In this document: positions 1 to 64,000 of the stretch, one piece after another
Layout of the letters: every line of letters starts with the position of its first letter
Position numbering within the stretch: position 1 is the first letter of the stretch
Source of the DNA: an uncultured Candidatus Saccharibacteria bacterium
GTDB lineage: Bacteria; Patescibacteriota; Minisyncoccia; Phycocordibacterales; Phycocordibacteraceae
Reading direction: 5' to 3'
Length of the DNA stretch: 64,000 bases
Assembly (NCBI GenBank): GCA_964607655.1
Contig: CAZSKX010000001.1
Coordinates: 363,010-427,009, forward strand
Notes under the pieces: model-generated
Told to the model about the DNA's origin: nothing
What the model saw: only the letters and a program-made list of their open reading frames with translations
The model's database searches: none
Translations under genes and position numbers: made by a program

Positions 1-224
1 GGTCGCTCAGGGCCACCTGCCGGACGTTCGCGTGCTCGTCGAGACCGGCCGTAGCGTACTGGAGATACAGAAGAAGATACCCGATGCAGAGAAAACTGAT
101 GCTCAAATGACACCTCCTTGCGTGCTGTCCGCGTAGCGCGAGCTCCATTGCTCACGCACGTCTGGATTTACTATACGCTATATAAACAGACTGTGTCAAG
201 TTTCGACGATGCTGCAGCGCCAGT

Positions 225-839
225 GTGGGATACTGTTTGGACATGCCAGAAATGCCTGCGATGTTGGCTCCCCTCTTCGCGCTTCTCGACAGCTCAAAAT
301 ATGCCTTGATTTTTATCGGCTGCTACGTCGAGGGATCGACCGTGATGATGACCACCGGCCTCCTCTGGCGCGTGGGGACGATGAGCTTCTGGCCAGCGTA
401 TCTCACGCTCGTGGTTGCTGACGTGCTCTCTGACATCATGTGGTATTTCGTCGGCCGCTACGGTGCAGGCCCCTTTGTAAACCGCTGGGGCCACTGGTTC
501 GGCGCGACACCCGAGGTAGTCGCGAAGGTAAAGCAGCGTTTTCACCACTACCACACCAATATCCTTATTATCTCTAAGCTCACGATGGGTTTCGGCTTCG
601 CCGTGCCTGTGCTTGCCGTCGCGGGGATGCTCCAGGTGCCCCTCAAGCGCTTCGTGCTTATCAACACGCTCGGGAGCTTCGTGTGGGTACTCGCCAACAT
701 GGCCGTCGGCTATTACTTTGGCAACTTCGTCGTCGACATCCCGCGCGAGTTCCAGATCGCCCTCCTGATCGCCCTCCCGATACTTTTCTTCATCGCGATC
801 AAACTGCTCTCCAATAAGCTTCAGACTGTGGACTGGTAG
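225..839 (+). CDS. DedA/SNARE-associated (TVP38) family inner-membrane protein
   Basis: 204-aa ORF with several hydrophobic helices and a DedA-like glycine-rich core (FVGRYGAGPF); it ends 1 nt before the next gene. Confidence 0.5.
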   Translation: MGYCLDMPEMPAMLAPLFALLDSSKYALIFIGCYVEGSTVMMTTGLLWRVGTMSFWPAYLTLVVADVLSDIMWYFVGRYGAGPFVNRWGHWFGATPEVVAKVKQRFHHYHTNILIISKLTMGFGFAVPVLAVAGMLQVPLKRFVLINTLGSFVWVLANMAVGYYFGNFVVDIPREFQIALLIALPILFFIAIKLLSNKLQTVDW

Positions 840-840
840 T

Positions 841-1560
841 ATGCTGCTCTCGATCGTTATCCCCACACGCGAAGAAGAAAAGGCGATCGCACAAACGATT
901 GCGCAGTTTAAAGACGCGCTCACGATCCCCCACGAGATCATCGTCTCAGACGCGCGCAGCAAAGATCGTACCGTCGCGATCGCGCGCGAGACCGCCCACG
1001 TGGTGGTCGTGTTCGACGGCACCAAGCACACGGCCGGGATCGGCCGCAACGACGGCGCCAAAGTCTCCCGTGGCGAGTTTGTTGCCTTTGTTGATGCGGG
1101 AGTCGAGATTCCCGACCCTGCAGCCTTTTTCGATAGGGCACTCGCCAACTTTAGCGACCCAAAGGTGGTGGCCGTGTGCTGCGCTCAGTGGGCCTTCCCT
1201 ACCATCGAGACCTGGGCTGATCGACTGTCTCTAGGATATCTCAACTTCGTGGTTCGCCTGCAGAACAACTTTCTGCATAAAGGCGAGGCAAACGGCAAGT
1301 TCATGCTGGTCCGGCGAAGTGCCTTTGACGCCATAGGCGGCTTCCGCGAAGACCTACATACGCGCGAAGATGGCGACTTCTTCTACCGTCTTTCTCGTAT
1401 GGGCCACACCGTCTACGACCCGTCCCTCGCGATCTACCACGCCGCGCGACGTGCCCACGAGATCGGGTGGACACGACTATGGTACATTTGGACTGTGAAC
1501 TCGATCTACTTTGCTCTTACCAACAAATCTCCAGTTGAAGACTGGACCCCTATCCGCTAA
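841..1560 (+). CDS. Family 2 glycosyltransferase
   Basis: N-terminal LSIVIPTREE motif, a DxD-like FVDAG and an ED motif (GT-A fold hallmarks); 239 aa. Confidence 0.65.
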   Translation: MLLSIVIPTREEEKAIAQTIAQFKDALTIPHEIIVSDARSKDRTVAIARETAHVVVVFDGTKHTAGIGRNDGAKVSRGEFVAFVDAGVEIPDPAAFFDRALANFSDPKVVAVCCAQWAFPTIETWADRLSLGYLNFVVRLQNNFLHKGEANGKFMLVRRSAFDAIGGFREDLHTREDGDFFYRLSRMGHTVYDPSLAIYHAARRAHEIGWTRLWYIWTVNSIYFALTNKSPVEDWTPIR

Positions 1561-1561
1561 C

Positions 1562-2230
1562 ATGAGCCGCTTCGACGACATCATCCAGGGACTCAGCGAC
1601 CGAGCATTCCTTGAATCGCTTCTTTTTGGCGTTCTTGCTATTCTTCTCTCCCTCGTGAGCGTGCACTACTCAGCTGAATACGCCACAAACGTCTCGAGCA
1701 ATCACGTTGCCGACATTATCTTGAGCAATGTCCCTGCCTACGATGTGAGTATTCTCTTCACTTGGGGCGCTTTTGCCGCAGTGCTCTTTTCTATTTTTAT
1801 TGTTATTTTTCTCAAGTTCCGTGCCGCGCCATATATCTTAAAGAGCGCAGCGCTCCTCTTGATTGTCCGCTCCATCTTCGTCTCGCTTACGCACATTAGC
1901 CCCTATCCCTCGAAGATCGAACTCTCGCCCTACTTCCTCTCTTCCACAACGCTTGCTCAAATGTTCTTCACGGGTGACGACCTCTTCTTTTCCGGCCACG
2001 TAGGACTCACCTATCTTATGGCCTTGTTACTTTGGGACACTCCGTGGCTGCGCTACACCTATCTCGCTATCTCGGTCCTGTTTGCCGTTGTGGTACTCCT
2101 TGGCCATCTCCACTACTCGATCGACGTGTTTGCCGCATACTTTATAACCTACACGGTATACACCATCTCGATGCGGATGTTTAAAGCCGACTACGCACGC
2201 GCAACCCCCACCCTAAAGAAAGCCGATTAA
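1562..2230 (+). CDS. Polytopic membrane protein, possibly PAP2-like phosphatase fold
   Basis: The ATG (MSRFDD) follows the GT2 stop directly. There are ~6 TM helices plus SGH and H-YSIDV motifs reminiscent of the PAP2 superfamily. Confidence 0.35.
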   Translation: MSRFDDIIQGLSDRAFLESLLFGVLAILLSLVSVHYSAEYATNVSSNHVADIILSNVPAYDVSILFTWGAFAAVLFSIFIVIFLKFRAAPYILKSAALLLIVRSIFVSLTHISPYPSKIELSPYFLSSTTLAQMFFTGDDLFFSGHVGLTYLMALLLWDTPWLRYTYLAISVLFAVVVLLGHLHYSIDVFAAYFITYTVYTISMRMFKADYARATPTLKKAD

Positions 2231-2898
2231 GTGCGTGGATCAGACTTCGGCCACTCGACGAGTCGCCCTGCTTTACGCTCCATCTGGTCTGCCTTACGCA
2301 GATACCGTCCGTGACCCTTAGGGACAATCTTCTCGTGTGGCAGCTGGTCCAGCCTGCGCGCGATCTCCCAGAGATCTTTCTTTGCGGTAATCCAATCTAC
2401 CCCGAGGGTACGTAGGTCAAACGGTTCACTATACGACCGCAGCGTTTTCTCACCCGTAGTGTTCATAAACCATTCGTGGAAGTACGAGAGCGCGAGTTCG
2501 CGCGCTGTGCGATAGATAGGATCGCGAAATCGGAGTGCCGCATGGTTGGTCTTACTGATGGCGCCCCAATATTCCCCGCGCTTGTAGAGCGCGATAACAT
2601 GATCGAAGTCCCCACTCCCAGGCTTCACCTTTAAGTCCATAATTACCGGCGGTTCACCGGCGATCCAGAGTGCCGTCGCCGCAAGAAGAGCTCCTTCGAT
2701 GCAGTGCGCCTTCCGCATCTTTAGCACCGCCTGAGGCGAACGGTGCGTCTCACCGTCTTTCTCCCAGTTCATCGCTAGCGCGTCGAGGAAGTCTTGGATC
2801 TTGATGGGCGTCGAGAGCTGCTTAAGCTTTTCATACTCACCGGGGGTAAGACCTGATTCGGCACAGGACAGACGCTTCATGCCTCTAGCATAACGCAA
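2227..2898 (-). CDS. Hypothetical protein (possible transglutaminase-like Cys-His-Asp fold)
   Basis: 223-aa ORF with a candidate C (AHCIEGALL)...H...D triad spacing. There are no TM segments. The alternative start MKRL is at 2880. Confidence 0.3.
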   Translation of the reverse strand: MRYARGMKRLSCAESGLTPGEYEKLKQLSTPIKIQDFLDALAMNWEKDGETHRSPQAVLKMRKAHCIEGALLAATALWIAGEPPVIMDLKVKPGSGDFDHVIALYKRGEYWGAISKTNHAALRFRDPIYRTARELALSYFHEWFMNTTGEKTLRSYSEPFDLRTLGVDWITAKKDLWEIARRLDQLPHEKIVPKGHGRYLRKADQMERKAGRLVEWPKSDPRT

Positions 2899-2930
2899 AA
2901 ACGCGGCGCCCTCGGGGCGCCGCGTTTTTA
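2896..2930. terminator. Bidirectional rho-independent terminator hairpin
   Basis: The sequence aaaaacgcggcgccc-tcgg-ggcgccgcgttttt has a GC stem flanked by an A-tract and a T-tract. Confidence 0.6.
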
Positions 2931-2937
2931 TCTGAGT

Positions 2938-3510
2938 TTATTTATTGAGCGCGAGGTTGCTGCCACCGCCGGTCACGATCGCTGCGAGCTCTGCTTGGGT
3001 CTTAGGGAGATTCCCCATCTTGGCAGGATCAAGGCGACCAACGACACGGATCGTCACCCCCTGACAGACGCCGAGAATATGGCTGGCGTTTATAGTGCGC
3101 CCATCGCGGAGAATGTAGTTAGCCCTCGTACTGAAGAGCACGTCCACACGCTTGGTAAAGCGCTGGTGCATCGTGTCAGCGATGACGCGATACCCCATGA
3201 TGGGACTCACGACATCGTAACCGCAGTTGTTCTGCTTATCGGTTGGGCCATCAATCTCAATGATCGTGCCGAACGGGAGCTCCTCCTTAAGATCGCGGCT
3301 CCGTGCCGCGACGATCTCAGGATTTGAATACGCACCCGAGGCAGTCACCATCGGGTCCCCGTCAGTCTGCTCTGGAACCGCATTATACGCGGTCATCGCG
3401 ACTTCAAGGGTGGGTCCTACCGGGGCCGTAGGGGCTTCCGCCGGAGCGGGAGTAGACACTACGGTGCCCGATAAAAGCAAAACGGCCATTAAGGCCGGTA
3501 ATATAGGCAT
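2938..3510 (-). CDS. Secreted 3D-domain (MltA-like/YuiC-like) cell-wall-associated protein
   Basis: N-terminal signal peptide; the MTAYNAVPEQTDGDP...ASG segment resembles the 3D domain with conserved Asp residues. Confidence 0.4.
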   Translation of the reverse strand: MPILPALMAVLLLSGTVVSTPAPAEAPTAPVGPTLEVAMTAYNAVPEQTDGDPMVTASGAYSNPEIVAARSRDLKEELPFGTIIEIDGPTDKQNNCGYDVVSPIMGYRVIADTMHQRFTKRVDVLFSTRANYILRDGRTINASHILGVCQGVTIRVVGRLDPAKMGNLPKTQAELAAIVTGGGSNLALNK

Positions 3511-3635
3511 TGAATTGATTGACCCAAATAGCTAATAACTACTTGGATATTCCGAGCTTAGCATATTGACATTTCCCTGTCAAGCTGCCGTAATGTTGAC
3601 TTTTTAGAGTTTTCTGGCCCCTGACTCGGCCTCTG

Positions 3636-4205
3636 CTACTTCCCTTTTTCCCCCAGACGGGCGACCTTTCGAAACCAGCGCTCGCGAGTACGTTCTGAAG
3701 CCCGCTCCGAAGGGCCGAAAAGGGTCGACCGGGCCCGTACGCCGGCGAATCGGAGGATTGCCAACTCGAGCGTGGTGGTCGGCGACCCGTACATAAAGCG
3801 CAGGAGCCAAGGCGCGGTGTTGGCGGTAGTGATGATTCTACCGGTACGGCCACTCATGAGCTTTTTCCAGGTGAGCCCGTGGTCGGCGAAGTTAAATGCC
3901 ATGTGTGGTAGCCACGCACGGTCAAAAAGGCCTTTAAGCTGTGCGGGCATCGTGCTCCACCACGTGGGATACACAATCACCACATGATCAGCCCAGCTCA
4001 CATTCTCGAGGAATGCCTTCAGATCAGGCTCAAGCGGCTGAATCTTCTTATACCCCTCGTGGAGAATCGGGTCGAACGCCATCTCGCCAAGGTTCTGGCG
4101 ACGAACCTCATACCCAGCAGCACGCGCGTTGGTCTCGTAGCAGTCGGCAAGTGCTCCCGAGAGCGTCTCTCGGTCGCTGTGGCCGAGGAGGATGAAGATT
4201 TTCAT
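3636..4205 (-). CDS. Flavodoxin-like NAD(P)H dehydrogenase (quinone) family protein
   Basis: Starts MKIFILLGHSDRETLSG and contains VIVYPTWW, which matches the Flavodoxin_2 / NAD(P)H oxidoreductase pattern. The in-frame ORF extension upstream is probably spurious. Confidence 0.6.
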   Translation of the reverse strand: MKIFILLGHSDRETLSGALADCYETNARAAGYEVRRQNLGEMAFDPILHEGYKKIQPLEPDLKAFLENVSWADHVVIVYPTWWSTMPAQLKGLFDRAWLPHMAFNFADHGLTWKKLMSGRTGRIITTANTAPWLLRFMYGSPTTTLELAILRFAGVRARSTLFGPSERASERTRERWFRKVARLGEKGK

Positions 4206-4711
4206 CTGCGGCGCCTTGGTGCTCCCACCACGCGGCTCGCGTAGAGGACAATCGCGAAGAGGACGAGTGCTGCGATAAACGCAGCGAAGCCGGCTTGGAG
4301 TGAAGCGATCGGGAGCATGCCTAGAGTGAGGTACGCGAGGAACCACCATGCCGCAAATGCGATCATCGACCCGCGCGTAAAGGCGACCGTCTTACGAGCC
4401 ATCCCCCAGGTCGCACCGATGATGATAAATGCGAAGATCATCAGGAGCCAATAGCTCGCGGTCATACCCGGCTGCGGCGTCGCCTCGTTCACATAGGCGG
4501 CGACTACGAGCCCAAAGGACGAGAGCAGAACGGTCGTCATCCCGAAGCGCAACCCTCGGTGAATGGCCTCGAGGTGCTTGTGTTCAGCACGGTCTACCTT
4601 ACCATCGCGCATCGCCTTCGAATACGACAGCTCGCCCCAGACGGCTGACCCGGCACCCAAAATAGCTCCCAGCGCTTGGAATATAACAAGAATTGTCGTT
4701 AGAGTTTCCAT
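4202..4711 (-). CDS. Hypothetical membrane protein
   Basis: 169 aa with 4-5 hydrophobic helices; a 4-nt overlap with the downstream flavodoxin-like gene suggests an operon. Confidence 0.4.
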   Translation of the reverse strand: METLTTILVIFQALGAILGAGSAVWGELSYSKAMRDGKVDRAEHKHLEAIHRGLRFGMTTVLLSSFGLVVAAYVNEATPQPGMTASYWLLMIFAFIIIGATWGMARKTVAFTRGSMIAFAAWWFLAYLTLGMLPIASLQAGFAAFIAALVLFAIVLYASRVVGAPRRRR

Positions 4712-4725
4712 AAGATATATAGTAA

Positions 4726-4953
4726 TTAGCGCATCAGTGCGCGTAACTCCTCCTGATATTTTTTCATAACCTCCATACTCGCTTTCATCTCGCTCTCGCC
4801 GCCCTTTTTACGACGCTCGATTTCTTCTCCGATCTTTTTGAAAAGCTCAGGATTCTTGGTCACGAGCGCCATCATCTGCTCACGCTGGGCCTCGGGAAGG
4901 TCCTTGAGCTTATGCTTCACATACTGATTCAGAATAAAATCTTTCATTCCCAT
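4726..4953 (-). CDS. Small hypothetical protein (75 aa, K/E-rich helical)
   Basis: ORF with plausible composition; no recognisable motif. Confidence 0.3.
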   Translation of the reverse strand: MGMKDFILNQYVKHKLKDLPEAQREQMMALVTKNPELFKKIGEEIERRKKGGESEMKASMEVMKKYQEELRALMR

Positions 4954-5000
4954 AGCTGTATGGTATCACGCGCGTTTTCCAGAAGGCGGCATTATCCCGG

Positions 5001-5420
5001 TCAGCGAAGACGCGGACGCAGAAGGATTCCGCGGATGGTTCTGGTGGTGAAGTAGAGCGCAATAAGCGAGATGAGCGCGAGCGCCTCTACATAAATAAAC
5101 GAGGGATCGATGATGTTTGAGCCCTCCCGGAAATGAGTAATCGCGTAGCGACCAAAGAGGAGTGTTCCCACAAAGGCAAAGAACGCATTGACCCAGTGGA
5201 TCCAAATCTGGTTGGGGTTCGTGATACCCGCCGCGATGACGAGCAACGCAGCCGCTAAGACTGCCGCGCCCGTAGAGAGCGGTAGGTCAGCGCCCGTTGA
5301 TTGGGCAAAAATTGTGATGAGGGCCCCAACAAGGAAGAGCACCTTTACCTCGTCCCCGTGATAGTGAGGGATCGTGTGGCGCGGAGGCACATTGTTCGGA
5401 CCCATGTTTTCGGGAGGCAT
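5001..5420 (-). CDS. Hypothetical membrane protein
   Basis: 139 aa with three hydrophobic helices. Confidence 0.35.
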   Translation of the reverse strand: MPPENMGPNNVPPRHTIPHYHGDEVKVLFLVGALITIFAQSTGADLPLSTGAAVLAAALLVIAAGITNPNQIWIHWVNAFFAFVGTLLFGRYAITHFREGSNIIDPSFIYVEALALISLIALYFTTRTIRGILLRPRLR

Positions 5421-5477
5421 ACAGGGAGCTTGGCCTGTCGCAAGACAAGCTAACGTACCGTTAAGCGAGTAAAAGAC

Positions 5478-5636
5478 CTACTTCGCCTTGGGGAGGATCT
5501 TGTACATCCCCGTACCACAGACGCTGCACTTACCCTTAGCCGCTGGGCGACCTGGCTTAATCTCTACCATCTGTACGTCCTCCATTTCGCGCTTCTCCTT
5601 GCACTTCACACAATATCCAATCATTTTGTCATCCAT
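5478..5636 (-). CDS. Small zinc-ribbon protein (two CxxC pairs)
   Basis: Core MDDKMIGYCVKCKEK...CSVCGTGMYK has a CxxC...CxxC arrangement. Start taken at the internal ATG; the longer ORF extends into the next gene. Confidence 0.45.
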   Translation of the reverse strand: MDDKMIGYCVKCKEKREMEDVQMVEIKPGRPAAKGKCSVCGTGMYKILPKAK

Positions 5637-5700
5637 ATAGGTGAAGCATAGCACGTATTCCGCACCCGCAAGTACCGAGGGCCGGGAGGGGTTGATAACT

Positions 5701-6798
5701 CTACCCCGCGATTTTGAGAGCTTTTTCGAGCGCTTCAGCAAACCTCAGCACCTCCCGGTGACGCACACTTGGACCCCACGAGATGCGCAGGGTGCTCTTG
5801 GCGCGCGCCGAGTCTCCCGTAAGCGCGAGTACTGCTCGTGAGCCATGCTCGGATTCTGTCTCACAGGCACTACGTGTCGACACCGCAAAGCCAGCCTCAT
5901 CGAGAAGCGCGACGAGATAGTCCGTATCGCGATCAAGAAGCGAAATGTTCAAAATATTGGGCACTTGATCATGGCCCTCATTCACGAGAGCTTCGGGAAT
6001 CCTTCGTGATAGCTCGGCGACGAGCTCAGCGCGCGAGAGAGCAGCGCGCGCAGCAAACTCTTCCCTCTCCTTCACCGCGAGTAGAAGACCCTCAGCAAAG
6101 AGCTCAGCCGCATACGGCACCTCGCTCCCGGGGCGAAGCCCTCTCTCCTGCCCACCACCACGATAGAGGGGCTCAAACGGAATCGTCCGATGTGCCACCA
6201 GCAGCCCAAGCCCTCTCAGGGGAGTCACTTTCGAAACATCAAAGGTAAGCATGTCAGCGCCAAAGTGACTCCTGGTGACCTTCTCGGTCAGTGGAGCCTG
6301 GCTAGCGTCGACGTGCACCACGACGTTCTTCTTGTGCAGGAGATCAGCGACTTCGCGCGTATTCCAGACCATACCTGTCTCGCCGCAGACCGCGTCCATC
6401 GATGCAAAAATCGTATTCGGGGTGATGAGCTGACTTAAGGCTGCAACGTCGATTCTGCCTTCACGAATCGGCATCGCCTCGACAATAACCCCCTCTCCCT
6501 TAAGCAGCTGCATGTTCTCAACCACCGAGGCGTGAGCGCTCGGCAAGTAGAGCACGTGCGCGTTATTGCGGTGCCGCTTACGCGCCACGCGCACATAACC
6601 CAAGATCGCGAGCGCATTCGCTTCGGTAGCCCCACTCGTAAAGACAATATCGTCGGCCTTCACCTCTAAGAGCCGCGCGATCTTCTCCCGCGCAGCCTCA
6701 AGCCGTGCCTTTGCAGCGCGCCCCTCGGCATGTGGCGAGCTCGGATTCCCGCTTACGCCCGCCGCGGCGTCCAAGTAAACGCGTTTATTGCCAAACAT
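5701..6798 (-). CDS. Cysteine desulfurase (class V aminotransferase, IscS/NifS family)
   Basis: SGATEAN, a PLP-lysine region (DASQ...) and the catalytic STRSACE Cys loop; ~365 aa. Confidence 0.8.
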   Translation of the reverse strand: MFGNKRVYLDAAAGVSGNPSSPHAEGRAAKARLEAAREKIARLLEVKADDIVFTSGATEANALAILGYVRVARKRHRNNAHVLYLPSAHASVVENMQLLKGEGVIVEAMPIREGRIDVAALSQLITPNTIFASMDAVCGETGMVWNTREVADLLHKKNVVVHVDASQAPLTEKVTRSHFGADMLTFDVSKVTPLRGLGLLVAHRTIPFEPLYRGGGQERGLRPGSEVPYAAELFAEGLLLAVKEREEFAARAALSRAELVAELSRRIPEALVNEGHDQVPNILNISLLDRDTDYLVALLDEAGFAVSTRSACETESEHGSRAVLALTGDSARAKSTLRISWGPSVRHREVLRFAEALEKALKIAG

Positions 6799-6857
6799 GC
6801 GCTGATTGTACAAGAATGATTGCAATTAGGCCATTTTTGTGATGAAATAGAGCCACT

Positions 6858-8321
6858 ATGGCGCGGGACACACGACCGCCCGTCATCGCGGTGATGGGCC
6901 ACATTGACCACGGGAAGAGCTCTCTTCTCGACTACATCCGCAAGGAGAACGTGGTCGCAGGCGAGGCGGGGGGTATCACCCAGCACGTCTCGGCATATAT
7001 CGCTGAGCATAACGGCCGCGCCGTCACCTTCCTCGACACACCGGGCCACGAGGCCTTTAAGGCGCTGCGCGGCCGCGGCGCGGCCGCGGCCGACATCGCG
7101 ATCCTGGTCGTCGCGGCTGATGAGGGCGTCATGCCCCAGACTCTCGACGCCCTTGCTGCTATCACCGAGGCCAAGATCCCTTTTATCGTCGCCATCACCA
7201 AGATCGACAAGAACAATGCCGACGTCGAACACGCCAAGAACTCGATGCTGGAGAAAGGCATCTACCTCGAAGGTCTCGGTGGTGACATTGCCTACGCACC
7301 TATCTCGAGCAAGACGGGCGAAGGCATCCCCGAGCTTCTCGACCTCGTCTTACTCTCTGCTGACCTGCTCGAGCTCACGGCCGATCCTGACGCTCCCGCT
7401 ACCGGATTTGTTCTTGAGTCAACCCAGAACCCCAAACAGGGCGCGTCAGCGACCCTTATCGTCAAGGACGGAACGCTCCGGCTCAGCTCGTTTGTCGTCG
7501 CTGGAGACGCGTACGCGCCCGTACGTTTTATCGAGAACTTCCTTGGCGAACGCGTCGAGGTCGCCGGCCCTTCAGCACCCGCCCGTGTCTCTGGCTTCAG
7601 CTCCCTGCCTGCAGCAGGGTCGCTCTTCAGCATCGTCGAGAGCAAGAAAGCGGCTGAGGCGCTCGCCAAAGAGAACAGGGTCGCCCCGATCGCTCTCCAA
7701 GCAGCCGCAGCTGAAGGAGCCGCTGAGCTCCCGCTTATAGTCAAGACTGACGTCGCGGGCTCAATCGACGCGATCGCCCACGAGCTCGCGAAGATTACGC
7801 ATGAACGCGCTGAGATCCGCCTGGTGGCCTCAGGTGTGGGTAGCGTATCCGAGGGCGACGTAAAGACCGCCATAGCCACAGGCGGCACGATCATCGCGTT
7901 TAATGTAGGAATCGACAGCATCGCCCGAGACCTGGCCGATCGTGGCCATATAGCCATTCTTCCATTCTCGATTATTTACGAACTGTCTGAAAAGGTGGCT
8001 GAGTTGCTTAAAGAGAAGGCGCCGATTATCTCGATCGACAAAGAGCTCGGTCGGGCTAGTGTCGTCAAAGTATTTTCAAGTACCTCTAAGAAGCAAGTCA
8101 TGGGCGCACGCCACGTCTCAGGAGCCCTTACCGTCGGCGATCGGGTGAAGATCCTGCGCGGCGGAGAGGAGATTGGCCGAGGTTCGATCGGCAATCTCCA
8201 ACAGGCGCGCTCTGACGTTAAAGAGATTCATACCGAAGGGACCTTTGGTACCGAGATCGAAGCGAAGGTCGATGCGACTGCGGGTGACGAGCTCGTCGCC
8301 TTCGTCGTAGCACAGTCATGA
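6858..8321 (+). CDS. infB: Translation initiation factor IF-2 (short form: G-domain, beta-barrel, C-terminal domains)
   Basis: [12 protein letters not shown] (G1), DTPGHEAF (G3) and NKID (G4); followed by rbfA as in the conserved operon. Confidence 0.85.
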
Positions 8322-8668
8322 AGTCGCTCCCCGACCCAAAGCCACAGAATTGGCATAGCGAACGCGCGACCGAAGCGATCGCTCACGCAGCTGCAGAGTT
8401 TATACGAGAAGAGGCGGGCAACAACTCGCTCATCACCGTCACTCGTGCCCAGCAGATAAGTAAGGGTGATCGTGTGGTGGTGTTCGTTAACGTTTTCCCT
8501 GAGGACCAATTAAAGCCCGCACTCGCCTTCCTCGATCGTAAGCGGCAAGACTTTTCAAATTATTTGAAGGCGCACGCACGCCTCGGCCCGCTCCCCCGCA
8601 TCGAATTCTTACCCGACAACGGGGAAAGCGAGCTCTTTGCCGCTATCGACGAGAGTTTACGTAAATAA
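8318..8668 (+). CDS. rbfA: Ribosome-binding factor A
   Basis: 116-aa KH-like protein overlapping the infB stop by 4 nt; classic infB-rbfA synteny. Confidence 0.7.
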   Translation: MKSLPDPKPQNWHSERATEAIAHAAAEFIREEAGNNSLITVTRAQQISKGDRVVVFVNVFPEDQLKPALAFLDRKRQDFSNYLKAHARLGPLPRIEFLPDNGESELFAAIDESLRK

Positions 8669-8669
8669 T

Positions 8670-8744
8670 TGGAGGCCTGGGCGGGAATTGAACCCGCGCA
8701 TCGCGGTTTTGCAGACCGCTGTGTTACCACTTCACCACCAGGCC
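8670..8744 (-). tRNA. tRNA-Cys (GCA), CCA encoded
   Basis: Hand-folded cloverleaf: acceptor GGCCTGG/CCAGGCC, anticodon loop CTGCAAA, T-arm GCGGG-TTCAATT-CCCGC. Confidence 0.8.
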
Positions 8745-8786
8745 GTGCTTACAGAATAGCAGAGAAGCTGATATCATAAAAATCTT

Positions 8787-8875
8787 GTCGGGATGGCGGA
8801 ACTGGTAGACGCACAGGACTTAAAATCCTGGGAGGGCTTAAAAACCTCGTGTGGGTTCGACCCCCACTCCCGGCA
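8787..8875 (+). tRNA. tRNA-Leu (TAA), long variable arm
   Basis: Acceptor GTCGGGA/TCCCGGC, anticodon loop CTTAAAA, long variable arm and T-arm GTGGG-TTCGACC-CCCAC. Confidence 0.8.
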
Positions 8876-8970
8876 CAAAGCGGAGCTTTTTGAGTGAGGG
8901 GTCGAAGGCCGGAGCAGCTTGGCTGCGAGGCGGGGTCGCGCAAAATCTCAGCAGAGATTTATGTGTGACC

Positions 8971-8988
8971 GACCCCCACTCCCGGCAC
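8971..8988 (+). repeat. 18-bp direct repeat of the tRNA-Leu(TAA) 3' end (gacccccactcccggcac)
   Basis: Exact copy of 8859-8876, located 112 bp downstream. Confidence 0.85.
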
Positions 8989-9103
8989 TAATGCACGCAT
9001 GAGAGAAGGCACTTGGACAATACTTTTTAGTACTTGACAAATAGCCTACTTTGTAGTAGGCTACAATAAACTTCTGAACACCCAACACCCGTAAGGAGGG
9101 GTT

Positions 9104-9313
9104 ATGGATGCAGTGACTGCTCTTTTCAAGATGGCGTTGGTTCTCTGGGTCATGGCGATTGGCTTCGCGATGATCCTGCGTGGACCGACTGGCGCGCTGA
9201 CCACTTTCCAGTGGCCACTCGCCAGAGGATTCCGATTGGTTCGTCGGATGATCGGATCGCTCCTCGTGAGCATCGGTCAGGCGATTCATCCAGGACGCCG
9301 CCAGCGCCACTAA
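9104..9313 (+). CDS. Small membrane protein (69 aa)
   Basis: Strong SD AAGGAGG 4 nt upstream of the ATG and a hydrophobic helix; lies within the tRNA cluster. Confidence 0.45.
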   Translation: MDAVTALFKMALVLWVMAIGFAMILRGPTGALTTFQWPLARGFRLVRRMIGSLLVSIGQAIHPGRRQRH

Positions 9314-9407
9314 ACCAACCGTCCCCCCACCAGAAAGCCGTGGGAGGACGGTTTTCGATTTTACCAATACTAGACCTTGGCTCCGGCTCACACAAAGCTG
9401 TGCCTTG

Positions 9408-9489
9408 TGCTGGGAAGAGGACTCGAACCTCCATGGGTTGCCCCGCTAGCTCCTAAGGCTAGTGCGTCTACCAATTTCGCCATCCCAGC
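9408..9489 (-). tRNA. tRNA-Leu (TAG)
   Basis: Acceptor GCTGGGA/TCCCAGC, anticodon loop CTTAGGA, variable arm and T-arm GGAGG-TTCGAGT-CCTCT. Confidence 0.8.
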
Positions 9490-9528
9490 GTGTTTACACA
9501 ATACTATAGTTTGCTATATTTTCATTAA

Positions 9529-9601
9529 GCGCCTATAGCTCAGTTGGTAGAGCAGCTCCCTCTTAAGGAGACGGTCCCAGGTTCGAGCCCTGGTAGGCGC
9601 A
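9529..9601 (+). tRNA. tRNA-Lys (CTT)
   Basis: GCGCCTA...TAGGCGC acceptor stem, D-arm GCTCAGTTGGTAGAGC, anticodon loop CTCTTAA and T-arm CCAGG-TTCGAGC-CCTGG. Confidence 0.85.
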
Positions 9602-9686
9602 CAAAAGAACAGCGCTCGCGTGCAATTTTTTATATTTATGGCATAATCGCGCACAGACCCATCTGCGGGGAAAGGAGGACCTTGCC

Positions 9687-9884
9687 ATGTTCGGAAGCAT
9701 ACAGACTACCCCGTCCCGGCATCGGCCGAGACGCCTGACCGATAACCAGAAGATCGCCTGTTTCCTTGTGCTCCTCTACGGCCTATCTGTCGCCTACTTC
9801 CTGACTCCAGGATTCGCTTCGAGGACGCCTGAGCAGGAAGACCACCAGGCCGAGCAGTTGCAGGCTGAATTCGCGCTGCCATAG
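9687..9884 (+). CDS. Small membrane protein (65 aa)
   Basis: SD AAAGGAGG 8 nt upstream; one TM helix. Confidence 0.4.
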   Translation: MFGSIQTTPSRHRPRRLTDNQKIACFLVLLYGLSVAYFLTPGFASRTPEQEDHQAEQLQAEFALP

Positions 9885-9943
9885 CCCCCTTCCAAGGAAC
9901 TTTTGAGCAGCCAGACCAAGCCCCACGCCAGACAGCGTGGGGC

Positions 9944-9972
9944 TTGACATTTCGATACTTTTGTGTATTATG
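9944..9972 (+). promoter_or_regulatory. Sigma70-like promoter (TTGACA-17-ATTATG) directly after a terminator hairpin
   Basis: Hairpin 9918-9945 is followed by TTGACA, a 17-nt spacer and a TATAAT-like hexamer upstream of the 424-aa ORF. Confidence 0.45.
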
Positions 9973-10036
9973 GAGCGCAGAGACCGCCGCCCTGCTTCAG
10001 GGCAATAGGTCATTGACAACTGGAGAGGTAAGGAAC

Positions 10037-11311
10037 ATGTTCTACATCTACGCAACCCTAGTTGCACTGGCCTGTTACGTTCTCTACACGTTCCCCGTTC
10101 TGTTGCTTTTGCCTGTTCCGGCCATTCTGGCCTGGGCAGTGTGGAAGGCTCAAATCTGGGTACTCAACAACATGCGCAACACCGATGGTCAGGTCACGAC
10201 AAACGCGACCTGGACCCTCGGTGTGGCACAGGCCATCATCATCGGCCTCGCGTCGGGCTTCTGTGCCTACACGCTGGTCAACGCGACGCTCGACTTCTGG
10301 TACCTGGAAGAGATCCTGGGCCCAGCGGTTGGCGTGGGCACTGCCCTCTACGTAGGGCAGTGGGTATTCGATCGGTTCGTCGAGGTCGAGCTCTACTACG
10401 TTGGTATCGGGCTCGACCGCGGGACGCCGACCGGGAGACTCTACGAGCAGGGCAAACACTGGGTGCCCTTCCTTCACAGTCTCGTTGGGTGCCCGTACAA
10501 GGGAGCCCAGCTCGCGCCGCTTCTCATGCCGCACGAAAAGATCTCGACCCGTGACGGGTCGCAGGTTGAGTTCGGCATCGACGAAGAGGACCTGCAGAAG
10601 CGGAACCGGATCGTCTACCAGATCATCAGCCCCCTCGTTTACGTCGGCGTTGTCGACCCTGACGACCGGATGCGTGAGGAGTTTCTGGAAAAGGCTCGAA
10701 TCTTCTTCTCGAAGATGGCGAACGCCATCGGCGTGAAGGTGGAGAAGACTCTTTTCAGCGACTGGCTCATGCTGCGGCCTGGTGGCTACGACAAGGATGG
10801 CAACCTCCTCGACTGGAATCTCGGCCTCGAGGTCTCCAGCTTCATCGGCAAGCTCCGTGCCATCACCTTCGAAGACGCAGGCGGCAAGACGCAGCGACTC
10901 TTTGAAGAAGACGGCCTCATGGTTCTCTTGGAGAACTCAGGAGAATTTCTGACTCGGTTGAGCGGATGGGGCATCGGCGAAGTTCTCGTCTTCACCCCGA
11001 ACGTGAATCCCGACACAGAGATCCTCAAGGCCATCACGGCAAAGACGGCGGCCGGCGAAGCGATGGAGGCTGTCGAGACCCGCGTCAAGAAGCAGAAGAC
11101 GCTCATCGCTGCGCTGAAGAAAACCGGGATGAGCCCGGATCTCGCCGCGGCAATCGTGAACAACGAGTCGGGTGGCAAGTCCACCGTCAATGTCTCGCAC
11201 AGCACGAACACGGTGACCGATCTGGCAAAGGCCGCGGAAGCGCTCGGTGCCGGCATCGGCGCAGTCCTTGGCAAAAAGGTCGGGGAGACAGCGCTCCCTG
11301 AGGAAAAATAA
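10037..11311 (+). CDS. Hypothetical membrane-anchored protein (4 N-terminal TM helices + ~300-aa soluble domain)
   Basis: Start moved to the ATG with SD GGAGAGGTAAGG; no recognisable motif; 424 aa. Confidence 0.55.
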   Translation: MFYIYATLVALACYVLYTFPVLLLLPVPAILAWAVWKAQIWVLNNMRNTDGQVTTNATWTLGVAQAIIIGLASGFCAYTLVNATLDFWYLEEILGPAVGVGTALYVGQWVFDRFVEVELYYVGIGLDRGTPTGRLYEQGKHWVPFLHSLVGCPYKGAQLAPLLMPHEKISTRDGSQVEFGIDEEDLQKRNRIVYQIISPLVYVGVVDPDDRMREEFLEKARIFFSKMANAIGVKVEKTLFSDWLMLRPGGYDKDGNLLDWNLGLEVSSFIGKLRAITFEDAGGKTQRLFEEDGLMVLLENSGEFLTRLSGWGIGEVLVFTPNVNPDTEILKAITAKTAAGEAMEAVETRVKKQKTLIAALKKTGMSPDLAAAIVNNESGGKSTVNVSHSTNTVTDLAKAAEALGAGIGAVLGKKVGETALPEEK

Positions 11312-11323
11312 GGAGAGGAGACG

Positions 11324-11770
11324 ATGAGCAACCTGACTCGTGAACTTGGGCGACCGCAGCCGTCTGAGGGAAGCCAGAAGAATGTATGGAAGGTCATCCA
11401 GACCATCGTCGTTCTGATGATTCTCTCGGGCATGGCTTCTGCCGTCCGGTCGTGTCGCTCGTCGGAGTCGGAGAACCCGACCCTGACGGTGGCAACCCCG
11501 CGCGAAAACCCCTCCGTCACCTGCGACTTCGCAAGTGGCCGGGAGAAGCGATACTGCCACCTCCCTCGCAGGGAGTGCAGCCGAGAGATCACCTTCGATC
11601 CTGCAGAGGGGAAGGCGAACGACGGCAAGGTACTCTCCTATGGCCCAACAGAAGAAGGCGTCGTCCTCCACCGGTGGACGAATGTCTACGGAGGGACGGT
11701 GTATCAGCTCTGTGCGACCGGCAGCCACGCTGTCGACGCGTACTACAAGCTCATCCCGAAGCCTGACTAG
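11324..11770 (+). CDS. Hypothetical protein with N-terminal TM and Cys-containing domain
   Basis: SD AAGGAGAGGAG upstream; 13-nt gap from the previous gene suggests a co-operon; terminator hairpin follows at 11791-11831. Confidence 0.5.
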   Translation: MSNLTRELGRPQPSEGSQKNVWKVIQTIVVLMILSGMASAVRSCRSSESENPTLTVATPRENPSVTCDFASGREKRYCHLPRRECSREITFDPAEGKANDGKVLSYGPTEEGVVLHRWTNVYGGTVYQLCATGSHAVDAYYKLIPKPD

Positions 11771-11790
11771 CCTCCTTCTTGTTCCTTCAT

Positions 11791-11831
11791 CGCCCGTCAT
11801 ACCATCCAGGTATGGCGGGCGATCTCTTTTT
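11791..11831. terminator. Convergent terminator hairpin
   Basis: cgcccgtcatacc-atccag-ggtatggcgggcg followed by a T-tract; sits between convergent genes. Confidence 0.5.
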
Positions 11832-12129
11832 ATGGGGCGGGCAGATCTCCCTCGCAGGTGAGCAGTCCCCATGGCCCGGGCGTCTCACAGTTGAAAGTTC
11901 TCAGAGCAATATTGATGATCCCGAACGCGCCGAAGATTATCGTTAATCCGATCAATCCCCATAGCATGGAATCTTTACCAACCTTGCGCTTGGCCGGGTC
12001 TCCGGCACCTGCGATAAACTGAACAATTCCCCAGAGAAAAACCACAAACGCCCCTGCCGTAAGCAGGAGCATAAGCGGATTCACTATCTGAACAACAACG
12101 CGGTCGAGAAAGTTGAGCAGCGCTGACAT
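11830..12129 (-). CDS. TrbC/VirB2-like T4SS pilin-family small membrane protein (paralog 1)
   Basis: Two hydrophobic helices separated by a charged G-AGD-AKRK-GK loop and a C-terminal WGL-N motif shared with its five neighbours. Confidence 0.55.
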   Translation of the reverse strand: MSALLNFLDRVVVQIVNPLMLLLTAGAFVVFLWGIVQFIAGAGDPAKRKVGKDSMLWGLIGLTIIFGAFGIINIALRTFNCETPGPWGLLTCEGDLPAP

Positions 12130-12500
12130 TACCCACCGATCTGGACTCCTGCCGAAGGCGTACCCCCTGAAGGACCAGTGTTGTCACCGAAGTCGAAGGT
12201 GCCGACGAGGATGTTAACAAGACCCCAGATCGAGACCATGACGAAGAAGCCGATCAAGCTGTAAAGCATGAGACTCTTGCCCTTGTCCTTGGCGTCTTCT
12301 GAGCCGGCTCCAAGGATAAAAGTCGTAAAGGCGCCCCAAAGGAAGACGATAAAGGCAACCGCGAAGAGCACCGGAACGATAATATTATTTATCGTATCGA
12401 TGATAAATGTTCCGACATCACTGATGTCATTAAGAGCGGCGAAGGTGACCATCGGAAGGGTCAACGCAGCGAGAGTGCTAAGAGTTACGACTTTTTTCAT
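12129..12500 (-). CDS. TrbC/VirB2-like pilin-family protein (paralog 2)
   Basis: Signal peptide, then IIVPVLFAVAFIVFLWGAF...GAGSEDAKDKGKSLMLYSLIGFFVMVSIWGLVNIL. Confidence 0.6.
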   Translation of the reverse strand: MKKVVTLSTLAALTLPMVTFAALNDISDVGTFIIDTINNIIVPVLFAVAFIVFLWGAFTTFILGAGSEDAKDKGKSLMLYSLIGFFVMVSIWGLVNILVGTFDFGDNTGPSGGTPSAGVQIGG

Positions 12501-12596
12501 ACTTTGTATAAGTGGCTAATGGGTTAATTGTAGCTTGGCGAAACGTAAGGTCAATGCAGTTTGCGCGCCAGTGTGGATAGCTGGCTCGACAGTAGC

Positions 12597-12995
12597 CTAA
12601 AGAATTGGCCGAAGGGTTGGCGTTGGTATACCTGTATTATCTTGCTTATCTAAGTTAAGCGTCTCCTTGACGATAAACACGATGCCCCACACCGAGAGGA
12701 TGATGACGAATCCTATAATCCCATTCATGGCGAACTTCCTCCCCTCCGTGCGCGCCTTTTCATCGGCTGCACCTAAGATGAAGTATTTATAGATACCCCA
12801 GAGAAAGACGATGAGCGCCACCGCCATAAGCATGGGTACTAAATAAATGTTTATGAAGCCAATGAGATCATTGGCATAGTAACCGATGTACGTGAAGTCG
12901 AGACCGTCTGCTGTTCCTGCTGATGCCGCTGCCGCTGCAGGTAGGATGAGGTACCCTATTGCTCCCACTCCCGCTACTTTTGCTGATGTTGTCAT
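12597..12995 (-). CDS. TrbC/VirB2-like pilin-family protein (paralog 3)
   Basis: Same two-helix core (LVPMLMAVALIVFLWG...GAADEKARTEGRK...SVWGIVFIV). Confidence 0.55.
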   Translation of the reverse strand: MTTSAKVAGVGAIGYLILPAAAAASAGTADGLDFTYIGYYANDLIGFINIYLVPMLMAVALIVFLWGIYKYFILGAADEKARTEGRKFAMNGIIGFVIILSVWGIVFIVKETLNLDKQDNTGIPTPTLRPIL

Positions 12996-13005
12996 AAGAA
13001 GTGAA

Positions 13006-13467
13006 TTAATAAGTGTAAGAGGTTGGTAACGTTTGCAGAGTCGCGTTCTGCAGACCGAAGGTGTTCGCTACGATGTTTACGAGTCCCCAGAGCGAGATCA
13101 TGATGACGAAGCCAATAATCCCCCACAAGATAAGGCGATGACCCTTCCTGACCTCCCCCTCGTCCCCGAGGGAAAAGATATACGTCTTCGCGACACCATA
13201 CAAGAAGGTAATAAACGCCACCGCAAAGAGCAATGGGACAAGGATCGAGTTGATAAGGTAGAGAAGCGTAACGCCAATACGGCAAATCGTAAGCTGGCAA
13301 GAGGCTTGACCGCCCCCACCGCCCCCACCCTCGCCTCCAGCAACACAGAGGCCGTCTGCTCCTCCAATACACAGCCCCGCCCACCAGTCAGCAGCCAGGG
13401 TCCTCGTTGGTAGCAGTATCGCAACGCTCATGATGCTAAGCACGAGAATGAGAAGCGCAGTCCTCAT
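13006..13467 (-). CDS. TrbC/VirB2-like pilin-family protein (paralog 4) with Gly/Cys-rich insert
   Basis: Signal peptide MRTALLILVL..., then GLCIGGADGLCVAGGEGGGGGGGQASC, then the conserved pilin core. The start was chosen to avoid overlap with paralog 5. Confidence 0.5.
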   Translation of the reverse strand: MRTALLILVLSIMSVAILLPTRTLAADWWAGLCIGGADGLCVAGGEGGGGGGGQASCQLTICRIGVTLLYLINSILVPLLFAVAFITFLYGVAKTYIFSLGDEGEVRKGHRLILWGIIGFVIMISLWGLVNIVANTFGLQNATLQTLPTSYTY

Positions 13468-13508
13468 CCGACTTGATAGTGACATATGCATGAAGTATGA
13501 CATGAAGA

Positions 13509-13763
13509 TCAGCTCGGCAAGATCCCAAGCGTGGATAACATTATAAAGAGAATACCCCAAACACTAAACGCCACCGCAAAGCCCACCAAGCCCCAAAGTA
13601 CGAACTGCCGTGCCTCGGCAAGCTTGGAGGTATCGCTGCCGTATATAAAGAAATACTTCACTATGCCCAAAATGAAAGCCGCAAATGCGGCAGCGAATAT
13701 AAGGGGAACAATAATAGTATTAATCCCCTCGACGAGACTCTCGGCAAAAGTCTTGAACGTCAT
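13509..13763 (-). CDS. TrbC/VirB2-like pilin-family protein (paralog 5)
   Basis: 84 aa; IIVPLIFAAAFAAFILG...GSDTSKLAEARQ...SVWGILFIM. Confidence 0.55.
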   Translation of the reverse strand: MTFKTFAESLVEGINTIIVPLIFAAAFAAFILGIVKYFFIYGSDTSKLAEARQFVLWGLVGFAVAFSVWGILFIMLSTLGILPS

Positions 13764-13769
13764 ACCTAG

Positions 13770-14162
13770 CTAATTTCCCGAAAGGGCCTCTACCGTCGCC
13801 AAGATCCCGGTAGCTATCGCCTTAGAGCCAAGCACGATAAGCGCTCCGACAATGGTCCAGACAAACGCGTCACGAGCCTTACTGATCTCTCCAGGATTTC
13901 CTCGTGCCATAACAAAAAGATACCCGACATACACCATCATAAATGCGACGACCACCGATCCAACCGCCACCACGAAATCGAGGATCTGGACAAGAAACTC
14001 TGCAAGGCTGGAAGGCCCCCCATCAATACCTAGAGGGTTAAGCAGCCGCACTCCAATATCGTTCCCCAAGTTCCCGGGTGTATCATCCACCTCAGCGAAG
14101 ACCACCGATGTCCCTGATAAAAGGAGCATCGCAAAGATTAGCAAGGCAACAGTCTTTCTCAT
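13770..14162 (-). CDS. TrbC/VirB2-like pilin-family protein (paralog 6, most canonical)
   Basis: Signal peptide, then the two-helix pilin domain with ARGNPGEISKARD loop. Confidence 0.6.
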   Translation of the reverse strand: MRKTVALLIFAMLLLSGTSVVFAEVDDTPGNLGNDIGVRLLNPLGIDGGPSSLAEFLVQILDFVVAVGSVVVAFMMVYVGYLFVMARGNPGEISKARDAFVWTIVGALIVLGSKAIATGILATVEALSGN

Positions 14163-15466
14163 TGAAGTGATAGGCTTAATTCTGCTGTCGCGCGAGTGAG
14201 TGCCTCACCAGGAGTGAACCGTCCGCTCGTCACGTTTACAATCATACCCGAGAACGCCTTATCCACATCAATGGGTGCTGGGGACAGCCAGCCTTTCGTA
14301 TACAGAGCCGAAGTGTACGCGACATTCGCGAGAGTGTCTGAAGGAGGTTTGGTCAACACGGTGCGCGATACGGGAGCGAGTCCGGTCATTTCGGCTGCCA
14401 GAACTTGCTCTTCAGTGTTGGTCAGCAGGGCCGCCGCTTGGTAGGCTCCACTTGGATTCTTTGCCCCACGCGTAATCATGAACGAATAGATGAGCCCGTA
14501 CGTTGCCTTCGTGGGAGCATTCGCCGGCTGCGGAATCGAAGCCACCGTAAAGTTTAGGTTCGGATTGGCTTCGGCAAGCGCGTTTGCTTCCGACGAGTAG
14601 CCAATGTAAAGGGCCAAATCTGCTGTCGCAAAGGCTTGTTGTGAATTAGGAAGTGAGCTGTTCCAGGTGTAGGAAAGTTTCGCCGGATCTACGAACTGCG
14701 TATAGAACGCGAGCACTGCTTCCCCAGCCGATGTGCCACCGCCCATGACGCTGCGAGTCAACTCAACCTGTACTTGTCCGGTCGGTTGGATCGAAACCAT
14801 AGGGACACGCGTCTGAAGGAAAAGCGTCGAGAGGATCCCTCGAGCATTTTGTACATTCCCGTAGCTTCCCAGACCAATAAGTCCTCGCGTTATCTGTTTT
14901 GAGGGAGTAATGACCGACAGCTTAGGAACGAGACCTACCAGACTTTCCCAGGTCGCCGGAGGTCGAGTAAGACCGTTAGAAGCCAAAATGTCACTGTTTG
15001 CATACAGTATTAACGGATCGACCAAGAAGGGGATTCCGTAGTAGCCTGTCCCGGCTGGATGCCTGAGAATGCTCGCCCCATCGATAAAACTATTGGCAAA
15101 AACACTTTCGGAAAGCGCTGCGCTTGGAACGGGGGCAATAAACGGCACAAGCGGTACCAGCTGTTCTTGCGAAGCAAGCACCGCATCCGGAGCCTTCCCT
15201 GTCGCAATAGCCGCAGCCAAGTCCGTTGCGAGCGCATTGGCGTTAACTTCAGTATAGGCGACATTTTTAAGCGCCTCATTGGTTTTACCAATTTCGAGAA
15301 GCATGGGCGCGATGACACTCCTCGGCAAGGTTCCCCAAACAGAGACCGGGCCGATTTGAACTCCGCCAGAACTTTTACCGTCGTATGTGGCAAATATAAA
15401 TATGCCGACTAAGGCACCGAACACGAAGACCCCGGTCACTATCCCCTGAAAAAGAGAAACTTTCAT
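14159..15466 (-). CDS. Membrane-anchored extracellular solute-binding-protein-like (SBP family 1-like) protein
   Basis: N-terminal TM anchor and a ~400-aa Ala/Gly/Thr-rich periplasmic domain. The layout resembles ABC-transporter SBPs, but no permease or ATPase is adjacent. It overlaps pilin paralog 6 by 4 nt. Confidence 0.4.
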   Translation of the reverse strand: MKVSLFQGIVTGVFVFGALVGIFIFATYDGKSSGGVQIGPVSVWGTLPRSVIAPMLLEIGKTNEALKNVAYTEVNANALATDLAAAIATGKAPDAVLASQEQLVPLVPFIAPVPSAALSESVFANSFIDGASILRHPAGTGYYGIPFLVDPLILYANSDILASNGLTRPPATWESLVGLVPKLSVITPSKQITRGLIGLGSYGNVQNARGILSTLFLQTRVPMVSIQPTGQVQVELTRSVMGGGTSAGEAVLAFYTQFVDPAKLSYTWNSSLPNSQQAFATADLALYIGYSSEANALAEANPNLNFTVASIPQPANAPTKATYGLIYSFMITRGAKNPSGAYQAAALLTNTEEQVLAAEMTGLAPVSRTVLTKPPSDTLANVAYTSALYTKGWLSPAPIDVDKAFSGMIVNVTSGRFTPGEALTRATAELSLSLQ

Positions 15467-15469
15467 ACG

Positions 15470-16006
15470 CTATGCTCTACTAAATATAGCACCATGGTGG
15501 TGGGCACCGGCGTGGAGACTCTTTACTTTTTTAAATCCGGCGCGCGCCACAAGCTCCTCGGCCTTCGCCTCAGTCACCACCTGCTCCTTTGCCGGTCCCA
15601 TTCCTCCATGACTGTCGGTCCAGTCGACGATGAGTAGATGACCTTCGCTCTTCAATACTCGAGCCACTTCGCGCAAAAGTTCGTCGTGATCTTCAGCCTG
15701 AAAAAGAACATTCGCGAGCACGACAGCATCGAGCGATTCATCACGGAGGTGGCTACCGCCGTATTTCTCGATATTGCCCCAGACCGCTTCGATGATCGAC
15801 TGATGGTGGAGGTGTGTGTTGAGCTTCAGGTGTTTTAATACATCCTCTTGGATATCGACTGCGTAGACCTTGCCTGTATCGCCCACCGCGCCGGCGAGCG
15901 CGCGAGCGTAGTGTCCGCTCCCAGCGCCAAAATCACCCACTCTCATTCCCTCTTTGAGTCCCAGTTGGAGGATGATCTCCTGCGGACTACTAAAAGACCC
16001 ATGCAT
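15470..16006 (-). CDS. Class I SAM-dependent methyltransferase
   Basis: Motif I VGDFGAGSGHYA and a post-I acidic residue (VDIQED); it is the first gene of the minus-strand operon (3-nt gap to the next gene). Confidence 0.7.
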   Translation of the reverse strand: MHGSFSSPQEIILQLGLKEGMRVGDFGAGSGHYARALAGAVGDTGKVYAVDIQEDVLKHLKLNTHLHHQSIIEAVWGNIEKYGGSHLRDESLDAVVLANVLFQAEDHDELLREVARVLKSEGHLLIVDWTDSHGGMGPAKEQVVTEAKAEELVARAGFKKVKSLHAGAHHHGAIFSRA

Positions 16007-16075
16007 ACCTCTAACTTACCACGCGCAGGCCGTATGTATTGCAGAATTAACAAGTTCTTTACAATGCAGTCTGAT

Positions 16076-16111
16076 AAAAAGGCGGGCCCGCTCCACGTGG
16101 TGGAGCGGGCC
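16076..16111 (-). terminator. Rho-independent terminator for the upstream minus-strand gene
   Basis: ggcccgctccac-gtgg-gtggagcgggcc with a T-tract on the minus strand. Confidence 0.6.
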
Positions 16112-16125
16112 TTTGTTGGCTGCGA

Positions 16126-16368
16126 CTAATCGCAACCATTGGCGTCTTCGTAGATCTGGTCCTGGAGTCGGCGGTGCAACTCGTCGTCGCGCAACTTAAG
16201 CTGGAGCAGTGCTACATCGAGTGCCCGTTCTTCGGTCGCTTCGCGAATGTAAATCGCGCCGTCGAGCACGCTGAGATGGATCGGGAGCGAAAGCCGGGGG
16301 TCGCACTGCAGATTGTAGGGACCACTTTTCTTCAGCCTTGCGAGTTTTTCGAGAAAGGTGTCGGGCAC
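16126..16368 (-). CDS. Hypothetical protein (80 aa)
   Basis: ORF with its own terminator; no recognisable motif. Confidence 0.35.
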   Translation of the reverse strand: MPDTFLEKLARLKKSGPYNLQCDPRLSLPIHLSVLDGAIYIREATEERALDVALLQLKLRDDELHRRLQDQIYEDANGCD

Positions 16369-16443
16369 GGGAGCCTCCTAGATCGTGTTGTTGAAGGACG
16401 AGCAGACTCTATATTAGCACACGTTTATAACGAGTTGCAAATT

Positions 16444-18927
16444 CTACAACGCGACGATCGACGCGATCGAATCGCCCTCGTAGAGGCGCATCACGCGGAC
16501 ACCCTGAGTCGCGCGTGAGAGGGTCGGAATCTCATTTACCTTGGTGCGGATCACCTGGCCCTTCTTTGAGATCACGACGAGTTCATCGCTCACCTCTTCG
16601 TTACTCGTGACCACCTTGGCGCCGATAATCTCGCCGGTCTTTGATGTTACCTCCGCAGTCTTAATGCCCGAACCACCGCGTCCTTGGACCTTATATTCGT
16701 CGAGCTTGGTCTGTTTACCATAGCCCTTACCCATCACTACCAGAAGCGATGCCGCTTTCGCGAGCTGTGCCGGGATCACCTCAGCTGACACCACGCGGTC
16801 ACTCTTCTTCACGCTCATGCCGCGTACGCCACCAGCGGTACGGCCCATCTCGCGCACTTCTTCAGTATCAAAACGGATCGATTGGCCCTTCGCGGTCACG
16901 ATCGAGACGGTGTCACCCGTGGCCGAGAGGTTCGCCGAGACGAGGCGATCACCCTTCTGGAGATTGATCGCGATAATGCCCGAGCGACGCACGTCAGCAA
17001 AGGCCTTAGCGGCCACGCGCTTCGCGACGCCCTGTTCAGTCACAAAGGTGATCGACGACGCGTCGAGCGCCGAGCCCTTTGGTACCGGCAAAATGCTTGT
17101 CACTTTCTCTTCTCCTGCAAGAGAGAGGAAGTTCATGATGCTCTTACCCTTAGTCGCCCGCTTGCCCTCTGGGATCTCGTACATCTTAAGCTGATATGCC
17201 TTACCAAAATCGGTAAAGAAGAGGAGGTCGTTGTGGGTGTTGGTGACCAAGAAATGCGTCACGATGTCTTCTTCCTTAGTCGCGATATCGACGACGCCGA
17301 CGCCGCCACGCTTCTGACTCTTGTACTCGTTCGGGTTCGTGCGCTTCACGTACCCGCCTTGCGTGAGGAGGAGCATACTCTCTTCGTCGGGCACGAGGTC
17401 TTCTACTGAAATGTTTTGTACGCCACCCTTCACGATCCGCGTGCGTCGGTCGTCGCCGTACTTCTCGGCGAGCTCCTCGAGCTCCTTACGGACCACGGCG
17501 AGGATCTTCTTCGTCGACGAGAGAATGTCCTTAAGCTTCTTGATCAACGTCTGGACCTCGGTGAGCTCGTCTTCGATCTTCTGGCGCTCGAGGCCGGCGA
17601 GCTTCGAGAGGCGCATCTCGAGGATCGCCGCGGCCTGGATCGGGCTAAACCCAAACTTCTTCTGCAACGCCGCTGACGCAGACGGAATATCGGCTGCCTT
17701 CTTAATAATCGCGATAACCTCATCGATATGGTCGAGTGCCTTCGAGAGGCCGAGGAGGATATGCTCGCGCGCTTCTGCCTGTTTCAGATCAAACTCAGTG
17801 CGGCGACGGACCACCTCCTCGCGGTGCTTCACGAAGTGGTGCAGCATGCCCTGGAGCGAGAGCGTCTCAGGCACCCCGTCGACAAGCGCGAGCATGTTGT
17901 AGTGGAAGGTGCTCTCAAGCTCAGTGTGCTTGTAGAGCGCATTGAGGACCGCTTGCGGATGGGCCGTACCCTTAAGCTCTACCACGATACGAATATCGGT
18001 CGTCGACTCGTCGCGCAGGTCGCGGATCCCTTCGATCTTCTTGTCCTGTACCAGCTCGGCGATCCGGGTGATCATGTCACTCTTGTTCACGCGATACGGG
18101 ATCGAGGTGATCACGATGCGCGTGTCCTTCTTGCCGTCATCGATGATCTCAGCCTCGCCACGCACGACAAGCGGCCCTCTGCCCGTCGAGTAGGCCTGTT
18201 TAATATCTGCCTGATTAAAAGCGACTGCGCCGAGTGGGAAGTCTGGACCTTTTACAAACTCGAGAAGGTCTTCGGTTGTCGCGTCTGGACTCTCGATCAG
18301 GTGGATCGCGGCGGCGACCACCTCCCGCAGGTTATGCGGAGGGATCTCGGTCGCCATACCGACGGCAATACCGAGCGTGCCGTTCAAAAGAAGGTTTGGA
18401 AGAGCGGCCGGGAGAACCGTCGGCTCTTCACGCGTGGCATCGTAGTTGGGCATCCACTTGACCGTCTCTTTATCGATGTCGCCGAGGAGCGATTCGGATA
18501 GGCGGGACATCTTGGCCTCGGTGTAACGCATGGCTGCAGGACTATCGCCGTCGATGGAACCGAAGTTGCCCTGGCCGAGCACGAGCGGATATCTGTAGGA
18601 AAAGTTTTGCGCCATCTTCGCCATCGTGTCGTAGACGGCCGTGTCACCGTGCGGGTGATACTTACCGAGCACCTCGCCGACCACCGTAGCCGACTTACGG
18701 AACTTTCCTCCGGGAACGAGTCCCATATCCTTCATCGCGTAGAGCACGCGACGATGCACTGGCTTAAGCCCGTCACGCACGTCAGGCAGGGCGCGCGCCG
18801 TGATCACGGTCATCGCGTAGTCGATATACGACTGACGCATCTCGGCGACGATAGGCTGTTGGATAACGTTTTTCGCGGCTGGTGCCGCGTCTACCGTCTC
18901 TTCAGGAGTTACCTTACCTCGTGCCAT
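16444..18927 (-). CDS. gyrA: DNA gyrase subunit A
   Basis: 827 aa with the AAMRYTE active-site tyrosine motif and C-terminal beta-pinwheel repeats. Confidence 0.95.
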
Positions 18928-18936
18928 ATCAAAACA

Positions 18937-19278
18937 TTAAAAGGGGATGATCGTACGATCGTCAGAAGTGGTCGCCGACGAAGCCGCGGGCGTTACGTTA
19001 ACAATCTGAATACGTGGACTGTCGTCTTCGCCCGAGAGCGCGGCGGCTGCGCCAGCGAGCTGGCTACCATCGGGGCCAACCTTCTCAACAGGCTCTTGCC
19101 CGACCGCGTCGGCAAACTGGCTACCCTGGATCGCAAAGGAATTCGTGGCGAGTGAAGCGGAGAGCCACACCAGAGCAACGAGACCCGTAGCACCGCCGGC
19201 AACGCTAAAGGCCACCTTCTTACGAATGTGGTGCGGCTGCTCCTTAACCCGGTTTACGTGGTGAATAATGCGTCGCAT
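18937..19278 (-). CDS. Hypothetical secreted/membrane-anchored protein
   Basis: 113 aa with an N-terminal hydrophobic segment and an Ala/Gly/Ser-rich body. Confidence 0.35.
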   Translation of the reverse strand: MRRIIHHVNRVKEQPHHIRKKVAFSVAGGATGLVALVWLSASLATNSFAIQGSQFADAVGQEPVEKVGPDGSQLAGAAAALSGEDDSPRIQIVNVTPAASSATTSDDRTIIPF

Positions 19279-19281
19279 ACC

Positions 19282-19923
19282 TTATGCTGTTATTACGATT
19301 ATACTCCCATCTCGACCAACAAGGTCCTTGCGCTTCAGGGTAAGCTTGTCACCCTTCTCGCTCTTACCGCCGCCCTCCTTAATAAAGGTCTCGAGTGACT
19401 TAGGCGCGCCCATGCCCTCCCAGTGCATCGGGATGATGATCTTCGGCTCGAGCGAGACCGCGAGCTCGTGAGCCTTCGCGGGCGTGAGAACTCCATCACC
19501 CCCCACAGGGACAAAGAGCACGTCGATCTCGTCGATATTCTCGCGTGCCTCGCGCGGGAGCTCGCCGTCAGAGAGCGCGCCGAGATGCACGAGGGTCATA
19601 TCCTCAAGCTGAACACTATAAATAGTATTAACGGCCTTCTCCTCGCCCTTACCGAGACCGTACTTACTCTCAGAGAGAAACCCTTGGACCGTCACCCCTT
19701 GGCGCTCGTACTCTCCGGGGCCAGTGATCGCGAAGGGTACCGTATCGCCGTAGGTCACTTCCTCGACGCCGTTCATGTCCGGATGATTACGTGAGACGAG
19801 CGCGATATCCGCACCAAAGCGTACCGACGGAAGGGTCGCTTTCTTACTTATTGGATCGAAGGCGATCGTCAGATCGCCGAGGGTCACCTTAAAGCACTGC
19901 CCGCCGTGGTGCGTGATAACCAT
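19282..19923 (-). CDS. Metallo-beta-lactamase-fold metal-dependent hydrolase (UPF0173-like)
   Basis: ITHHGGQCF (HxHxDH-like) near the N-terminus and conserved D/H residues later; start taken at the internal ATG (MVITHHG). Confidence 0.6.
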   Translation of the reverse strand: MVITHHGGQCFKVTLGDLTIAFDPISKKATLPSVRFGADIALVSRNHPDMNGVEEVTYGDTVPFAITGPGEYERQGVTVQGFLSESKYGLGKGEEKAVNTIYSVQLEDMTLVHLGALSDGELPREARENIDEIDVLFVPVGGDGVLTPAKAHELAVSLEPKIIIPMHWEGMGAPKSLETFIKEGGGKSEKGDKLTLKRKDLVGRDGSIIVITA

Positions 19924-19994
19924 TGCTAATATTCTAACACAAAACTCATCGTATTTCAGCTTCATTCGGCCTCAGGTCCCCGCGTCGCCATAAC

Positions 19995-20023
19995 TTGACA
20001 ATACGATTGTATGCATGTACAGT
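19995..20023 (+). promoter_or_regulatory. Sigma70-like promoter TTGACA-17-TACAGT
   Basis: Exact -35 hexamer, 17-nt spacer and a -10-like hexamer 58 nt upstream of the first cassette ORF. Confidence 0.5.
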
Positions 20024-20081
20024 CCAACGTGGAAGAGCCCCGCAAAAACTTATGCGAACCAAGGCTCGAAAGGAGATCTAA

Positions 20082-20369
20082 ATGAAAGCCAACGTGTATA
20101 ATGAGGTCGATCATCATGACAGTCTCGGTGATGAGGGCTGGATCCGTATTCAAAAGATCTGTTTTGACAAACGGGTTCACATCATTCGCAGTTGGGCAAG
20201 CACAGAAGAGAAGCCCCACTTCCATGAGCGCTGGTTGACCAGCGGCCCTTGCGACGGATCGTGCGTTCGAGAGCTCGACATCCCGCATGGGTTCGAGCCT
20301 GTCATCGAAAGTTTCCTGGCCACCGGCGCCAACGAATCCGAGCCCTACCAACTGACACCGGAGAACTGA
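20082..20369 (+). CDS. Small cysteine-containing protein, 'SGPCD' family paralog A (95 aa)
   Basis: SD AAAGGAG upstream; shares a W-SGPCD-SC...P-G-E motif with the ORF at 21843. Confidence 0.5.
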   Translation: MKANVYNEVDHHDSLGDEGWIRIQKICFDKRVHIIRSWASTEEKPHFHERWLTSGPCDGSCVRELDIPHGFEPVIESFLATGANESEPYQLTPEN

Positions 20370-20451
20370 GCGACCCACACCGATCACGAGCTGCCCACGG
20401 GCTCGTGGTCCCGGCAGCTGGGCTGTTCGTGAGTTCAAGAAGGAGACTCTA

Positions 20452-20688
20452 ATGCCCCTCAACATCGCGTTCATCAGCGCACACGGCGGCAAGCCAGCCG
20501 CAGTCGTCACCCACGAAGAATCGTCCGATGCCGTGCAGGCTGACCTCGACTCGGCTGGCGGCGACAACGAGAAGGTCGTCTCGTTCATCCAAGTAGAGGG
20601 TGTGACTGCCGACCTGCTCTCGGCTCTCATGGGTACCGATCTCATGACGGACCTGGAGGCATTCCTCACACAGGTGCACAACGCCTGA
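20452..20688 (+). CDS. Small acidic hypothetical protein (78 aa)
   Basis: SD AAGGAG upstream; followed by terminator repeat T-B. Confidence 0.45.
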   Translation: MPLNIAFISAHGGKPAAVVTHEESSDAVQADLDSAGGDNEKVVSFIQVEGVTADLLSALMGTDLMTDLEAFLTQVHNA

Positions 20689-20699
20689 ACCCCCACGCC

Positions 20700-20752
20700 G
20701 ACCACGAGCTGCCCTCCGAGCTCGTGGTCACGGCGGCGGGGGTTTTTTGTTT
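20700..20752 (+). terminator. Terminator-repeat family copy (gaccacgagc...gctcgtggtc + acggcggcggggg + T-tract)
   Basis: 10-bp stem plus a T-tract; related copies at 20382-20410 (no T-tract) and 21325-21374. Confidence 0.65.
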
Positions 20753-20880
20753 ACCGCCAAAATAATTCGACGAGGAGCTTGACAAATTACTCAGCAAGCG
20801 CATGCTGCACTCTCTGGTGAGGCAGTCCGCCCCACCCCAACCGGTCCCTAAGCGAGCCCGACCCCAGGAGGTAAATCGCG

Positions 20881-21309
20881 ATGCTCAAAAAGCACACTTT
20901 GTTCTTTTCATCCGCAACGCGCAACCAGATCGAAAGCGATCCGCGCTTACTGCTGCGCCCTGGATTCGTGAAGGCAATGGAGTTGCCCGGCGCAATTCTC
21001 CGACAAGCGAAGGTGAGTTCCGTGCACGTGACGGGAGATGCGTGGTCGGAGTTTCGCCTCGGCGCTTCCGAGGCCCTACTCACCATCTCTGCAATGCTCC
21101 TCGCGCCTCGTGTGGAGAGCACCATCGAGCTGGCCAGCCCTCACGGGTTACTCGCCAACACCGCCCAGGTGGACATCGAGTTCTTCAGGAGGGGCCAGGC
21201 CGGAGCCAGCTTCGTCCTCTCGTTCAACATCGACCTCGACTCTGCGGAGATGCGGCACGTCGCATACCGAAAGCCGGGCGGACCGGGGACGATGGTCTTC
21301 GCCGCCTGA
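20881..21309 (+). CDS. Hypothetical protein (142 aa)
   Basis: SD AGGAGG upstream; followed by terminator repeat T-C. Confidence 0.45.
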   Translation: MLKKHTLFFSSATRNQIESDPRLLLRPGFVKAMELPGAILRQAKVSSVHVTGDAWSEFRLGASEALLTISAMLLAPRVESTIELASPHGLLANTAQVDIEFFRRGQAGASFVLSFNIDLDSAEMRHVAYRKPGGPGTMVFAA

Positions 21310-21324
21310 CAACACTCCCCTCGT

Positions 21325-21374
21325 GACCACGAACCTTCCCGGTTCGTGGTCACGGCGGCGGGGTGTTTTTGTTT
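21325..21374 (+). terminator. Terminator-repeat family copy
   Basis: Perfect 11-bp stem gaccacgaacc/ggttcgtggtc + acggcggcggggtg + T-tract. Confidence 0.65.
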
Positions 21375-21443
21375 ATATGAACTCCCCAGCGTATAGTAAG
21401 TCTAGATCGATCTAGTCCTTCACTGTCATCCGAGGAGGTCCTT

Positions 21444-21686
21444 ATGCGGGGGAAACATGCGCTCCATGAACGACTGCAGACCGCGGGCATTGCCTATGCG
21501 GCGCTCGGGCTGGGTGTCAGCTTCTACACAATCAGCCACTTCGTCCAGCTACACCGGAACGGGCCGATCATTCACCAGGCCGATGTGGCCCTCGCGCATT
21601 CGCTCGTGTTCACCACGGTCCTACTCCTTGGCGCTGCAGCTTGTGCCATCTCTGGTGCATTACTTCTTAAACGGTTTAGTCCGTAG
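21444..21686 (+). CDS. Small membrane protein (80 aa, 2 TM)
   Basis: SD GAGGAGG upstream; a TATAGT -10-like hexamer at 21394; followed by hairpin 21706-21741. Confidence 0.45.
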   Translation: MRGKHALHERLQTAGIAYAALGLGVSFYTISHFVQLHRNGPIIHQADVALAHSLVFTTVLLLGAAACAISGALLLKRFSP

Positions 21687-21705
21687 ACAGGATTCCAGTC
21701 CTTAA

Positions 21706-21741
21706 GGGCGGCGCTCGAAAGAACGCCGCCCTTTTCCTTTT
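21706..21741 (+). terminator. Terminator hairpin (gggcggcg-ctcgaaagaa-cgccgccc + T-tract), repeat copy 1
   Basis: Near-identical copy at 22160-22195. Confidence 0.65.
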
Positions 21742-21752
21742 CCCGCTTGATA

Positions 21753-21781
21753 TTGACAACTATTATCAAACGGCGTATAGT
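21753..21781 (+). promoter_or_regulatory. Sigma70-like promoter TTGACA-17-TATAGT
   Basis: Consensus -35, 17-nt spacer and a near-consensus -10, followed by the shared 5'UTR motif. Confidence 0.55.
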
Positions 21782-21842
21782 ACCAAGCAGAAGAGCCCCG
21801 CAAAAACTTATGCGGACCTGGCTTACGGACGGGAGAAACCGA

Positions 21843-22139
21843 ATGAACGGAAGAGTCTATCTCACCGAACAACCGGAGAGCGGCCACACCAGCATCACAC
21901 GAACCATGACGCACGTGTGCGTCGACCAGCTGGTGCACCTGTACTGCGTTCGTGACGTGAGCCAGGGCGTCGAGACTGCCACATGGAACGTGTCCGGCCC
22001 CTGCGATACGCGATCCTGCGAAAACGCCTGGGCCGTACTGCCTCGAGGGGCAGAGTTCATCGCAACGGAGTTCATCAACACCCAAGGCCGGGACTGCCAC
22101 AAGGTCACGAGCACGCGGCAACTGCCTGCTAAGTCCTGA
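21843..22139 (+). CDS. Small cysteine-containing protein, 'SGPCD' family paralog B (98 aa)
   Basis: Paralog of 20082..20369; start at the internal ATG behind the GGGAGAAA SD; terminator copy 2 follows at 22160-22195. Confidence 0.5.
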   Translation: MNGRVYLTEQPESGHTSITRTMTHVCVDQLVHLYCVRDVSQGVETATWNVSGPCDTRSCENAWAVLPRGAEFIATEFINTQGRDCHKVTSTRQLPAKS

Positions 22140-22305
22140 CCTTCAACCAGGTTCACAAAGGGCGGCGTTCGAAAGAACGCCGCCCTTTTCCTTTTCATAC
22201 ATATTTGCTATAGTTGACCCGTTGCGTGCGGGCATTAGTTGAGGAATAACCCTCCCAAGCGAAAGCGACGGACACCCTCGGCGAATCCAGCACTGCTTTT
22301 ATAGA

Positions 22306-23430
22306 ATGTCTGAAGAGACTCAAGTTGCTGCTAAGGCAGCGCCGATAGTAACGATCCATGTCGCCGACGACCACCCGATGAGGGGGCTCGTTGACGGTAT
22401 CGCTACTCCACCAGGTAACGGCGACATCGTCGAAGGCGCGATCATCGCGATCAGTCGCGGTCGCGTCTACGTCGACCTACCGCCGTTTGGTACGGGTATT
22501 ATTTACGGCCGCGAATACCTAAATGCTGCCGACGTGCTGCGTAAGGCTAATCAGGGCGACATCATCACAGCTAAGGTGATCGACCCTGCTGGCCGCGACG
22601 GCTATATCGAGCTCTCGCTTAAGGAGGCTCGTCAGGCTGCCATCTGGGGCGAGGCCGAGAAGGCGATCCTCACTCAGGCGGTCTACACTCTCGAGGTCGA
22701 AGAGGCCAACAAGGGCGGTCTTATCCTCACCTGGCAGGGTATCCAGGGCTTCCTCCCTGCCTCTCAGCTCTCTAAGGAGCACTATCCTCGCGTGCCTGAA
22801 GGCGACAAGGAGAAGATCCTTGGTGAGCTTATGCGCCTCGTCGGTAAGCCGCTCTCAGTCCGCATCATCACTGCTGACGCGAAGGAAGGTAAACTTATCT
22901 TCTCTGAGCGCACGGAAGGTGAGGCTGAAGAGAAGGCGTCACTCATCGACAAGTACGTGGTCGGTGACACGGTTGAGGGCGAGATCACGGGCATCGTCGA
23001 CTTCGGCGTGTTCGTTAAGCTCGAGCAGGGTCTCGAGGGTCTCGTGCACATCAGCGAGATCGACTGGGGCCTCGTCGAAGATCCTCATGCCCTCTACAAG
23101 GTCGGCGACCGGGTGAAGGTAAAGGTGATCGAGATCAAGGAGGGCAAGATTTCTCTCTCGATCAAGTCGCTCAAGGAGAATCCTTGGAAGACCGCTGGCG
23201 AACGCTACAAGAAGGAGATGGAGGTGCCGGGCGTTATCATCAAGTACAACAAGCACGGTGCGCTCGCCTCGATCGAGGAGGGTGTCGCGGGCTTGGTGCA
23301 CGTAAGCGAGTTCACCTCGCCAGCACAGCTGCGCGAAACGCTCGAGCTCGGTAAGACCTATCCGTTCTCGATCACACTCTTCGATCCGAAGGAGCAGCGC
23401 ATGACGCTGACCTATAAGGGTAAGAAATAA
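22306..23430 (+). CDS. rpsA: 30S ribosomal protein S1 (four S1 domains)
   Basis: Repeated S1 OB-fold signatures (GxV...G-FV-L; HISE-; HVSE-) across 374 aa. Confidence 0.8.
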   Translation: MSEETQVAAKAAPIVTIHVADDHPMRGLVDGIATPPGNGDIVEGAIIAISRGRVYVDLPPFGTGIIYGREYLNAADVLRKANQGDIITAKVIDPAGRDGYIELSLKEARQAAIWGEAEKAILTQAVYTLEVEEANKGGLILTWQGIQGFLPASQLSKEHYPRVPEGDKEKILGELMRLVGKPLSVRIITADAKEGKLIFSERTEGEAEEKASLIDKYVVGDTVEGEITGIVDFGVFVKLEQGLEGLVHISEIDWGLVEDPHALYKVGDRVKVKVIEIKEGKISLSIKSLKENPWKTAGERYKKEMEVPGVIIKYNKHGALASIEEGVAGLVHVSEFTSPAQLRETLELGKTYPFSITLFDPKEQRMTLTYKGKK

Positions 23431-23522
23431 GAACTCAAATCATGTCTGACACGCCCGCGGCTCTGTGAGCCGCGGGCGTGTTATCGTATGGCAAGAACGC
23501 CAAACGATACGGAGGATAACCA

Positions 23523-23702
23523 ATGGCGCGATTTTTATTCTGGACGCTCGTACTTGTCGTGATACTCATGCTGGCGTGGTTCCTGATCTCTCAGGGCCAA
23601 TCTCCATGGACGGCGATTCCTGGTGCGATCGTCGGCGGATTTATTCTCGTCGTACTCTCCACCCGAGAGGAACGCCGAGGCATGTCTGAATCCGACTGGT
23701 GA
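23523..23702 (+). CDS. Small membrane protein (59 aa; below the ORF-track cutoff)
   Basis: ATG with SD GGAGGA 7 nt upstream, two hydrophobic helices; followed by hairpin 23708-23735. Confidence 0.4.
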   Translation: MARFLFWTLVLVVILMLAWFLISQGQSPWTAIPGAIVGGFILVVLSTREERRGMSESDW

Positions 23703-23733
23703 CTCAAGACCCCGCTTCGGCGGGGTCGTCCTT

Positions 23734-24330
23734 TTAACGCGTATTGGCGAACATCGTCGCCGCTTCAGTTCCGTCAGTGACGAAGAGCTGCGCTGCTTCT
23801 ACACTCTTCTTCATAACTTTTTTTAATACTGTGTCTTCAGTCGACTTGAACTTCCCGATCACGTGCTTGATCACTTTTTCTTCTCCTGAGACTTTCTTTG
23901 CCTGATTTTTCTTCCCCGCAGCACTGATCCCGATGCGTAGACGCGCGAAGTCTTTCGTCTTGATCGCCCGCATGATGCTCTCGACGCCCTTGTGGCCGCC
24001 GCTGCCGCGTCCGACGACCATCTTCGTCACCCCGAGCGGCAGATCGAGATCGTCCTGCACCACGAGCAGCGTCTTTGCTGCTTTTACAGATTTAACAAAT
24101 GGAATTACCGCCTTTCCTGAGAGATTCATCATCGTCTCGGGTAGCACGAGGGTCACTTTTTCCTTGCCAATCTTTCCTTCTGCTACGAGCGCGTTCGCTT
24201 TTTTATTAAAAATGAAGTCATCGAAGCCTTCTGCCGCTGCGAGCTTCTCGACGAGCAGGCGTCCAGCGTTGTGCCGCGTCTTTTCGTATTCTTTACCGGG
24301 ATTCCCGAGGCCTACAATAACGAATGCCAT
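23734..24330 (-). CDS. pth: Peptidyl-tRNA hydrolase
   Basis: N-terminal VGLGNPG...YEKTRHNAG, a hallmark of the Pth family; start at the internal ATG. Confidence 0.85.
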   Translation of the reverse strand: MAFVIVGLGNPGKEYEKTRHNAGRLLVEKLAAAEGFDDFIFNKKANALVAEGKIGKEKVTLVLPETMMNLSGKAVIPFVKSVKAAKTLLVVQDDLDLPLGVTKMVVGRGSGGHKGVESIMRAIKTKDFARLRIGISAAGKKNQAKKVSGEEKVIKHVIGKFKSTEDTVLKKVMKKSVEAAQLFVTDGTEAATMFANTR

Positions 24331-24406
24331 GCGCAGATCGTACCACACCACACTCTTTTGCGCGCACACAACTTGCATGCAGAAAAAGTGCGCGTACAAT
24401 ACGCAC

Positions 24407-24991
24407 ATGTCTGACTCTTGGAAAGGTCTTTTGAAGGATCTTTTCACTCTCATCGTTCTTATCGTCGTCGTTGTTATACCGATTCGCCTTTTTATCATTT
24501 CGCCATTCATCGTCGACGGCGAATCGATGCATCCTACGTTTGGCAACCTCGACTACCTTGTCGTCGACGAGTTTATCTACTACTTCAAAGAGCCTGAGCG
24601 CGGCGACGTAGTCGTCTTCCGCTATCCGAAAAACCCTTCGGTCTTCTATATTAAGCGCATCATCGGTCTCCCAGGCGAAAAAGTTTCGATCAATCGGGGC
24701 GTCACGACGATCATCACCCCCAACGGCGAGACCATCGCACTCCCTGAGCCCTACGTGGTCAACGAAGACGCTACCTACACCAAGAATGTTATCCTGCGTG
24801 ACGACGAATACTTCGTCATGGGTGACAATCGCCCCAATTCGTCTGATTCGCGCGTCTGGGGACCGCTCTCAAGGGAACACGTCATCGGCCGCGTCGACCT
24901 GCGCCTCCTCCCCGTGTCGGGCGCATCCTTCTTCCCTGGTGCTATCACCTACCCAACTGAACTTTCAATTGCTACGACCACTGCACCATGA
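24407..24991 (+). CDS. lepB: Signal peptidase I
   Basis: TM anchor, then GESMHPTF (Ser box), RGDVVVF, YIKRIIGLPGE (Lys box) and GDNRPNSSDSR. Confidence 0.85.
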   Translation: MSDSWKGLLKDLFTLIVLIVVVVIPIRLFIISPFIVDGESMHPTFGNLDYLVVDEFIYYFKEPERGDVVVFRYPKNPSVFYIKRIIGLPGEKVSINRGVTTIITPNGETIALPEPYVVNEDATYTKNVILRDDEYFVMGDNRPNSSDSRVWGPLSREHVIGRVDLRLLPVSGASFFPGAITYPTELSIATTTAP

Positions 24992-26130
24992 TGCGTTCGA
25001 CGATCGGAGCTGAAGAACTCATTGCCAAGGCGCGTGCTGTTGGCCAGTACTACGGCTTTCAGCCGTTCACTGTACTCTCTGAGAAAGCGCGCGGCGCGCC
25101 TAAGATCAAGCTTCCTGACAGCGACCCGCTGGCTGGCCTCTCGCTCGACCCAACGGGGGAGACTGTCGCCAGCTTTTTAAAGCAGCTGCGCACAGTCGGC
25201 GCTTTGCCTAACCCTCGTCAGCCACTCTTTGTCTGGCACACCAACATCGCCCACGGTCGTCCTGCGCCCAAGAAGGCGACGCTCCAGTTCCACGCGCTTG
25301 GTGCTGACCGTGCGCTCGCTGACGCAGTCGTGATCCGCGCGCTGCTCGCACTTACCCGCGACCTCTTCCACACCGAACCCACCTTACGGATCAACTCGAT
25401 GGGCGATAAGGAGACTCGTGCGCGCTATGCCCGCGAGCTCGGGACCTACTTCAAGAAACGCAGCGCGATACTTCCTGAAGACTGTCTCACCTGCGCCAAA
25501 CAAGACACCTTCGCCGCCGCCGAGCTCGTGATCGCCCGCGAATACGCCGACGATCTGCCTTCCCCGACCGAACACCTCTCTGACGCGAGTCGTAAGCGCT
25601 TTGAAGACCTCCTTGAATACCTCGAGATGACCGACACGCCCTACGAGCTCGCGCGCCACCTGATCAGCCGTGGAGGCATCTGGAGCGACACCTGCTTTGA
25701 GATCTTGGTCCATGGCGAGCGAGTCGCCTGGGGCTCTCGTTACAGCGAGCTCGCCCGACGCTTCTTCCCCTCATCGTCCCCCGCCGTCGGCGCGGTGCTC
25801 TCGATCGGCAGTGAAGGCGCGGTCGTGAAGAAGCCGTCGACGAGCAAGCTTCGCTTCACCTTCATCCACATCGGCGACGAAGCGAAGCGTCTTTCGATCA
25901 AACTCGCCGAAGAATTTCGCAAGGCGCACGTGCCGCTTACCCAACACATCGGTGTCGAGTCGCTTACCGAGCAGATGCTCCTCGCTGAACAGCGCAATAG
26001 TCCCTATCTCCTTATCATGGGTCGTCGCGAGGCGCTCGAGAACTCAGCGATACTCCGCAACTGTGCCACTCAACAAGAAATCACACTCCCGCTTCTAGGC
26101 ATCGCTGAACGTTTGAAGGCGGTCGCGTAA
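24988..26130 (+). CDS. Class II aaRS-like protein of the HisRS/HisZ family (divergent)
   Basis: Overall HisRS-like layout with a C-terminal anticodon-binding-like domain (YLLIMGRREALENSAIL). The catalytic motifs are poorly conserved, so it may be a paralog. Confidence 0.45.
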   Translation: MMRSTIGAEELIAKARAVGQYYGFQPFTVLSEKARGAPKIKLPDSDPLAGLSLDPTGETVASFLKQLRTVGALPNPRQPLFVWHTNIAHGRPAPKKATLQFHALGADRALADAVVIRALLALTRDLFHTEPTLRINSMGDKETRARYARELGTYFKKRSAILPEDCLTCAKQDTFAAAELVIAREYADDLPSPTEHLSDASRKRFEDLLEYLEMTDTPYELARHLISRGGIWSDTCFEILVHGERVAWGSRYSELARRFFPSSSPAVGAVLSIGSEGAVVKKPSTSKLRFTFIHIGDEAKRLSIKLAEEFRKAHVPLTQHIGVESLTEQMLLAEQRNSPYLLIMGRREALENSAILRNCATQQEITLPLLGIAERLKAVA

Positions 26131-26209
26131 GTGGCGATCCGCAAACTGGTGCGGTATAGTGCCGCAAGGCAAGCTCTTACGATACTACTATCCTACGAGA
26201 GGTGATGTG

Positions 26210-26647
26210 ATGACACACAACAGTCGTTCGACGCACGTGCTGGTGTACGGCGTCTGCGAATCACGTTTCAAGCGCTACGCAAAAGAGTTCCGAGAAGAGC
26301 TCTTGAAGCATGGGCCCTGGGACATCTTCAGTTTCCCCGCCGAGACGGTGAATCTCGCTACGGCCTCGGTCAACCGGCAAGGGGACCTTGACCTGGTGTA
26401 CTTCCCGCTCGAGCTCGCGAAGGAGCACCACGCGTTCGACGTGCTCATGTCCGATCTCGAGCTCGTCGCTCGGGCGATGGCAGGGCACCCGAGACGGCCT
26501 TGGGCCGTTGTGCCACGAGAGCTCAACGAGCTCGTGCCCTTCTTCGAACAGCTCGGAGTGCACGCCACCGACTCCGCATTCGAGATCGCTGCCAGCAACC
26601 GGTGGCACGAGCTCGAGTCGAAGCGGCGACCTCTGCTCACGCGCTGA
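26210..26647 (+). CDS. Hypothetical protein
   Basis: SD GAGAGGTGA upstream of MTHNSR...; terminator hairpin at 26657-26690. Confidence 0.4.
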   Translation: MTHNSRSTHVLVYGVCESRFKRYAKEFREELLKHGPWDIFSFPAETVNLATASVNRQGDLDLVYFPLELAKEHHAFDVLMSDLELVARAMAGHPRRPWAVVPRELNELVPFFEQLGVHATDSAFEIAASNRWHELESKRRPLLTR

Positions 26648-26796
26648 GCGTGACAACCGTCCCCGGGGCTCTGCCCCGCGGGACGGTTTTAAACATTCTC
26701 CCCGTCTCGCGCGGGATTGACTTTTTTCTATGTTGTGTGTTATAATCATTTCAGACCTGCGGTTCACATCCCCGCAGGAAGGAGCTCGATTTGGAC

Positions 26797-27120
26797 ATGA
26801 ACGAAGAAAAGCTGCGCCTCCTCTGCCAGAGGCTGATGATCTCACCTTCGACGGCGCGTTCGGCGCTCAGCCGAACCATCGACCTGAACTACTTGGCCGA
26901 GCAGCTCCGGAACGCGAAGACCTTCAACGACGCGTTCCGCGTCGTCGTCGAAGCGCCGATCGGGACCCATGTCCGGATCGACGCGATCGCGAAGGCCCTC
27001 TCGCTCTGCACGGTTGGCGCCGACTACAAACTCCTACACGACAAGATCGGGCGCGGGTCGGTCCAGGCCGACGAGCTGATCCGCCACATGACCGAGCACT
27101 GGACTCCGACGGAGTCCTGA
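26797..27120 (+). CDS. Hypothetical small protein (108 aa)
   Basis: SD GGAAGGAG upstream; strong terminator at 27121-27172 directly after the stop. Confidence 0.45.
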   Translation: MNEEKLRLLCQRLMISPSTARSALSRTIDLNYLAEQLRNAKTFNDAFRVVVEAPIGTHVRIDAIAKALSLCTVGADYKLLHDKIGRGSVQADELIRHMTEHWTPTES

Positions 27121-27172
27121 CCACCCATCCGGGGCGGCCCAAGCGGCCGCCCCGGAGAACTGGGTGGTTTTT
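27121..27172 (+). terminator. Rho-independent terminator (nested GC hairpin + T-tract)
   Basis: ccaccca...ccggggcggcc-caag-cggccgccccgg...tgggtgg + ttttt. Confidence 0.7.
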
Positions 27173-27233
27173 CATATCTGTATAACGCGACGCTAGACAA
27201 GCTCCCCTCCCCCATGTTAGAGTTTCGAACATT

Positions 27234-27500
27234 ATGACAGCAGGTACCCGAGTAGAGGTCTGGCGCGGTAAGAACGAGAGTTCGGCGGCGCTTATTCGCC
27301 GTTTTACGCGTCGTGCTCAGGATCTCGCCCTCGTGCGCGAGGTACGCGATCGCCGCTACTATGAGCGCACGCGTTCTAAGAACGTGATGCACAAGCGCGC
27401 CCTTATCTCTAAGGAGCGTCGTGAGAACTACAACGAGTTGGTTAAGCTCGGCAAGATCGACCCCGCCGCCAAGACCAACCGCCGCGGCGCCAAGCACTAG
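27234..27500 (+). CDS. rpsU: 30S ribosomal protein S21
   Basis: 88-aa basic protein with an S21-like pattern (AL-RF-R...REVRDRRYYE-P...R). Confidence 0.7.
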   Translation: MTAGTRVEVWRGKNESSAALIRRFTRRAQDLALVREVRDRRYYERTRSKNVMHKRALISKERRENYNELVKLGKIDPAAKTNRRGAKH

Positions 27501-27503
27501 CTG

Positions 27504-27926
27504 ATGGGAACCGTCTCCATCAAGAACTTCACGCGGCAACGATTGCCGCGTTTTGCGTATCAGTCGATTGTTGAATCCCGCCTCCCGGGCTGGGAGATCT
27601 CGCTTGTCTTCGCCGGCCCTGCTCGCGCCAAGAAGCTAAATCAAAATCTCCGTAACAAAAACTACATCCCTAATGTTCTCTCCTACCAGGCAGGCCCCAA
27701 GTCAGGCGAGATTATTATCTGTCCCGATGTTGCGAGGCGTGAAGCGGGTGAGTACGGGCATTCCTTCGCTACGCACGTCCTTTATCTGTTTATCCACGGG
27801 GTACTCCATTTGGAAGGAAGGCCTCATGGCGCTACGATGGAGAAATGGGAACAAAAGTTGCTAACGCAATTTGCGGTGGCTGTGCCGCGTACTCGGCATG
27901 AGTCGACGCATCGCCACCGGCATTGA
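27504..27926 (+). CDS. ybeY: rRNA maturation endoribonuclease YbeY
   Basis: HGVLHLEG (H-x3-H-x5-H zinc motif of UPF0054/YbeY). Confidence 0.8.
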   Translation: MGTVSIKNFTRQRLPRFAYQSIVESRLPGWEISLVFAGPARAKKLNQNLRNKNYIPNVLSYQAGPKSGEIIICPDVARREAGEYGHSFATHVLYLFIHGVLHLEGRPHGATMEKWEQKLLTQFAVAVPRTRHESTHRHRH

Positions 27927-29052
27927 TATCGGCACCTACCAGGTCAAACTGGTCGTGGTCGAAGAGGTGCTCGAGAAGGGCAACCGTTCACTCCATATCC
28001 TCGGTACTGGCCTCGCTGAGAGCAGAGGTCTCCGCCACGGCTACATCGTCAACAAAGAAGAAGTAACAGCGAGCATCAAGGAAGCCAAGCGTCAGGCCGA
28101 AGCTGTGTCTCGCGTACCGATCAGATCCGCCTTCCTCGCCGTGGGCGGCGTCTCGCTCGACGAGGTGCGCGCCACTGGTGGCGCGATCATCTCGCGAGCC
28201 GATCAGGAGATCACCGCTCTTGATCTCGAGAAGGCGGCTAAGACCGCGCGCGAAGCTGCGGCACCAAGCTTTTTAAATAGGAATGTGCTCCACACGATCC
28301 CGCTCGAGCACCGTATCGACGGAAACAAGGTCCTCGGCGACCCGCTCGGGATGAAGGGCGTGCGCCTCGAGATCGATTACCTTTTTATCACCTGTCTTGC
28401 CCAGCACGACGACGCGCTCGCAGAAGCGGTCGAAGCTGCCGATATCGAGATCATCGACCAGATGGCTTCTCCTCTCGCCGGGTCATACGTGCTCCTCGAA
28501 GGCGACCAGAAGATGAAGGGATGCGTCCTCGCCAATATCGGCGCCGAGACGATCTCGATCGTCGTCTATGACGAGGGAATCCCTGTGTCGGTTAAGGTCT
28601 TCCCGATGGGCTCAAGCCACATCACCGACGATATCGCGCTCGGGTTCCGCATCTCGCTCGAAGAAGCTGAGCGCGTGAAGCTCCAGCGCCTCACGGGACA
28701 GATGTACCCGAGGAAGAAGGTCGATGACATTGTCGTCAATCGTCTCACCGCGATGTTTAGCCTCGTCGAGAAACACCTCCGCACCCTCGCGCGCAAGAGC
28801 CCTCTCCCCGCGGGCATCATTATCTCTGGTGGTGGCGCAGGCACGGGCTCGATCACCGACATCGCTCGCGGGTCACTCAAGCTTCCTGCACGACTCGCTG
28901 AGTTCCGTCTCTCTTCAGATACCAAGATCCGCGACGCGACCTGGGCCGTGGCTTACGGACTCGCCCTCTGGGGCCTCACGGGCGACACCGCCGCACCCAA
29001 GAAAACTTTTGGCTCCTCACTTTCTAATTTCTTCCGCCAGTTTTTACCGTAA
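27898..29052 (+). CDS. ftsA: Cell division protein FtsA (actin-like ATPase)
   Basis: N-terminal GIDIGT phosphate-1 motif and a C-terminal GGGA-TG-I adenosine motif. Confidence 0.8.
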   Translation: MSRRIATGIDIGTYQVKLVVVEEVLEKGNRSLHILGTGLAESRGLRHGYIVNKEEVTASIKEAKRQAEAVSRVPIRSAFLAVGGVSLDEVRATGGAIISRADQEITALDLEKAAKTAREAAAPSFLNRNVLHTIPLEHRIDGNKVLGDPLGMKGVRLEIDYLFITCLAQHDDALAEAVEAADIEIIDQMASPLAGSYVLLEGDQKMKGCVLANIGAETISIVVYDEGIPVSVKVFPMGSSHITDDIALGFRISLEEAERVKLQRLTGQMYPRKKVDDIVVNRLTAMFSLVEKHLRTLARKSPLPAGIIISGGGAGTGSITDIARGSLKLPARLAEFRLSSDTKIRDATWAVAYGLALWGLTGDTAAPKKTFGSSLSNFFRQFLP

Positions 29053-29176
29053 TCGGTGGTATTGACTTTAATGTTTTAACGTGCCATCGTATTTGACATA
29101 GGCAACTTCGATAATCGAAGACGTGCCATTGATCAGTTCTTGATTAACCAGTCGTAAGTAAAAGGAGGGACTCCAG

Positions 29177-29650
29177 ATGTTCAATATCATTGCGAAGGGG
29201 CGCGCACTGCGTCGTCGCTTCTTCCCGACCGCTGAAGATCTCATCAACGGAATCGTCGACATCGAGCTCATGCTCGAAGAAGAGCCGAATCTGACTCCAG
29301 AAAGAAGGGGCAACCTGCAGCTCGCCCAGAAGTTGCTGAACCGCCGACTCGATATGCTCGAGGGTTCTGACGGCGGAGTGACCGGCAACATCGCTGCGTT
29401 CGCTCGGGAATTCCGTCGGGCGTTTTTCCAGACGAAGGCCGAGCGACGCGAAGAGCTCGAGAGCGGATTGGACCGCTGCACCGACAGACTAGCGGAACTC
29501 ATCCAAGTCATTGAACGATTGGAAGCACTGAAGACCAAGGCACCCGAGAAGTTCGCTGGGCTCGAGCCCCAACTTGTCGAGTTGTGCTCCCTGAGGAGCC
29601 GGCTCACCTATCTCAAGGCCGGCCTCGAGAATGATCTTGCGCGCCTCTGA
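29177..29650 (+). CDS. Coiled-coil protein inserted between ftsA and ftsZ
   Basis: SD AAAGGAGGG upstream; heptad-rich sequence (LQLAQKLLNRRLDMLE...LAELIQVIERLEALK); own terminator at 29657-29712. Confidence 0.55.
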   Translation: MFNIIAKGRALRRRFFPTAEDLINGIVDIELMLEEEPNLTPERRGNLQLAQKLLNRRLDMLEGSDGGVTGNIAAFAREFRRAFFQTKAERREELESGLDRCTDRLAELIQVIERLEALKTKAPEKFAGLEPQLVELCSLRSRLTYLKAGLENDLARL

Positions 29651-29656
29651 TACCTA

Positions 29657-29712
29657 GCCCGCCGTCGAAACACAGGTAACCCTGCTGTTTCGACGGCGGG
29701 TTTCCTGTTTTT
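29657..29712 (+). terminator. Rho-independent terminator
   Basis: cccgccgtcgaaac...gtttcgacggcggg + T-tract. Confidence 0.65.
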
Positions 29713-29816
29713 ATATTAATTGTGTGTGGTTATGACGACCCGTCTCAAATCCTTGTCAATATTTGCAAGCGCGCTCCCTCTGGTATCATTGCTCCTAATA
29801 GGCCTAATTACTGGAT

Positions 29817-31088
29817 ATGTCAAAACGCGTTGAACCTGAGATCGAGACATTTGCACGCATTCGTGTGGTAGGAGTTGGAGGTTCTGGTAAAAACGCGGTC
29901 AATCACATGATCGAGTCGAAGGTGCGCGGCGTAGAGTTTATCGCCGTTAACTCTGACGCTCAGGACCTTCACCGCTCGCTCGCCAAGCGCAAGATCCATA
30001 TCGGCAAAAATCTCACCCGCGGCCTCGGTACGGGGATGAACCCCGAGCTCGGCAAGCGCGCTGCTGAAGAGACTCGCCAGGAGATCCAAGAGGCGCTTTC
30101 AGGAAGCGACATGGTCTTCATCACCGGCGGCATGGGCGGCGGTACGGGTACGGGCGCAGCCCCAATCGTCGCCAAGATCGCCAAGGAGATCGGTGCGCTA
30201 GTCATCGCGGTCGTCTCGAAGCCATTTTCATTTGAAGGTTCGCAGCGTCGCGAGATCGCTGAGCGAGGCCTCGCTGAGCTTAAGAAGGAAGTCGACGCGT
30301 TTATCGTGATACCCAACGACAAGCTCCTCCAGGTTGTCGACACGAACGTTTCTGCAAAAAGTGCATTCGCGATGTGTGACGAGATCCTTCGTCAGGCTGT
30401 CGAGGGCGTCTCAGACATCATCACCACTCCGGGCGAGATCAACACCGACTTCAACGACATCAAGGCGATCATGGAAGGCGCTGGTCCCGCACTCATGGGT
30501 ATCGGTGTTGCCGAGGGCGACAGCCGTGCCCGCGACGCGGCACAGAAGGCCGTCAACTCCCCTCTCCTCGACGTTTCGATCAGTGGTGCCAAGGGCGTGC
30601 TCTTCGTCGTCGCTGGCTCAGACGACCTGGGCATCCTCGAGGTTCAGGAGGCTGCCAAGGTGATCAGCGAGTCAGTCGACAAGAACGCCAAGGTGATCTT
30701 CGGTATCATGCGCGACGAGAAGGTTAAGAAGGGCCACATGCGCATCATCGTGATCGCTACGGGCTTCCCCGAGAGCGCTGCCCACACCTCGATCGACACT
30801 CCCGAGCGCTCACTCTTCTCGATGGCCCCGCAGCAGCGTGAAGAAGAGAAGGGTCGCATTTATCATGATGTACTAAAGCGCGCTCCCGAGCCGAAGGAAG
30901 AAAAGCCGGTCATCACCGAGGAAGTCCGCGAGATAAAGCCAGAAGCCAAGAAGCCTGAGAAGAAGGAGGAGCCTATCGTCACGGCCCAACCACACAAACG
31001 CGAAGAACTCCCCGTCGCGGCACCCCTTTCTGAAGACGAAGAAGCATGGGGAGCGATCCCAGCCTTCCTCCGTCGCCATAAGAAGTAG
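29817..31088 (+). CDS. ftsZ: Cell division protein FtsZ
   Basis: GGGTGTG tubulin signature (GGMGGGTGTGAAP) and NTDFNDI; long K/E-rich C-terminal linker. Confidence 0.95.
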   Translation: MSKRVEPEIETFARIRVVGVGGSGKNAVNHMIESKVRGVEFIAVNSDAQDLHRSLAKRKIHIGKNLTRGLGTGMNPELGKRAAEETRQEIQEALSGSDMVFITGGMGGGTGTGAAPIVAKIAKEIGALVIAVVSKPFSFEGSQRREIAERGLAELKKEVDAFIVIPNDKLLQVVDTNVSAKSAFAMCDEILRQAVEGVSDIITTPGEINTDFNDIKAIMEGAGPALMGIGVAEGDSRARDAAQKAVNSPLLDVSISGAKGVLFVVAGSDDLGILEVQEAAKVISESVDKNAKVIFGIMRDEKVKKGHMRIIVIATGFPESAAHTSIDTPERSLFSMAPQQREEEKGRIYHDVLKRAPEPKEEKPVITEEVREIKPEAKKPEKKEEPIVTAQPHKREELPVAAPLSEDEEAWGAIPAFLRRHKK

Positions 31089-31133
31089 CGATTCACAGAG
31101 CCCGGGAAACCGGGCTCTGTTATACTGTGCTCT

Positions 31134-32057
31134 ATGTACGACCTCATCATAATTGGCGGCGGCCCCGCGGGCGTCGCGGCCGGCGTCTACGCAGCCCGTA
31201 AACAATTAAAAACCGTTCTCATCGCCGAAGAACTCGGCGGTCAATCAACCGTCTCAGAAGGTATCGAGAACTGGATCGGCACACCAAAGATCCCTGGTGC
31301 TGACCTCGCCAAATCCTTCAAGGCACATCTCGAGGCGCTTAAGGGCGACGTGGTCGGCCTAGAGCTCGAAGAGCGTGTCACCAGCCTCGAGAAAGGCGCT
31401 GACGGCTTCATCGTGAAGACGCGCAGTGGCAAGGAATACACCGCCAAGACGGTCCTAGTCGCCTCAGGTGCTGGTCGCCGCAAGCTCGCGATCCCAGGCG
31501 CCGACAAATTTGAAAACAAGGGCGTCACCTACTGCGCCTCCTGTGACGGCCCGCTCTTCGGCGGAATGGACGTGGTCGTAGTGGGCGGCGGCAACGCCGG
31601 CTTCGAGACCGCTGCGCAGCTCCTCGCCTACGCTAAGAGCGTCACCCTTATCCATCGGCACAAGGAGTTTAAAGCCGATCCGGTCACCGTCGAGAAAGTC
31701 TCAGCCCACCCGAACATGCGCGTTATAACCCACGCCGAGCCGACCGAGGTCTTGGGCGATCAATTCGTCAGCGGCCTCACCTATCTCGACAAAGACACCA
31801 ACGAGACTAAAAAGATTGATGCCGCCGGCATCTTCGTCGAAGCGGGCGTGATCCCCAACACTGACTTCGCCTCAAGCCTCCTCCCGCTCGATGAGGTGAA
31901 GCGCATCAAGATAGACCCGCGCAATCAGCGCACAAGCGTCGATGGCATCTGGGCTGCCGGCGACTGTACCGACGAGCTCTACCACCAGAACAACATCGCG
32001 GCTGGCGACGGAGTCAAAGCCCTCGAAGACATCTACCTCTGGGTCAAGATGCACTAA
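31134..32057 (+). CDS. trxB: Thioredoxin-disulfide reductase
   Basis: GGGPAG FAD motif, CASCDG redox-active CxxC and GGGNAG NADPH motif. Confidence 0.9.
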   Translation: MYDLIIIGGGPAGVAAGVYAARKQLKTVLIAEELGGQSTVSEGIENWIGTPKIPGADLAKSFKAHLEALKGDVVGLELEERVTSLEKGADGFIVKTRSGKEYTAKTVLVASGAGRRKLAIPGADKFENKGVTYCASCDGPLFGGMDVVVVGGGNAGFETAAQLLAYAKSVTLIHRHKEFKADPVTVEKVSAHPNMRVITHAEPTEVLGDQFVSGLTYLDKDTNETKKIDAAGIFVEAGVIPNTDFASSLLPLDEVKRIKIDPRNQRTSVDGIWAAGDCTDELYHQNNIAAGDGVKALEDIYLWVKMH

Positions 32058-32072
32058 CGACACTCGAGCATC

Positions 32073-34694
32073 GTGAACGAACTCTCCGCCACCATCAAGA
32101 CTCCCTACTGGTCTCTCTCTCCCGAGGACACCGCTTCGCTCTTACACACTGACCTCCACCAGGGCCTGACTGCGCCAGAAACCGCAAAACGCCGTGCCGA
32201 GTTCGGCACGAACACCATCGAAGCGTCGACGGGCGCAACACAGCTACGCATCCTGCTCCGACAATTTACAAGCCCGCTCATTTTAATTCTTAATTTTGCC
32301 GTTATCGTCACGATAGTTATTGGCCACTATCGTGACGCGGTCTTTATCGGGATAGCTGTCGTGGTCAATGCTCTGCTTGGCTTCTATCAGGAGCACAAGG
32401 CTGAGCGCTCACTCGCGAAGCTCAAGACCTACGTACGCCAGCGCGCTCGCGTGATCCGTGACGGACGTGAGCGCGAGATCGACGCAGCCGAGCTCGTACC
32501 CGGCGACAGTATCCGCCTTTCTCAGGGTGACCGCGTCCCCGCCGACGCACGAGTGTTTTTCTCGAGTGACGCGATGGTCGACGAATCACTGCTTACCGGA
32601 GAGTCACTCCCCACTGCGAAGACTGCCGAACCCGTCGCTGAGAACACGACTATCGGCGATCAGCACGGCATGGTCTTCGCGGGTACCCTGCTCACCCAAG
32701 GAGCAGCCTCAGCCGTTGTTTGTCGTACCGGCCTCAACACCGAGCTCGGTACCATCGCGGGACTACTCGCCACCACCAAAGATGAGCGGACCCCGCTCCA
32801 GCAAGCCATTGAACGTTTTAGTATTCACGCCAGTATCGGCTTAGGAGCCCTCACCGTGGGAGTATTTTTCCTTGGGCTCGCGATGGGACACTCGAGGCTC
32901 GACATGTTCTTAATCGCCGTGGCGATCGCGGTGTCAGCTATCCCTGAAGGTCTCCCGGTCTCGCTTACCGTCATTCTCGCCGTAGGCGTCGAGCGTATGG
33001 CCAAGCGTAAAGGTGTGGTGCGCAAGCTCTCGGCCGCTGAGGCGCTCGGGAGCACCACAGTCATCCTCACCGATAAAACCGGCACCCTGACCGAGGCACG
33101 GATGGAGCTGTCGGCGATACTTCCCTTCCACGGCAGCGAAGAAGCACTCCTGAAGCGCGCCCTCGCTAATACGCAGGTCTTAATCGACAACCCTGAAGAT
33201 GCGCCGGGAGCCTGGCACTTAACTGGCCGGATCATGGAAACCGCGCTTGTCCGCGCAGCGGCGCTCCGCGAAATCCCAGTAACAGAAGTCCCTGACGCTA
33301 CCCGGGCGCTTCAACACCTACCCTTTAGTTCTGACCGTAAATATTCGATCTCACTCGTGCACGACCAAGGGCATCATAAGCTCGTCGTCGTGGGCGCTCC
33401 TGACATAATCCTTCAGCACACGACCCTCGAGCCCGCCGTGCGCGATGAGTGGCTCGCGACTATTGCGTCGCGCGCCTCTTCAGGAGAACGTCTCCTCGGC
33501 ATAGCCACCAAGGAGATCACCTACGAGCACGAATTCTCTCTTGCGACCCACCCGCACATCACTCACCTCTCGTTCGCGGGGCTGATCACCTTCCGCGACC
33601 CCATACGCAGCGGCGTGCCTGAAGCGCTCGCGCTTACTAAACAGGCCCACGTGCGCACGATCCTCGCCACCGGCGACCACCAGGGCACGGCAGTGGCGGT
33701 GGCGCGCGAAGTGGGGCTCCCCACTCACCCTGAAGCGCTCATCGACGCTGCAGAGCTCGCCACCCTTTCTGACGAAGACCTTTCTGAACGTCTACGAAAC
33801 GTCTCGGTGATCTCGCGTGTCACCCCGGCCGATAAGCTTCGCATCGCGAAGCTCTTACAGGCCCAAGGCGAGATCGTAGCGATGACGGGCGATGGCGTCA
33901 ACGACGCCCCGAGCATCAAGCAAGCCAACGTCGGGATCGCGATGGGCTCAGGCACCGAAGTGGCACAAGGGGTTGCTGATCTCATCTTGCTGGATGACAA
34001 CTTCGAGACCATCGTCGCCGCAATCGAAGAAGGTCGGCATATATTAGCCAATATTCGTAAAGTGCTCGTGTACCTGCTCTCTAGCGCGACCGATAGTCTG
34101 ATTCTTATCGGCGGGTCCTTACTCGTGGGACTTCCTCTTCCTCTCTCCGCACTCCAGATACTCTGGGTGAACTTCTTCACCGGCAGCTTCCCGGCTGTTT
34201 CCTTCGCGTTTGAGAAGGAGTCGAACATGTTATCCCGACGTCCACACCCCGGTCCACTCCATCTTTTCGATCCCCTCATGCGCTTCTTGATTCTCGTGAT
34301 CGGTATATCAACCAGCACTCTACTGTTCGTCCTCTACCAAGGCCTGCTCTCCTACGGCTATGAAGAAACGCTGGTGCGGACCTTCATATTCGCGACCTTC
34401 GGTACCTACACACTCCTCATCACCTTCTCGGTGCGCAGCCTAGACCAGAGCATCTTCTCATACCCTGTCTTTGGTAATCGTTTTCTTACTGCTGGCGTCG
34501 GTTTCGGTGTCCTGCTCACGCTCGCAGGAATATATCTGCCTCTCCTCCAAAATCTCTTTGGCACGGTATCCCTGCCGCTTGTATGGGTCGCTGGCGTACT
34601 CTTGGTTGGCGTATTGAATAGCGCGCTCGTCGAACTCGCCAAGTGGTGGTTCCGCACGGTGCACAAACCAAGCCCTTCGTTACGCACCACATGA
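32073..34694 (+). CDS. P-type cation-transporting ATPase (type II, Ca2+/Mg2+-like)
   Basis: DKTGTLT phosphorylation site, TGES actuator motif, MTGDGVNDAPS hinge and ~10 TM segments; GTG start assumed. Confidence 0.85.
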   Translation: MNELSATIKTPYWSLSPEDTASLLHTDLHQGLTAPETAKRRAEFGTNTIEASTGATQLRILLRQFTSPLILILNFAVIVTIVIGHYRDAVFIGIAVVVNALLGFYQEHKAERSLAKLKTYVRQRARVIRDGREREIDAAELVPGDSIRLSQGDRVPADARVFFSSDAMVDESLLTGESLPTAKTAEPVAENTTIGDQHGMVFAGTLLTQGAASAVVCRTGLNTELGTIAGLLATTKDERTPLQQAIERFSIHASIGLGALTVGVFFLGLAMGHSRLDMFLIAVAIAVSAIPEGLPVSLTVILAVGVERMAKRKGVVRKLSAAEALGSTTVILTDKTGTLTEARMELSAILPFHGSEEALLKRALANTQVLIDNPEDAPGAWHLTGRIMETALVRAAALREIPVTEVPDATRALQHLPFSSDRKYSISLVHDQGHHKLVVVGAPDIILQHTTLEPAVRDEWLATIASRASSGERLLGIATKEITYEHEFSLATHPHITHLSFAGLITFRDPIRSGVPEALALTKQAHVRTILATGDHQGTAVAVAREVGLPTHPEALIDAAELATLSDEDLSERLRNVSVISRVTPADKLRIAKLLQAQGEIVAMTGDGVNDAPSIKQANVGIAMGSGTEVAQGVADLILLDDNFETIVAAIEEGRHILANIRKVLVYLLSSATDSLILIGGSLLVGLPLPLSALQILWVNFFTGSFPAVSFAFEKESNMLSRRPHPGPLHLFDPLMRFLILVIGISTSTLLFVLYQGLLSYGYEETLVRTFIFATFGTYTLLITFSVRSLDQSIFSYPVFGNRFLTAGVGFGVLLTLAGIYLPLLQNLFGTVSLPLVWVAGVLLVGVLNSALVELAKWWFRTVHKPSPSLRTT

Positions 34695-34708
34695 TTGCTA
34701 ATTCAGTC

Positions 34709-34745
34709 AAAAGGCCCGCTGCAGACGCAGCGGGCCTTTGTTCAT
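34709..34745. terminator. Bidirectional terminator hairpin
   Basis: aaaggcccgctgc-agac-gcagcgggccttt flanked by A- and T-tracts between convergent genes. Confidence 0.65.
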
Positions 34746-34759
34746 TTTGAACTTTTCGT

Positions 34760-35350
34760 CTACTTCGAAGTCTGCTTGAGTTCGCGAAGCCCCGATTTCC
34801 TACAAACCTCGACGACGCCTCTGATCTGCTCCTCGGCACCCCCGAAACGTTCGTTCCAGGACAACCGGATGCGTGAGGAGTGATTACTCCCGCGAGCTAC
34901 CTCGATCGAACACTGGCAAGCAATCTTGTTACGGTCGCCGCAGCACGAGCACTTCCCCTCTTTAACGAAAGCGAAAGAGCCGGCATAACCCAGACCGAGG
35001 TAGTAGAAGACCAAAGCCCAGTGACCAAGAACGCTTTCCCCAGACTGTCTCTCCGGCGAAAAATCGAAATCCACAGTGAGCGGTTTCTTACCTTCCGCGA
35101 TGCCAAATTGACAGGGGGTCTTGCGCGAAAGGTGGCTGTACGTGTCTCCAACACATATCGCCGTGACACTTCCGTGATCGCCGTACTTGAAGCCAGTGTC
35201 TTCGATGGTCTTACCAGCCCTTATGAGCCTTTCGGGCGCACGCAGATGCCCCACACCTCGATGCTCGAGAGGCATATGGAACCCAAGATCAAGAAACAGC
35301 TTGGGTGAAAGGGTCTTCTTCGAAACGGCAAAAATCCGCTCAGGACTCAT
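34760..35350 (-). CDS. Hypothetical protein with C-terminal Cys cluster (CSCCGDRNKIACQC)
   Basis: ORF with MSPER start; no recognisable family. Confidence 0.35.
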   Translation of the reverse strand: MSPERIFAVSKKTLSPKLFLDLGFHMPLEHRGVGHLRAPERLIRAGKTIEDTGFKYGDHGSVTAICVGDTYSHLSRKTPCQFGIAEGKKPLTVDFDFSPERQSGESVLGHWALVFYYLGLGYAGSFAFVKEGKCSCCGDRNKIACQCSIEVARGSNHSSRIRLSWNERFGGAEEQIRGVVEVCRKSGLRELKQTSK

Positions 35351-35411
35351 ACTCTTTCCTCCTTGCGATTGGACGTCTGTAACCACGTTACTACACAGTA
35401 GTAGTACGTCA

Positions 35412-35792
35412 ATGCGCGGGGAATATATTGATCTTGCTGATAAATACGCTACGCTTTACTACATGTCTCTTGCTGAGCAGCGCTGTATCCCGTGTGAAGG
35501 TGGCATAGAGCCGCTCACGTCGGATGAGGCTCGGGAGCTCCTACGAGACACGCCGGAATGGCTACTCGCTGAGGATGCAAAAAGTATCAGTCGCGAGTAC
35601 GCCTTTAAAGACTTTCTTGCGGCGATGCAGTATGTCGGGTATGTCGCTGATCTCGCCGAGTTTGAAGGTCACCATCCTGACATGCACATTTCGTATAACA
35701 AACTTCGCCTCGAGCTCACCACCCACGCGATCAACGGGCTCTCAAATAACGATTTCATCCTCGCAGCTAAAATAAACACGCTGCCTGTATAA
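35412..35792 (+). CDS. Pterin-4a-carbinolamine dehydratase (PCD/DCoH)
   Basis: EGHHPD...Y signature motif of PCD; 126 aa. Confidence 0.7.
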   Translation: MRGEYIDLADKYATLYYMSLAEQRCIPCEGGIEPLTSDEARELLRDTPEWLLAEDAKSISREYAFKDFLAAMQYVGYVADLAEFEGHHPDMHISYNKLRLELTTHAINGLSNNDFILAAKINTLPV

Positions 35793-35797
35793 CACTC

Positions 35798-35845
35798 AAG
35801 CCCCGAGATTGTTCGTCCTAGGACGAACAATCTCGGGGCTTTTTC
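35798..35845. terminator. Bidirectional terminator (perfect 20-bp stem)
   Basis: agccccgagattgttcgtcc-tagg-ggacgaacaatctcggggct + ttttt. Confidence 0.75.
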
Positions 35846-36476
35846 AGGCAGCCGTGATCTGCGCAACGTTCGACTTCCTTTCGCGAAGACCGAGCCCTCG
35901 AGCGAGCTCCGCGAGCTTCCTCACGTGCTCGAAGGCACCGCCACGGCGCGCCTCCCACTGGAGTCGCAGATACCAGGAGAGCAGCGGGCGCGAGCCCTTG
36001 AGCTCGCGCGGATAGCAGTACACGCCGCAGCGCGCCGACCATTCACGGGCCGGGCCGAAGGCATCTCTCGAGAACTCCATCGGTCCTCGGTACCCGCGCT
36101 CGATCCAGGCCATCGCGACCCCCTTCGTACGGATAAACGCATCGCGGTTATATCCGCCAGCCGATCCCGCTTCGACGAAGCGGACAAAGAGCGGCAGTTT
36201 CCCTTGGGCAACACCGATCACATCGAACGGTGGTTCAGCGTCTTCTCCGCGACGACGATCCCTCGTGTAAAGCAGGTCCTTGCCGTTGCAGCGAGGACCG
36301 AAGCTGTACCCCGTATCCACCAGAACGCGACCATTCTTGATGTACAACTCCGGCACCTCGAGCCGCCCAGTCAGATCGAGCCACTCAGTAGGCACCGCCG
36401 CGATAATCCTGTTGACTACCTCGCCGGACTTCAAACCTCCGACTCCACCAAGTTCAAAATTGATATGCTCCGCCAT
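35844..36476 (-). CDS. Hypothetical protein
   Basis: ORF with MAEHINFELGG start; no recognisable family. Confidence 0.35.
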   Translation of the reverse strand: MAEHINFELGGVGGLKSGEVVNRIIAAVPTEWLDLTGRLEVPELYIKNGRVLVDTGYSFGPRCNGKDLLYTRDRRRGEDAEPPFDVIGVAQGKLPLFVRFVEAGSAGGYNRDAFIRTKGVAMAWIERGYRGPMEFSRDAFGPAREWSARCGVYCYPRELKGSRPLLSWYLRLQWEARRGGAFEHVRKLAELARGLGLRERKSNVAQITAA

Positions 36477-36542
36477 CGTATCCCTCCGAAGAACAGTCTC
36501 GACCCACCCTAGCGCACTTACCGCCTGGGTCAAGAGACAGCG

Positions 36543-37088
36543 CTAGAGCGATGCGGCGAATTCAGCGAGATGTGTCCCGACAAGCACCGCGTCAGCACCA
36601 GGCTCGATATCGGCAACGGTTCGGATATTGCTCGCCTGACAGAGCCACCCCTTGAAAAGGGCTCGGGCTTCTTGAAAGGTTTCCTCCTTCAAGCCGCCCG
36701 TGTGTAAATCGCGGCTGTTCCATACCGCGCGGAGGTGGGTCGGGATCTCGCGTAGCCCTTGAAGCGAGAGCGGCTCAATTAGACACCGGTCTTCATTGAG
36801 GCGAGGGACGAACCCGACTGTGAGCACCCAATCAGCACCACATCGAAACGCCTGCTCGACCTGTTCATCGGTCGTGTGCCAGCCTTTCGCAAGGATCGGC
36901 TTACCGGTCACCGTGCGCGCCTTGCGTACGAGCTCAAAGGAGCCTCCCCATCGCGGATCAGTATGGATCGCGATAATATCGCCGACCCTCTCGGCGATCT
37001 GAAATAACTCTTCAAAACTTTTGTTTGAACGATACCCAAAGGGCGACTCCGTCTTAACCTCAGCAATGATTAAGACGTCGTCTTTCAT
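36543..37088 (-). CDS. Truncated indole-3-glycerol-phosphate synthase (TrpC)-like TIM-barrel protein
   Basis: IIAEVKTESP...ILAKGWHTTDEQVEQA...GADWVL...GADAVLVG matches the TrpC motif order, but the protein is only 181 aa. Confidence 0.4.
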   Translation of the reverse strand: MKDDVLIIAEVKTESPFGYRSNKSFEELFQIAERVGDIIAIHTDPRWGGSFELVRKARTVTGKPILAKGWHTTDEQVEQAFRCGADWVLTVGFVPRLNEDRCLIEPLSLQGLREIPTHLRAVWNSRDLHTGGLKEETFQEARALFKGWLCQASNIRTVADIEPGADAVLVGTHLAEFAASL

Positions 37089-38275
37089 TGCGCTCCTCCG
37101 AGGCGTTCTTGCACCGCCTCACGCTTCTTCTGATCTCGCAGTTCGACTGCCCTAGCACGAAGACCCCCGTAGCGCGGCACGAAGTCTGGATCGAGAGTCT
37201 CTGCGACCACCTCACGGATGCACGCCTGTACCTCTTCTCTCGGGATCAATCCTCCACTCGATGTCTTAATCGCATCGTACTTGTCTATTGCAGCAACCAG
37301 TTCGTCGACGCTCTGAGTCGCCGCAACGCGACTCTTAAGCGCTTCCTGGTCAGCGTCAACTGATTCCCGCGCGACCTCTTCGATCGGAGCGAGGTTTCCC
37401 TCTGGGGCCTCTGCGGAAGATCCGACCTCGACCACAAGAGCGCTGATATCGTCCATCTTAGAACGCACGTTCTTCTCTTTGCCGACACGCGCCACCTCCT
37501 GCGCCGCTGAAGAAAGTACCCGAGCCAAAGTCTCAGGACTCGCACCCTCAGTAAGTATCTTCTCTATTTCTAAATCGGTAAGGTTGTCGTGGATGCCGTC
37601 AGAGCTGAGCAGCAGCTTGTCGCCTGGCTGGAGATCGATGATGTAGGTCCGCGGTCGTATCGTCGACCCGCCAAGCGCCTGGAGGATCACGTTCCTGTTT
37701 CTAAAAGCTGCCAGTTCAGCTTCTGAAAGTTTGGAAGGATCAGTGAGATTATTAAATTTACTCTGTAAGGTGCGCGCCGCGTCTTCGCTCTCGGCAGCTA
37801 AGAATGCCTGATTGTCGTCAAGCGTAATCTGTTCGAGTCGGCCTTCGCCACCGCGCAGTACATATACCCGACTATCACCAAGATTTGCCACAGCCGCGCG
37901 ATTCCCTTCAGCGAGCTTAACGAGAGAAACCGTAGCCGCCATCCCCTTGAGCTCGCCCGTGGCTTCCTCAAGCACCCTCCTGTTTGCTTCCTCAAGGACT
38001 TTCTTCAGAGCGTCGACCGTCTCCTCGGCCGAGAGACCGGGGGCAATGGTGGCGAGACCCTCCTTCACCGCCTGGCGGGCCAAGCGAGAAGCCTCATTCC
38101 CACCCTTTTGGCCACCGACGCCATCAAAAACGGCAAAAGCATCGTCTAGCTCCAATACCGCGTCTTCGTTGCTCTCGGGGTGTTTATCACTCGGAATGGT
38201 GTCCTTGCCGACTCTAACTTCAAGCCGTGACTCTTGGCCTTCTTTCTTATTCTGCGGTGAATTTTCGTTACTCAT
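37085..38275 (-). CDS. PP2C-family Ser/Thr protein phosphatase with C-terminal extension
   Basis: ED-A..LDD.FAVFDGVGG, NLGDSRVYVLR and SSDGIHDNL metal-binding motifs. Confidence 0.8.
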   Translation of the reverse strand: MSNENSPQNKKEGQESRLEVRVGKDTIPSDKHPESNEDAVLELDDAFAVFDGVGGQKGGNEASRLARQAVKEGLATIAPGLSAEETVDALKKVLEEANRRVLEEATGELKGMAATVSLVKLAEGNRAAVANLGDSRVYVLRGGEGRLEQITLDDNQAFLAAESEDAARTLQSKFNNLTDPSKLSEAELAAFRNRNVILQALGGSTIRPRTYIIDLQPGDKLLLSSDGIHDNLTDLEIEKILTEGASPETLARVLSSAAQEVARVGKEKNVRSKMDDISALVVEVGSSAEAPEGNLAPIEEVARESVDADQEALKSRVAATQSVDELVAAIDKYDAIKTSSGGLIPREEVQACIREVVAETLDPDFVPRYGGLRARAVELRDQKKREAVQERLGGAQ

Positions 38276-38295
38276 GACCCTATGCTAGCACGGCG

Positions 38296-39432
38296 TTAAG
38301 GCCCGGGAGAATAGTAGGTTTTACCCTTCAATTTCTCAGGCAGGAGGTCCTCTTTCGTGTATTTCTCGTAGCCCTCGCCATACTGCAAGTCTTTCATCAG
38401 CTTGGTCGTAGCATTGCGGATCTTGAGCGGCACGGGGAGGTTCCCATGCTCCTTAACGTCTTTCGTCGCCGCGAGGTATGCGTAGTAGGCGGCCTTACTC
38501 TTCGGCGCTTCGCTTAGATACACCACGCCATGCGCGAGATTGATCCCTGCCTCCGGATAGCCGATCGTCTCGACCGCGCGGAAGACCGCGTTTGCGAGAG
38601 GGAGCGCCTGCGGATCCTCCATCCCGATGTCTTCACTCGCGAAGACCACCATCCGCCGCGCGATAAACTTCGGGTCTTCTCCCGCGTCGACCATGCGCGC
38701 TAAGTAATAGAGCGCGGCGTCCGGCTGACTCGCGCGCATACTTTTAATAAACGCGCTGATCGTGTTGTAGTGCTCGTCACCCTTCTTATCGTAGCGGAGA
38801 TGCTTCGACTGGAGAGTGTTCTTTAAATTCTCGATGGTAACCTCGCCGTAGAGCTGCGCGGTATTCTCGAGCATCGCGATCGCCTGCCGTGCGTCGCCCG
38901 CGGCCATCGAGACGAGCCAGGCACGCACCTCTTCGTCGAGTGCGAAACCAGTCCGATCGATAATCGCTTCCATCTCGCTCTCGGAGAGCTCGTTTAAGAC
39001 AAAGACGCGACAGCGCGAGAGGAGCGCGCTGATCACCTCGAAGCTCGGGTTCTCAGTCGTCGCGCCAATCAACGTAAGCTCACCACTCTCGACATACGGC
39101 AATAAGAAATCCTGCTGTGCTTTATTAAATCGGTGTATCTCGTCAAGAAACAACATTTTAGGGCCAAAGAGTCCACCGTCGGTTTCTATAATTTTGCGAA
39201 TGTCATCTTTGCTCGCCGAGACAGCTGAGAGCTCGTAGTACTGCGCGTTCAGCGCTTCAGCGTAGATCTTAGCGAGGGTCGTCTTACCTACTCCGGGCGG
39301 TCCCCACAGAATAAACGAGAAAAGGTGCCCTTTCTCGACGGCGACGCGAAGCGGCATCCCCGGGCCTACTAGATGGCTCTGTCCGACGTATTCCTCTAAG
39401 CTCTTCGGCCTGATCTTGTGGGCCAGGGGCTC
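38296..39432 (-). CDS. rarA: Replication-associated recombination protein A (AAA+)
   Basis: Walker A GPPGVGKTTLA, a Walker B motif and the MgsA-type C-terminal domain. Confidence 0.8.
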   Translation of the reverse strand, partial: EPLAHKIRPKSLEEYVGQSHLVGPGMPLRVAVEKGHLFSFILWGPPGVGKTTLAKIYAEALNAQYYELSAVSASKDDIRKIIETDGGLFGPKMLFLDEIHRFNKAQQDFLLPYVESGELTLIGATTENPSFEVISALLSRCRVFVLNELSESEMEAIIDRTGFALDEEVRAWLVSMAAGDARQAIAMLENTAQLYGEVTIENLKNTLQSKHLRYDKKGDEHYNTISAFIKSMRASQPDAALYYLARMVDAGEDPKFIARRMVVFASEDIGMEDPQALPLANAVFRAVETIGYPEAGINLAHGVVYLSEAPKSKAAYYAYLAATKDVKEHGNLPVPLKIRNATTKLMKDLQYGEGYEKYTKEDLLPEKLKGKTYYSPGP

Positions 39433-39507
39433 CATGCCCCTATTGTACTCCTCGCGCAAGAGCGGGCGAGCTCATGTGAGCTCGCCCGCTCTTACTACTA
39501 CAACCGT

Positions 39508-40248
39508 TTACGGTCGCTTTGCGAAGCCCTCAAGCGCCTTAATCACCTCAACGGGGATCATATATACGACCGTATTGCTCTGGTCTGAAGACATGTCGTT
39601 GACCGACTGGAGAGTGCGCAGATGGAGCGCGCCTGGTGTCGCTGAGAGCATCGCTGCGGCCTTTGCGAGGTTCTCAGATGCCGCGAGCTCGCCCTCAGAA
39701 TTAATAATCACCGCGCGCTTCTCGCGTTCAGCCTCGGCTTGTTTACCGATCGTGCGCTCGAGCTCCGGAGGGAGACTCACATCCTTCAGCTCGACATTCT
39801 GCACTTTGAGCCCCCAAATATCCGTCTCTCGATCGACGGTCTCACGGATCCGGTCGGCGATCTTATCTCGACCCGAAAGCAGCTCGTCGAGGGTCACCTC
39901 GCCGACAATGTTGCGCATCGTGGTCTGGGCATACTGCGAGATCGCATGTTTAAAATCTTCTACTTCGATCACGGCCTTCCCCGCATCGCTCACGCGGTAG
40001 TAGATCACCGCATTCACGCGGACCGACACGTTGTCCCGCGTGATCGCGTTTTGGTCGGGAACATCGACCGCCTTGGTGCGTATATCAACCTTCTGATACG
40101 TCTGAATCACCGGCCAGACCATCCGCCATCCGGGCTCCATAATCGACGAGAATTTACCAAAAGTGAATCTCACTCCGCGCTCGTATTGGTTAATCTGTCG
40201 GATACTCCCAATAATGAGCACGATCACTATAACAACCGTAGCTACCAA
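39508..40248 (-). CDS. SPFH/Band-7 (stomatin/HflC-like) membrane protein
   Basis: N-terminal TM followed by a band-7 domain (VDIRTKAVDVPDQNAITRDNVSVRV). Confidence 0.75.
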   Translation of the reverse strand: MVATVVIVIVLIIGSIRQINQYERGVRFTFGKFSSIMEPGWRMVWPVIQTYQKVDIRTKAVDVPDQNAITRDNVSVRVNAVIYYRVSDAGKAVIEVEDFKHAISQYAQTTMRNIVGEVTLDELLSGRDKIADRIRETVDRETDIWGLKVQNVELKDVSLPPELERTIGKQAEAEREKRAVIINSEGELAASENLAKAAAMLSATPGALHLRTLQSVNDMSSDQSNTVVYMIPVEVIKALEGFAKRP

Positions 40249-40299
40249 GAAATTCCATCATAGGGTTCTCTAAGGCGATTAATGCCCCCAGTGTACCAC

Positions 40300-41529
40300 C
40301 TATTCTCGCGAGAGTTTGTAGACGACGCCTGCGGCGTCGTCGCTGATGTAGGCCACCCCGCCCGGGAAGGTCTTGATGTCGACCGGGCGGCCGAGCTTGG
40401 TCCCCTCCGCGGTCAGCCAGCCAGTGATGAAGTCGTGCGTACCCTGGTAACGGCCCTGCGCGTCGAGCGCGACGCGCACGATCTTGTACCCTACCGGCAC
40501 ACTGCGATTCCACGAGCCGTGGAGCGCGACTAAGGCGTCATACCAGTATTCCTCGGGCCAGCCCTCTTCGGGGACAATGGCGAGGCCGAGCGGCGCCGAG
40601 TGAGCCTGTAGGTCGACAAACGAAGGCGCTTCAAAGGGCTCCATGCAGGGGTTACGGATGTACGTATTTTTATCAAACTCAGTGTCGTGGATATTTTTCC
40701 CATAGCAGACCGGCCAGCCATAGTTCTTACCCTTCTCGATAATGTTTAGCTCATCGGGCGGTGTGTCGTCGCCGAGCCCGTCGCGGCCCATCTCGGTCGC
40801 GAAGACGCGCCCGTCGACGGGGCTCATCTCCATAAACACCGAATTACGCAGCCCCTTCGCATACTCCATCAGTGTGCCTGTCTTGGTGTCGTAGGCCATG
40901 ATCCGCCCGCGCTGCGAGTCGCTCTCGTTGCATACGTTACATGACGAGCCGACCGAGACGAGCAAAATGTTTTCTTGAGGCGAGGGCAAGAAGAGGAGCG
41001 TGCGAGAGGTGTGACGATCGGTCCTGCTCGCCTCGAGGTCGGCGAGCTTGGTGTAGCCGCTCACTGTCCCTGCCTCAGGGTCATAGGTGTAGCGCCCGAG
41101 GCGGCTATGCTCGGCGAGGTAGAGGTAACACGGGAGGCCACGATCATCCTGCGGACAATCGAACGCGAGGCCGTGCGGGTTATCGAGCCCTTCAGCGAGC
41201 GTCGAGCGCTCCTCGGCCGCTCCGTCGCCGTCTCGGTCACGGAGCGTCGTCACCTTACCCTCTTTCATCTGGCTCACGAGCATCCGCCCGGCTGGGTCGA
41301 GCGCGAGGACGCGAGCGCTCGTTACCCCGCTCGCATAGACGGAGATTTTAAAGCCTTTAGGTACGGTGAGTCGTGGCGTGATCGTGTCTTCGGGCGCACT
41401 CTCTACTCCGCCATCCATCCACGGTATCGCCACCGCGCCAATATACTTCTCCTTAACCACCCATAGCGCAGCCACGATCAGCACCAGCACACCGGCAGTA
41501 ATGAGGAGTTTTTTAGTCATGTTCTTCAT
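40300..41529 (-). CDS. PQQ-dependent soluble sugar (glucose/sorbosone) dehydrogenase-like beta-propeller
   Basis: Signal peptide and GxxxG/NYGWP-like propeller blades (KGKNYGWPVCYG). Start set at MKNMTKK because the longer ORF runs into the low-GC island. Confidence 0.6.
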   Translation of the reverse strand: MKNMTKKLLITAGVLVLIVAALWVVKEKYIGAVAIPWMDGGVESAPEDTITPRLTVPKGFKISVYASGVTSARVLALDPAGRMLVSQMKEGKVTTLRDRDGDGAAEERSTLAEGLDNPHGLAFDCPQDDRGLPCYLYLAEHSRLGRYTYDPEAGTVSGYTKLADLEASRTDRHTSRTLLFLPSPQENILLVSVGSSCNVCNESDSQRGRIMAYDTKTGTLMEYAKGLRNSVFMEMSPVDGRVFATEMGRDGLGDDTPPDELNIIEKGKNYGWPVCYGKNIHDTEFDKNTYIRNPCMEPFEAPSFVDLQAHSAPLGLAIVPEEGWPEEYWYDALVALHGSWNRSVPVGYKIVRVALDAQGRYQGTHDFITGWLTAEGTKLGRPVDIKTFPGGVAYISDDAAGVVYKLSRE

Positions 41530-41688
41530 GCTCTGATTGTACTCTATTGTCTTTGAAACGCGCTTCTTTTTCTGTTCTGCGATATAATTACAGAGCAATT
41601 CTATGATTTCTCTCAAATCATCAACTGTAATTTTTTCAAAAGTATTGCTACTTTCAGAACTTTGTTGCTTAATGTCATTGACAACGCA

Positions 41689-41738
41689 ATTCGGTGATGC
41701 GAAAATGCCCTCAACGGGCATTTTCGCATCACCGAATG
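41689..41738. repeat. Perfect 22-bp inverted repeat (attcggtgatgcgaaaatgccc / gggcattttcgcatcaccgaat) with a 6-nt loop
   Basis: Read directly from the sequence; lies in AT-rich DNA at the left edge of the low-GC island and overlaps a TTGACA-17-GAAAAT promoter-like element. Confidence 0.8.
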
Positions 41739-41858
41739 CGATTTCCCCACCTCATTGATTTTTCATAAAAACTCCTATATAATCAACTTTAAGAAGTAAG
41801 ACCTCTCGTGTTGGGGTACCGAATGGCGCCCCGTCAAAACGAGGGGCTTTCTTATTTT

Positions 41859-42488
41859 TTAGGCAAAAAGTGGCTTCTCATCGACAATCTTATCCTTGAT
41901 CAGCTCGTAGTATTGGTAGTCGTTGTGCTCGTATTTCCTGAAAATTGCCCACGAAATAAAGTCGACCGCTTGAAGTGACTTGTTCTCGTGCGAAGCGTGT
42001 AACTCTACTTTGAATACACCGTCTCGGCGATTACTCATTTCTGTACATAAATACGTTACAAAATTTTCCTTCAGCCGCTTCTTGGTGTCCTTCCGGTCGA
42101 TGTAGAGTTCGATCGATTCCTGTACACTCAACGCATCACTCTTATGGAGCCGGTCTAAGAGGATGTTCGCGGTGTAATTATAGAGCACGTTCTTTTGACT
42201 CTGTAGATTCGTATAGACCTTTTCCTTGTTCAAGACAATCGTTTGCACCTTGAGATCCGGGATCTCACTCAACTTCTGTAATAATCTCTTGCGTGTTATC
42301 TCGTCAGCCCCGTACGCATGCAGCTCCCCCAAGCGCTTATGCTTCTTCTTTAGCGTGCGCCAGACCTTCTTGACAGCCCGCTCAAGCGCACGCTCGTCGG
42401 CGACGATAGCAATGGTAAAGAGAAACCATTTGCTCGATCCTTTCTTAAACCCCAAATCCCCGCTCTCATCAAGAAAGACGTAGGCCAT
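41859..42488 (-). CDS. DUF3800-family protein
   Basis: N-terminal MAYVFLDESGD, the hallmark of DUF3800; the ATG overlaps the upstream stop (TAAtATG). Confidence 0.6.
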   Translation of the reverse strand: MAYVFLDESGDLGFKKGSSKWFLFTIAIVADERALERAVKKVWRTLKKKHKRLGELHAYGADEITRKRLLQKLSEIPDLKVQTIVLNKEKVYTNLQSQKNVLYNYTANILLDRLHKSDALSVQESIELYIDRKDTKKRLKENFVTYLCTEMSNRRDGVFKVELHASHENKSLQAVDFISWAIFRKYEHNDYQYYELIKDKIVDEKPLFA

Positions 42489-42489
42489 A

Positions 42490-43653
42490 TTACCGATTCC
42501 CCTTCGCTCGGTTGTGTGTTTTGCAGAGCATTTGACAGTTTGCCGCATCGGTCGCTCCCCCCTTACTCCAAGCAGCCACGTGATCGGCATCCATATCGGA
42601 CAAACTCCAGATCTTCTCCTTGTTGGCGTCATGCCCAATGGCGCACAAGGGACAATTTGATTCACTTTTTTCTTTCGCCGCTGCGGTCTGAGCCTCATAA
42701 ACTGAGCGTTTAGTCGCATCGTCAAACACGCGCACGTCCAACAACTTCGTGTCCACTTCGCCTCCTAATACATACTCGAAGATCCCTCGTCGGTTCTTGA
42801 CGTGCGCGTCTCCATAAAGACGCTGCACCGCGGCAGAAATTACCGCGGGATCGTAAGTTTGCGCATGGTACGTCTTGTACAAACGATTCCATTCCAGCCC
42901 CTTCATTTCGCTTTCGACATCAATGAAAATTGACGACACCCAATCAATGACTTTGTTGAAGTGATTTTTCAACTCAGTGATATCCGAATCCTGACGGTGC
43001 TTACTCATGTAGTTATCGATTGCCCCATCAGACACCCAGTCAAGCGCATGCTCCAGAAAAGCTTGGCGCTTGATATCACCAGAGACGTAGGCACTCCACT
43101 TCTGCACATTCGCATTTTGGCTATTACTAAACTCCTCACGCGCACGAGTCACAAAAGGCCCGGAGTAGACCGCGTTCAAAATCTCCTGCTCGGTTAGCGG
43201 CACACCCGCAATGTTGATCGTCTTGAACCAATCCTTGATCTCTGGCTCTTCGCCCTCGCATATGTAGATGAGCAACTTCGTATTCAAGATCTTCTCGCGC
43301 TGCACATCGGCCATCCCGCTATAGTATTGTTCGTGACCATTCTGGTCCCTTACCGCAAACAAACCGGTCACAAATCGACCAATACTAGTGATACGCTGCT
43401 GACCGTCGAGGACTTCAAACTTTTCGTTGCCCACCTGATTGAAATACATCACTCCGATTGGATAACCTTTCACAATGGAGTCGATTACTGCCACGTCACG
43501 CCTTCCGTCCGCGTATATGTAATTACGTTGGTACTCAGGCTGGATAGTAAGCGTACCTGATAGACCAAACAGACCCTTGCCTTCAAATGCATTGTATTCA
43601 AAACCGGCGACAACGTCGCGAATGGTGATGTCAGTTTTTAGTGCAGTTTTCAT
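42490..43653 (-). CDS. ParB-like/DUF262 nuclease-domain protein with C-terminal HNH endonuclease domain (GmrSD-like architecture)
   Basis: VLDGQQR (DUF262 signature) N-terminally; CPLC...DADHV...N...CKTHN (HNH) C-terminally; translationally coupled to both neighbours. Confidence 0.7.
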
Positions 43654-43654
43654 A

Positions 43655-44809
43655 TTATTTCTTCTTGTGCTTTATAAAAATTCTCTTGAAGGCCATTTTT
43701 GCAATGCCATTGTCGTAATAGCCTGCAGTTGGGTTGCCTTCCTTATACGCCCCCGTTCCACCTGCTTTATAGTAATCATCGACGAACTTCTTTGTTAGCC
43801 CTGGTGTCCGTTTGAACTCATCACCAACAAGTCCGTTATCGTTTGTGCCCAGGATCTCAAACTGTTCCGGTGAATACTTGTCTAGGAAGCTAATCGGCAC
43901 ACCCATTGCCCCATCGTAATCACTCGGTATGGCATCTGTAAATGGCACCTCGATTGCGTCGTAATTGTCATATTTATCGTAATCGGCCTTGTCTTTCATC
44001 TTTTTGTTAAATCTAAAATTGTCAGAATATGTCATAAGACTAAGCGGTCGGTGACGGCGACCATGATCAAGATTGGTAAACCAGCATGTGTTACCCATTT
44101 TCTGTTCGGACTTATCTGGTCTCACATATGTTTTTGCACCACTCACAACCCCCAACCACACCTTGTTCATCTTTATCAAAGGAAAAATTTCTTTATAAGT
44201 TATGGCATTCATGCTGCCAAGTATCAGAAATTGTTTGTTGTGCTCCATGAGCTGGGCCACATAAGGCCGAAACAGGCTAAATGGAGGATTGGTGACTACA
44301 ATGTCGGACTCTTTAAGCAGCTCGACGCATTCAGGACTTCGAAAGTCGCCATCGCCCTCTAGCGGCGACCACTCGTTATTTTTATTTTCCTTCAATTGCT
44401 GCGAAATATCTTTCAGCGTGAAGGAGCCATCCCCGTCCACATCGCCAACTTCGTTAATGATAAATTTGTTGGCCGTAATCTTCGGTCGGCCTTTGACAGG
44501 CTCGAGTGTCACATCGTCGCCAAATAGCCCGAGCTGAGTATTCGCAACAGGCGAGGGCTTGTAGCTCGTGGTAATAAGCCGCTTTAGACCGAGGCGTTTG
44601 AAATTAAGCACGAAGTAGCGGAAGAAGTTACTCTCGAACGGATCGTCGCAATTGCAGTAGACAATCTTATCCTTAAAAGTGTCGCGGTCGTACTCCAGAT
44701 AGGCCTCAATCTCTTTTTGAATATCGCTGTACTGCGTATAGAACTCGTCATTCTTTGCCTTTTTGGCATTTGTGAGATTGCTGTTCGCCATTACGCCAAA
44801 TAATCCCAC
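43655..44809 (-). CDS. EcoRI-family N6-adenine DNA methyltransferase
   Basis: N-terminal NDEFYTQ...VYCNCDDPF and the catalytic TNPPF (motif IV of m6A MTases); GTG start (an ATG alternative is at 44791). Confidence 0.65.
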
Positions 44810-44841
44810 ATTTTCTTCATTTTTGGAATGCGCGCAGAGGG

Positions 44842-45687
44842 GTGGCGGGCGCGAGCTATACTAGAGCCATGTCTACGCGCTCTAAGATCGGTATCGGCTT
44901 ATTAGCAGCACTCCTCCTCGCCCTCGGCGGCTACTACGCGCTCTACGAGACCGAGCTCGAGGAGACGGCGCTCGAGGGTCTCTATGGTAGCGAGGAGTGT
45001 ACCGTGGCGGGGATCAACGCCCACGGCGACTTCGTCACGTATGCCTCTGCGTACGACTCGGTAGCTGAAGCGGCGCTTAACGAAGCGCCGTCTGAAGAGA
45101 TCATCGGCGCGATAAACGCCGCCGAGAGGGACGAGAGCATCAAAGGTATCCTGCTCGATATCGACTCGTACGGCGGGATGCCGGTGGCCGGAGAAGAAGT
45201 GGCTAATGCGCTACGCGCGACTAAGAAGCCGACCGTCGCGCTTATCCGCGGCGCGGGCGCCTCGGCCGCGTACTGGGCGGCGAGCGGCGCCGACCACATC
45301 GTCGCCTCTGCCCTCTCAGACGTCGGCAGTATCGGCGCCACCTACTCGTACACCGACGCCGCGAAGTACAACCAGGAGCAGGGCTACACCTTCAACCAGC
45401 TCTCGACGGGTATCTATAAAGATGCGGGTAACCCCGATAAGCCGCTGACCGCTACCGAGCGCGCGCTCGTGATGCGCGATCTCGAGATTATTAAAAATAA
45501 GTTTGTCGCTACTGTCGCCGCTAATCGCGACCTGAGCATCGCCGCAGTCGAGGCGCTCGCCGACGGCTCCACGATGCTCGGCGAGGCCGCGCTTAAGGCG
45601 GGGCTCGTCGACGAGATCGGCAGCTACGAGGAGGCGAAGGCCTACCTCGCGCGCGAGACGGCCGCTCCCGCCGAAGTGTGTTGGTAA
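44842..45687 (+). CDS. sppA: Signal peptide peptidase SppA (S49, 36K type)
   Basis: N-terminal TM, catalytic Ser region GAGASAAYW and Lys region downstream. Confidence 0.75.
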   Translation: MAGASYTRAMSTRSKIGIGLLAALLLALGGYYALYETELEETALEGLYGSEECTVAGINAHGDFVTYASAYDSVAEAALNEAPSEEIIGAINAAERDESIKGILLDIDSYGGMPVAGEEVANALRATKKPTVALIRGAGASAAYWAASGADHIVASALSDVGSIGATYSYTDAAKYNQEQGYTFNQLSTGIYKDAGNPDKPLTATERALVMRDLEIIKNKFVATVAANRDLSIAAVEALADGSTMLGEAALKAGLVDEIGSYEEAKAYLARETAAPAEVCW

Positions 45688-45697
45688 TGGCCGCGCG

Positions 45698-46012
45698 CTA
45701 CTGCGCCGGATACCACTTGTAGGCCGGCTGCGCGAAGGCTGAGTTCTCTGCCTGCTTGTCTACGACAAACTCCTCGCCGCGTGCCTTCTTATCTGCGTCG
45801 CTCGAGTTCACTTCGAGACGCTTCTCCCAGTAGTCGCCGTTTGACGCTTGGATCTCGAGCTCCTCGGCGACCGTGTGGTGCGACGGCGCCCATATCCACT
45901 CCACACCATCGCTGTCGACACGCTTCTCGCCCGGTACGGGCGGCGTTGGATCCATCAGATCGCGCAAAGGACCTCGCTCTCCCGGCGCTGATGCTTCTAT
46001 TCCTTCATGCAT
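45698..46012 (-). CDS. Hypothetical protein
   Basis: 104-aa ORF with no motif. Confidence 0.3.
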   Translation of the reverse strand: MHEGIEASAPGERGPLRDLMDPTPPVPGEKRVDSDGVEWIWAPSHHTVAEELEIQASNGDYWEKRLEVNSSDADKKARGEEFVVDKQAENSAFAQPAYKWYPAQ

Positions 46013-46040
46013 AGGTTTACTCGAGTGATACTCGCGAACC

Positions 46041-46445
46041 CTAACCCTTCGGCCCTGCTTCGAGGCGGAGCGCTAGGCCCGTCGCGTCGGTGCGGTAGAC
46101 ATAACCCGCGCCATTCACCTCGAGATCTACCTGATAGCCCTCGACAAGCGCCGCGAGACAAGACTCTTCTGCGCCGCCGAGCCCGAGGCAGCCGTCGCTC
46201 CAGCTCTTAGGCTCCACCTTCGTTACCACGATACGCTCCAGAGATACGCCGAGCTTCGCGGCGAGGTCAGCGCGTGCCGCAGCTGCGGCCTCGTTTACCG
46301 TCACTCCCTGGACCGCGCCTTCAGGTGTGGTGCTAGTCGCCATCGTGTCGCCCTGCGGTGCGAGTGTTTCTGACGCCGACCACCAGTACGCACCGAGTAG
46401 GATCACGACTACCAGAACAACGCCCGCGATGATTTTATTTTGCAT
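46041..46445 (-). CDS. Hypothetical secreted protein (signal anchor)
   Basis: N-terminal hydrophobic segment; 134 aa. Confidence 0.35.
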   Translation of the reverse strand: MQNKIIAGVVLVVVILLGAYWWSASETLAPQGDTMATSTTPEGAVQGVTVNEAAAAARADLAAKLGVSLERIVVTKVEPKSWSDGCLGLGGAEESCLAALVEGYQVDLEVNGAGYVYRTDATGLALRLEAGPKG

Positions 46446-46475
46446 ACGATGGGATAGTTACGTTGAAATAAATGA

Positions 46476-46856
46476 TTAGGCGCTCGCCTCTACCGAGAAG
46501 CCTCCGTAGCTCATGCGCGTCATGTCGAAGGGCATATCCTTCTCGCTCATGCCCTCATACTTCTTCTCCATGAAGGCGATCACTTTCTTGTTAACCTGGT
46601 CGCGATGCTTCTTATTCTTAAATTCAATATATGAGAACCAGACCGTATCGCTCGGCTTCGCGCCCGTGAGCTTAGGGAATGTGCGCTCGATCCACTGCGG
46701 CTTCGGGTCTTCGAGCATGCACTCGCGATAGCTGAGCGCTCCGTGCTCCTTCCAGGCCTTCGCTGCCTCCTTCGCCATCTTCTTATACGCGACGACACTC
46801 TTCTTAGGGACAAGGAGCACAAATCCATCGACGTACTTCGCTGGTTGGGTAGTCAT
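46476..46856 (-). CDS. DUF1428-family protein
   Basis: YVDGFVLLVPKK...AWKEHGALSYRECM pattern typical of DUF1428. Confidence 0.5.
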   Translation of the reverse strand: MTTQPAKYVDGFVLLVPKKSVVAYKKMAKEAAKAWKEHGALSYRECMLEDPKPQWIERTFPKLTGAKPSDTVWFSYIEFKNKKHRDQVNKKVIAFMEKKYEGMSEKDMPFDMTRMSYGGFSVEASA

Positions 46857-46903
46857 ATCCTTAGATGGTACCACGCACGAATATGAAGTCTCGATGGAGC
46901 GCG

Positions 46904-47356
46904 CTAACGCGCTAGCAGGTAGTAGACCAGGAGAGCGAGGCCGCCCCACCAGCCGAGGTCTGAGAAGATGAGCCCGACCGCGATCTTACGCTGCCAAGAG
47001 GCCGGCAGGAGCTCGCCGGAGCGCCCTTCCCGCTCGCGCGCGAGGAGAAACGGGCTCACGCGGAAGGAGAGGAAGAGCCCGTTCAAGACGAGCACGACGG
47101 CGATAAGCGCGTGCGCGAGCGGGACGCCCGCGAGCGCCTCAGCGCGATAGAAGATCGCCCCGCCGACGACTGCGAGCGAGATCCCGAGCCAGATCAGGGG
47201 TTTGGTCACCTTGTGCGTGCGCGTCGTGGCCTCGGTCCAATAGCTCGAGCGGCGGCCGAGGAAGCCGTGGATATCGATCACCGTCACCGCCCCGAGCCCG
47301 ATGATGAATCCCGCGAGGAGAAGGAAAAGCCCGACGAAGTCGAGAAGGTTAGGCAT
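46904..47356 (-). CDS. Hypothetical membrane protein
   Basis: 150 aa with four hydrophobic helices. Confidence 0.35.
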   Translation of the reverse strand: MPNLLDFVGLFLLLAGFIIGLGAVTVIDIHGFLGRRSSYWTEATTRTHKVTKPLIWLGISLAVVGGAIFYRAEALAGVPLAHALIAVVLVLNGLFLSFRVSPFLLAREREGRSGELLPASWQRKIAVGLIFSDLGWWGGLALLVYYLLAR

Positions 47357-47747
47357 TGAGGAAAGTGATGGTCAGCTGCAGGACGGTGGCGAAGGAGACC
47401 CAGAGGAGATACGGGATCTGCGCATACGCGACCCATTTCTCGTGGCGGTAGATCGCCTTCATCCCCCAGAGGATCGTCAGGAGCACGAGGATGATATCGA
47501 CGGACGCGAGGAAATTATTCTGGAGACCGAACTGTATCGGAGTAAAGAGGAAGTTGAAGATGAGGTTCAATGCGAAAGGTAAGGCGACCCGCGACGAGAC
47601 GCGACCCTTGAGCCAGAGCCAGGCGACGCGGCCGTACGAGACGGCGATGATCGCATAGAGCAGCGTCCACGCTGGGCCGAAGAGCCAAGCGGGCGGGGCC
47701 CAGGTCGGCTTAATAAGTGTCGAGTACCAGTTGTAGGTGTTGTTCAT
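47349..47747 (-). CDS. tspO: TspO/MBR tryptophan-rich sensory protein
   Basis: WYSTLIKPTWAPPAWLFGPAWTLLY and five TM helices, which match the TspO family closely. Confidence 0.8.
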   Translation of the reverse strand: MNNTYNWYSTLIKPTWAPPAWLFGPAWTLLYAIIAVSYGRVAWLWLKGRVSSRVALPFALNLIFNFLFTPIQFGLQNNFLASVDIILVLLTILWGMKAIYRHEKWVAYAQIPYLLWVSFATVLQLTITFLNA

Positions 47748-47884
47748 AGTTGGAGTGATAGATGAATTGTAGCATCGCGGCGATCTCTTACCCTGAGCGC
47801 CTACCCTTCTCGAGAAGGCGTAGCGCCCCAGAAACAATTGATGTACATTCGCTAATAGAACGAACATCAATTGGAGGACCTAAC

Positions 47885-48448
47885 GTGAGTGAGATAGATG
47901 AAGAACGTCGGAAGAGGATGGCCGCGAACTCCGCCGCCCATCTCGCCAACGGGACCTGGCCCCAGGTACTCGCGGTATTCGGCTACGACAACCCGCGAGC
48001 ACCCCGAGTCCACCCCGAGACCTACCAGAGGCTCCAAGACGTGTTTCAGGCGGCGGGCTGCGCGCAGATTGCAGCCTTCGCTGGACTCGTCTCGATAGAG
48101 GAACGCGCACGCGGCGTGACCATGTCGTTCAACTTCAGCCTCTGCAAACGGCGCCGCCCCGGCAACCTCGAAGACAGCGAGGAGAGCCAGATGGACCATC
48201 TGGCGACCCCGGACATGCTCATCGGCACACGCAAGGGCGTCGAAGGAGCAGCAGTCTGGCTCGAGACGTTCGCCGCTACGCTGGCGTCACAGCTGCCGCC
48301 TGAATCGATCCAGTTCATGGACAAGATCTTCGGCGAGGCAGTCGCGTGCATGCGCGCACAGTCACAGCAACTCTCCTTCGGAGACCTGGTCGACATCGCT
48401 GCTGGTCACAAGACCTTCGACGGAAGCACTGAACCCACCAAGCAATAG
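47885..48448 (+). CDS. Hypothetical protein
   Basis: GTG start behind SD GGAGGA; terminator at 48471-48500. Confidence 0.4.
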   Translation: MSEIDEERRKRMAANSAAHLANGTWPQVLAVFGYDNPRAPRVHPETYQRLQDVFQAAGCAQIAAFAGLVSIEERARGVTMSFNFSLCKRRRPGNLEDSEESQMDHLATPDMLIGTRKGVEGAAVWLETFAATLASQLPPESIQFMDKIFGEAVACMRAQSQQLSFGDLVDIAAGHKTFDGSTEPTKQ

Positions 48449-48499
48449 AAAAAGGAGAAGGACGAACCCTGGCCGCTGCACACGTGCAGCGGCCTCTTC

Positions 48500-48802
48500 T
48501 TATATCTGGAGCGCGATGGTGATCGCGTCGCCCTCGGCGACACCCTCCTTCTTACGCACCGATGCCTTCAGCGGGAGGAGATAGCTGCCGCGTTTTGAAT
48601 CAGGAAATATCGAGGTCTTCCAACTTGTCTTACCCACGGTCGCAACGACCGGGACCGAGCCCCAGCCGATCCGTTTCTTCCCCTCCTGACCCTTCTTCAC
48701 CACCGCCGCACTCTTCTTGTCTAAGGTAATAAAATGCCACGCGGCGTTGCCCTGCCACTTCCACACCTCCGCTCTAAACTTCAAGATCATTGGGTGCGCC
48801 AT
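48500..48802 (-). CDS. DUF1905-domain protein
   Basis: MAHPMILKFRAEVWKWQGNAAWHFITL matches the DUF1905 pattern. Confidence 0.5.
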   Translation of the reverse strand: MAHPMILKFRAEVWKWQGNAAWHFITLDKKSAAVVKKGQEGKKRIGWGSVPVVATVGKTSWKTSIFPDSKRGSYLLPLKASVRKKEGVAEGDAITIALQI

Positions 48803-49580
48803 TACGCGAAGCCGGCCTGCGCAGGAGCGGGATAAACATGCTCGTCCGCCTTTTATATTGTGCAAATTCTGGATTCTCGACCATTTTCTGCTCGAGCAAT
48901 GGCACGCCGGAGACCTTAAGGATTAAGAACGTGATGGTGACCGGCCCGATGAGCGCGTAGAGGCCGAAGGGCGTCGAGAGCGCGACGAGCCAGATCCCCC
49001 ACCACTGCGTCACCTCGCCGAAATAGTTTGGATGGCGCGTATACGCCCAGAGCCCGCGCTGCATCAGGTGGCCCCTATTCGCCGGGTCCTTAATAAATCG
49101 CGCGAGCTGCGCGTCGCCCACCGCCTCGAAGCAGAAGCCGACGAGCCAGACCGCGAGACCCACGAGGTCAAGGATCCCGAGGACAGGACCTCGAGTGAGG
49201 TTGATCGCGAGGACGGGCGCGACGACGAGTAGGAGGAGCGCCCCTTGGAGCAGGTAGACCTGGAGGTACGAGCGGAGATAGAACCACCTCCCCCACTCCT
49301 CGCGCCACTTCGCATAGCGATAGTCCTCGCCCTTTCCTTTATTGCGCCTGTGGATATGCCAGGCGAGGCGGAGCCCCCAGACGGTGACAAGAAGCGTCAC
49401 CGCGAGCTGCCGCGGCTCGTAGACGCCCGAGAGATAGAGCGATGCCCAGGCCATAAGCACAAAGCCAAGACCCCAGGCGACGTCGGCAACATCATTACGC
49501 CGCGCGACGATCGAGACGATGTACCAGAAAGTCATATACGCGAGCAGAAGCAGCGCGAGTGAGAGAAGATCGGTAGCCAT
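48774..49580 (-). CDS. DUF1295/ICMT-like membrane methyltransferase-fold protein
   Basis: RHPNYFGE motif and ~7 TM helices. Confidence 0.55.
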   Translation of the reverse strand: MATDLLSLALLLLAYMTFWYIVSIVARRNDVADVAWGLGFVLMAWASLYLSGVYEPRQLAVTLLVTVWGLRLAWHIHRRNKGKGEDYRYAKWREEWGRWFYLRSYLQVYLLQGALLLLVVAPVLAINLTRGPVLGILDLVGLAVWLVGFCFEAVGDAQLARFIKDPANRGHLMQRGLWAYTRHPNYFGEVTQWWGIWLVALSTPFGLYALIGPVTITFLILKVSGVPLLEQKMVENPEFAQYKRRTSMFIPLLRRPASRNGAPNDLEV

Positions 49581-49588
49581 GGTGATGA

Positions 49589-50437
49589 TTATGCGATCGG
49601 ACAGGTCGAGCGGCCAAGCGCGGCGTAGAAGCCACACCAGGAGAACGCCGCTTCGAAGAAGCAGAAGCCCGATAAGAAGAGGAGGAGCGGGCTCCAGGTA
49701 GTGGTGACCGCCCAGACGAGGAGGCCGACCCCGAGCACGATGCGGAGTAGACGATCAGGCTTACCGATATTCTCGCCGAGGCCGCGCACGCTGCCCCGCG
49801 CGAAGCGCTTTAGAAGTGCGCGGTACGCGAAGCCGAAGATAATCGCGAGGAGGTACATCGCGATAAGGAGTCCCGCACCGAAGGGCGAGAAGATAAAGTC
49901 TGCCGGCGACTTCTGGAAGAAGTCGCGTTTTAGCTGAGGGATGAGCGTGAGTGCATTCCAAGTCTCTTTAGCGTCAAAGAGTTCCTCTTCGCCGATCGCG
50001 AGCGAGTAGGCGCTGTCGTTATTACTGCTCCACACCCGAATCTCGTAGCTCCCGGGCGCGCCCTCTGCCTTATACTCAGGACCTTCCCAATAGGTGTCGT
50101 TACCAAACGGCTCGTCAAATTGGGTCCACTCAAAGCCGGCCCCATCGAGAAGCGCGAGCTCTACGCCGTCTCGTAAGACGACCGCTGAGACATCCTTCTT
50201 CTGCCCCGGCCGGTCAGGGACGAGGACACCGACATAGAGCGGAAAGCTCGTCGTCGCGACGAATGAGAAGGTGTGCGGCTCGCCAGAGAGGGTCCCGTAG
50301 TAGGCCTTCGACACCGCGGGCGCGACGACCGTGGTCTCACGGCTCTCGACGAGCCTCGGCTGGTGAGCAGAGACAATGCCTGGTAGGAGGATAAGTGCAG
50401 ATAAGAATCCAATCGATGTGAAAAATGTGGGACGCAT
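49589..50437 (-). CDS. Secreted protein with C-terminal TM pair (DUF2892-like CP motif)
   Basis: Signal peptide, ~180-aa soluble domain, then two TM helices and a GRSTCP tail. Confidence 0.4.
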   Translation of the reverse strand: MRPTFFTSIGFLSALILLPGIVSAHQPRLVESRETTVVAPAVSKAYYGTLSGEPHTFSFVATTSFPLYVGVLVPDRPGQKKDVSAVVLRDGVELALLDGAGFEWTQFDEPFGNDTYWEGPEYKAEGAPGSYEIRVWSSNNDSAYSLAIGEEELFDAKETWNALTLIPQLKRDFFQKSPADFIFSPFGAGLLIAMYLLAIIFGFAYRALLKRFARGSVRGLGENIGKPDRLLRIVLGVGLLVWAVTTTWSPLLLFLSGFCFFEAAFSWCGFYAALGRSTCPIA

Positions 50438-50513
50438 ATTCGTAGTATCGCACGATGCGGCGGAAAAAAAGAAATCCCCGCGCGGTGGCTACACCATCGC
50501 GCGGGGAATCATG

Positions 50514-50984
50514 TCAGGAATTCAAGACGCGTTTCTGTCGAACCGGCCTTGCATCCTCTTCTCCGCTCTCTTCGTCCTCGTCGCCCTCGTCGTCATCTTC
50601 GTCCGACGGGCACGGATACCAGACCACCTGCCAGGCAGCTCGCACATCCACGTCGCCCTGGCAGCCAGACTCGCGAACGAACAGAATTCGGAGCGCAGTA
50701 TCCGCACAGCCTTCGAGCAGGTAGGCCTCCTGCTGGAGCCTGTTGATCTCCATCAGAATCGACCCGTCAGGATCATCCTGCGACTCATAGGCCTTGGCCA
50801 TGTCGATCATCTTCTGCGCCTTGTCTCGCGCGAGAGTGTAGTACTGACGAATGTAGATCGGCGCCACGCCAACAACCGTCTCACCCTCCTTGACCGCCTC
50901 TGTCAAAAAGAGCGGCAGGTCGGGTGGAGCTTCGATCTTTTCGGCCTCTTCGATCAACGCTCGTACGATATTGCTCATGGACAT
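50514..50984 (-). CDS. Hypothetical acidic protein
   Basis: 156 aa with a D/E-rich tail; chosen over the overlapping plus-strand ORF 50376..51335, whose R/S-rich composition is typical of a wrong frame. Confidence 0.35.
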   Translation of the reverse strand: MSMSNIVRALIEEAEKIEAPPDLPLFLTEAVKEGETVVGVAPIYIRQYYTLARDKAQKMIDMAKAYESQDDPDGSILMEINRLQQEAYLLEGCADTALRILFVRESGCQGDVDVRAAWQVVWYPCPSDEDDDEGDEDEESGEEDARPVRQKRVLNS

Positions 50985-51085
50985 ATCCTGTCTCCTTTGA
51001 AGAACATCCCGCTTCCGCCACTATCTGCACCTATACTAGGCCGTCCACTCGCCGAGCGCAAACGGCTCTATCTCTTCTGCGTCAG

Positions 51086-52006
51086 TTACCGTTCTGCCGA
51101 TACGGGCATAGTTCGGATAGCGGCGAGGAGCTCATCGAGAAAGAGCCGAGGGTTGTCTCGCCACTCGCCGCTGAATACTCGCATCGCGAAATCGGCATAC
51201 GCCGGGTCACGATCCTCTCCGACGCGCGCCGCCTCGGCACGCAGCGCGTCGACTTCAGACTCGACGATGTCGGGCAGTTTATCGATCGCGTTGGCGATCA
51301 CCATTAGCCCGACGAGACGCTCGTATTCGCGCTGAAGCGCGTCAGGATCTTCGGGTGGCGGGTTCGCGAGAAGCTCACTGATCTCTCGTCGCACGGGGTT
51401 AGGGCGATCGCCACCCTCACCAAACGTTGCCGAGAGTTCTGCTCGACCCTCCGGCATCGAGAGGAGCACGGAGACGGGCGCATTCCCCTGCTTGGCAATC
51501 AGAAAGAGTACGGGCCAGAGCTCAGAGCGGATTAGACGCGGGTCGGTGTAGCGCTCGCGGAGCGGCACCTCGACAAACGGTGTCGTCACGGCCTCAGCGT
51601 GCGTGGCTCGATATGCCTCAGCTGCATGAAAAAGGTCATGGATCGGGAACATGCGCTGCTTATTTGCAAATAGCCGCTGCTCGAACTTCTCTTCTTCTTT
51701 CTCGGTCTGCGGCAGCGGCTCGTGCTCGAGAGCCCGCGCGATTAGCTCCGCGCCAGCATGTACTGAAAACTCTTCGATCTCGGCCCACTCCGCGTCGGTT
51801 ATCTGTTCGGCGTCCAGATTAAGCGCGCGAGCAACCTCGTTTCGGACGAGAGGTATCGGACCTGTCTCGAGCGGCGATCGCTCGACGCGACTCGCATCGC
51901 TCGTGATCGCGAACGTCTGCCCAGCATAGTCCTCGACTGCTGCTGCCACACGCCCCGCCACCGTCTCCGGCTGATAGCGCTTCGCGCCTTCGCTCATATG
52001 CCTCAA
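51086..52006 (-). CDS. Hypothetical protein
   Basis: 306-aa ORF with no motif. Confidence 0.35.
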   Translation of the reverse strand: MRHMSEGAKRYQPETVAGRVAAAVEDYAGQTFAITSDASRVERSPLETGPIPLVRNEVARALNLDAEQITDAEWAEIEEFSVHAGAELIARALEHEPLPQTEKEEEKFEQRLFANKQRMFPIHDLFHAAEAYRATHAEAVTTPFVEVPLRERYTDPRLIRSELWPVLFLIAKQGNAPVSVLLSMPEGRAELSATFGEGGDRPNPVRREISELLANPPPEDPDALQREYERLVGLMVIANAIDKLPDIVESEVDALRAEAARVGEDRDPAYADFAMRVFSGEWRDNPRLFLDELLAAIRTMPVSAER

Positions 52007-52198
52007 GTGTAGCAGAATGCGGGTTTTCTATCGGGTGCGGAGGGGGGAGATTCGGTCAGGCGTAAATTTCTGCTGAAATTTCGCACGACCCTGGCTCGGC
52101 GCGCCCGCCTCCGCCTTTCGAATCTCCCCTTTTGCTATGCAAAACGCCGCCTTGCGGCGGCGCTCCCGCAACATAAGTTGCGTGTACTCCTTATGTTG

Positions 52199-52285
52199 CG
52201 GAGAGGGGGAGATTCGAACTCCCGATAGGCTTTCGCCTATGCCGGTTTTCGAAACCGGTGCCTTCAACCACTCAGCCACCTCTCC
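52199..52285 (-). tRNA. tRNA-Ser (CGA), long variable arm
   Basis: Acceptor GGAGAGG/CCTCTCC, anticodon loop TTCGAAA, long variable arm and T-arm GGGAG-TTCGAAT-CTCCC. ORF 52028..52279 is this tRNA read as protein. Confidence 0.8.
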
Positions 52286-52312
52286 GTGCGCCCCATCGTA
52301 CCACTTCTCTCC

Positions 52313-53272
52313 TTAGATGACGAGAAATAGAACGTAGGCGACGTACGCGAGAAGGAATGCCCCTCCCTGCCAACGATCGAGTTGGTGCCGCTTGCCGATA
52401 AATAGTGCGAGAAAGAGTGCCAGCGTCGCGAGCACCATCACGAGCGCATCGCGCGCGAAGCCTTCAGGTGAAGGGAGTGGCGTGATCACTGCCGTGAGAC
52501 CCAAGATCCACAACACGTTAAAGATATTTGATCCAACCACATTCCCTATCGCAATATCCACTTCGCGGCGCCACGCGGCTATCACCGAGGTGGCGAGCTC
52601 GGGGAGCGAGGTACCGACCGCCACTACCGTAAGCCCGATCAGCGCCTCGGACAAGCCGGCGAGCCGCGCGAGCACAATAGCACTGTCGACCAAGAGTTTG
52701 CCGCCTAAGACGAGACCACCAAGCCCAAGCAGCGTCAGACCGACCGCTTTCCACCTATCATACGTAGGAGCGTCATCGCTCACCGGCGGCGGATCAGCCT
52801 TAACAAGGGCGAAGATATAAAACATAAAGACGATGAAGAACGCGAGGAGCGCCACACCATCACTGCGCGTAAGGGCGTCGAATATACCCGCGTCAACACG
52901 CACGTCTTGACCAAAGACAAATACCAAAATCGCTGCCAGGAGCGCGAGTGGGATTTCCCAGCGCACGGTGCTCGACTTAACCGCGAGCGGGAAGATGAGC
53001 GCCGAGACGCCAAGAATAAGCAGGATGTTGGCGATATTTGAACCGACGACGTTACCGATCGCAAGGTCAGTCGAGCCGGTGACCGCCGCGTACAAGTTGA
53101 CCGTGAGCTCGGGCATCGAGGTACCAAAGGCTACCACCGTAAGGCCGATAACGAGCGGCGAGATGCCGAGCCTGCGCGCGATCGACGACGCACCACGCAC
53201 GAGCGCATCTGCTCCCCATACCAATAACCCAAGCCCTGCGATAAGTAACACGAGTGTTATCAAAATATCCAT
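52313..53272 (-). CDS. Na+/Ca2+ exchanger (CaCA family, YrbG-like)
   Basis: Two alpha-repeat regions (GNVVGSNIANILLILG; GNVVGSNIFNVLWILG). Confidence 0.8.
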   Translation of the reverse strand: MDILITLVLLIAGLGLLVWGADALVRGASSIARRLGISPLVIGLTVVAFGTSMPELTVNLYAAVTGSTDLAIGNVVGSNIANILLILGVSALIFPLAVKSSTVRWEIPLALLAAILVFVFGQDVRVDAGIFDALTRSDGVALLAFFIVFMFYIFALVKADPPPVSDDAPTYDRWKAVGLTLLGLGGLVLGGKLLVDSAIVLARLAGLSEALIGLTVVAVGTSLPELATSVIAAWRREVDIAIGNVVGSNIFNVLWILGLTAVITPLPSPEGFARDALVMVLATLALFLALFIGKRHQLDRWQGGAFLLAYVAYVLFLVI

Positions 53273-53348
53273 ATCGCTCTACTATACCTAGTCGCGGGCT
53301 ATTTTTAAATCTTATCCAGCCATCGAACCCCTGAGCTGCCTAAGGTTC

Positions 53349-54896
53349 GTGGCAAGAGATGGTAGATTAAGGAAAATGATGAACGGCACGGGCATCCTGT
53401 ATCTGGTGACTTTCGTAGCGAACGCCGCGATACTCGTTTTTGAGATCGCGGGCGCTCGCCTCCTGGCCCCGTTCTTTGGCACCTCGGTTGAGGTATGGTC
53501 GGGGACCATAGCGGTCGTGCTCGGCGGTATGGCGATCGGGTATTGGGCGGGCGGGATCATCGCTGATCGCTATCCCGACAAGGGCGTTCTCGGGACAATC
53601 CTTTTCGGCGCAGGTCTCGCAGCTCTCTTGGCCTGGGGCCTGCGCGACTTCATTCCCGCACTATTCTCAGAGATGCACGTCTTTAGTCTCACCTGGGCTA
53701 CCGTAGGAGCAGCTCTCCTGCTCTTCGCGCCGATGACGATAATCCTCGCGGCCGTCTCCCCGTTTATCGCAAAGTTTCTCCTCACGACACTCGACTCGTC
53801 TGCAAAGACTGTCGGGCGAATCAACGCTGTCGGGACCGCGGGGAGCATCACGGGCGCACTGCTCTCTGGCCTGCTGCTCATACCACGCTTCAGTCTCTCG
53901 AACATATTTCTCGGGATCGCGCTCGTTCTTCTCGCGCTCGCATTAATGATAAGTAGCGCACGATTCTCCAAAAAGATGGGCATGCTTGTCGCCATCTTTG
54001 GGCTCTCAGCGTTTATTTCTACGGCAACAAGCGCAGACCTCGGCGCCCTCGTACGCGCAGACATCGGTACGCCCTATAATCGCATCTGGATACTCGAGCA
54101 CCAGATGGAGAGCCACACCCTGCGTATGGTACAGACCGATCCGTTTGGCACCCAGTGTGCCATGCGCATACTGCCAGATAACACTGTTGATGAATCGCGG
54201 ATCGAGTTCACCTATTTAAAAGGATTTGATGCTATCGCACGGGTTACTCACGACGAGACGACCTCTCTCCACGCACTCTTTCTCGGCGGTTGTAATTATT
54301 CTTATCCACGCACCTTCCTCAGCCATTTTAAAAATGCGTCCGGCACCGTAGTCGAGATCGATCCGGGCATGACGAGAGCGGCCGAAGAATATTTCGGTTT
54401 TGTTCCTAGCCGTTTCCCTTCGCTACAGGTGGTGCACGAGGACGCTCGACGATATGCCGCTCGCGCAACCGCTGCCTATGACCTCATATTTATGGACACC
54501 TTTGGCTCGTCTTCGAACATACCCTTCCACCTAACCACGCAAGAGAATTTTTTGGCTTTAAAACATCGCCTGCGAGGTGACGGACTGTTGATCATTAACA
54601 TGATCGGCCCGCACGCTGGACCTTCTTCGGCGTTTGCCGCGTCGATGATCAAAACGGTCTCAACCATTTTCCCTCACACAGCTCTCTACTCCTTTAATCA
54701 GCAAGCGCCGTCTGCTCTTCAAAATTTACTAATTGTAGCGAGCGTCTCGAGAGAACTTCCCGATTCTTTCTCCACCCGAACCTACCCCGACCTCTCTCTC
54801 ACGAAAGCCGACATCTCAGAACTCGCTCCTAGTCTCGTACTTACGGACGACTATGCGCCAGTCGAGTATTTAACCCGTACCAATCGAGCGTTATAG
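53349..54896 (+). CDS. Fused membrane domain + spermidine-synthase-like methyltransferase-fold protein
   Basis: ~8 N-terminal TM helices, then a C-terminal spermidine-synthase-like domain (DLIFMDTFGS). The true start may be the ATG at 53376. Confidence 0.6.
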   Translation: MARDGRLRKMMNGTGILYLVTFVANAAILVFEIAGARLLAPFFGTSVEVWSGTIAVVLGGMAIGYWAGGIIADRYPDKGVLGTILFGAGLAALLAWGLRDFIPALFSEMHVFSLTWATVGAALLLFAPMTIILAAVSPFIAKFLLTTLDSSAKTVGRINAVGTAGSITGALLSGLLLIPRFSLSNIFLGIALVLLALALMISSARFSKKMGMLVAIFGLSAFISTATSADLGALVRADIGTPYNRIWILEHQMESHTLRMVQTDPFGTQCAMRILPDNTVDESRIEFTYLKGFDAIARVTHDETTSLHALFLGGCNYSYPRTFLSHFKNASGTVVEIDPGMTRAAEEYFGFVPSRFPSLQVVHEDARRYAARATAAYDLIFMDTFGSSSNIPFHLTTQENFLALKHRLRGDGLLIINMIGPHAGPSSAFAASMIKTVSTIFPHTALYSFNQQAPSALQNLLIVASVSRELPDSFSTRTYPDLSLTKADISELAPSLVLTDDYAPVEYLTRTNRAL

Positions 54897-54934
54897 TTTG
54901 CTACCTGCATAAAAAACTGTTAATTTCATCTTAC

Positions 54935-55006
54935 GGCCCCATCGTCTAACGGCTAGGACAGCGCCCTTTCACGGCGTAAATCGGGGTTCGATTCCCCGTG
55001 GGGTCA
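54935..55006 (+). tRNA. tRNA-Glu (TTC)
   Basis: Acceptor GGCCCCA/TGGGGTC, D-arm TCTAACGGCTAGGA, anticodon loop CTTTCAC and T-arm CGGGG-TTCGATT-CCCCG. Confidence 0.8.
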
Positions 55007-55325
55007 CAACGCACTGCATGGAGCCACCGCAAGGTGGCTTTGTGCGTTGTGACCCCAAGCAAAGCGTGGGACGCTTTGCGTCGGGGAATCGAAGACCTTG
55101 TGAGCAGATTTTGTGAATGCTTGGAACAAAATCTCCACAAGGTGTACAGATCCTGTAAGGATCGATAGCGTACTCGCGTTCCCCGTGGCAGAAAATTATG
55201 TGTGATTCGATTCCCCTCCAGTATAAAAACAAAACACTCACCCGTATCTCGACCAGAGGTCGAGTATACGAATGAGTGTTGAACGAACCTGACGGCCTTC
55301 GCACAAGCCGGTTGTTGCTCGGACT

Positions 55326-56726
55326 CTAGTTCCGAGCGTACGGCCTGCAGATGGCAGCTTTGATCTCGCTGAAGATCACCACCGGCGTCTTCGGCAGCTG
55401 CGTGAGCGGTTTGAAAACCGGCTGCGCATTGTCACAGACGACGTCCTTGAGCCGTGCTTCGAGCTCGCTCAGGGCAGCCTCCTGATACTTGGCCTCCTTC
55501 TGCTCGGCAGCGAAACGCCAGGCATCCAGCCTCTTGGCGATCCTTTCTTCGACGCGATCGAACCACTGCCCGATCTTCTCGCCGCGACCCTTGAAAACCC
55601 GGCCGAGGAAGTTCACTGTCGCGGCCAGCGCCACAACCAGAACCACACCCGCCGCGATGATGGCAGCGAGGTGCAAGACTATGGTGACGCCAGCGGTGAA
55701 GGCGTTCCACAGCGTCGGCTCGACGCCGATCTTGATGCAGTGCACGAGCCCCATCACAGTGAACAGGGCCCAGGTGATCGGCATCAGGAACAACGCCGGC
55801 ACGGTGAGCCAGTGGATCTGATGCACCCCAGCGAACTCGGAGGAGTCGTAGGGGTCCTGCTTCCACCGGAACGCCAGCCCGCACGCGATCTTGTCGAGAC
55901 GCCGGCCTTTCAGGGGCACCACACGGACGTCACCCTCCATGAAGGGATGGAACACGGGCTTCCAGTTGATCCCCTTCATTGCGAAGAGCGTCGTCGAGCC
56001 GAGCGCGATGGCTCCCCTGACGAGCGTGTTGATCGTGGCGACGAGCACGATCCCGAACGGCTTGAGGAAGAGTGCAATGAGCACCCTCCTCCGGAGGTGA
56101 CACTCGTCGTCGAGACGAAGCTCACCACCATTCGGAAACATGAGCCACCAAGAGAGCCAAGCCGGCGGAGGTGAGGCGAAGAGGCCGCCTTCGATGACGA
56201 CCGCCTGCTTCGCCAGACCGAGACCGGGTACGCTGTCCTTGTCGAGACTCAGCTGACGCCGAGCCTCTTCCTCGTCGAAGGCTTTACCCTCCTTCTCAGC
56301 CAGGTACTCCAGCTCGCCCAGCTGTCCGATGACGTCGAACACGTCGTTCTCGTACCGCGCGCTCCTCGCCCCGCTCGTGCGGTCGAGGTAGTATGCTCGT
56401 AGCCTCGAGTATTTCCCGCCCCACACCACCCTCGCGTGGAGAGTGTGCAGTCCAGGCCGATGGAACGCGATCCTCGCTTGCAGCTGATGCAGCGGCACGA
56501 GCTGTCGCATGCCGGCAACCTCCTTCCCATCCTTGTCGGTGACGCAGATGAGCAGGTAGGGGTTGACCGCGCGCGCGTCCTCGAGACGCCGGACCAGGTC
56601 CCGCGAGACGCACCATTGGATAGCCAGATTGGGTTCCTGGACGCTCCGCTGGGGGATGACGATCTTGATCAGACCTTCTCCCTCGACGTCGTCCATCACG
56701 GTTCCACGATGGTTCTTTTCGATCAT
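55326..56726 (-). CDS. Hypothetical large membrane protein (soluble N-domain + polytopic core + coiled-coil tail)
   Basis: SD AAAGGAGG upstream of the ATG; 466 aa; no recognisable family. Confidence 0.5.
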   Translation of the reverse strand: MIEKNHRGTVMDDVEGEGLIKIVIPQRSVQEPNLAIQWCVSRDLVRRLEDARAVNPYLLICVTDKDGKEVAGMRQLVPLHQLQARIAFHRPGLHTLHARVVWGGKYSRLRAYYLDRTSGARSARYENDVFDVIGQLGELEYLAEKEGKAFDEEEARRQLSLDKDSVPGLGLAKQAVVIEGGLFASPPPAWLSWWLMFPNGGELRLDDECHLRRRVLIALFLKPFGIVLVATINTLVRGAIALGSTTLFAMKGINWKPVFHPFMEGDVRVVPLKGRRLDKIACGLAFRWKQDPYDSSEFAGVHQIHWLTVPALFLMPITWALFTVMGLVHCIKIGVEPTLWNAFTAGVTIVLHLAAIIAAGVVLVVALAATVNFLGRVFKGRGEKIGQWFDRVEERIAKRLDAWRFAAEQKEAKYQEAALSELEARLKDVVCDNAQPVFKPLTQLPKTPVVIFSEIKAAICRPYARN

Positions 56727-56919
56727 GGGCGTATAGCCTCCTTTGCGTTTTTGGATGTCAATCCGTCAGTTGGGGCGAAAACCTCAGTATTAAGGTAGTG
56801 TCCCGTCTACCCTAGATAATAACCCACAATATTCTTCTGTCAAGCTGTGCCACTTGGGTGACTCTAGCTCTCACCACCACTGATGGTGCTGTAACCACAC
56901 CACCACAAGAGACGTTATA

Positions 56920-57228
56920 TTGTGTATGCACCTCAACCCATTCGCGAACGCCATAATCGCAGCGGGATATATTTGGGGAGTTGTATCACTGATCCAACTG
57001 ATCAGTCCTCCACCCGATACGCCTGACACCTGGCTGACCCCGATTATGGTGCTTTCGCTCCTCGTATTCTCAGTAGCGCTTATGGGCTTCCTCTTCTTTT
57101 ACCGCCCGGTAGTACTCCTGTTGGATAATAAAAAGGAGGAAGCCGCGACGCACTTTCTAAAAACTCTAGGGACCTTCGGCGTGCTGACTCTTATTGTGGT
57201 CGTTGATGCGACCCTGCTCTCTCCTTAA
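56920..57228 (+). CDS. Small membrane protein
   Basis: 102 aa with three hydrophobic helices. Confidence 0.35.
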   Translation: MCMHLNPFANAIIAAGYIWGVVSLIQLISPPPDTPDTWLTPIMVLSLLVFSVALMGFLFFYRPVVLLLDNKKEEAATHFLKTLGTFGVLTLIVVVDATLLSP

Positions 57229-57264
57229 TTGCATCCTCACCAGGGGGGCTAGTAAGATGGCCGT

Positions 57265-57654
57265 ATGAAAATTTTTATAACCAGTGTGTTTGTCGAGAAC
57301 CAAGAAAAGGCGCTCACCTTTTATACAGGAACCCTTGGCTTTATTAAAAAGACCGACGTGGCCGCCGGTGACTACCGCTGGCTCACTGTCGTCTCACCCG
57401 AAGACCCGGGTGGCACTGAACTCCTCCTCGAGCCAAACGTAAATGAGGTCGCCAAGATATATCAAAACGGTCTTGTGGCTCAGGGCATCCCCGTGACGAT
57501 GTTTAGCGTGGCCGATGTCCAGGCGGAGTACGAACGCCTAAAGACGAAAAATGTACGGTTTGCCAAAGAACCCACGAACGTCGGTCCTGCGACGATTGCG
57601 GTCTTCGACGACACCTGTGGGAATCTGATTCAGATCTCGCACTTTAACGCGTAA
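57265..57654 (+). CDS. Glyoxalase/bleomycin-resistance (VOC) family protein
   Basis: 129 aa with a betaalphabetabetabeta-module-like pattern and conserved E/H positions. Confidence 0.6.
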   Translation: MKIFITSVFVENQEKALTFYTGTLGFIKKTDVAAGDYRWLTVVSPEDPGGTELLLEPNVNEVAKIYQNGLVAQGIPVTMFSVADVQAEYERLKTKNVRFAKEPTNVGPATIAVFDDTCGNLIQISHFNA

Positions 57655-57766
57655 CATCGAACTGTCATAGGGCGAATACGGCGCTTGACTAAAAAGTATA
57701 TTTATGGTATATAGACCATAGATGCCTCGTCCTGCGGGACGATAACTTGAAAGGAGAAGAGAGAAG

Positions 57767-58714
57767 ATGAACGGGAAACTGAAGAAGGTCGTCGGGCTCG
57801 TCGTGAGGTCGCTCACGATCGTGGCACTCATTTACCTCGGGGCGTTCCTCTGGAACGGAATCGTCCCGAACGAAGGTCCGTCGGTGACCAAGCAGGAGCA
57901 GCCGGGCGCGACGCTCGTCACTGCCCTCAAGGACTCCATCGACCGGGAGCTCGCCCACGGATGGGTCCCGAACGACTGGATCTGGCCGCCGGTGGTCTCG
58001 CGTAACTACGCAGACTTCCAGCGTGGTCAGCTCGACGTCTGGCGTCGTACGACGTATCAGTTGCGCGAGCACCTGTCGCGAGTGCGCACGACGGATGCGA
58101 TCGACCCAAACCTCGACGCCGCAAACGCGGCGTTGAACAACGAGGCCACGAAGTTCTGGCTCCCGAGCTTCGAGAAGAAGCTGCGGGAATCGGGCAGGGC
58201 GCTCGAGGCGTATGCCACCGCCCTACCCGAGAAGCAGAACTTCTCGCTGCGTGCCGACAACCTGGCCGAGCTCATCGCGAACATGGCTTCAACGATGGGC
58301 AACACCCAGAATCAGCTCGCGCAGGCGTTGCCGTCGCGTCTCGAAGTCCCTTCGGCCGAAACCGAGGGAGACTCGACGATCGACGACACCGCCGAAAGCG
58401 TGGAGGCGGGTGAAGTCGGGTACTGGGAGTCGAGCCGGATCTTTTTCAACGCGAAAGGACAGGCCTACGCGACACTCGTGATTCTCGAGGCTGTTCGCAT
58501 CGACTTCAACGACGTGCTGAAGAAGAAGAACTCCATCGCGCTCGTCGACGACGCCATCTTCTGGCTTCGTGAAGCGGTAGAGCTCCGACCGACCATCATC
58601 ATGAATGGCGATCGAGACGGAATCTTCGCCAATCATCTCGACAACTTCGCCGCACCGTTCGGTCAGGCGCGCGCGAAGCTCAACTCGCTGGCCGACGTGC
58701 TCTGGAACGGCTAA
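57767..58714 (+). CDS. Hypothetical membrane-anchored protein
   Basis: SD GAAAGGAGAAG upstream; N-terminal TM; terminator at 58731-58765. Confidence 0.45.
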   Translation: MNGKLKKVVGLVVRSLTIVALIYLGAFLWNGIVPNEGPSVTKQEQPGATLVTALKDSIDRELAHGWVPNDWIWPPVVSRNYADFQRGQLDVWRRTTYQLREHLSRVRTTDAIDPNLDAANAALNNEATKFWLPSFEKKLRESGRALEAYATALPEKQNFSLRADNLAELIANMASTMGNTQNQLAQALPSRLEVPSAETEGDSTIDDTAESVEAGEVGYWESSRIFFNAKGQAYATLVILEAVRIDFNDVLKKKNSIALVDDAIFWLREAVELRPTIIMNGDRDGIFANHLDNFAAPFGQARAKLNSLADVLWNG

Positions 58715-58775
58715 GGAACCGTTTCAGCGCAAAGCCGGGGGACACCTGTCCCCCGGCTTTTTCAATTTCTTTCTC

Positions 58776-59378
58776 TTACAACCTCGGTTCTGTGGCTGCT
58801 CTGCGGTACAAAAAGGTGTATGCGCTCGCGACTAAGGCGCTCACTCCATAGAAGATCCACAGGCTGCGCAGGAATCCTGTCTGGAGCTCGCTACCAAGGA
58901 GCAGTGAGTGCACCCAAATAACATAGAACCCGAGCGTACTTACCACGTCGATCAGCCACCAGTGCTCCCTCACCCACTGGTTACGGATAAAGGCCTTCCC
59001 GAGATCGTATGTGACGAGCATAAAGAACCCGATAATCCCGAGGACTATGGGGAGCGTATACGAAATGGAAACGTCGTTCATAAGGAAAAACAGAGTCCGT
59101 AGTGCCGGATGCAAGAGAATCGCGACGAGCACGATGTAGCTCGAGACGCGCTCAAAGAGGTCAAAAGCCGCATATTGTTCCAGCACATGTTTAAACGGTC
59201 GACCAATAATATGCAGATACATGATCGTGAATGCGATGAGTCCAAAGGCCGGAAAGACACTGAGCAAGAGCCACCGGTCTGCGCTGAAACTCGTGTTTAT
59301 ATACCAGACAAAAAGAGGATACCCGACGACGAACGCGCTGAGTATTGTTAGCCCTAACCGAACAGCGGTCTTATTCAT
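58776..59378 (-). CDS. Hypothetical polytopic membrane protein
   Basis: ~6 TM helices. Confidence 0.35.
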   Translation of the reverse strand: MNKTAVRLGLTILSAFVVGYPLFVWYINTSFSADRWLLLSVFPAFGLIAFTIMYLHIIGRPFKHVLEQYAAFDLFERVSSYIVLVAILLHPALRTLFFLMNDVSISYTLPIVLGIIGFFMLVTYDLGKAFIRNQWVREHWWLIDVVSTLGFYVIWVHSLLLGSELQTGFLRSLWIFYGVSALVASAYTFLYRRAATEPRL

Positions 59379-59733
59379 GCCGCTTATCCTGGTGGAGCAG
59401 CGCGAGAGCAAAAGTTGCCATCATAAGGCCGAAGTCTCGCACCGCCACTGAGTTGTACCCTAGGCTGATAGTAATCCCCGCGAGATGGAGCGCTAAGAGC
59501 AGCGCCGCCCACCGCACCCAGAGATTAAGTACGAGAAGCAGGCCACAGACTACTTCAAGCAATCCATTGAGAAGGACGAGCGCGGTCACCGGCAGCGGCA
59601 CCAGTCGCGCCACCGACAAGGGCACAAAACTGGTCCAGTCAGCAGGGTTGGTCAACTGAGAAAACCCAAACCAGAGAAACACGAGCGCGAGCCCGTATCG
59701 TAGCGTCAAGACTCCTAGTCTCTGCGATCCCAT
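59371..59733 (-). CDS. DoxX-family membrane protein
   Basis: 120 aa with four TM helices and the LRxGLALVFLWFGxxQL DoxX pattern. Confidence 0.55.
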   Translation of the reverse strand: MGSQRLGVLTLRYGLALVFLWFGFSQLTNPADWTSFVPLSVARLVPLPVTALVLLNGLLEVVCGLLLVLNLWVRWAALLLALHLAGITISLGYNSVAVRDFGLMMATFALALLHQDKRHE

Positions 59734-59843
59734 GCTCGTAGCATATCATGTGCTATTTCTCTCCTGGGACCTACGGGCTAGAGGCATTCATCTAAATCTC
59801 AGTGCCTAAGGCGCATAGTCAAAAGCTCATCACCTCATTACCT

Positions 59844-61577
59844 ATGACTCGACGATTCTTCGCCCCCCTGCTCGTGCTGACCTTTCTCTTCTCGCCATTT
59901 ATTGCACCACTCGAGGCGAGTGCTGCGGTATCAAACTGGCAGCGCAGTGTAAGTTTTTATCCTTTCTCTCCTACCGACTTCGAAAGCGAAGATTATAGAA
60001 AAAGCGTCGACCACTTTAAATCGCTTGGATTTAACTATGTGACGCTGATCATCCCGTATTCACAGGCGAACGCCTGGTCGTCAGATGTGTTCCCTGGTGG
60101 CAATGCGCCCACTGACGCTGCGCTCATAAGCGGTATCCAATACGCGCACAGTCAGGGCATGGGCGTAGTGCTCAAGCCACATCTCGACCCGCGCGACGGC
60201 GCGTGGCGCGCGCATATCCGCGCTAGCGACCGTGATGCCTGGTTTGCCAACTATCAGAACATGCTCACAAAGTATGCGACGATCGCGCGCGACCATAACG
60301 TCGAAGTGATCTGCATCGGCACCGAGCTGATCGCCATGGCCTCGAGCTGGGAGAACGGCGACAACACCACCCGCTGGCAAGGGATGATCGGTGCGGTGCG
60401 CAGCATCTACAGCGGCAAGCTTTTCTACGACGCGAACTGGGGTGGCGGCTCCTTCGAGAACGAGCCGCCACAGATCGGCTTCTGGGGTGACTTGGACTAC
60501 ATCGGAATCTCAGCGTATTACACCTTCTCTGGCGATGGTTCGGTGGCATCGCTTAAGAGTCAGTGGGACCAGATCAACAACAACACTATTCGCCCGCTTG
60601 CAGAGCAATACGGCAAGCCGATCCTCTTCGCCGAAGTCGGTTACCGCAGCTCTACGAACGCGTACCAGCAACCCTGGGACCCTTGGTATCCGGGCTCGTA
60701 TTCTGCCCAAGAGCAGATAAACGACTACATCGCGCTCGTCGAATATTGGAATGACTACTCGTACATGCAGGGTATCGGACTCTGGTATGCCGTGGTCGAC
60801 CCCAACGCGGGTGGCTCAGGTAACACAGACTACTTAATACAAAACAAACCGGTTGAGGCAACTTTCAAACAACTCTTTGGCGGCGGAACGACTCCCCCGC
60901 CGCCCCCTCCTGCGCCCATGAGTGGCTCCTATCGCACCGACGGATCAGTGAACCCCTCATCGGTGAACGCCGGCCAGCCCGTCGAACTCACCGCGTCGAT
61001 CACCAACACCGAGAGTGCGATGGGTGGTGCCAACATTGATCTCGAGGTGTATGACAGCGCGGGCAATCGCGTCCACCAGCAGATATTCGAGGGCCAGAGC
61101 TTCGCCGACGGCGAGTCGCGTGACTTCACCACCAGCTTCACACCGAGCACCGATGGCACCTACACCTTCAAGATCGGCGTGTTCTCTACGAACTGGGGCA
61201 CGCTCTACGTCTGGAATGACGAAGCTGCCAAGGTGCAGATAGGCGGCGGCACACCACCACCCCCGCCTCCACCACCGAGCGGCGATGTCTCAGTATGGTG
61301 GCCGACGGGCGGAGCGAATGTCTCGGGAGTCCAGCCCTTCAAAGCTCGCATCGACGATCGCGACCTCTCGAGCTACCAGATGTTCTGGCAGGTCGACGGC
61401 GATCGCCTGAACGATATGTACGACTCTGATCAAGATGCGCCGCACAAAGAAGCAATGGTCGATCTCTCCGGCTGGAGCTGGCGCGAAAACGGCCCGTACA
61501 CGATCACTTTTGTGGCTAAGGACTCGAACGGCACGACCATCGGACAGAAGTCAGTACAGATCACGGTCACTCACTAA
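59844..61577 (+). CDS. Secreted glycoside-hydrolase (clan GH-A, GH5/GH26/GH113-like) with Pro-rich linkers and two C-terminal beta-sandwich domains
   Basis: Signal peptide; catalytic-acid context ICIGTE and nucleophile context LFAEVGY; two PPPPPP linkers. Confidence 0.5.
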   Translation: MTRRFFAPLLVLTFLFSPFIAPLEASAAVSNWQRSVSFYPFSPTDFESEDYRKSVDHFKSLGFNYVTLIIPYSQANAWSSDVFPGGNAPTDAALISGIQYAHSQGMGVVLKPHLDPRDGAWRAHIRASDRDAWFANYQNMLTKYATIARDHNVEVICIGTELIAMASSWENGDNTTRWQGMIGAVRSIYSGKLFYDANWGGGSFENEPPQIGFWGDLDYIGISAYYTFSGDGSVASLKSQWDQINNNTIRPLAEQYGKPILFAEVGYRSSTNAYQQPWDPWYPGSYSAQEQINDYIALVEYWNDYSYMQGIGLWYAVVDPNAGGSGNTDYLIQNKPVEATFKQLFGGGTTPPPPPPAPMSGSYRTDGSVNPSSVNAGQPVELTASITNTESAMGGANIDLEVYDSAGNRVHQQIFEGQSFADGESRDFTTSFTPSTDGTYTFKIGVFSTNWGTLYVWNDEAAKVQIGGGTPPPPPPPPSGDVSVWWPTGGANVSGVQPFKARIDDRDLSSYQMFWQVDGDRLNDMYDSDQDAPHKEAMVDLSGWSWRENGPYTITFVAKDSNGTTIGQKSVQITVTH

Positions 61578-61599
61578 GGTATGCGGTGGCTAGCCAGGT

Positions 61600-62355
61600 C
61601 TATTTATTTAAGAATTTCGCGAGGGTGTATCCCCCATCAATAGTCAGGACTTCTCCGCACATGGCCTGATTCTTAATCAGAAACAGTGCCGCATCAGCGA
61701 TTTCTTCTGGCTCGATCATTCGCTTGGTAAGGTGTGCCTTACCCAACTCCGCTTTCTCCTCCTCGTTCTCGATATCCCACATCGAGGTCGCCACTCTGCC
61801 TGGGGCAATCGCATTCACTCGAATCTCTGGCGCGAGCTCCTTGGCCAAGTTCTTGGTGTAGCTGTTCAGGGCCGCTTTAAATGCCGAGTAGGCTATGGCT
61901 TCGGGTCGGCCGTACCCGAGCTGTCCATGCACGGAAGATATATTAAGGATGTTTGCTCCCGTCATGAGCGGCCGAACATATTTAGTCATGAGCACACAAC
62001 TCAAAAAATTGTTTCGGTACGTACTATCAAACGCCTCGAGGTCAGTGAAATGATCTCGTTCGTCGAATATACCCGCGTTGTTCACCAATACATCTACGTG
62101 ATCAAACTCGGCTGAAAACTGTCCAACCATTGTCTTAACTGCTGACTCTTCCGAAACATCTGCCTTAAGTAGGAGATGGCCGACTCCGTACTCCTCGCAC
62201 GCCCGCAACACTTCCTCGGCAGCGGTCGTATCCGACTTGTAATTAATAGCGACCTTATACCCCTCCTTCGCAAGCGCAATCGCAATGGCTCTGCCAATCC
62301 CTTTTGACGCACCAGTTACGAGAGCGACTTTGCTAGCAGTTTTAAATTTGGACAT
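61600..62355 (-). CDS. Short-chain dehydrogenase/reductase (FabG-like)
   Basis: TGASKGIGRAIA Rossmann motif and a YSAFK catalytic Tyr-Lys. Confidence 0.8.
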   Translation of the reverse strand: MSKFKTASKVALVTGASKGIGRAIAIALAKEGYKVAINYKSDTTAAEEVLRACEEYGVGHLLLKADVSEESAVKTMVGQFSAEFDHVDVLVNNAGIFDERDHFTDLEAFDSTYRNNFLSCVLMTKYVRPLMTGANILNISSVHGQLGYGRPEAIAYSAFKAALNSYTKNLAKELAPEIRVNAIAPGRVATSMWDIENEEEKAELGKAHLTKRMIEPEEIADAALFLIKNQAMCGEVLTIDGGYTLAKFLNK

Positions 62356-62902
62356 GATTATTTTCGTTGAGAAAAACCTCTATTTTTTTAAGCGCAACGC
62401 GGCGCATAGAAGTTTCTTTCTGTTCCTCTGGATCCATTTCGCCCCAGGTTTTAAGATGGCCTTTGGGAATAAAGATGGGGTCCCAGCCGAAGCCCTTCTC
62501 GCCTCGCGGTAGTGGTGCAATCGTGCCCTCTGCCTGACCTTCAAACATCTCGAGCGTAGCTCCATCATAAAGACCAAAACAGACTTCGGCCACGCAAGAG
62601 CGATCTTCATACGCATCAAGCAACTCGCAGAGGCCCGCGTTATCAAGTTCGGTTAAGAACCATTTAATCAACGGACCTGGCAACCGGCCAAAAGCAGCGA
62701 AGGTAAGCGAAGTGTCTTCGACCAACACGGGGGCATTTACCTGCTTATACGCTTCTCGTACCTTATGCTCGACGACTTCACGCAAATCAAGCGACTGGAT
62801 TTCGTGGAGATCAAGCTTCTTATGAGCCACAGGATGCTGTAGGTGTCGTCCGAGCTGTTCGGCCTTGGCGGCATTTCCCGTAATGAAAGTTATGTTCTGC
62901 AT
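62342..62902 (-). CDS. Non-canonical purine NTP pyrophosphatase (Ham1/RdgB ITPase)
   Basis: ITFITGNAAKAEQ N-terminal motif and FGWDPIF. Confidence 0.7.
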   Translation of the reverse strand: MQNITFITGNAAKAEQLGRHLQHPVAHKKLDLHEIQSLDLREVVEHKVREAYKQVNAPVLVEDTSLTFAAFGRLPGPLIKWFLTELDNAGLCELLDAYEDRSCVAEVCFGLYDGATLEMFEGQAEGTIAPLPRGEKGFGWDPIFIPKGHLKTWGEMDPEEQKETSMRRVALKKIEVFLNENNHVQI

Positions 62903-62906
62903 AGAT

Positions 62907-63242
62907 TTAGAATACCTTGGCTGAGAGAGGAACTTCAGATTCGGGGGCAAGGTAAATAGTCTCACCTTTCTCATTGGCCACGCCAAGCACCAGCACTTCA
63001 GATTTTTCGGGGCCCATCTGCTTAACTCCAAAGTTGAGCACCGCCACGATCTGCTTCCCTAGCAAGTCCTCTTTGGGATAGTTACGATACGCGCCACACG
63101 ACACTTTCGTGCCCACTTCAGGCCCAAAATCGATCGTGAGCCGATACGTAGGTTTCTTTGTCTCCGCGTCTTCCACTTTAACAATCCGACCGATGCGGAT
63201 GTCCAACGCATCAAAATTCTCGAATGAAGTGATGTCTTTCAT
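62907..63242 (-). CDS. tRNA-binding protein (CsaA/Trbp111 OB-fold)
   Basis: LDIRIGRIVKVE...KLLSCGAY-like pattern (VSCGAYRNYPKEDLLGKQIVAV). Confidence 0.6.
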   Translation of the reverse strand: MKDITSFENFDALDIRIGRIVKVEDAETKKPTYRLTIDFGPEVGTKVSCGAYRNYPKEDLLGKQIVAVLNFGVKQMGPEKSEVLVLGVANEKGETIYLAPESEVPLSAKVF

Positions 63243-63347
63243 GGTCTGATTGTAGCAAATTGCCCCATGTTTTCGACTCCGTAACCCCTCATTATCGAAT
63301 GTGATAAGATGCAAACGGATCAAGCAAACCACTCAAAGGAATCATTT

Positions 63348-63950
63348 ATGAAAACCCTCATCATGGGTACCACTAACCCCGCCAAGATCGCGCAAATCCG
63401 TGACGCGCTAGCGTCGATCGACGTGTCAGTAGTGGGCGTCGCAAGCAAGGAAATGCTGCCCGAGGTCATCGAAGATGGTGCGACGGTCCAGGAGAACGCA
63501 CGGAAGAAAGCGGTTACGTATGCAAAAGCTTTCGCTCAAACCGTGTTCTCGATGGACAATGCGCTCTATCTCTACGGTCTCGCGCCAGAAGACCAGCCCG
63601 GCATTCACGTGCGTCGTATTGGAGGAACTGTCGCGGCGACAGACGCTGAACTGCTTGAGCATGGCATTGCTGTCGTGGAGTCTCTTGGCGGCAAGGCTAC
63701 GGGGTACTGGGAGTACGGCGTCTGCATTGCCGACCCGAAGGGCAAGGTTTCGGAACTCACAATTCGAACTCCTCGGGTCTTCACGAGCAAGAAAAGTGAA
63801 AGCTTGGTACCAGGATACCCACTCGAGTCGATCCAGATCGATCCCGAAACTGGAAAGTACATTTCTGAACTGAACACCGAGGAGATGGCTGCCTTTTGGC
63901 AGCGAACCTTAGGGGCGCCCTTATGTGCGTTCGTAAGCGAGGTGCTCTAG
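63348..63950 (+). CDS. Ham1/Maf-superfamily-like protein (second ITPase-like paralog)
   Basis: N-terminal LIMGTTNPAKIAQI resembles the Ham1 N-terminal motif; the rest is divergent. Confidence 0.35.
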   Translation: MKTLIMGTTNPAKIAQIRDALASIDVSVVGVASKEMLPEVIEDGATVQENARKKAVTYAKAFAQTVFSMDNALYLYGLAPEDQPGIHVRRIGGTVAATDAELLEHGIAVVESLGGKATGYWEYGVCIADPKGKVSELTIRTPRVFTSKKSESLVPGYPLESIQIDPETGKYISELNTEEMAAFWQRTLGAPLCAFVSEVL

Positions 63951-64000
63951 TCGATGGGTCCCTACGCAATGATGCGTAGGGACTTTCTAATTAAGAGCTT

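What the first reader, a model, noticed from the sequence alone, without database searches (positions are those of the whole stretch)
11830..16006. Eight-gene minus-strand operon: SAM-MTase, SBP-like protein and six tandem paralogous TrbC/VirB2-type pilin-like genes
Six consecutive small ORFs share one architecture: a signal or N-terminal segment, helix 1, a charged G-x-G-S/D-E-D-x-K-x-K-G-K loop, helix 2 and a WG(L/I)(V/L)N tail. This is the two-helix layout of conjugative/T4SS pilins of the kind common in CPR genomes. Their N- and C-terminal tails differ strongly. Gaps or overlaps between the genes are 0-96 bp, and the array is co-linear with a membrane-anchored solute-binding-like protein and a class I methyltransferase. 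No VirB4, VirB6 or VirD4 is present in the window. Possible roles include a multi-subunit or variant pilus, surface-variation paralogs or an attachment/DNA-uptake structure of an epibiont.
Basis: partly seen in the sequence, partly recalled or inferred. Interest (0 to 1): 0.7.

Follow-up and report, generated by a model that had tools for sequence, protein, structure and literature searches.

The report
Conserved six-gene VirB2-like pilin operon
This is a real, widely conserved operon of an ultra-small (Patescibacteria/CPR) bacterium that encodes a methyltransferase, a membrane-anchored sugar-binding-type protein and six different VirB2-like "secretion-system pilin" subunits. Such pilin arrays are already published, but the fixed link to the binding protein and the evidence that the subunits work together are new details.

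Summary
On the minus strand, 11830-16006 holds a class I SAM methyltransferase, a TM-anchored CUT1/MalE-type solute-binding protein (SBP) and six small two-helix paralogs. All six match Pfam PF18895 (T4SS_pilin); five exceed the curated cut-off.

Tandem VirB2-like arrays in Patescibacteria are already published. They include an essential six-pilin array beside the T4SS of Southlakia epibionticum. The core finding is therefore a known kind.

New details:
- MTase-SBP-(4-7 pilins) is a conserved chromosomal operon in about 100 related loci, usually after gyrA. No T4SS gene lies within reach.
- The paralogs are position-specific orthologs: p1-type first, p5-type penultimate, short p6-type last.
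- Relatives fuse 3-8 hairpins into one polypeptide, once inside the same operon. The paralogs are therefore physical neighbours, not interchangeable variants.
- A DnaA-box-like TATCCACA plus a sigma-70-like promoter precedes the penultimate gene (32 hits against 1 expected).

Best reading: one heteromeric envelope filament or conduit, probably assembled by a T4SS encoded elsewhere, with p5 as the major subunit. The roles of the SBP and the methyltransferase are inferred only.

The parts
16085..16111 (-). Strong terminator-like hairpin (12 bp stem, 10 GC pairs, T-run) between the gyrA region and the MTase start; marks the 5' boundary of the operon
   Evidence: sequence
15470..16006 (-). Class I SAM-dependent methyltransferase, 178 aa, no TM segment (cytoplasmic); first gene of the operon
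   Evidence: Pfam Methyltransf_11 2.2e-17 and Methyltransf_31 3.7e-17. It abuts or overlaps the SBP gene in nearly all related loci, even where gyrA is displaced.
14159..15466 (-). Solute-binding-type protein, 435 aa, with one N-terminal TM anchor (residues 8-26); CUT1/MalE/UgpB-like fold. Its stop overlaps the p1 start (ATGA).
   Evidence: Pfam SBP_bac_8 7e-23 and SBP_bac_1 4e-18; TM helix. AF2 model with pTM 0.70 matches oligosaccharide/maltodextrin/UgpB SBPs by Foldseek at E 1e-16 to 1e-19, TM 0.6-0.74. PDB sequence hits are sugar SBPs.
13770..14162 (-). Pilin-like paralog p1 (130 aa): signal peptide plus a ~30-aa extension plus a two-helix hairpin. It is the most divergent paralog and the most TrbC-like. 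The 'first-position' type is conserved in relatives.
   Evidence: PF18895 7.7e-7 (29.5 bits), PF04956 1.6e-4. It is the reciprocal best hit to the first gene of the array in 11 of 12 related loci and to the second gene in L008.
13509..13763 (-). Pilin-like paralog p2 (84 aa): bare hairpin with no signal peptide
   Evidence: PF18895 1.5e-5, 25.4 bits, just below the 26.6 cut-off; local profile 1e-23
13006..13503 (-). Pilin-like paralog p3 (~160-165 aa; start uncertain, between 13485 and 13503): signal peptide, a Cys- and Gly-rich ~45-aa extracellular extension, then the hairpin
   Evidence: PF18895 8.9e-8; sequence
12597..12995 (-). Pilin-like paralog p4 (132 aa): signal peptide, hairpin and a 25-aa C-terminal tail
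   Evidence: PF18895 4.6e-8
12572..12579 (-). DnaA-box-like motif TATCCACA (8 of 9 positions of TTATCCACA), 16 nt upstream of the -35 hexamer in the only long gap of the array
   Evidence: Intra-array gaps of 62 related arrays hold 32 hits against 1.0 expected (Poisson 3e-36), and 24 of 31 arrays have it before the penultimate gene. In L104 it is a perfect inverted 9-mer.
12527..12554 (-). Sigma-70-like internal promoter TTGACC-16-TACAAT (10 of 12), the best promoter match in the region; it would drive p5-p6
   Evidence: The -35/-10 pair is conserved in L003 and L021, and in L022 with a variant -10 (TATACT).
12129..12500 (-). Pilin-like paralog p5 (123 aa): signal peptide, hairpin and a Gly/Pro-rich tail. 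It has the best Pfam match and is the most conserved paralog. It is the 'penultimate' type and the candidate major subunit.
   Evidence: PF18895 4.6e-10. It is 59-70% identical to orthologs where the SBP is 51-57% identical. The penultimate gene is p5-type in 34 of 38 arrays. AF2 predicts SP helix 3-23 and hairpin helices 26-63 and 68-101, with pLDDT 77-88 in the hairpin.
11830..12129 (-). Pilin-like paralog p6 (99 aa): no signal peptide, and a C-terminal tail with a Cys pair. Its start overlaps the p5 stop (TAATG). It is the 'last' type.
   Evidence: PF18895 5.4e-9. The last gene is p6-type in 30 of 38 arrays, with a median length of 92 aa.
11789..11823 (.). Bidirectional terminator hairpin (15-bp stem) between the operon and the convergent gene 11324-11770

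Best explanation
The region is a core chromosomal operon of a Kaiserbacteria/Paceibacteria-type Patescibacterium. It encodes a cytoplasmic class I methyltransferase, a membrane-anchored MalE/CUT1-type binding protein and six non-redundant VirB2-like (PF18895) two-helix membrane subunits.

Each subunit inserts as a hairpin. Both ends face outward and the short basic loop faces the cytoplasm; four of the six need signal-peptide cleavage. The six then co-assemble into one heteromeric envelope structure, either a pilus-like filament or a short conduit at the contact with the host cell.

The four upstream paralogs (p1-p4), which carry variable and partly Cys-rich external tails, are proposed to be minor or initiating subunits in fixed stoichiometry. 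p5 has its own promoter with a DnaA-box-like site and is proposed to be the major polymerising subunit. p6 is a short accessory subunit.

Assembly is most likely driven by the Patescibacteria-type T4SS (VirB4/VirB6), encoded elsewhere in the genome. The co-translated binding protein would sit at the base of the structure, either capturing a host-derived (oligo)saccharide-like ligand or acting as an adaptor. The methyltransferase would modify a component.

Shown: family assignment, operon conservation, position-specific orthology, natural fusions and the conserved cis element. Inferred: filament formation, dependence on a T4SS, the major/minor division, and the roles of the SBP and the MTase.
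For: - Published precedent. S. epibionticum has six sequence-divergent PF18895 pilins beside its T4SS, and the paper reports the pilin series as essential; Tn-seq rows seen here confirm three of the six (PMC10633639). 441 such arrays are reported in Patescibacteria (PMC12102498). T4SS pilins are among the most highly expressed unknown genes in cultured Paceibacteria (PMC10936435). VirB4 is present in 2,417 of 3,035 Patescibacteria assemblies.
- Conserved operon. MTase-SBP-(4-7 pilins) is found in L001-L013, L020-L022, L104 and nearly all of 80 metagenome loci that have enough downstream DNA. Genes overlap or abut.
- Non-redundancy. p1, p5 and p6 types keep their positions across arrays. The pilins diverge at about the rate of the SBP and the MTase.
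- Physical adjacency. Single polypeptides carry 3-8 tandem hairpins with no internal stops, start codons or signal peptides. One 7-hairpin fusion lies inside the orthologous operon and appears in four contigs.
- Major subunit. An internal promoter plus a conserved TATCCACA motif precedes the penultimate gene. In L104 a small 106-aa signal-peptide pilin downstream of the fusion is amplified to four near-identical copies, at least three of them with their own terminator and promoter-like elements; its p5-type assignment is by position only.
- Adhesive use of the hairpin. Relatives have a pilin-PKD fusion next to a PKD-repeat protein.
Against: - No T4SS gene lies in the 64-kb window or within 8-10 kb of the operon in any related locus. 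Dependence on a T4SS is therefore an assumption.
- The TrbC/VirB2 Pfam model is not reached.
- No VirB2-type pilus has ever been seen on a Patescibacterium.
- A 12-16-TM fused protein is hard to reconcile with subunit-by-subunit extraction into a long filament.
- Nothing tested here shows that the SBP or the MTase touches the pilins.
Confidence: 0.55

Rival explanations
1. A T4SS-independent membrane machine. The six hairpins (12 TM helices in all, 12-16 when fused) form a static oligomeric channel or ring in the cytoplasmic membrane. It works directly with the co-encoded binding protein as a new kind of SBP-dependent uptake or sensing device for host-derived sugars.
For: - The SBP is the invariant translationally coupled partner of the array in about 100 loci. 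It is also adjacent (divergent) to pilin arrays in a second, low-GC lineage (L014, L015, L019) with different flanks.
- The operon holds no ABC permease or ATPase, and no T4SS gene is nearby.
- The fused 6-8-hairpin polypeptides resemble polytopic membrane proteins.
- The SBP has a bona fide oligosaccharide-SBP fold with invariant aromatic and acidic residues.
Against: - There is no energy-coupling component in the operon.
- Cytoplasmic loops are only ~12 residues and carry no EAA-like motif.
- In other Patescibacteria the same protein family sits inside T4SS clusters without any SBP, and it is essential there.
- One paralog type has its own promoter, and in L104 one small pilin is amplified to four copies. 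This fits a polymerising major subunit better than a fixed-stoichiometry channel.
Confidence: 0.22
2. Interchangeable pilin variants. The paralogs are alternative major pilins used one at a time for antigenic variation or host-range variation, as suggested in the literature by analogy with Bartonella and Anaplasma VirB2 arrays.
For: - N- and C-terminal external tails differ strongly between paralogs and between orthologs; BLAST coverage is only 45-70% for p1, p3 and p4.
- Copy number varies from 4 to 7 among relatives.
- This interpretation is offered in PMC12102498.
Against: - Order and type are conserved across lineages with only 31-38% SBP identity.
- The cores evolve no faster than the neighbouring SBP and MTase.
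- Natural fusions force several paralogs into one molecule.
- The six-pilin series of S. epibionticum is reported essential, and Tn-seq rows seen here confirm three of the six individually.
- The genes are co-transcribed and translationally coupled, with no sign of switching elements.
Confidence: 0.1
3. A remnant of an integrated conjugative element, or a decaying, non-functional gene set.
For: - The 12-14 kb segment has lower GC (50%) than its surroundings (55-60%).
- NCBIfam gives weak hits to a mycoplasma ICE pilin-like family.
Against: - The operon occupies the same chromosomal position, between gyrA and the IF-2 region, in dozens of genomes.
- All ORFs are intact.
- There is no integrase, relaxase or repeat boundary.
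- The low GC is what hydrophobic, Phe/Ile/Leu-rich coding sequence would give (inference).
Confidence: 0.03

Closest known systems
VirB2-like pilin arrays of Patescibacteria: the six essential pilins SEML1_0014-0019 of Southlakia epibionticum ML1, the 'Sec-secreted array' of Nanosynbacter lyticus TM7x, and 441 arrays in 383 assemblies
   Same: Same Pfam family (PF18895). The genes are tandem, sequence-divergent paralogs: mean core identity is 32% here and about 25% in the literature. The number of genes (six) matches S. epibionticum. The phylum is the same, and the small two-helix architecture with mixed presence of signal peptides is the same.
   Different: Here the array is not beside virB4, virB6 or prgI. 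It is fused into an operon with a methyltransferase and a membrane-anchored SBP downstream of gyrA, in a Paceibacteria/Kaiserbacteria-type lineage. [quoted passage not shown] The SBP/MTase linkage, position-specific orthology, hairpin fusions and the DnaA-box-like promoter element were not found in the papers read.
VirB2/TrbC/TraA conjugative pilins of Gram-negative T4SSs (T-pilus, F-pilus, RP4 pilus)
   Same: A small protein with a cleaved leader, two hydrophobic helices and a short basic connecting loop. There is a profile-level relationship: PF18895 is named a T4SS pilin, and p1 gives a weak TrbC hit.
   Different: PF04956 is below its cut-off. No sequence or significant fold match to solved pilins was found. 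There are six different subunits instead of one major pilin plus VirB5. The host is a monoderm. No adjacent VirB machinery, cyclase or acetylase is present. A filament has never been demonstrated.
Major/minor pilin logic of type IV pili and type II secretion pseudopili
   Same: Several paralogous small subunits are encoded in one operon. One abundant subunit appears to polymerise, and the others would form an initiating or tip complex. This is a functional analogy only.
   Different: The fold and family are unrelated. The window has no class III prepilin signal motif and no PilB/PilC/PilD.
CUT1-family ABC-transporter solute-binding proteins (MalE, UgpB, oligosaccharide SBPs)
   Same: Pfam SBP_bac_1 and SBP_bac_8, with a two-lobe fold (TM-score 0.6-0.74 to maltodextrin, sucrose, beta-glycoside and glycerol-3-phosphate binders).
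   Different: The protein is anchored by an N-terminal TM helix. No permease or ATPase genes are adjacent in any of about 100 loci. Its conserved genomic partner is the pilin array instead.

Membership tests
Pfam PF18895 T4SS_pilin | Whole-protein score at or above the curated gathering score (26.6 bits) | tested here: met
   p1 29.5, p3 32.5, p4 33.5, p5 39.9 and p6 36.4 bits. p2 reaches 25.4 bits, marginally below. All close homologs carry precomputed PF18895.
Pfam PF04956 TrbC/VirB2 pilin | Score at or above the gathering score (27.9 bits) | tested here: not met
   Only p1 hits, at 22.3 bits and E 1.6e-4. The other five give no hit.
VirB2-type conjugative/T4SS pilin (functional class) | Leader peptide plus two hydrophobic helices joined by a short basic loop | tested here: met
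   Hydropathy and alignment and the AF2 helices. Four of six have signal peptides; p2 and p6 have only a short N-terminus.
VirB2-type conjugative/T4SS pilin (functional class) | Encoded with, and dependent on, a VirB4/VirB6 T4SS | tested here: not met
   None in the 64-kb window or within 8-10 kb in about 100 related loci. Presence elsewhere in the genome could not be examined. The literature gives about 80% of assemblies with VirB4.
VirB2-type conjugative/T4SS pilin (functional class) | Structural similarity to solved conjugative pilins | tested here: inconclusive
VirB2-type conjugative/T4SS pilin (functional class) | Polymerises into an extracellular, lipid-containing filament | not testable with these tools
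   Needs microscopy and biochemistry.
Patescibacterial VirB2-like pilin array (PMC12102498, PMC10633639) | Two or more tandem PF18895/VirB2-like genes of low mutual identity in a Patescibacteria genome | tested here: met
   Six tandem genes with core identity of 16-48%. Homologs are named Kaiserbacteria, Paceibacterota or Minisyncoccia.
ABC-transporter solute-binding protein, CUT1 type (SBP_bac_1/8) | Pfam score above cut-off and a two-lobe SBP fold | tested here: met
   82.2 and 66.8 bits. Foldseek E 2.5e-19 to the sucrose/maltotriose binder 4qsd/4qrz.
ABC-transporter solute-binding protein, CUT1 type (SBP_bac_1/8) | Encoded with cognate permease and ATPase genes | tested here: not met
   No such genes in the operon or its flanks in the window or related loci.
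Class I SAM-dependent methyltransferase | Rossmann-type SAM-binding domain (Methyltransf_11/25/31) above cut-off | tested here: met
   63.9, 51.2 and 62.8 bits. No specific NCBIfam equivalog is reached, so the substrate is unknown.
DnaA box (TTATCCACA) | Match to the 9-mer consensus at a conserved position | tested here: met
   8 of 9 in the window (12572-12579). ATCCACA is invariant in 11 aligned gaps. L104 has a perfect inverted 9-mer. Hits number 32 against 1 expected.
DnaA box (TTATCCACA) | Bound by DnaA, with an effect on transcription | not testable with these tools
   Needs EMSA, ChIP or reporter assays.

The most novel reading that the evidence does not exclude
The MTase-SBP-pilin operon is a distinct, previously unrecognised apparatus of Paceibacteria-type CPR bacteria. 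In it, a heteromeric ring or conduit built from VirB2-derived hairpins (fused into a single 12-16-TM protein in some lineages) works with a dedicated oligosaccharide-type binding protein to take material from the host surface. It acts independently of, or only loosely coupled to, the canonical T4SS. Its major subunit is put under DnaA (replication/cell-cycle) control. This would be the first SBP-coupled derivative of a T4SS pilin and a new route of nutrient acquisition in epibionts.
Probability: 0.15. Interest if true: 0.8.

Novelty: new variant of a known kind. Interest (0 to 1): 0.5.

Why it matters
Patescibacteria make up a large share of bacterial diversity and live by attaching to other cells. 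Their T4SS and its unusual pilin array are the only such system shown to be essential for growth, yet nobody knows what the pilins build.

This locus and its roughly 100 relatives give three testable handles:
- The paralogs are fixed-position, non-interchangeable subunits, and natural fusions prove they are neighbours. This argues for a heteromeric structure rather than antigenic variation.
- In a large CPR clade the array is hard-wired to a sugar-binding-type protein and a methyltransferase rather than to virB4. This hints at an import or adhesion role.
- A DnaA-box-like site in front of the candidate major subunit suggests coupling to replication.

None of this changes the basic classification, which is already in the literature.

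Tried and rejected
- Exact look-ups of the window's SBP and GyrA in the gene-position index found nothing. The rest of the source genome could therefore not be searched for T4SS genes. It is probably the 464,554-bp NCBI contig that carries the identical proteins P0001 and P0121.
- I tested whether the large genes next to the pilin arrays of the second lineage (L014, L015) are VirB4 or VirB6. They have no Pfam or NCBIfam hits, no PDB hit and no Walker A, so the 577-634-aa proteins are not VirB4. The 9-TM protein and the secreted 925-1225-aa protein stay unassigned; the latter has a GH5-like 'NEP' motif by eye only.
- The idea that the multi-hairpin proteins are stop-codon read-through artefacts of alternative genetic codes was rejected. 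Table-11 translation has no internal stops, the junctions lack Met and signal peptides, and one fusion recurs in four contigs.
- The idea that TATCCACA is a general promoter element of the lineage was rejected. Its background frequency in 1.16 Mb of loci equals chance, and the window has only three copies.
- The supplement of PMC10936435 is truncated, so the highly expressed adjacent pilin genes named in the text could not be mapped to array positions.
- Organism labels such as 'Saccharibacteria' and 'Gammaproteobacteria' on some MAG records were not trusted. Protein-level names point to Kaiserbacteria/Paceibacterota.
- The primary promoter upstream of the MTase was not identified.

Full report
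**1. What is in the sequence**

On the minus strand, 11830-16006 holds eight tightly packed ORFs:
- a 178-aa protein (15470-16006);
- a 435-aa protein (14159-15466);
- six small ORFs, p1 13770-14162, p2 13509-13763, p3 13006-13503, p4 12597-12995, p5 12129-12500 and p6 11830-12129.

For p3, the longest ORF would start at 13560 and overlap p2, so an ATG at 13503 or just downstream is the more likely start. Junctions are overlaps of 1-4 nt or gaps of 3-10 nt. The one exception is a 96-nt gap before p5.

A strong terminator-like hairpin lies upstream of the first gene (16085-16111). A 15-bp bidirectional hairpin follows the last gene (11789-11823).

The six small proteins align over a 77-column core made of helix 1, a ~12-residue charged loop and helix 2. 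Mean identity in this core is 32% (16-48%), and p1 is the outlier. Hydropathy gives two core TM helices in each. p1, p3, p4 and p5 also have an N-terminal signal-peptide-like segment ending in V-F-A, T-L-A, A-S-A and T-F-A. p2 and p6 begin directly before helix 1.

**2. Family assignment**

All six match Pfam PF18895 (T4SS_pilin) with E-values from 1.5e-5 to 4.6e-10. Five are above the curated cut-off; p2 is 1.2 bits below. p1 also gives a sub-threshold TrbC/VirB2 hit. NCBIfam gives only sub-threshold hits to the Mbov_0395 pilin-like conjugal-transfer family.

The 435-aa protein is an SBP_bac_8/SBP_bac_1 solute-binding protein with a single N-terminal TM anchor. Its AlphaFold model (pTM 0.70) matches maltodextrin, sucrose, beta-glycoside and UgpB binders at Foldseek E 1e-16 to 1e-19. 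The 178-aa protein is a class I SAM methyltransferase with no specific equivalog.

A profile of the six paralogs finds no further member among 401 ORFs of the window. The same profile hits 29,169 cluster representatives in a 1.84-billion-protein library, so the family is very large.

**3. Organism and context**

The SBP has a 100%-identical copy on an NCBI contig of 464,554 bp. Its homologs are named Candidatus Kaiserbacteria, Paceibacterota or Minisyncoccia (lineage).

The rest of the window is housekeeping: IF-2, GyrA, S1, signal peptidase I, FtsA, FtsZ, TrxB, a P-type ATPase, MgsA and others. It also holds a small restriction-modification island. No T4SS or type IV pilus component is detectable. 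The only canonical Walker A in an ORF of 300 aa or more belongs to MgsA, and no prepilin motif is present. One caveat applies: the VirB4 of S. epibionticum has no Pfam hit either. For that reason the Walker-A check was added.

**4. Conservation**

A genome scan with the SBP returned 19 loci. In L001-L003 and L005-L013 the order is MBL-fold protein, small protein, gyrA, MTase, SBP and then 4-7 pilin-like genes; L004 has the same upstream genes but its contig ends at the SBP. SBP identity in these loci falls as low as 30%.

A metagenome scan returned 80 more loci at mostly 31-45% SBP identity (one fragment, L024, at 86%). Every locus with about 2.5 kb or more of downstream DNA has 3-7 pilin-like genes directly after the SBP. 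The MTase abuts or overlaps the SBP in nearly all of them, even where other genes separate it from gyrA. Pfam-annotated contigs confirm this.

A second, low-GC lineage (L014, L015, L019) has the SBP divergently adjacent to a pilin array of at least three to six genes with quite different flanks. On one side are GroES/GroEL. On the other are a large secreted protein and a 9-TM protein. The SBP-array link is therefore not just inherited synteny with gyrA. Genes downstream of the array vary between loci, so the operon is MTase-SBP-pilins.

**5. The paralogs are not interchangeable**

Reciprocal best hits show position-specific orthology:
- The p1 type is the reciprocal best hit of window p1 in all 12 close loci, as the first gene in 11 of them and the second in L008.
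- The penultimate gene is p5-type in 34 of 38 arrays.
- The last gene is p6-type in 30 of 38 arrays. It is short, with a median of 92 aa.

Across relatives the pilin cores diverge about as fast as the SBP and the MTase. p5 is the most conserved, at 59-70% identity where the SBP is 51-57%.

The library search also revealed single polypeptides with two or more tandem hairpins; the six inspected carry 3-8. They have no internal stops under table 11. Their junctions carry no Met and no signal peptide.

One fusion, P0247 with seven hairpins, lies inside the orthologous operon of L104: gyrA, MTase, SBP, pilin, pilin, fusion, then five small pilins. It is found in four contigs from different assemblies. 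This is Rosetta-stone evidence that paralogous hairpins sit side by side in one assembly. Another locus has an eight-hairpin fusion followed by a pilin-PKD fusion and a PKD-repeat protein, which fits surface display.

**6. A conserved cis element**

The 96-nt gap before p5 contains the best sigma-70-like promoter of the region, TTGACC-16-TACAAT at 12554..12527. Sixteen nucleotides upstream lies TATCCACA (12572-12579), which matches 8 of 9 positions of the DnaA box TTATCCACA.

ATCCACA is invariant in the equivalent gap of 11 aligned relatives. In the intra-array gaps of 62 arrays the 8-mer occurs 32 times against 1.0 expected (Poisson 3e-36). In 24 of 31 arrays it lies before the penultimate gene.

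Outside the arrays its frequency equals chance, and the window has only three copies. In L104 the box is a perfect 9-mer in inverted orientation, 5 nt upstream of an extended -10. There it precedes the first of four near-identical 106-aa pilin copies, at least three of which are followed by their own terminator- and promoter-like sequences. Independence from orientation suggests a protein-binding site. That DnaA is the binding protein is an inference from the consensus alone.

**7. Structure**

AlphaFold on p5 with 41 orthologs gives a signal-peptide helix and a long helical hairpin (26-63 and 68-101). pLDDT is 77-88 in the hairpin and below 50 in the C-terminal tail.

**8. Literature**

Tandem VirB2-like arrays of 2-11 genes (441 arrays in 383 assemblies, about 25% mean identity) are described for Patescibacteria. 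There they are interpreted as possible host-range or antigenic variants (PMC12102498).

S. epibionticum ML1 has six PF18895 pilins, SEML1_0014-0019, divergent from its VirB4/PrgI/VirB6-like cluster near dnaA. The paper reports the pilin series as essential, and the Tn-seq rows retrieved here show this for SEML1_0017-0019 (PMC10633639). This system is highlighted in a 2025 T4SS review (PMC12857230).

T4SS pilins are among the most highly expressed genes of unknown function in cultured Paceibacteria (PMC10936435). VirB4 occurs in 2,417 of 3,035 assemblies, and pilins lie near virB4 in 1,135 of 1,948.

None of the papers read mentions a solute-binding protein, this methyltransferase, hairpin fusions or a DnaA-box element with the arrays. 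That absence covers only the library searched.

**9. Interpretation**

The most likely reading is a heteromeric envelope structure built from six specialised VirB2-like subunits:
- p1-p4 are minor or initiating subunits. In relatives they carry variable, Cys-rich or adhesin-bearing external tails.
- p5 is the separately promoted, most conserved major subunit. In L104 a small signal-peptide pilin in the equivalent downstream position is amplified to four copies.
- p6 is a short accessory subunit.

Assembly by a T4SS encoded elsewhere is plausible on priors, because about 80% of assemblies have VirB4, but it is unshown. The SBP and the MTase are genuine operon partners whose roles are unknown.

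The main rival is a T4SS-independent, SBP-coupled membrane channel. The absence of nearby T4SS genes and the polytopic fusions favour it. The lack of any energising component and the major-subunit features weaken it. The published 'variant pilins' idea is disfavoured here by positional orthology, ordinary evolutionary rates, the fusions and the reported essentiality of the six-pilin series in S. epibionticum.

**10. Verdict**

The core finding belongs to a published kind. The operon architecture, the subunit specialisation and fusions, and the conserved regulatory element make it a new variant worth a specialist's attention, but not a new category.

Noticed in passing
window 12527-12579 (minus strand); equivalent gaps in L003, L005-L013, L021, L022 and 27 of 50 metagenome arrays: A DnaA-box-like TATCCACA lies 16 nt upstream of a sigma-70-like promoter in the only long gap of the array, before the penultimate pilin gene. 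Intra-array gaps hold 32 hits against 1 expected. L104 has a perfect inverted TTATCCACA. This suggests DnaA or cell-cycle control of the candidate major subunit.
   Followed up: yes
L104 10001-11821; L103 76-1743; L106 9925-12387; proteins P0241, P0247, P0265, P0270, P0274, P0371: Natural single-chain fusions of 3-8 pilin hairpins (336-820 aa), with no internal stops and no internal signal peptides. One of them sits inside the orthologous MTase-SBP-pilin operon and recurs in four contigs.
   Followed up: partly
L104 11966-14262: One 106-aa pilin is amplified to four near-identical copies, interrupted by a 135-aa variant. The three gaps that follow a 106-aa copy each hold a terminator hairpin and promoter-like sequences. 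This looks like gene dosage for a major subunit.
   Followed up: partly
L106 13152-16481 (also L107): A pilin hairpin is fused to a PKD domain (383 aa) and followed by a 718-aa PKD-repeat protein. The hairpin appears to serve as a membrane or filament anchor for adhesin-like domains.
   Followed up: no
L014 2314-11284; L015 3134-13245; L019 10-3327: A second, low-GC (37-44%) lineage has the SBP transcribed divergently from a five- or six-gene pilin array in L014 and L015 (at least three genes in L019, whose contig ends inside the array). In L014 and L015 the array is followed by a 925-1225-aa secreted protein (GH5-like 'NEP' motif by eye) and a 9-TM protein with no Pfam or NCBIfam hit. In L015 the SBP is followed by a ~100-aa ORF (GroES by position) and GroEL. 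Several of these records are labelled 'Gammaproteobacteria', which seems doubtful.
   Followed up: partly
window 42490-44809: An EcoRI-type adenine methyltransferase (PF13651, 2e-119) lies next to a GmrSD-N/HNH nuclease gene in the lowest-GC stretch of the window (47.7%). This is probably an acquired restriction or defence islet.
   Followed up: no
window 9944-11770: Two plus-strand genes converge on the operon: a 455-aa protein with three TM segments and a 148-aa protein. Both have high GC3 (0.76), no Pfam hit and no counterpart in any related locus (tblastn). They are probably a lineage-specific insertion.
   Followed up: partly
window 16126-16368 (minus strand): An 80-aa ORF with a strong GGAGG Shine-Dalgarno lies between gyrA and the terminator that precedes the operon. 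It is not conserved in the related loci.
   Followed up: partly
window 8673-9601: A cluster of four tRNA genes on both strands lies between rbfA/IF-2 and the lineage-specific insertion. Two more tRNA genes are at 52199-52285 and 54935-55006.
   Followed up: no
window 23933-24991: A signal peptidase I gene (PF10502, 3e-43) is kept in the same syntenic block as the operon in relatives. It is the obvious candidate for processing the four signal-peptide-bearing pilins, but it is also a housekeeping gene.
   Followed up: no

Follow-up and report, generated by a model that had tools for sequence, protein, structure and literature searches.

Chromosomal hotspots, as understood in comparative genomics, are sites between conserved core genes at which accessory genes are integrated. 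The hairpin in the 5' untranslated region (UTR) of E. coli ompA is a 5'-terminal stem-loop that stabilises mRNA. Integron arrays are tandem sets of unrelated small open reading frames (ORFs), variable in number, in which every ORF has an imperfect-palindrome hairpin from a single family behind it. Promoter-coupled terminators have been described in a preprint by Fletcher et al. (bioRxiv 2026, doi 10.64898/2026.08.19.745784). By analysing a 64-kb window (the whole stretch of DNA under study) from the genome of an uncultivated, Kaiserbacteria-like member of the Patescibacteria (CPR), an islet of ~2.4 kb (a spacer of ~2,380 nt) with five small genes was characterised between the gene for an MBL-fold hydrolase and rpsA, the gene for ribosomal protein S1. 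CPR/Patescibacteria have small genomes packed with unannotated small ORFs, and strain-specific gene gain and shuffling in them are poorly understood. The islet provides a concrete, testable picture of a fixed slot next to rpsA, occupied in relatives by 0-5 modules, and the value of its analysis is descriptive and hypothesis-generating. It is considered fairly probable that the small accessory genes form a strain-variable islet in an MBL-rpsA hotspot, with repeats that serve both as transcription signals and as recombination sites.

All five ORFs reported in an earlier note on this DNA are present on the + strand (78-142 aa), each with a Shine-Dalgarno (SD) sequence (AGGAG, AGGAGG or GGGAGA) 6-10 nt upstream (Table 1). 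The MBL gene on the left likely starts at Met15 of a long ORF ending at 19965, and its orthologue in the related contig L002 begins MVITHHGG.

Table 1. Features of the islet and its flanks (positions in the window)
Feature	Position	Strand	Basis or remark
MBL-fold hydrolase gene, left flank	19282..19923	-	Pfam Lactamase_B_3, 7e-28; divergent to islet
Predicted promoter P1, TTGACA-17-TACAGT	19995..20023	+	10/12 consensus positions
Leader copy 1, GAAGAGCCCCGCAAAAACTTATGCG	20032..20056	+	exact 25-mer; predicted 5' stem-loop, -10.2 kcal/mol, z = -1.6
ORF1, 95 aa, pI 5.1, divergent CHCC family member	20082..20369	+	BLASTP, profile, alignment
Hairpin A' between ORF1 and ORF2	20374..20422	+	degenerate copy of A1, no U-tract
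ORF2, 78 aa, pI 4.1	20452..20688	+	one homolog, 59% identity, same chromosomal site in L020
Hairpin A1 and U-tract after ORF2	20689..20753	+	-40.8 kcal/mol, z = -5.6, then UUUUUUGUUU; predicted intrinsic terminator
Possible weak ORF3 promoter, TTGACA-16-CATGCT	20779..20807	+	read from sequence; below promoter-scan threshold
ORF3, 142 aa, basic, orphan	20881..21309	+	composition, SD, flanking signals
Hairpin A2 and U-tract after ORF3	21312..21375	+	-42.8 kcal/mol, z = -7.1; predicted terminator
Probable ORF4 promoter, TTGTTT-17-TATAGT	21369..21397	+	-35 box overlaps A2 U-tract
ORF4, 80 aa, basic, orphan	21444..21686	+	composition, SD, flanking signals
Hairpin B1 and U-rich tail after ORF4	21704..21742	+	-26.3 kcal/mol, z = -4.6; abuts P2 -35 box; predicted terminator
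Predicted promoter P2, TTGACA-17-TATAGT	21753..21781	+	11/12 consensus positions
Leader copy 2, GAAGAGCCCCGCAAAAACTTATGCG	21790..21814	+	exact 25-mer; predicted 5' stem-loop, -16.9 kcal/mol, z = -2.9
ORF5, 98 aa, CHCC family	21843..22139	+	homologs, profile, dN/dS, AF2 model
Hairpin B2 and U-rich tail after ORF5	22157..22196	+	-28.4 kcal/mol, z = -6.7; just upstream of rpsA promoter; predicted terminator
rpsA extended -10 promoter (TGCTATAGT) and conserved structured 5' UTR, right flank	22206..22305	+	sequence, orthologue comparison
Ribosomal protein S1 gene (rpsA), four S1 domains, right flank	22306..23430	+	Pfam S1, 7e-41; synteny

Promoters, transcription starts, terminators and operon structure are given here as consensus and fold predictions. 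The two near-consensus promoters and the common 25-nt leader behind each, as claimed before, were both found, the leader being an exact repeat. With hexamers 17 nt apart, P1 and P2 are predicted to be of the sigma-70 type; the -35 and -10 boxes of P1 are kept in L002 and in L020 (another species) while its spacer is not, and P2 is orthologous to the ORF5 promoter of the relatives L001 and L003. Just two of the five ORFs appear to have a strong promoter of their own. The leader begins ~8 nt past the -10 box, at the inferred +1, which would place copy 1 at about +1 of the P1 transcript. No further copy occurs in the 64-kb window even at 3 mismatches (0 expected by chance), and at 84% identity the repeat can be followed over 44 nt. 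In relatives the leader is 24/25 identical (L002) or 25/25 identical (L001 and L003), and between the paralogs ORF1 and ORF5 it is 25/25 identical despite coding DNA of 43% identity, for which neutral divergence gives P of about 1e-5 to 1e-9. The leader pattern had 0 matches in IMG/VR and 0 in JGI metagenome contigs, the latter a weak negative, as that collection is without even the sample of L002. The predicted stem-loop a few nucleotides from the inferred 5' end resembles stabilisers of the ompA type, from which it differs in having no sequence relation to known examples, no Rfam family and a modest z. It may act as a 5' mRNA stabiliser or a common regulatory site, although an operator or a regulatory site of some other kind would be just as plausible.

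The islet contains two hairpin types. All three copies of hairpin A listed in the earlier note are present, but the first of them, A', is degenerate: its stem (20382-20410) begins GATCAC instead of GACCAC and is followed by no T-run. A' is probably not a terminator, because the U-tract is absent, and ORF1 and ORF2 are likely to be co-transcribed. A1 and A2 both finish in CACGGCGGCGGGG plus a T-run. The two copies of hairpin B, also anticipated, are 97% identical, and the position of B2 is conserved in relatives. Among five sequences only, L002 and L020 show compensatory double changes at 3/11 stem pairs of terminator B, and pairing holds in 94% of cells vs 42-63% with the partner slid. With a GC-rich stem and a U-tract (-26 to -43 kcal/mol, z -4.6 to -7.1), A1, A2, B1 and B2 are predicted intrinsic terminators, whereas A' is not. 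The islet would comprise three or four autonomous transcription units: P1-leader-ORF1-ORF2 ending at A1, with A' read through; the weak promoter-ORF3 ending at A2; the promoter overlapping the A2 U-tract-ORF4 ending at B1; and P2-leader-ORF5 ending at B2. At three predicted junctions (A2/ORF4 promoter, B1/P2 and B2/rpsA extended -10 promoter) the U-tract lies 0-10 nt from, or overlaps, the next promoter, as in the promoter-coupled terminators of Fletcher et al. (doi 10.64898/2026.08.19.745784); the islet differs in that its predicted coupled elements are themselves duplicated between modules.

Within the sequence searched, these repeats are specific to the locus. The search for dispersed repeats (REP/BIME, MITE) covered the 64-kb window, out of a contig of at least 464 kb, and ~1.02 Mb of related loci, and 0 copies were found at unrelated sites or anywhere outside the islet locus. 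Generic REP-type terminators combined with unconserved ORFs, which the earlier note had named as the outcome that would count against its view, were not found in the sequence available. The repeats are probably working signals, namely sigma-70-type promoters, 5'-terminal stem-loop leaders and Rho-independent terminators, copied or recombined from module to module. The proposed growth by duplication of self-contained modules holds in part: promoter, leader and terminators are duplicated, but ORF2, ORF3 and ORF4 are unrelated to one another and to ORF1/ORF5. Therefore, the array was assembled from different genes reusing common signals and not by repeated duplication of one module.

About 45 species-representative Patescibacteria genomes share the flanking order gyrA-h113-MBL / rpsA-pth. 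Across these genomes the MBL-rpsA spacer measures 84 to 1,703 nt, with anything from no small ORF to a few unrelated ones. What one species carries there is mostly unrelated to what others carry, and species other than the present one have ORFs with hydrophobic, signal-peptide-like N-termini (by eye) in this slot. The same flanks with variable content in about 45 genomes mark an accessory-gene hotspot. Like known hotspots, the islet occupies a fixed site between syntenic core genes with content from nothing to several unrelated genes. On the other hand, its cargo consists only of tiny ORFs (78-142 aa) without an integrase, tRNA or compositional anomaly, and its modules carry copied promoter/leader and terminator sequences that coincide with indel junctions. 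The comparison of cassette number between related genomes, which had been recommended, revealed 0, 1, 2 or 5 modules at this site, the close relatives being short contigs (1.1-2.3 kb) from three samples only. L002 has one module (promoter/leader-ORF5-terminator), in L001 and L003 there are two, ORF5 being preceded by an unrelated 83-aa ORF that has an A-type terminator, and L020 has one, with an ORF2 homolog. ORF5 is conserved among the close relatives and anchors the locus there.

Indel ends in these relatives fall within the repeats. L002 aligns to window positions 19409-20060 and 21775-22342; the segment missing from it is therefore precisely the 1,758 nt that separate one leader copy from the other. 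L001 carries 464 additional nt, bounded by a 10-nt direct repeat, TTCTAGCACA. In the alignment, hairpin A2 is a mosaic, with a 5' arm of the L001 hairpin type and a 3' arm and tail identical to A1. Together, the 1,758-nt indel between leaders and the A2 mosaic suggest that modules have been exchanged by recombination at the repeats. The repeats probably double as sites of module insertion, deletion and exchange, since they are the only homologous sequence common to otherwise unrelated modules. Moreover, in the same genome pairs synonymous divergence (dS) is 0.13 for ORF5 vs 0.71 for S1 and 0.66 for MBL (Fisher p = 1e-7 and 2e-6), so that synonymous divergence in the ORF5 module is five-fold lower than in the flanking core genes. 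Selection on synonymous sites, such as for mRNA structure, could produce this low dS instead of recent exchange.

Several of these features would also be expected of integron-like, site-specific cassettes, in which ORF and hairpin form a mobile unit and the hairpin core GTGACCAC...GTGGTCAC is an attC-like site for a dedicated recombinase. The hairpins at the ends of consecutive unrelated ORFs belong to one family, constant at the base and variable at the tip, and the unrelated 83-aa cassette of L001 ends in the same way; the A2 mosaic fits a crossover inside the hairpin; cassette number differs among relatives; and the L001 insertion has its flanking direct repeats. This explanation is nevertheless quite unlikely. 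The neighbours from 14 to 29 kb (gyrA, MBL, S1, pth, signal peptidase, an aaRS-like protein and FtsA among them) are core genes or have no Pfam match, and no integrase, transposase or other recombinase was found among them. Neither IntI, attI nor a single Pc promoter is present, and when the hairpin sequences were read, the R''/L''-L'/R' architecture of attC and its GTTRRRY/RYYYAAC core were absent. U-tracts accompany the hairpins, whose folds are those of canonical intrinsic terminators. In contrast to integron cassettes, some modules have promoters of their own; the end of the largest indel lies in the leader and not in a hairpin; and about 1 Mb of related DNA contained no other hairpin A. 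Exchange by recombination at the repeated transcription signals remains the preferred reading.

The coding status of the ORFs was also assessed. It might be supposed that the region is mostly non-coding, a structured intergenic region or a set of sRNA genes, with ORF3 and ORF4 especially being chance frames of a GC-rich genome. ORF3 had only its self-match among 5.8 billion proteins and no homolog of ORF4 was found, codon-usage scores are near zero for ORF1, ORF4 and ORF5, and long alternative ORFs are present on both strands. However, all five ORFs have low GC2 and high GC3, their annotated frame being best or near-best of six (for ORF3, with a coding-like GC3 of 0.77, the best), SD sequences stand at proper spacing in 5/5, and a strong predicted terminator follows 4/5. 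Rfam at the gathering threshold yielded only tRNAs in the whole window, and at an E-value threshold it left the leader, the hairpins and the repeat of contig L081 unmatched in the islet, L081, L083, L077, L001 and L020. ORF5 and ORF2 are under purifying selection (dN/dS 0.25-0.40 and 0.26, respectively), and the family of ORF1 and ORF5 keeps invariant residues at about 25% identity. A largely non-coding islet is thus highly improbable, and ORF3 and ORF4 are putatively coding on the grounds of composition, SD and flanking signals. A scan of metagenome contigs for ORF2 apparently recovered only the L020 contig again (46,896 nt, 59% identity). The AF2 model of ORF3 from its single sequence is uninformative (pLDDT 30), and ORF4 has two hydrophobic, TM-like segments as judged from the sequence by eye.

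The paralogy of the first and last ORFs, already noted, was borne out. ORF1 and ORF5 match in BLASTP (E = 9e-5, 32% identity), and each scores 1e-29 against one family profile, which no other ORF of the window does; they are true but old paralogs. The family, defined here as CHCC and absent from Pfam and NCBIfam, is rare (14 representatives in 1.84 billion proteins; 27 clusters in 5.8 billion), about 90-130 aa in length, mostly acidic (median pI 5.0) and almost confined to metagenomes, its sole named member being from Patescibacteria. Its motif is C-[VI]-x-x-K-V-H ... G-P-C-D-G-S-C ... L-P-x-x-A-E-x-L-V-x-x-F-L, in which C26, H32, P53, C54, D55 and C59 are invariant and present in both ORF1 and ORF5. 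The Cys/His set (Cys-x5-His ... Cys-x4-Cys) lies, on the secondary-structure map of the family's AF2 model (pLDDT 83, pTM 0.73; beta-sheet plus helix), along one edge of the adjacent strands b2, b3 and b4. From the conserved residues and strand topology, this set probably binds a metal (Zn). The PDB sequence search with the family profile gave 0 matches at E <= 10, and Foldseek of the model against PDB and BFVD gave nothing at E <= 0.001. A likeness to levivirus coat protein (E about 0.3, TM about 0.3) was not taken as evidence, and the acidity of the family argues against RNA binding. The newly defined family combines an invariant signature with a confidently predicted fold that has no known structural relative. 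Nothing specific to the family or to the islet was found in the literature.

With regard to function, small secreted effectors, toxin/immunity proteins and phage-derived genes had been suggested. None of the five proteins has a signal peptide (by eye), which speaks against secretion, and nothing significant was found for them in Pfam, PHROGs, PADLOC or NCBIfam, leaving no toxin, immunity, defence or phage family match; the top family-scan scores (BTG 0.054, NsnC 0.013, TrsD 0.0014) are noise, far below cut-offs. Judging from acidity and the absence of signal peptides (by eye), the islet proteins may be cytoplasmic and may bind proteins and not nucleic acid. An array of immunity, antitoxin or anti-defence inhibitor genes, similar to the poly-immunity or orphan-immunity islands known elsewhere, would account for products that are small, mostly acidic and without signal peptides (by eye), for content that is hypervariable between strains and species, for the signs of recent exchange in the ORF5 module, and for other CHCC members sitting in same-strand arrays of small unannotated ORFs on other contigs. 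Such an array is unlikely, since besides the five proteins 32 family members also lack a Pfam match, no toxin gene adjoins the array, CHCC loci have no conserved partner gene in common, and ORF1 and ORF2 are not co-conserved (ORF2 occurs alone in L020 and ORF5 alone in L002). A type II toxin-antitoxin pair was rejected, given the lack of a Pfam, PADLOC or NCBIfam match and the presence of ORF2 without ORF1 in L020.

A phage or mobile-element remnant, with 'moron'-like accessory genes left after integration, would fit the layout of promoter, small ORF and terminator and the orphan or rare nature of the genes. On the other hand, searches of 50,697 phage and 72,556 plasmid records gave no DNA match, the five proteins and the leader are absent from IMG/VR, and there was no significant PHROG match and no BFVD structural match. 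The islet does not differ in GC content from the chromosome around it, core genes lie on either side without an att-like tRNA or integrase, and no Phage_integrase domain was found in the neighbourhood between 14 and 29 kb. A phage origin therefore has very little probability, and the strain-variable accessory islet remains favoured.

The CHCC family recurs in similar repeat-punctuated arrays of small ORFs on other metagenomic contigs (L077-L083, of which only L081 is from a named MAG). The repeat sequences of these contigs are unrelated to those of the window, and no leader motif is common to different CHCC lineages. A speculative and rather doubtful extension is that CPR possess self-contained expression cassettes that are exchanged horizontally, each made up of a promoter, a conserved 5' leader hairpin, a small ORF and a terminator, and that these insert and excise by recombining at their own conserved leader or terminator hairpins without a linked recombinase, and that the acidic, metal-binding CHCC proteins form a new inhibitor class (immunity, anti-defence or host-interaction) whose expression is tied to the leader, a pairing that is seen independently in L081 as well. 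L081 differs from the islet in that its repeats are without U-tracts and its array appears to be one operon. In L083, three copies of intergenic repeats of 61-104 nt are present. In L081, two diverged CHCC paralogs lie in a four-ORF same-strand array with a ~146-nt structured repeat, present in four copies, between its ORFs, and both paralogs keep a near-identical 5' leader.

The small-gene array is an accessory hotspot for small genes in a CPR genome. It occupies the divergent spacer between the gene of an MBL-fold hydrolase (Lactamase_B_3, minus strand) and rpsA, the gene of ribosomal protein S1, in wider surroundings that include gyrA, peptidyl-tRNA hydrolase, signal peptidase, an aaRS-like gene and ftsA, and its GC content is that of these surroundings. 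The S1 protein of the window is at best 90% identical to that of a MAG, and 80-86% identical to those of Candidatus Kaiserbacteria, Paceibacterota and Parcubacteria MAGs; judging from these identities, the source is a Kaiserbacteria-like member of the Patescibacteria. The gene order gyrA, 113-aa gene, MBL / rpsA, pth is kept in approximately 45 species-representative genomes, where the MBL-rpsA spacer measures 84 to 1,703 nt compared with ~2,380 nt in the window. The shortest spacers hold two divergent promoters and nothing more. Longer ones contain one or few small ORFs, almost never related across species, and several of these (~100 aa) have hydrophobic, signal-peptide-like N-termini as judged by eye. 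A single ORF of ~100 aa was seen in the slot of four other Kaiserbacteria-like species (L010 7459-7794, L014 876-1187, L022 6802-7116 and L015 7191-7496), each with a hydrophobic, signal-peptide-like N-terminus (by eye) and with mutually unrelated sequences.

Three very close relatives (contigs L001, L002 and L003) were recovered via the 90% cluster of ORF5. The slot of L002 contains one module (MBL - promoter/leader-ORF5-terminator - rpsA), whereas in L001 and L003 the ORF5 module comes second, behind an unrelated ORF of 83 aa that has a promoter of its own and an A-type terminator. In the more distant species L020, the single module carries a homolog of ORF2 (59% identity). Thus, the number of cassettes varies among related genomes, the slot holding 0, 1, 2 or 5 modules in different lineages.

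The anatomy described in the earlier note was recovered in full, at the coordinates given there. All five small ORFs are present, each preceded at 6-10 nt by an SD box (AGGAG, AGGAGG or GGGAGA), and a consensus scan returned exactly two promoters on the plus strand, P1 and P2, each followed by an exact copy of the same 25-nt leader (starting at 20032 and 21790). The first and last ORFs, proposed to be paralogs, align with 32% identity (E = 9e-5).

Small ORFs and consensus promoters of the array
Feature	Position	Strand	Description
Promoter P1	19995-20023	+	TTGACA-17-TACAGT
ORF1	20082-20369	+	95 aa
ORF2	20452-20688	+	78 aa
ORF3	20881-21309	+	142 aa
ORF4	21444-21686	+	80 aa
Promoter P2	21753-21781	+	TTGACA-17-TATAGT
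ORF5	21843-22139	+	98 aa

The repeated hairpins also occur in the numbers claimed, three of type A (A', A1 and A2, after ORF1, ORF2 and ORF3) and two of type B (B1 and B2, after ORF4 and ORF5), but the terminator role assigned to all of them does not extend to the first copy: A' (stem 20382-20410) is degenerate and has no U-tract. On the other hand, A1, A2, B1 and B2 fold at -26 to -43 kcal/mol (z -4.6 to -7.1) with a U-rich run directly 3' of each, so that these four look like canonical intrinsic terminators in prediction. No copy of hairpin A or B was found in the rest of the 64-kb window, and no further leader copy was found in the window with up to 3 mismatches allowed (0 expected by chance); there, these elements are therefore local to the array. 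A search of Rfam, including the leader and hairpins, matched no family.

The leader is identical at 25/25 positions between the ORF1 and ORF5 paralogs, whose coding DNA is only 43% identical, and the L002 leader is 24/25 identical though the adjoining promoter spacer is unrelated; under neutral divergence, such conservation has a probability of ~1e-5 to 1e-9. Since it starts ~8 nt past the -10 box, the leader is probably the 5' end of the mRNAs of both the ORF1 and ORF5 units. The predicted fold is a two-tier stem-loop (-10.2 and -16.9 kcal/mol, z = -1.6 and -2.9), and the obvious candidate roles are mRNA stabilisation by a 5' hairpin or service as a regulatory site common to both units.

Comparison with the close relatives indicates that the duplicated transcription signals act as recombination junctions. 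L002 aligns to the window at 19409-20060 and 21775-22342, the two alignments overlapping in the -10/leader segment, and L002 differs from the window by precisely the 1,758 nt that lie between both copies of a 44-nt promoter/leader repeat. In its promoter spacer and further upstream, L002 is similar to P1, and past the leader to P2; recombination through the leader repeat, as a deletion or as a Campbell-type insertion, would be expected to give such an arrangement. Other joints were found at the hairpins. The 5' arm of A2 is of the L001 hairpin type (CCCCTCGTGACCAC), and from the 3' arm through the tail A2 matches A1 exactly (CACGGCGGCGGGG plus T-run), so that A2 is a mosaic. B1 runs straight into the 5' edge of P2, where it stands in place of the MBL-proximal sequence preceding the orthologous L001 promoter. 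Moreover, a terminator just 5' of the rpsA promoter keeps its position in L001, L002 and L020 whichever ORF precedes it, with compensatory changes in 3 stem pairs. The extra 464 nt of L001, comprising the module of the 83-aa ORF, have 10-nt direct repeats TTCTAGCACA on both sides (L001 77-86 and 551-560), and the window has a single counterpart, to which both copies align. This pair resembles a target-site duplication, in one instance only.

The proposal that the locus grew by duplication of expression modules holds for the duplicated signals and for the paralogs ORF1 and ORF5, but not for ORF2, ORF3 and ORF4, which are mutually unrelated and thus fit independent acquisition. The ORF5 module itself appears to have been exchanged. 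In comparisons of the window with L001 or L002, dS is 0.71 for S1 and 0.66 for MBL but 0.13 for ORF5 (Fisher p = 1e-7 and 2e-6 against these flanking core genes), and a block of 92-100% identity extends from the leader through terminator B2, compared with 58-75% at the start of rpsA. Constraint on the synonymous sites of ORF5 could also lower its dS, and is less favoured than recent movement of the module between lineages, which is the reading preferred here. The observations at the locus so far all fall within known kinds of genome dynamics, and it offers a testable case of streamlined CPR genomes shuffling tiny accessory genes.

GC2 is low and GC3 high in all five ORFs, as in coding sequence, and of the six frames the annotated one scores best or nearly so in each, overlapping alternative ORFs scoring lower. 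An NCBI assembly has all five annotated as proteins, with a contig of 464,554 nt, and dN/dS is 0.26 for ORF2 and between 0.25 and 0.40 for ORF5. For ORF3 and ORF4 as putative genes, the basis consists of composition, strong SDs and flanking terminators. Among 5.8 billion proteins, ORF1 and ORF3 each match only themselves; the 90% cluster of ORF4 contains only itself, with no relative in the related-locus DNA compared, and the L020 protein is the sole homolog of ORF2 among the sequences compared.

The locus carries a new, rare protein family, designated CHCC, which includes ORF1 and ORF5. An exhaustive search of 1.84 billion representatives with a profile built from ORF1, ORF5 and the close relatives of ORF5 yielded 12 further proteins. 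With a second profile, 27 clusters were obtained among 5.8 billion proteins, only one of them named (as a hypothetical protein from a Patescibacteria MAG). In the alignment of 32 sequences, C26, H32, P53, C54, D55 and C59 are invariant and K30, V31, S58 and F77 near-invariant, within the motifs C-V-D-x-K-V-H, G-P-C-D-G-S-C and L-P-x-x-A-E-x-L-V-x-x-F-L. As the earlier note had stated, the products have no obvious family: no CHCC member matched Pfam, no NCBIfam model matched the five window proteins, no match was found among PHROG and PADLOC families, and a PDB sequence search with the family profile found nothing. AlphaFold2 on the family alignment gave a confident model of five beta-strands and one helix (pLDDT 83, pTM 0.73), in which Cys/His/Cys residues lie at the same ends of adjacent strands, an arrangement that would allow a metal site. 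Comparison of the CHCC loci revealed no conserved partner gene, and a best guess of low confidence is that the locus proteins are cytoplasmic protein-binding factors.

A phage origin, also suggested previously, finds no support, as phage and plasmid records contain no matching DNA, neither the five proteins nor the leader occur in IMG/VR, and PHROG is likewise without a match; phage or plasmid DNA was thus rejected. An integron-like system is considered unlikely (no recombinase nearby, no attC-type cores).

In an unrelated Patescibacteria MAG (contig L081), two diverged CHCC paralogs share a near-identical 5' leader, and CHCC leaders compared across lineages are unrelated in sequence. The same contig (GCA_041643075.1, JBGGHH010001047.1; 1226-2946) contains a four-ORF array, two ORFs of which are CHCC members, with a ~146-nt repeat present four times (64-88% identity), once after each ORF. 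Each copy contains three hairpins, of which one shows a compensatory change from C-G to U-A, and lacks a U-tract; the repeat has no Rfam match. Analogous repeats of 61-104 nt were found in another metagenomic contig with members (L083).

Elsewhere in the window, the rpsA 5' UTR (22206-22305) is conserved across Kaiserbacteria-like genomes in an alignment of 16 loci, with an extended -10 box TGCTATAGT and the motifs GTTGCGTGC and TAACCCT. A stem predicted by RNAalifold has compensatory changes in 11 of its 12 pairs and no Rfam family matched, so that this region may represent a hitherto undescribed leader for S1 autoregulation in CPR. A low-GC segment (0.47-0.49) on the minus strand at 41859-44809 encodes a DUF3800 protein, a GmrSD_N+HNH endonuclease-like protein and an EcoRI-type adenine methyltransferase, and was probably acquired horizontally as a restriction/defence islet. 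At 12129-14162 (minus strand, lower GC of ~0.50), three small paralogs are encoded that have a T4SS-pilin domain (PF18895), and a four-tRNA cluster (Cys, Leu-taa, Leu-tag and Lys) with alternating strands is located at 8670-9602.

What the first reader, a model, noticed from the sequence alone, without database searches (positions are those of the whole stretch)
20032..20056. Shared 25-nt 5'UTR motif upstream of both SGPCD paralogs (second copy at 21790-21814)
The exact motif GAAGAGCCCCGCAAAAACTTATGCG sits ~25-30 nt upstream of each ATG and can fold into a small CCGCA-loop-TGCGG stem. The flanking sequence diverges while the motif is retained, which suggests selection for a cis-regulatory RNA element (sRNA/protein binding site, thermosensor or processing site) rather than plain duplication.
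Basis: seen in the sequence. Interest (0 to 1): 0.5.

Follow-up and report, generated by a model that had tools for sequence, protein, structure and literature searches.

The report
Shared leader hairpin on two paralogs
Two very divergent copies of a small unknown gene in an uncultured Kaiserbacteria-like (CPR) bacterium begin their transcripts with the same 25-base sequence, most likely a small regulatory hairpin kept by selection, but it is confined to one lineage and its function is unproven.

Summary
The exact 25-mer occurs twice (20032-20056 and 21790-21814), with none expected by chance. In both copies it starts 9 nt after the -10 hexamer of the only two strong sigma70-like promoters in the region, so it is roughly the first 25 nt of each transcript. 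The two genes are old paralogs (28-32% amino-acid identity; third codon positions 33% identical, i.e. saturated). The identity therefore reflects constraint or homogenisation, not recent duplication. Three other strains keep the motif upstream of the ORF E orthologue, with a single loop substitution in one. In that strain (L119) the 1.76-kb segment between the two copies is missing, with the junction inside the repeat. The motif is the core of a roughly 35-nt two-tier hairpin that leaves the Shine-Dalgarno sequence free. There is no Rfam match, no compensatory change within the lineage, and no copy in 73 syntenic Kaiserbacteria loci or in the genome, metagenome or viral scans. The proteins belong to a small, new, acidic family with a Cys-His-Cys-Cys signature (39 members). 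They show no nucleic-acid-binding fold, so self-regulation is unlikely. My best reading is a lineage-specific 5'-leader RNA stem-loop. A DNA operator is the main rival, and the two cannot be separated by computation here. Interest is modest.

The parts
19995..20023 (+). Promoter P1: -35 TTGACA (19995-20000), 17-nt spacer, -10 TACAGT (20018-20023). The predicted transcription start is G20031 or G20032.
   Evidence: 10 of 12 consensus matches; one of only 9 such sites in the 64-kb window. The transcription start is inferred from spacing, not measured.
20032..20056 (+). Motif copy 1, the exact 25-mer GAAGAGCCCCGCAAAAACTTATGCG.
20035..20067 (+). Predicted two-tier hairpin of copy 1: outer helix GAGCC (20035-20039) / GGCTC (20063-20067); inner helix CGCA (20041-20044) / TGCG (20053-20056); loop AAAACTTA (20045-20052).
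   Evidence: MFE -10.6 kcal/mol, z -0.8; z -1.1.
20082..20369 (+). ORF A, 95 aa, SGPCD-family paralog 1. Its Shine-Dalgarno sequence AGGAGA lies at 20071-20076.
20061..21774 (+). Segment between the two repeat copies (rest of the ORF A leader, ORFs A, B, C and D with their terminators, and most of promoter P2). It is present in the window and absent from strain L119. The full repeat-to-repeat period is 1758 bp.
   Evidence: L119 1-653 aligns to window 19409-20060 and L119 610-1183 aligns to window 21775-22342, overlapping only in the 44-nt repeat. Also.
21753..21781 (+). Promoter P2: -35 TTGACA (21753-21758), 17-nt spacer, -10 TATAGT (21776-21781). The predicted transcription start is A21789 or G21790.
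   Evidence: 11 of 12.
21790..21814 (+). Motif copy 2, the exact 25-mer.
21793..21824 (+). Predicted two-tier hairpin of copy 2: outer helix GAGCC (21793-21797) / GGCTT (21820-21824, with one G-U pair); inner helix CCGCA (21798-21802) / TGCGG (21811-21815); loop 21803-21810.
   Evidence: MFE -16.9 kcal/mol, z -2.3.
21843..22139 (+). ORF E, 98 aa, SGPCD-family paralog 2. Its Shine-Dalgarno sequence GGGAGA lies at 21831-21836. Orthologues (about 91-95% amino-acid identity) occur in L001, L118 and L119.

Best explanation
The 25-mer is the core of a lineage-specific 5'-leader element shared by two old paralogs of a small acidic Cys-His-Cys-Cys protein family. Each copy lies immediately downstream of a near-consensus sigma70-type promoter. 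The transcript therefore probably begins (A/G)GAAGAG..., and 3-4 nt from its 5' end it folds into a two-tier stem-loop: outer helix GAGCC/GGCUY, inner helix (C)CGCA/UGCG(G), 8-nt loop AAAACUUA. The Shine-Dalgarno sequence 10-15 nt downstream stays free. I infer that it acts at the RNA level. As a 5'-proximal stem-loop it would protect the mRNA 5' end. Because loop and bulge bases are conserved as strictly as the stems, it is probably also recognised by a shared trans-acting factor that co-regulates both genes. That factor is not the SGPCD proteins themselves. Shown: exact repetition, position relative to the promoter and the ATG, saturation of neutral sites between the paralogs, retention in three other strains, and foldability with a free Shine-Dalgarno sequence. 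Inferred: the transcription start, action as RNA, stabilisation, and the existence of a binding factor.
For: The repeat is exact and not due to chance. The only two strong promoter-like sites in 19000-23800 lie directly upstream, with identical 8-nt spacing to the motif. The paralogs are saturated at neutral sites (third codon positions 33% identical, amino-acid identity 28%), and the promoter spacers are unrelated. The ORF E orthologues in L001, L118 and L119 keep the motif plus GACCTGGCTTA, with 1 substitution in 36 nt, while the 8 nt upstream and the stretch before the Shine-Dalgarno sequence differ in every strain. Both leaders fold into the same two-tier hairpin with a free Shine-Dalgarno sequence. 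The outer 3' arm lies outside the identical core at a different spacing (6 vs 4 nt) and differs C/U, so pairing is kept through G-C versus G-U; that asymmetry fits an RNA bulge and not a symmetric DNA site. Seven of nine strong promoter-like sites in the window are followed by a hairpin starting 1-6 nt from the predicted start, several of them two-tiered and unrelated in sequence, so 5'-proximal stem-loops look like a general habit of this genome. 5' secondary structure is an established mRNA stabiliser in both E. coli and B. subtilis (PMC3997798, read). A post hoc observation adds weak support. Two of seven independent distant family leaders (L111, L113) have an NNGCA-loop-TGCNN hairpin at -48..-34, the same distance from the ATG. 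Their outer pairs differ but stay complementary and their loop lengths differ (8, 4 and 3 nt), against a background of about 0.018 per leader. Variable loop length would fit RNA and not a dimer operator. In L111, an independent genome, two family paralogs at 25% amino-acid identity share an approximately 88%-identical upstream region, and one hairpin there has a compensatory C-G to U-A change.
Against: No compensatory change exists among the five known copies. Copy 1 actually loses the fifth inner pair (C-A). Folding z-scores are modest (-0.8 to -2.3). The transcription start is only predicted. A pure stabiliser does not need an invariant loop. A covariance model built from the window-lineage copies did not hit the leaders of distant family genes. 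Leader hairpins are not significantly more frequent in family genes than in neighbouring genes (8 of 10 vs 12 of 27). The one natural substitution (loop A to G in L119) improves the DNA dyad to 8 of 9, which mildly favours the operator rival. Only five copies from one species-level lineage are known.
Confidence: 0.45

Rival explanations
1. The motif is a DNA operator. The 18-bp imperfect dyad CCGCAAAAACTTATGCGG, at about +9 to +26 of both promoters, would be bound by a dimeric repressor encoded elsewhere in the genome, which co-represses both paralogs by blocking promoter escape or elongation.
For: The dyad matches 7 of 9 positions in copy 2, 6 of 9 in copy 1 and 8 of 9 in L119, where the single natural substitution creates the central G-C. 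The spacer (loop) bases are as conserved as the arms, as expected for a protein-contacted DNA site. The position just downstream of the start is classical for repressors (lacO1-type; general knowledge). SGPCD-family arrays in three other genomes lie next to a TrmB-family regulator gene.
Against: The conserved GAAGAGCC 5' part and the RACC..GGCTY 3' part are not symmetric about the dyad centre, and the 3' part shifts by 2 nt between copies. There is no TrmB-like gene in the 64-kb window. Similar start-proximal hairpins follow most strong promoters of this small genome, and it is unlikely that each has its own repressor in a regulator-poor CPR genome (inference). If the L111 and L113 hairpins are homologous, their arm spacing (3, 4 and 8 nt) is incompatible with one dimeric DNA binder.
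Confidence: 0.25
2. The motif has no dedicated function. It is simply the best-kept piece of a duplicated promoter-leader, and its identity is maintained by occasional gene conversion or recombination between the two copies (concerted evolution), or by generic constraints on the initially transcribed sequence.
For: The two copies demonstrably recombine or mark a recombination junction: L119 equals the window minus the segment between them. Intergenic modules are repeated within other small-ORF arrays as well (L110, L111, L117), so homogenisation of non-coding modules could be a general property of these islands.
Against: A 25-29-nt identity tract is at or below the usual minimal length for efficient homologous exchange (general knowledge), and the conversion tract would have to coincide exactly with the foldable element in each case. 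L119 carries only one copy on its 1.2-kb contig, so no conversion partner is in evidence there, yet it still keeps 24 of 25 nt, while the 8 nt between the -10 hexamer and the motif differ completely. In L111 the repeated module shows a compensatory pair change, which indicates selection on structure and not mere copying.
Confidence: 0.17
3. The motif is a recombination (att-like) site. It would be the core at which a 1.76-kb cassette block (ORFs A-D plus P2) is inserted or excised, leaving an identical core on each side.
For: Identical direct repeats exactly bracket a segment that is present in the window and absent in L119. The MBL-S1 gap is a hot spot of variable small cassettes across related species. 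Another cassette (ORF X in L001/L118) is flanked by a 10-bp direct repeat.
Against: The five island ORFs show no recombinase domain. P2-motif-ORF E is contiguous and orthologous in L001 and L118, so P2 is not obviously element-borne. ORF A and ORF E are paralogs, so co-duplication of gene and leader followed by homologous deletion explains L119 more simply. L119 is a 1.2-kb metagenome contig, and chimeric assembly across the repeat cannot be fully excluded.
Confidence: 0.08
4. The motif is a riboswitch, an RNA thermometer, or the start of an upstream ORF or N-terminal extension.
For: The motif lies in a 5' leader and contains an ATG (20052, 21810).
Against: No Rfam family matches, even at E up to 10. 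The element is only about 35 nt and has no alternative pairing with the Shine-Dalgarno sequence or a terminator; the Shine-Dalgarno sequence and AUG are free. The internal ATG gives a 9-aa peptide in copy 1, an in-frame extension in copy 2 and L001, and an out-of-frame 19-aa peptide in L119, and it has no Shine-Dalgarno sequence at a usable distance. The family N-termini (M-x-A-x-[VIF]) fix the annotated starts.
Confidence: 0.03

Closest known systems
5'-terminal stabiliser stem-loops (E. coli ompA and papA leaders; B. subtilis aprE leader and other 5' stabilisers)
   Same: The hairpin is predicted to begin within about 3-5 nt of the transcript 5' end, upstream of a free ribosome-binding site. 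Such structures hinder RppH, RNase E and RNase J access (PMC3997798). Most strong promoters in this window are followed by such a hairpin.
   Different: Stabiliser hairpins need structure, not sequence. Here the loop, the bulge and the 5' tail are invariant between paralogs whose coding sequences are saturated. Stabilisation, the transcription start, and the organism's RNase repertoire were not tested.
The 'cold box' of E. coli cspA/cspB/cspG/cspI 5' UTRs
   Same: It is a short, highly conserved sequence near the 5' end of the leaders of paralogous genes encoding small proteins (PMC6719143). By analogy it would be a shared cis element that lets one factor control all paralogs.
   Different: The csp leaders are 145-160 nt long, whereas these are about 51-54 nt. 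SGPCD proteins are not cold-shock-domain proteins (no Pfam hit) and are acidic, so self-binding is unlikely. There is no sequence similarity.
Start-proximal dyad operators (lacO1 type)
   Same: An imperfect 18-bp dyad lies just downstream of the transcription start of a strong promoter.
   Different: No cognate regulator has been identified. Conserved sequence extends asymmetrically beyond the dyad.
Repeated structured intergenic modules of small-ORF arrays in CPR genomes (seen here in L110, L111 and L117; I know of no published description)
   Same: Within one island, unrelated or highly diverged small ORFs share near-identical promoter, leader and terminator modules.
   Different: The modules differ in sequence between genomes. 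The window's 25-mer itself is found only in its own lineage.

Membership tests
Any curated cis-regulatory RNA family (Rfam 15) | Covariance-model score at or near the family's gathering threshold. | tested here: not met
   No hit over the motif at gathering thresholds or at E up to 10 in 19900-22320.
RNA thermometer / Shine-Dalgarno-masking switch | The Shine-Dalgarno sequence or the AUG is paired within the regulatory hairpin. | tested here: not met
   In both MFE and centroid folds the Shine-Dalgarno sequence and AUG are unpaired or outside the motif hairpin.
Riboswitch | A conserved aptamer with covariation-supported helices plus an expression platform (terminator or Shine-Dalgarno-sequestering helix). 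| tested here: not met
   The element is about 35 nt, has 0 compensatory pairs, and has no downstream terminator or anti-Shine-Dalgarno pairing.
5'-terminal stabiliser stem-loop | A stem-loop beginning within a few nucleotides of the mRNA 5' end. | tested here: inconclusive
   Met if the start is 7-9 nt after the -10 hexamer; the helix then begins at +4 or +5. The transcription start is predicted, not mapped.
5'-terminal stabiliser stem-loop | It increases mRNA half-life by blocking 5'-end-dependent RNases. | not testable with these tools
   This needs half-life measurements. The RNase E, J, Y and RppH genes of this genome were not surveyed.
csp cold-box-type shared leader element | A conserved sequence near the 5' end of the leaders of paralogous genes. 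| tested here: met
csp cold-box-type shared leader element | The genes encode cold-shock-domain nucleic-acid-binding proteins with long (about 150 nt) leaders. | tested here: not met
   No cold-shock-domain or other Pfam hit. The family is acidic, median pI 5.0. The leaders are about 51-54 nt.
Dyad-symmetric promoter-proximal operator | Dyad symmetry with fixed half-site spacing. | tested here: met
   6 of 9, 7 of 9 and 8 of 9 complementary positions in copy 1, copy 2 and L119.
Dyad-symmetric promoter-proximal operator | A cognate DNA-binding regulator. | not testable with these tools
   None is encoded in the island. There is no TrmB homologue in the window. The rest of the genome was not available.
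att/attC-type site-specific recombination site | An identical core flanking a segment that is present or absent between strains. | tested here: met
   L119 versus the window.
att/attC-type site-specific recombination site | An associated recombinase, and element-borne sequence continuity across the core. | tested here: not met
   The island ORFs have no recombinase domain. P2-motif-ORF E is contiguous in the L001 and L118 orthologues.

The most novel reading that the evidence does not exclude
The hairpin could be the window-lineage version of a family-wide cis element: NNGCA-loop-UGCNN, about 27-48 nt upstream of the start codon. It would co-evolve with a previously undescribed CPR-specific family of small acidic Cys-His-Cys-Cys proteins that live in arrays of small ORFs with repeated structured intergenic modules. 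That would make it a new RNA-based co-regulation and processing system for fast-evolving accessory gene cassettes in Patescibacteria.
Probability: 0.12. Interest if true: 0.55.

Novelty: new member of a known kind. Interest (0 to 1): 0.3.

Why it matters
If the element is functional, it is a rare, concrete handle on gene regulation in Patescibacteria (CPR), where almost no cis-regulatory elements have been defined. It gives a 25-35-nt sequence tied to a strong promoter and to a new small-protein family, and it could be tested directly with reporter fusions. It also shows how non-coding control modules can stay fixed while the proteins they drive diverge beyond easy recognition. Finally, such repeats act as breakpoints for cassette gain and loss in a variable island. 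As it stands, the element is lineage-restricted and mechanistically unresolved, so its wider importance is limited.

Tried and rejected
1. Rfam at gathering and relaxed thresholds found nothing at the motif.

2. Collection scans found no real copy:
- The exact 21-mer in 185,579 species-representative genomes gave 0 hits.
- The 22-mer in viral contigs gave 0 hits.
- The stem-degenerate pattern AAGAGCCNNNNNAAAACTTANNNNNACC gave 3 viral and 28 metagenome hits. All are chance matches: none has five complementary arm pairs, the CCGCA/TGCGR arms or an upstream promoter.
- That pattern missed L119 because of its loop substitution. I found L119 only through the protein cluster.

3. In the 73 S1-anchored syntenic loci there is no copy within 6 mismatches and no SGPCD gene.

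4. A covariance model built from the four window-lineage copies hit no distant family leader. Two weak hits inside the related islands of L007 and L020 (E about 2) have broken pairs, and I treat them as chance or degenerate.

6. A TrmB regulator as the trans factor: it is adjacent to family arrays in three other contigs, but no homologue exists in the window.

7. An upstream ORF or N-terminal extension from the internal ATG gives inconsistent products across copies.

8. A leader-hairpin enrichment test (family vs neighbouring genes vs shuffles) showed a trend only: 8 of 10, 12 of 27, and about 0.3.

9. A search for family members on viral contigs found none. The afdb50 fold library was unavailable.

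Full report
**Observation.** The 25-mer GAAGAGCCCCGCAAAAACTTATGCG occurs exactly twice in the window, at 20032-20056 and 21790-21814 on the + strand. There are no further matches at up to 3 mismatches, and none appeared in 100 dinucleotide shuffles. It ends 25 nt and 28 nt upstream of the ATGs of two small ORFs: ORF A (20082-20369, 95 aa) and ORF E (21843-22139, 98 aa). The two proteins share SGPCD and are weak but real paralogs (32% identity over 60 aa, E=9e-5). The 5-bp CCGCA/TGCGG stem exists only in copy 2. Copy 1 has A instead of G after the 25-mer and forms 4 bp.

**Anatomy.**
- A consensus scan of 19000-23800 finds three promoter-like sites. The two strong ones sit directly upstream of the two copies: TTGACA-17-TACAGT ending at 20023 and TTGACA-17-TATAGT ending at 21781.
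- In both, exactly 8 nt separate the -10 hexamer from the motif. Position 8 is a purine in every strain, so the motif is essentially +1/+2 to +25/+26 of the transcript. This is inferred from spacing, not measured.
- Only nine sites of this quality exist in the whole 64-kb window.
- Conservation between the copies follows functional elements only: -35 TTGACAA, -10 TAYAGT, the 25-mer, RACC, GGCTY and the Shine-Dalgarno sequence. The 17-nt spacers, the 8 nt before the motif and the rest of the leader are unrelated.
- Both leaders fold into the same two-tier hairpin: outer helix GAGCC/GGCUC or GGCUU, inner helix (C)CGCA/UGCG(G), 8-nt loop AAAACUUA. The folding energies are -10.6 and -16.9 kcal/mol (z -0.8 and -2.3). 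The Shine-Dalgarno sequence and the AUG stay unpaired.

**Is the identity just a recent duplication?** No. In a codon-aware alignment, ORF A and ORF E are 28% identical in protein and 43% in nucleotides, with 33% at third positions, which is saturated. A 25/25 match (28 of 29 including RACC) in that background needs purifying selection or repeated homogenisation.

**Relatives.**
- Word-indexed searches found ORF A only in its own genome. They found ORF E in a 90% cluster of four strain variants.
- The three other strains are short metagenome contigs: L001, L118 and L119. All carry promoter, motif and ORF E between the same flanking genes, an MBL-fold hydrolase and ribosomal protein S1.
- Across them the motif plus the following GACCTGGCTTA is unchanged except for one loop substitution in L119 (AAAACTTA to AAAGCTTA). 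The 8 nt upstream and the stretch before the Shine-Dalgarno sequence differ in every strain.
- Coding divergence among these strains is only 5-7%, so this orthologue comparison adds only weak evidence of constraint. The paralog comparison carries the argument.

**A structural polymorphism at the repeat.** L119 positions 1-653 align to window 19409-20060 (84.8%), covering the hydrolase gene, P1 and the motif. L119 positions 610-1183 align to window 21775-22342 (91%), running from the P2 -10 hexamer through the motif and ORF E to the start of the S1 gene. The two alignments overlap only in the 44-nt repeat.
- L119 is therefore the window minus the 1,758-bp period that contains ORFs A-D and P2.
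- The A/E duplication is far older than the strain split, so the simplest history is deletion by recombination between the two motif copies.
- Caveat: L119 is a 1.2-kb contig, and chimeric assembly across the repeat cannot be fully excluded.
- L001 and L118 instead carry a different 83-aa cassette (ORF X) upstream of P2-motif-ORF E.

**Distribution.**
- The exact 21-mer is absent from 185,579 species-representative genomes, and the 22-mer from viral contigs.
- A stem-degenerate pattern returned only chance matches in viral and metagenome contigs.
- Seventy-three S1-anchored syntenic loci identify the organism as a Candidatus Kaiserbacteria-like member of the Patescibacteria.
- The gyrA - MBL hydrolase - gap - S1 order is conserved in 48 of these loci, the ones where both flanking genes could be placed. 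The gap varies from 84 to 1,703 bp there, against 2,340 bp in the window.
- None of the 73 loci contains the motif within 6 mismatches or an SGPCD gene.
- The element is therefore known from five copies in one species-level lineage.

**The gene family.** An exhaustive profile search, followed by a word search with the resulting alignment, recovered 39 unannotated proteins of about 90-210 aa. They share invariant Cys, His, Pro-Cys-Asp and Cys positions, with the consensus C[VI]DxKVH ... GPCDGSC ... FLAxxG.
- The family is acidic: median pI 5.0, and 31 of 36 members below 6.5. Direct binding of their own leader is therefore unlikely.
- In nine other genomic contexts the genes always lie in arrays of small ORFs without Pfam matches. 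Three of these arrays lie next to a TrmB-family regulator gene. The window has no TrmB homologue.

**The same phenomenon elsewhere.** Within L110, L111 and L117, intergenic modules (hairpins plus leader) are repeated between different small ORFs.
- In L111, two family paralogs at 25% amino-acid identity share an approximately 88%-identical 190-nt upstream region. It includes a 55-nt leader segment absent from the non-family gene between them.
- One hairpin there shows a compensatory C-G to U-A change.
- The window's island likewise re-uses its terminator hairpins.
- The 25-mer is therefore one instance of a broader pattern: conserved structured non-coding modules around fast-diverging small ORFs.

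**RNA or DNA?**

For RNA:
- The outer helix uses sequence outside the identical core. Its spacing is shifted and it carries a G-C/G-U difference. That is natural for an RNA bulge but asymmetric for a dimer operator.
- Seven of nine strong promoters in the window are followed by start-proximal hairpins of unrelated sequence. That fits the known stabilising role of 5' structure (PMC3997798) better than many separate repressors in a small genome.
- Post hoc, L111 and L113 carry NNGCA-loop-TGCNN hairpins at the same distance from the ATG. Their outer pairs are complementary but different, and the loop lengths are 8, 4 and 3 nt. The background is about 0.018 per leader.

For DNA:
- The same bases form an 18-bp dyad (7 of 9 positions).
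- Loop bases are as invariant as the arms.
- The only natural substitution raises the dyad to 8 of 9.

Against a strong RNA claim:
- There are no compensatory changes among the five copies.
- The folding z-scores are modest.
- The covariance model found no distant relatives.
- Leader hairpins are not significantly enriched in family genes.

**Other readings.** A thermosensor or riboswitch is not supported: the Shine-Dalgarno sequence is free, there is no expression platform and there is no Rfam hit. The internal ATG gives inconsistent products across copies.

**Verdict.** This is a real, selected, promoter-proximal leader element shared by two old paralogs. It most likely acts as a 5' RNA stem-loop that stabilises the mRNA, possibly with a factor-binding role (0.45). 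The rivals are a DNA operator (0.25), passive homogenisation (0.17) and an att-like site (0.08). The closest functional analogues are 5' stabiliser hairpins and the csp cold box (PMC6719143). It is a member of neither in the strict sense. I class it as a new member of a known kind. Interest is modest because it is confined to one lineage and its mechanism cannot be resolved by computation here.

Noticed in passing
window 19966-22305; L002-L074 (gap between the MBL-hydrolase and S1 genes): The intergenic gap between the divergently oriented MBL-fold hydrolase gene and rpsA (S1) is a hot spot for small, Pfam-less gene cassettes across Kaiserbacteria-like genomes. It measures 84-1703 bp in the 48 relatives where both flanking genes could be placed and 2340 bp (five ORFs) in the window, and its content is almost entirely unrelated between species.
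   Followed up: partly
window 20374-20434, 20692-20753, 21322-21375; and 21704-21742 / 22158-22196: The hairpins that follow the island's ORFs form repeat families of their own. Three share the base GACCAC...GTGGTC(A)CGG; two of these carry a T-tract, and the copy after ORF A is degenerate and lacks one. Their upper stems differ while staying complementary. Two more (after ORF D and ORF E) are 97% identical. The ORF X terminator in L001 belongs to the first family.
   Followed up: partly
window 21392-21415: The ORF D leader has a perfect 14-bp palindrome, CTAGATCGATCTAG (21402-21415), starting 5 nt after a TATAGT -10 hexamer (21392-21397). This is another start-proximal hairpin or dyad in the same island.
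   Followed up: no
window, predicted promoters at 199(-), 9944(+), 26717(+), 41678(+), 56843(-): Most strong sigma70-like promoter matches in the window are followed by a hairpin beginning 1-6 nt from the predicted transcription start (z down to -4.1), and some are two-tiered like the motif. This suggests 5'-terminal stem-loops are a general feature of this genome's mRNAs.
   Followed up: partly
window 20082-20369 and 21843-22139; P0003-P0044: A previously unannotated small-protein family of 39 members. It has invariant Cys, His, Pro-Cys-Asp and Cys positions (a likely metal site). It is acidic (median pI 5.0) and its model is a beta-sheet plus one helix with no clear structural neighbour. It is restricted to CPR-type contigs and always lies in arrays of small ORFs.
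   Followed up: partly
L111 16-804, L117 76-813, and the contig of P0043 (no DNA held): A TrmB-family (PF01978) regulator gene lies next to SGPCD-family small-ORF arrays in three independent contigs. None is present in the window.
   Followed up: partly
L111 1222-2398; L110 upstream of 1341 and 2115; L117 upstream of 1881 and 2314: Structured intergenic modules of about 100-190 nt are repeated inside each small-ORF array. In L111 one hairpin (CCCCGACG..CGTCGGGG versus CCCCGATG..CATCGGGG) shows a compensatory pair change between copies.
   Followed up: partly
L001 39-48 and 506-515 (the same arrangement in L118): The ORF X cassette (promoter, 83-aa ORF and terminator, about 467 bp) that replaces ORFs A-D in these strains is flanked by a 10-bp direct repeat, TTCTAGCACA. 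This sequence is single-copy at the corresponding place in the window (TTCTAACACA, about 19932-19941), so it looks like a target-site duplication.
   Followed up: no
window 20452-20688; L018 5545-5784: ORF B (78 aa), apparently co-transcribed with ORF A, has a 59%-identical homologue in the island of another Kaiserbacteria-like genome. There it has its own TTGACA-18-TACAAT promoter and an unrelated leader.
   Followed up: no
L007 5716-5742; L020 5474-5511: Two weak covariance-model hits (E about 2) to the motif lie inside the homologous islands of related genomes. The L007 one (GAAGATCCCGAAGAAACTTTGCTGACC) sits just upstream of a Shine-Dalgarno sequence and a 26-codon ORF, but its stem pairs are broken. 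It may be a degenerate relative or chance.
   Followed up: partly
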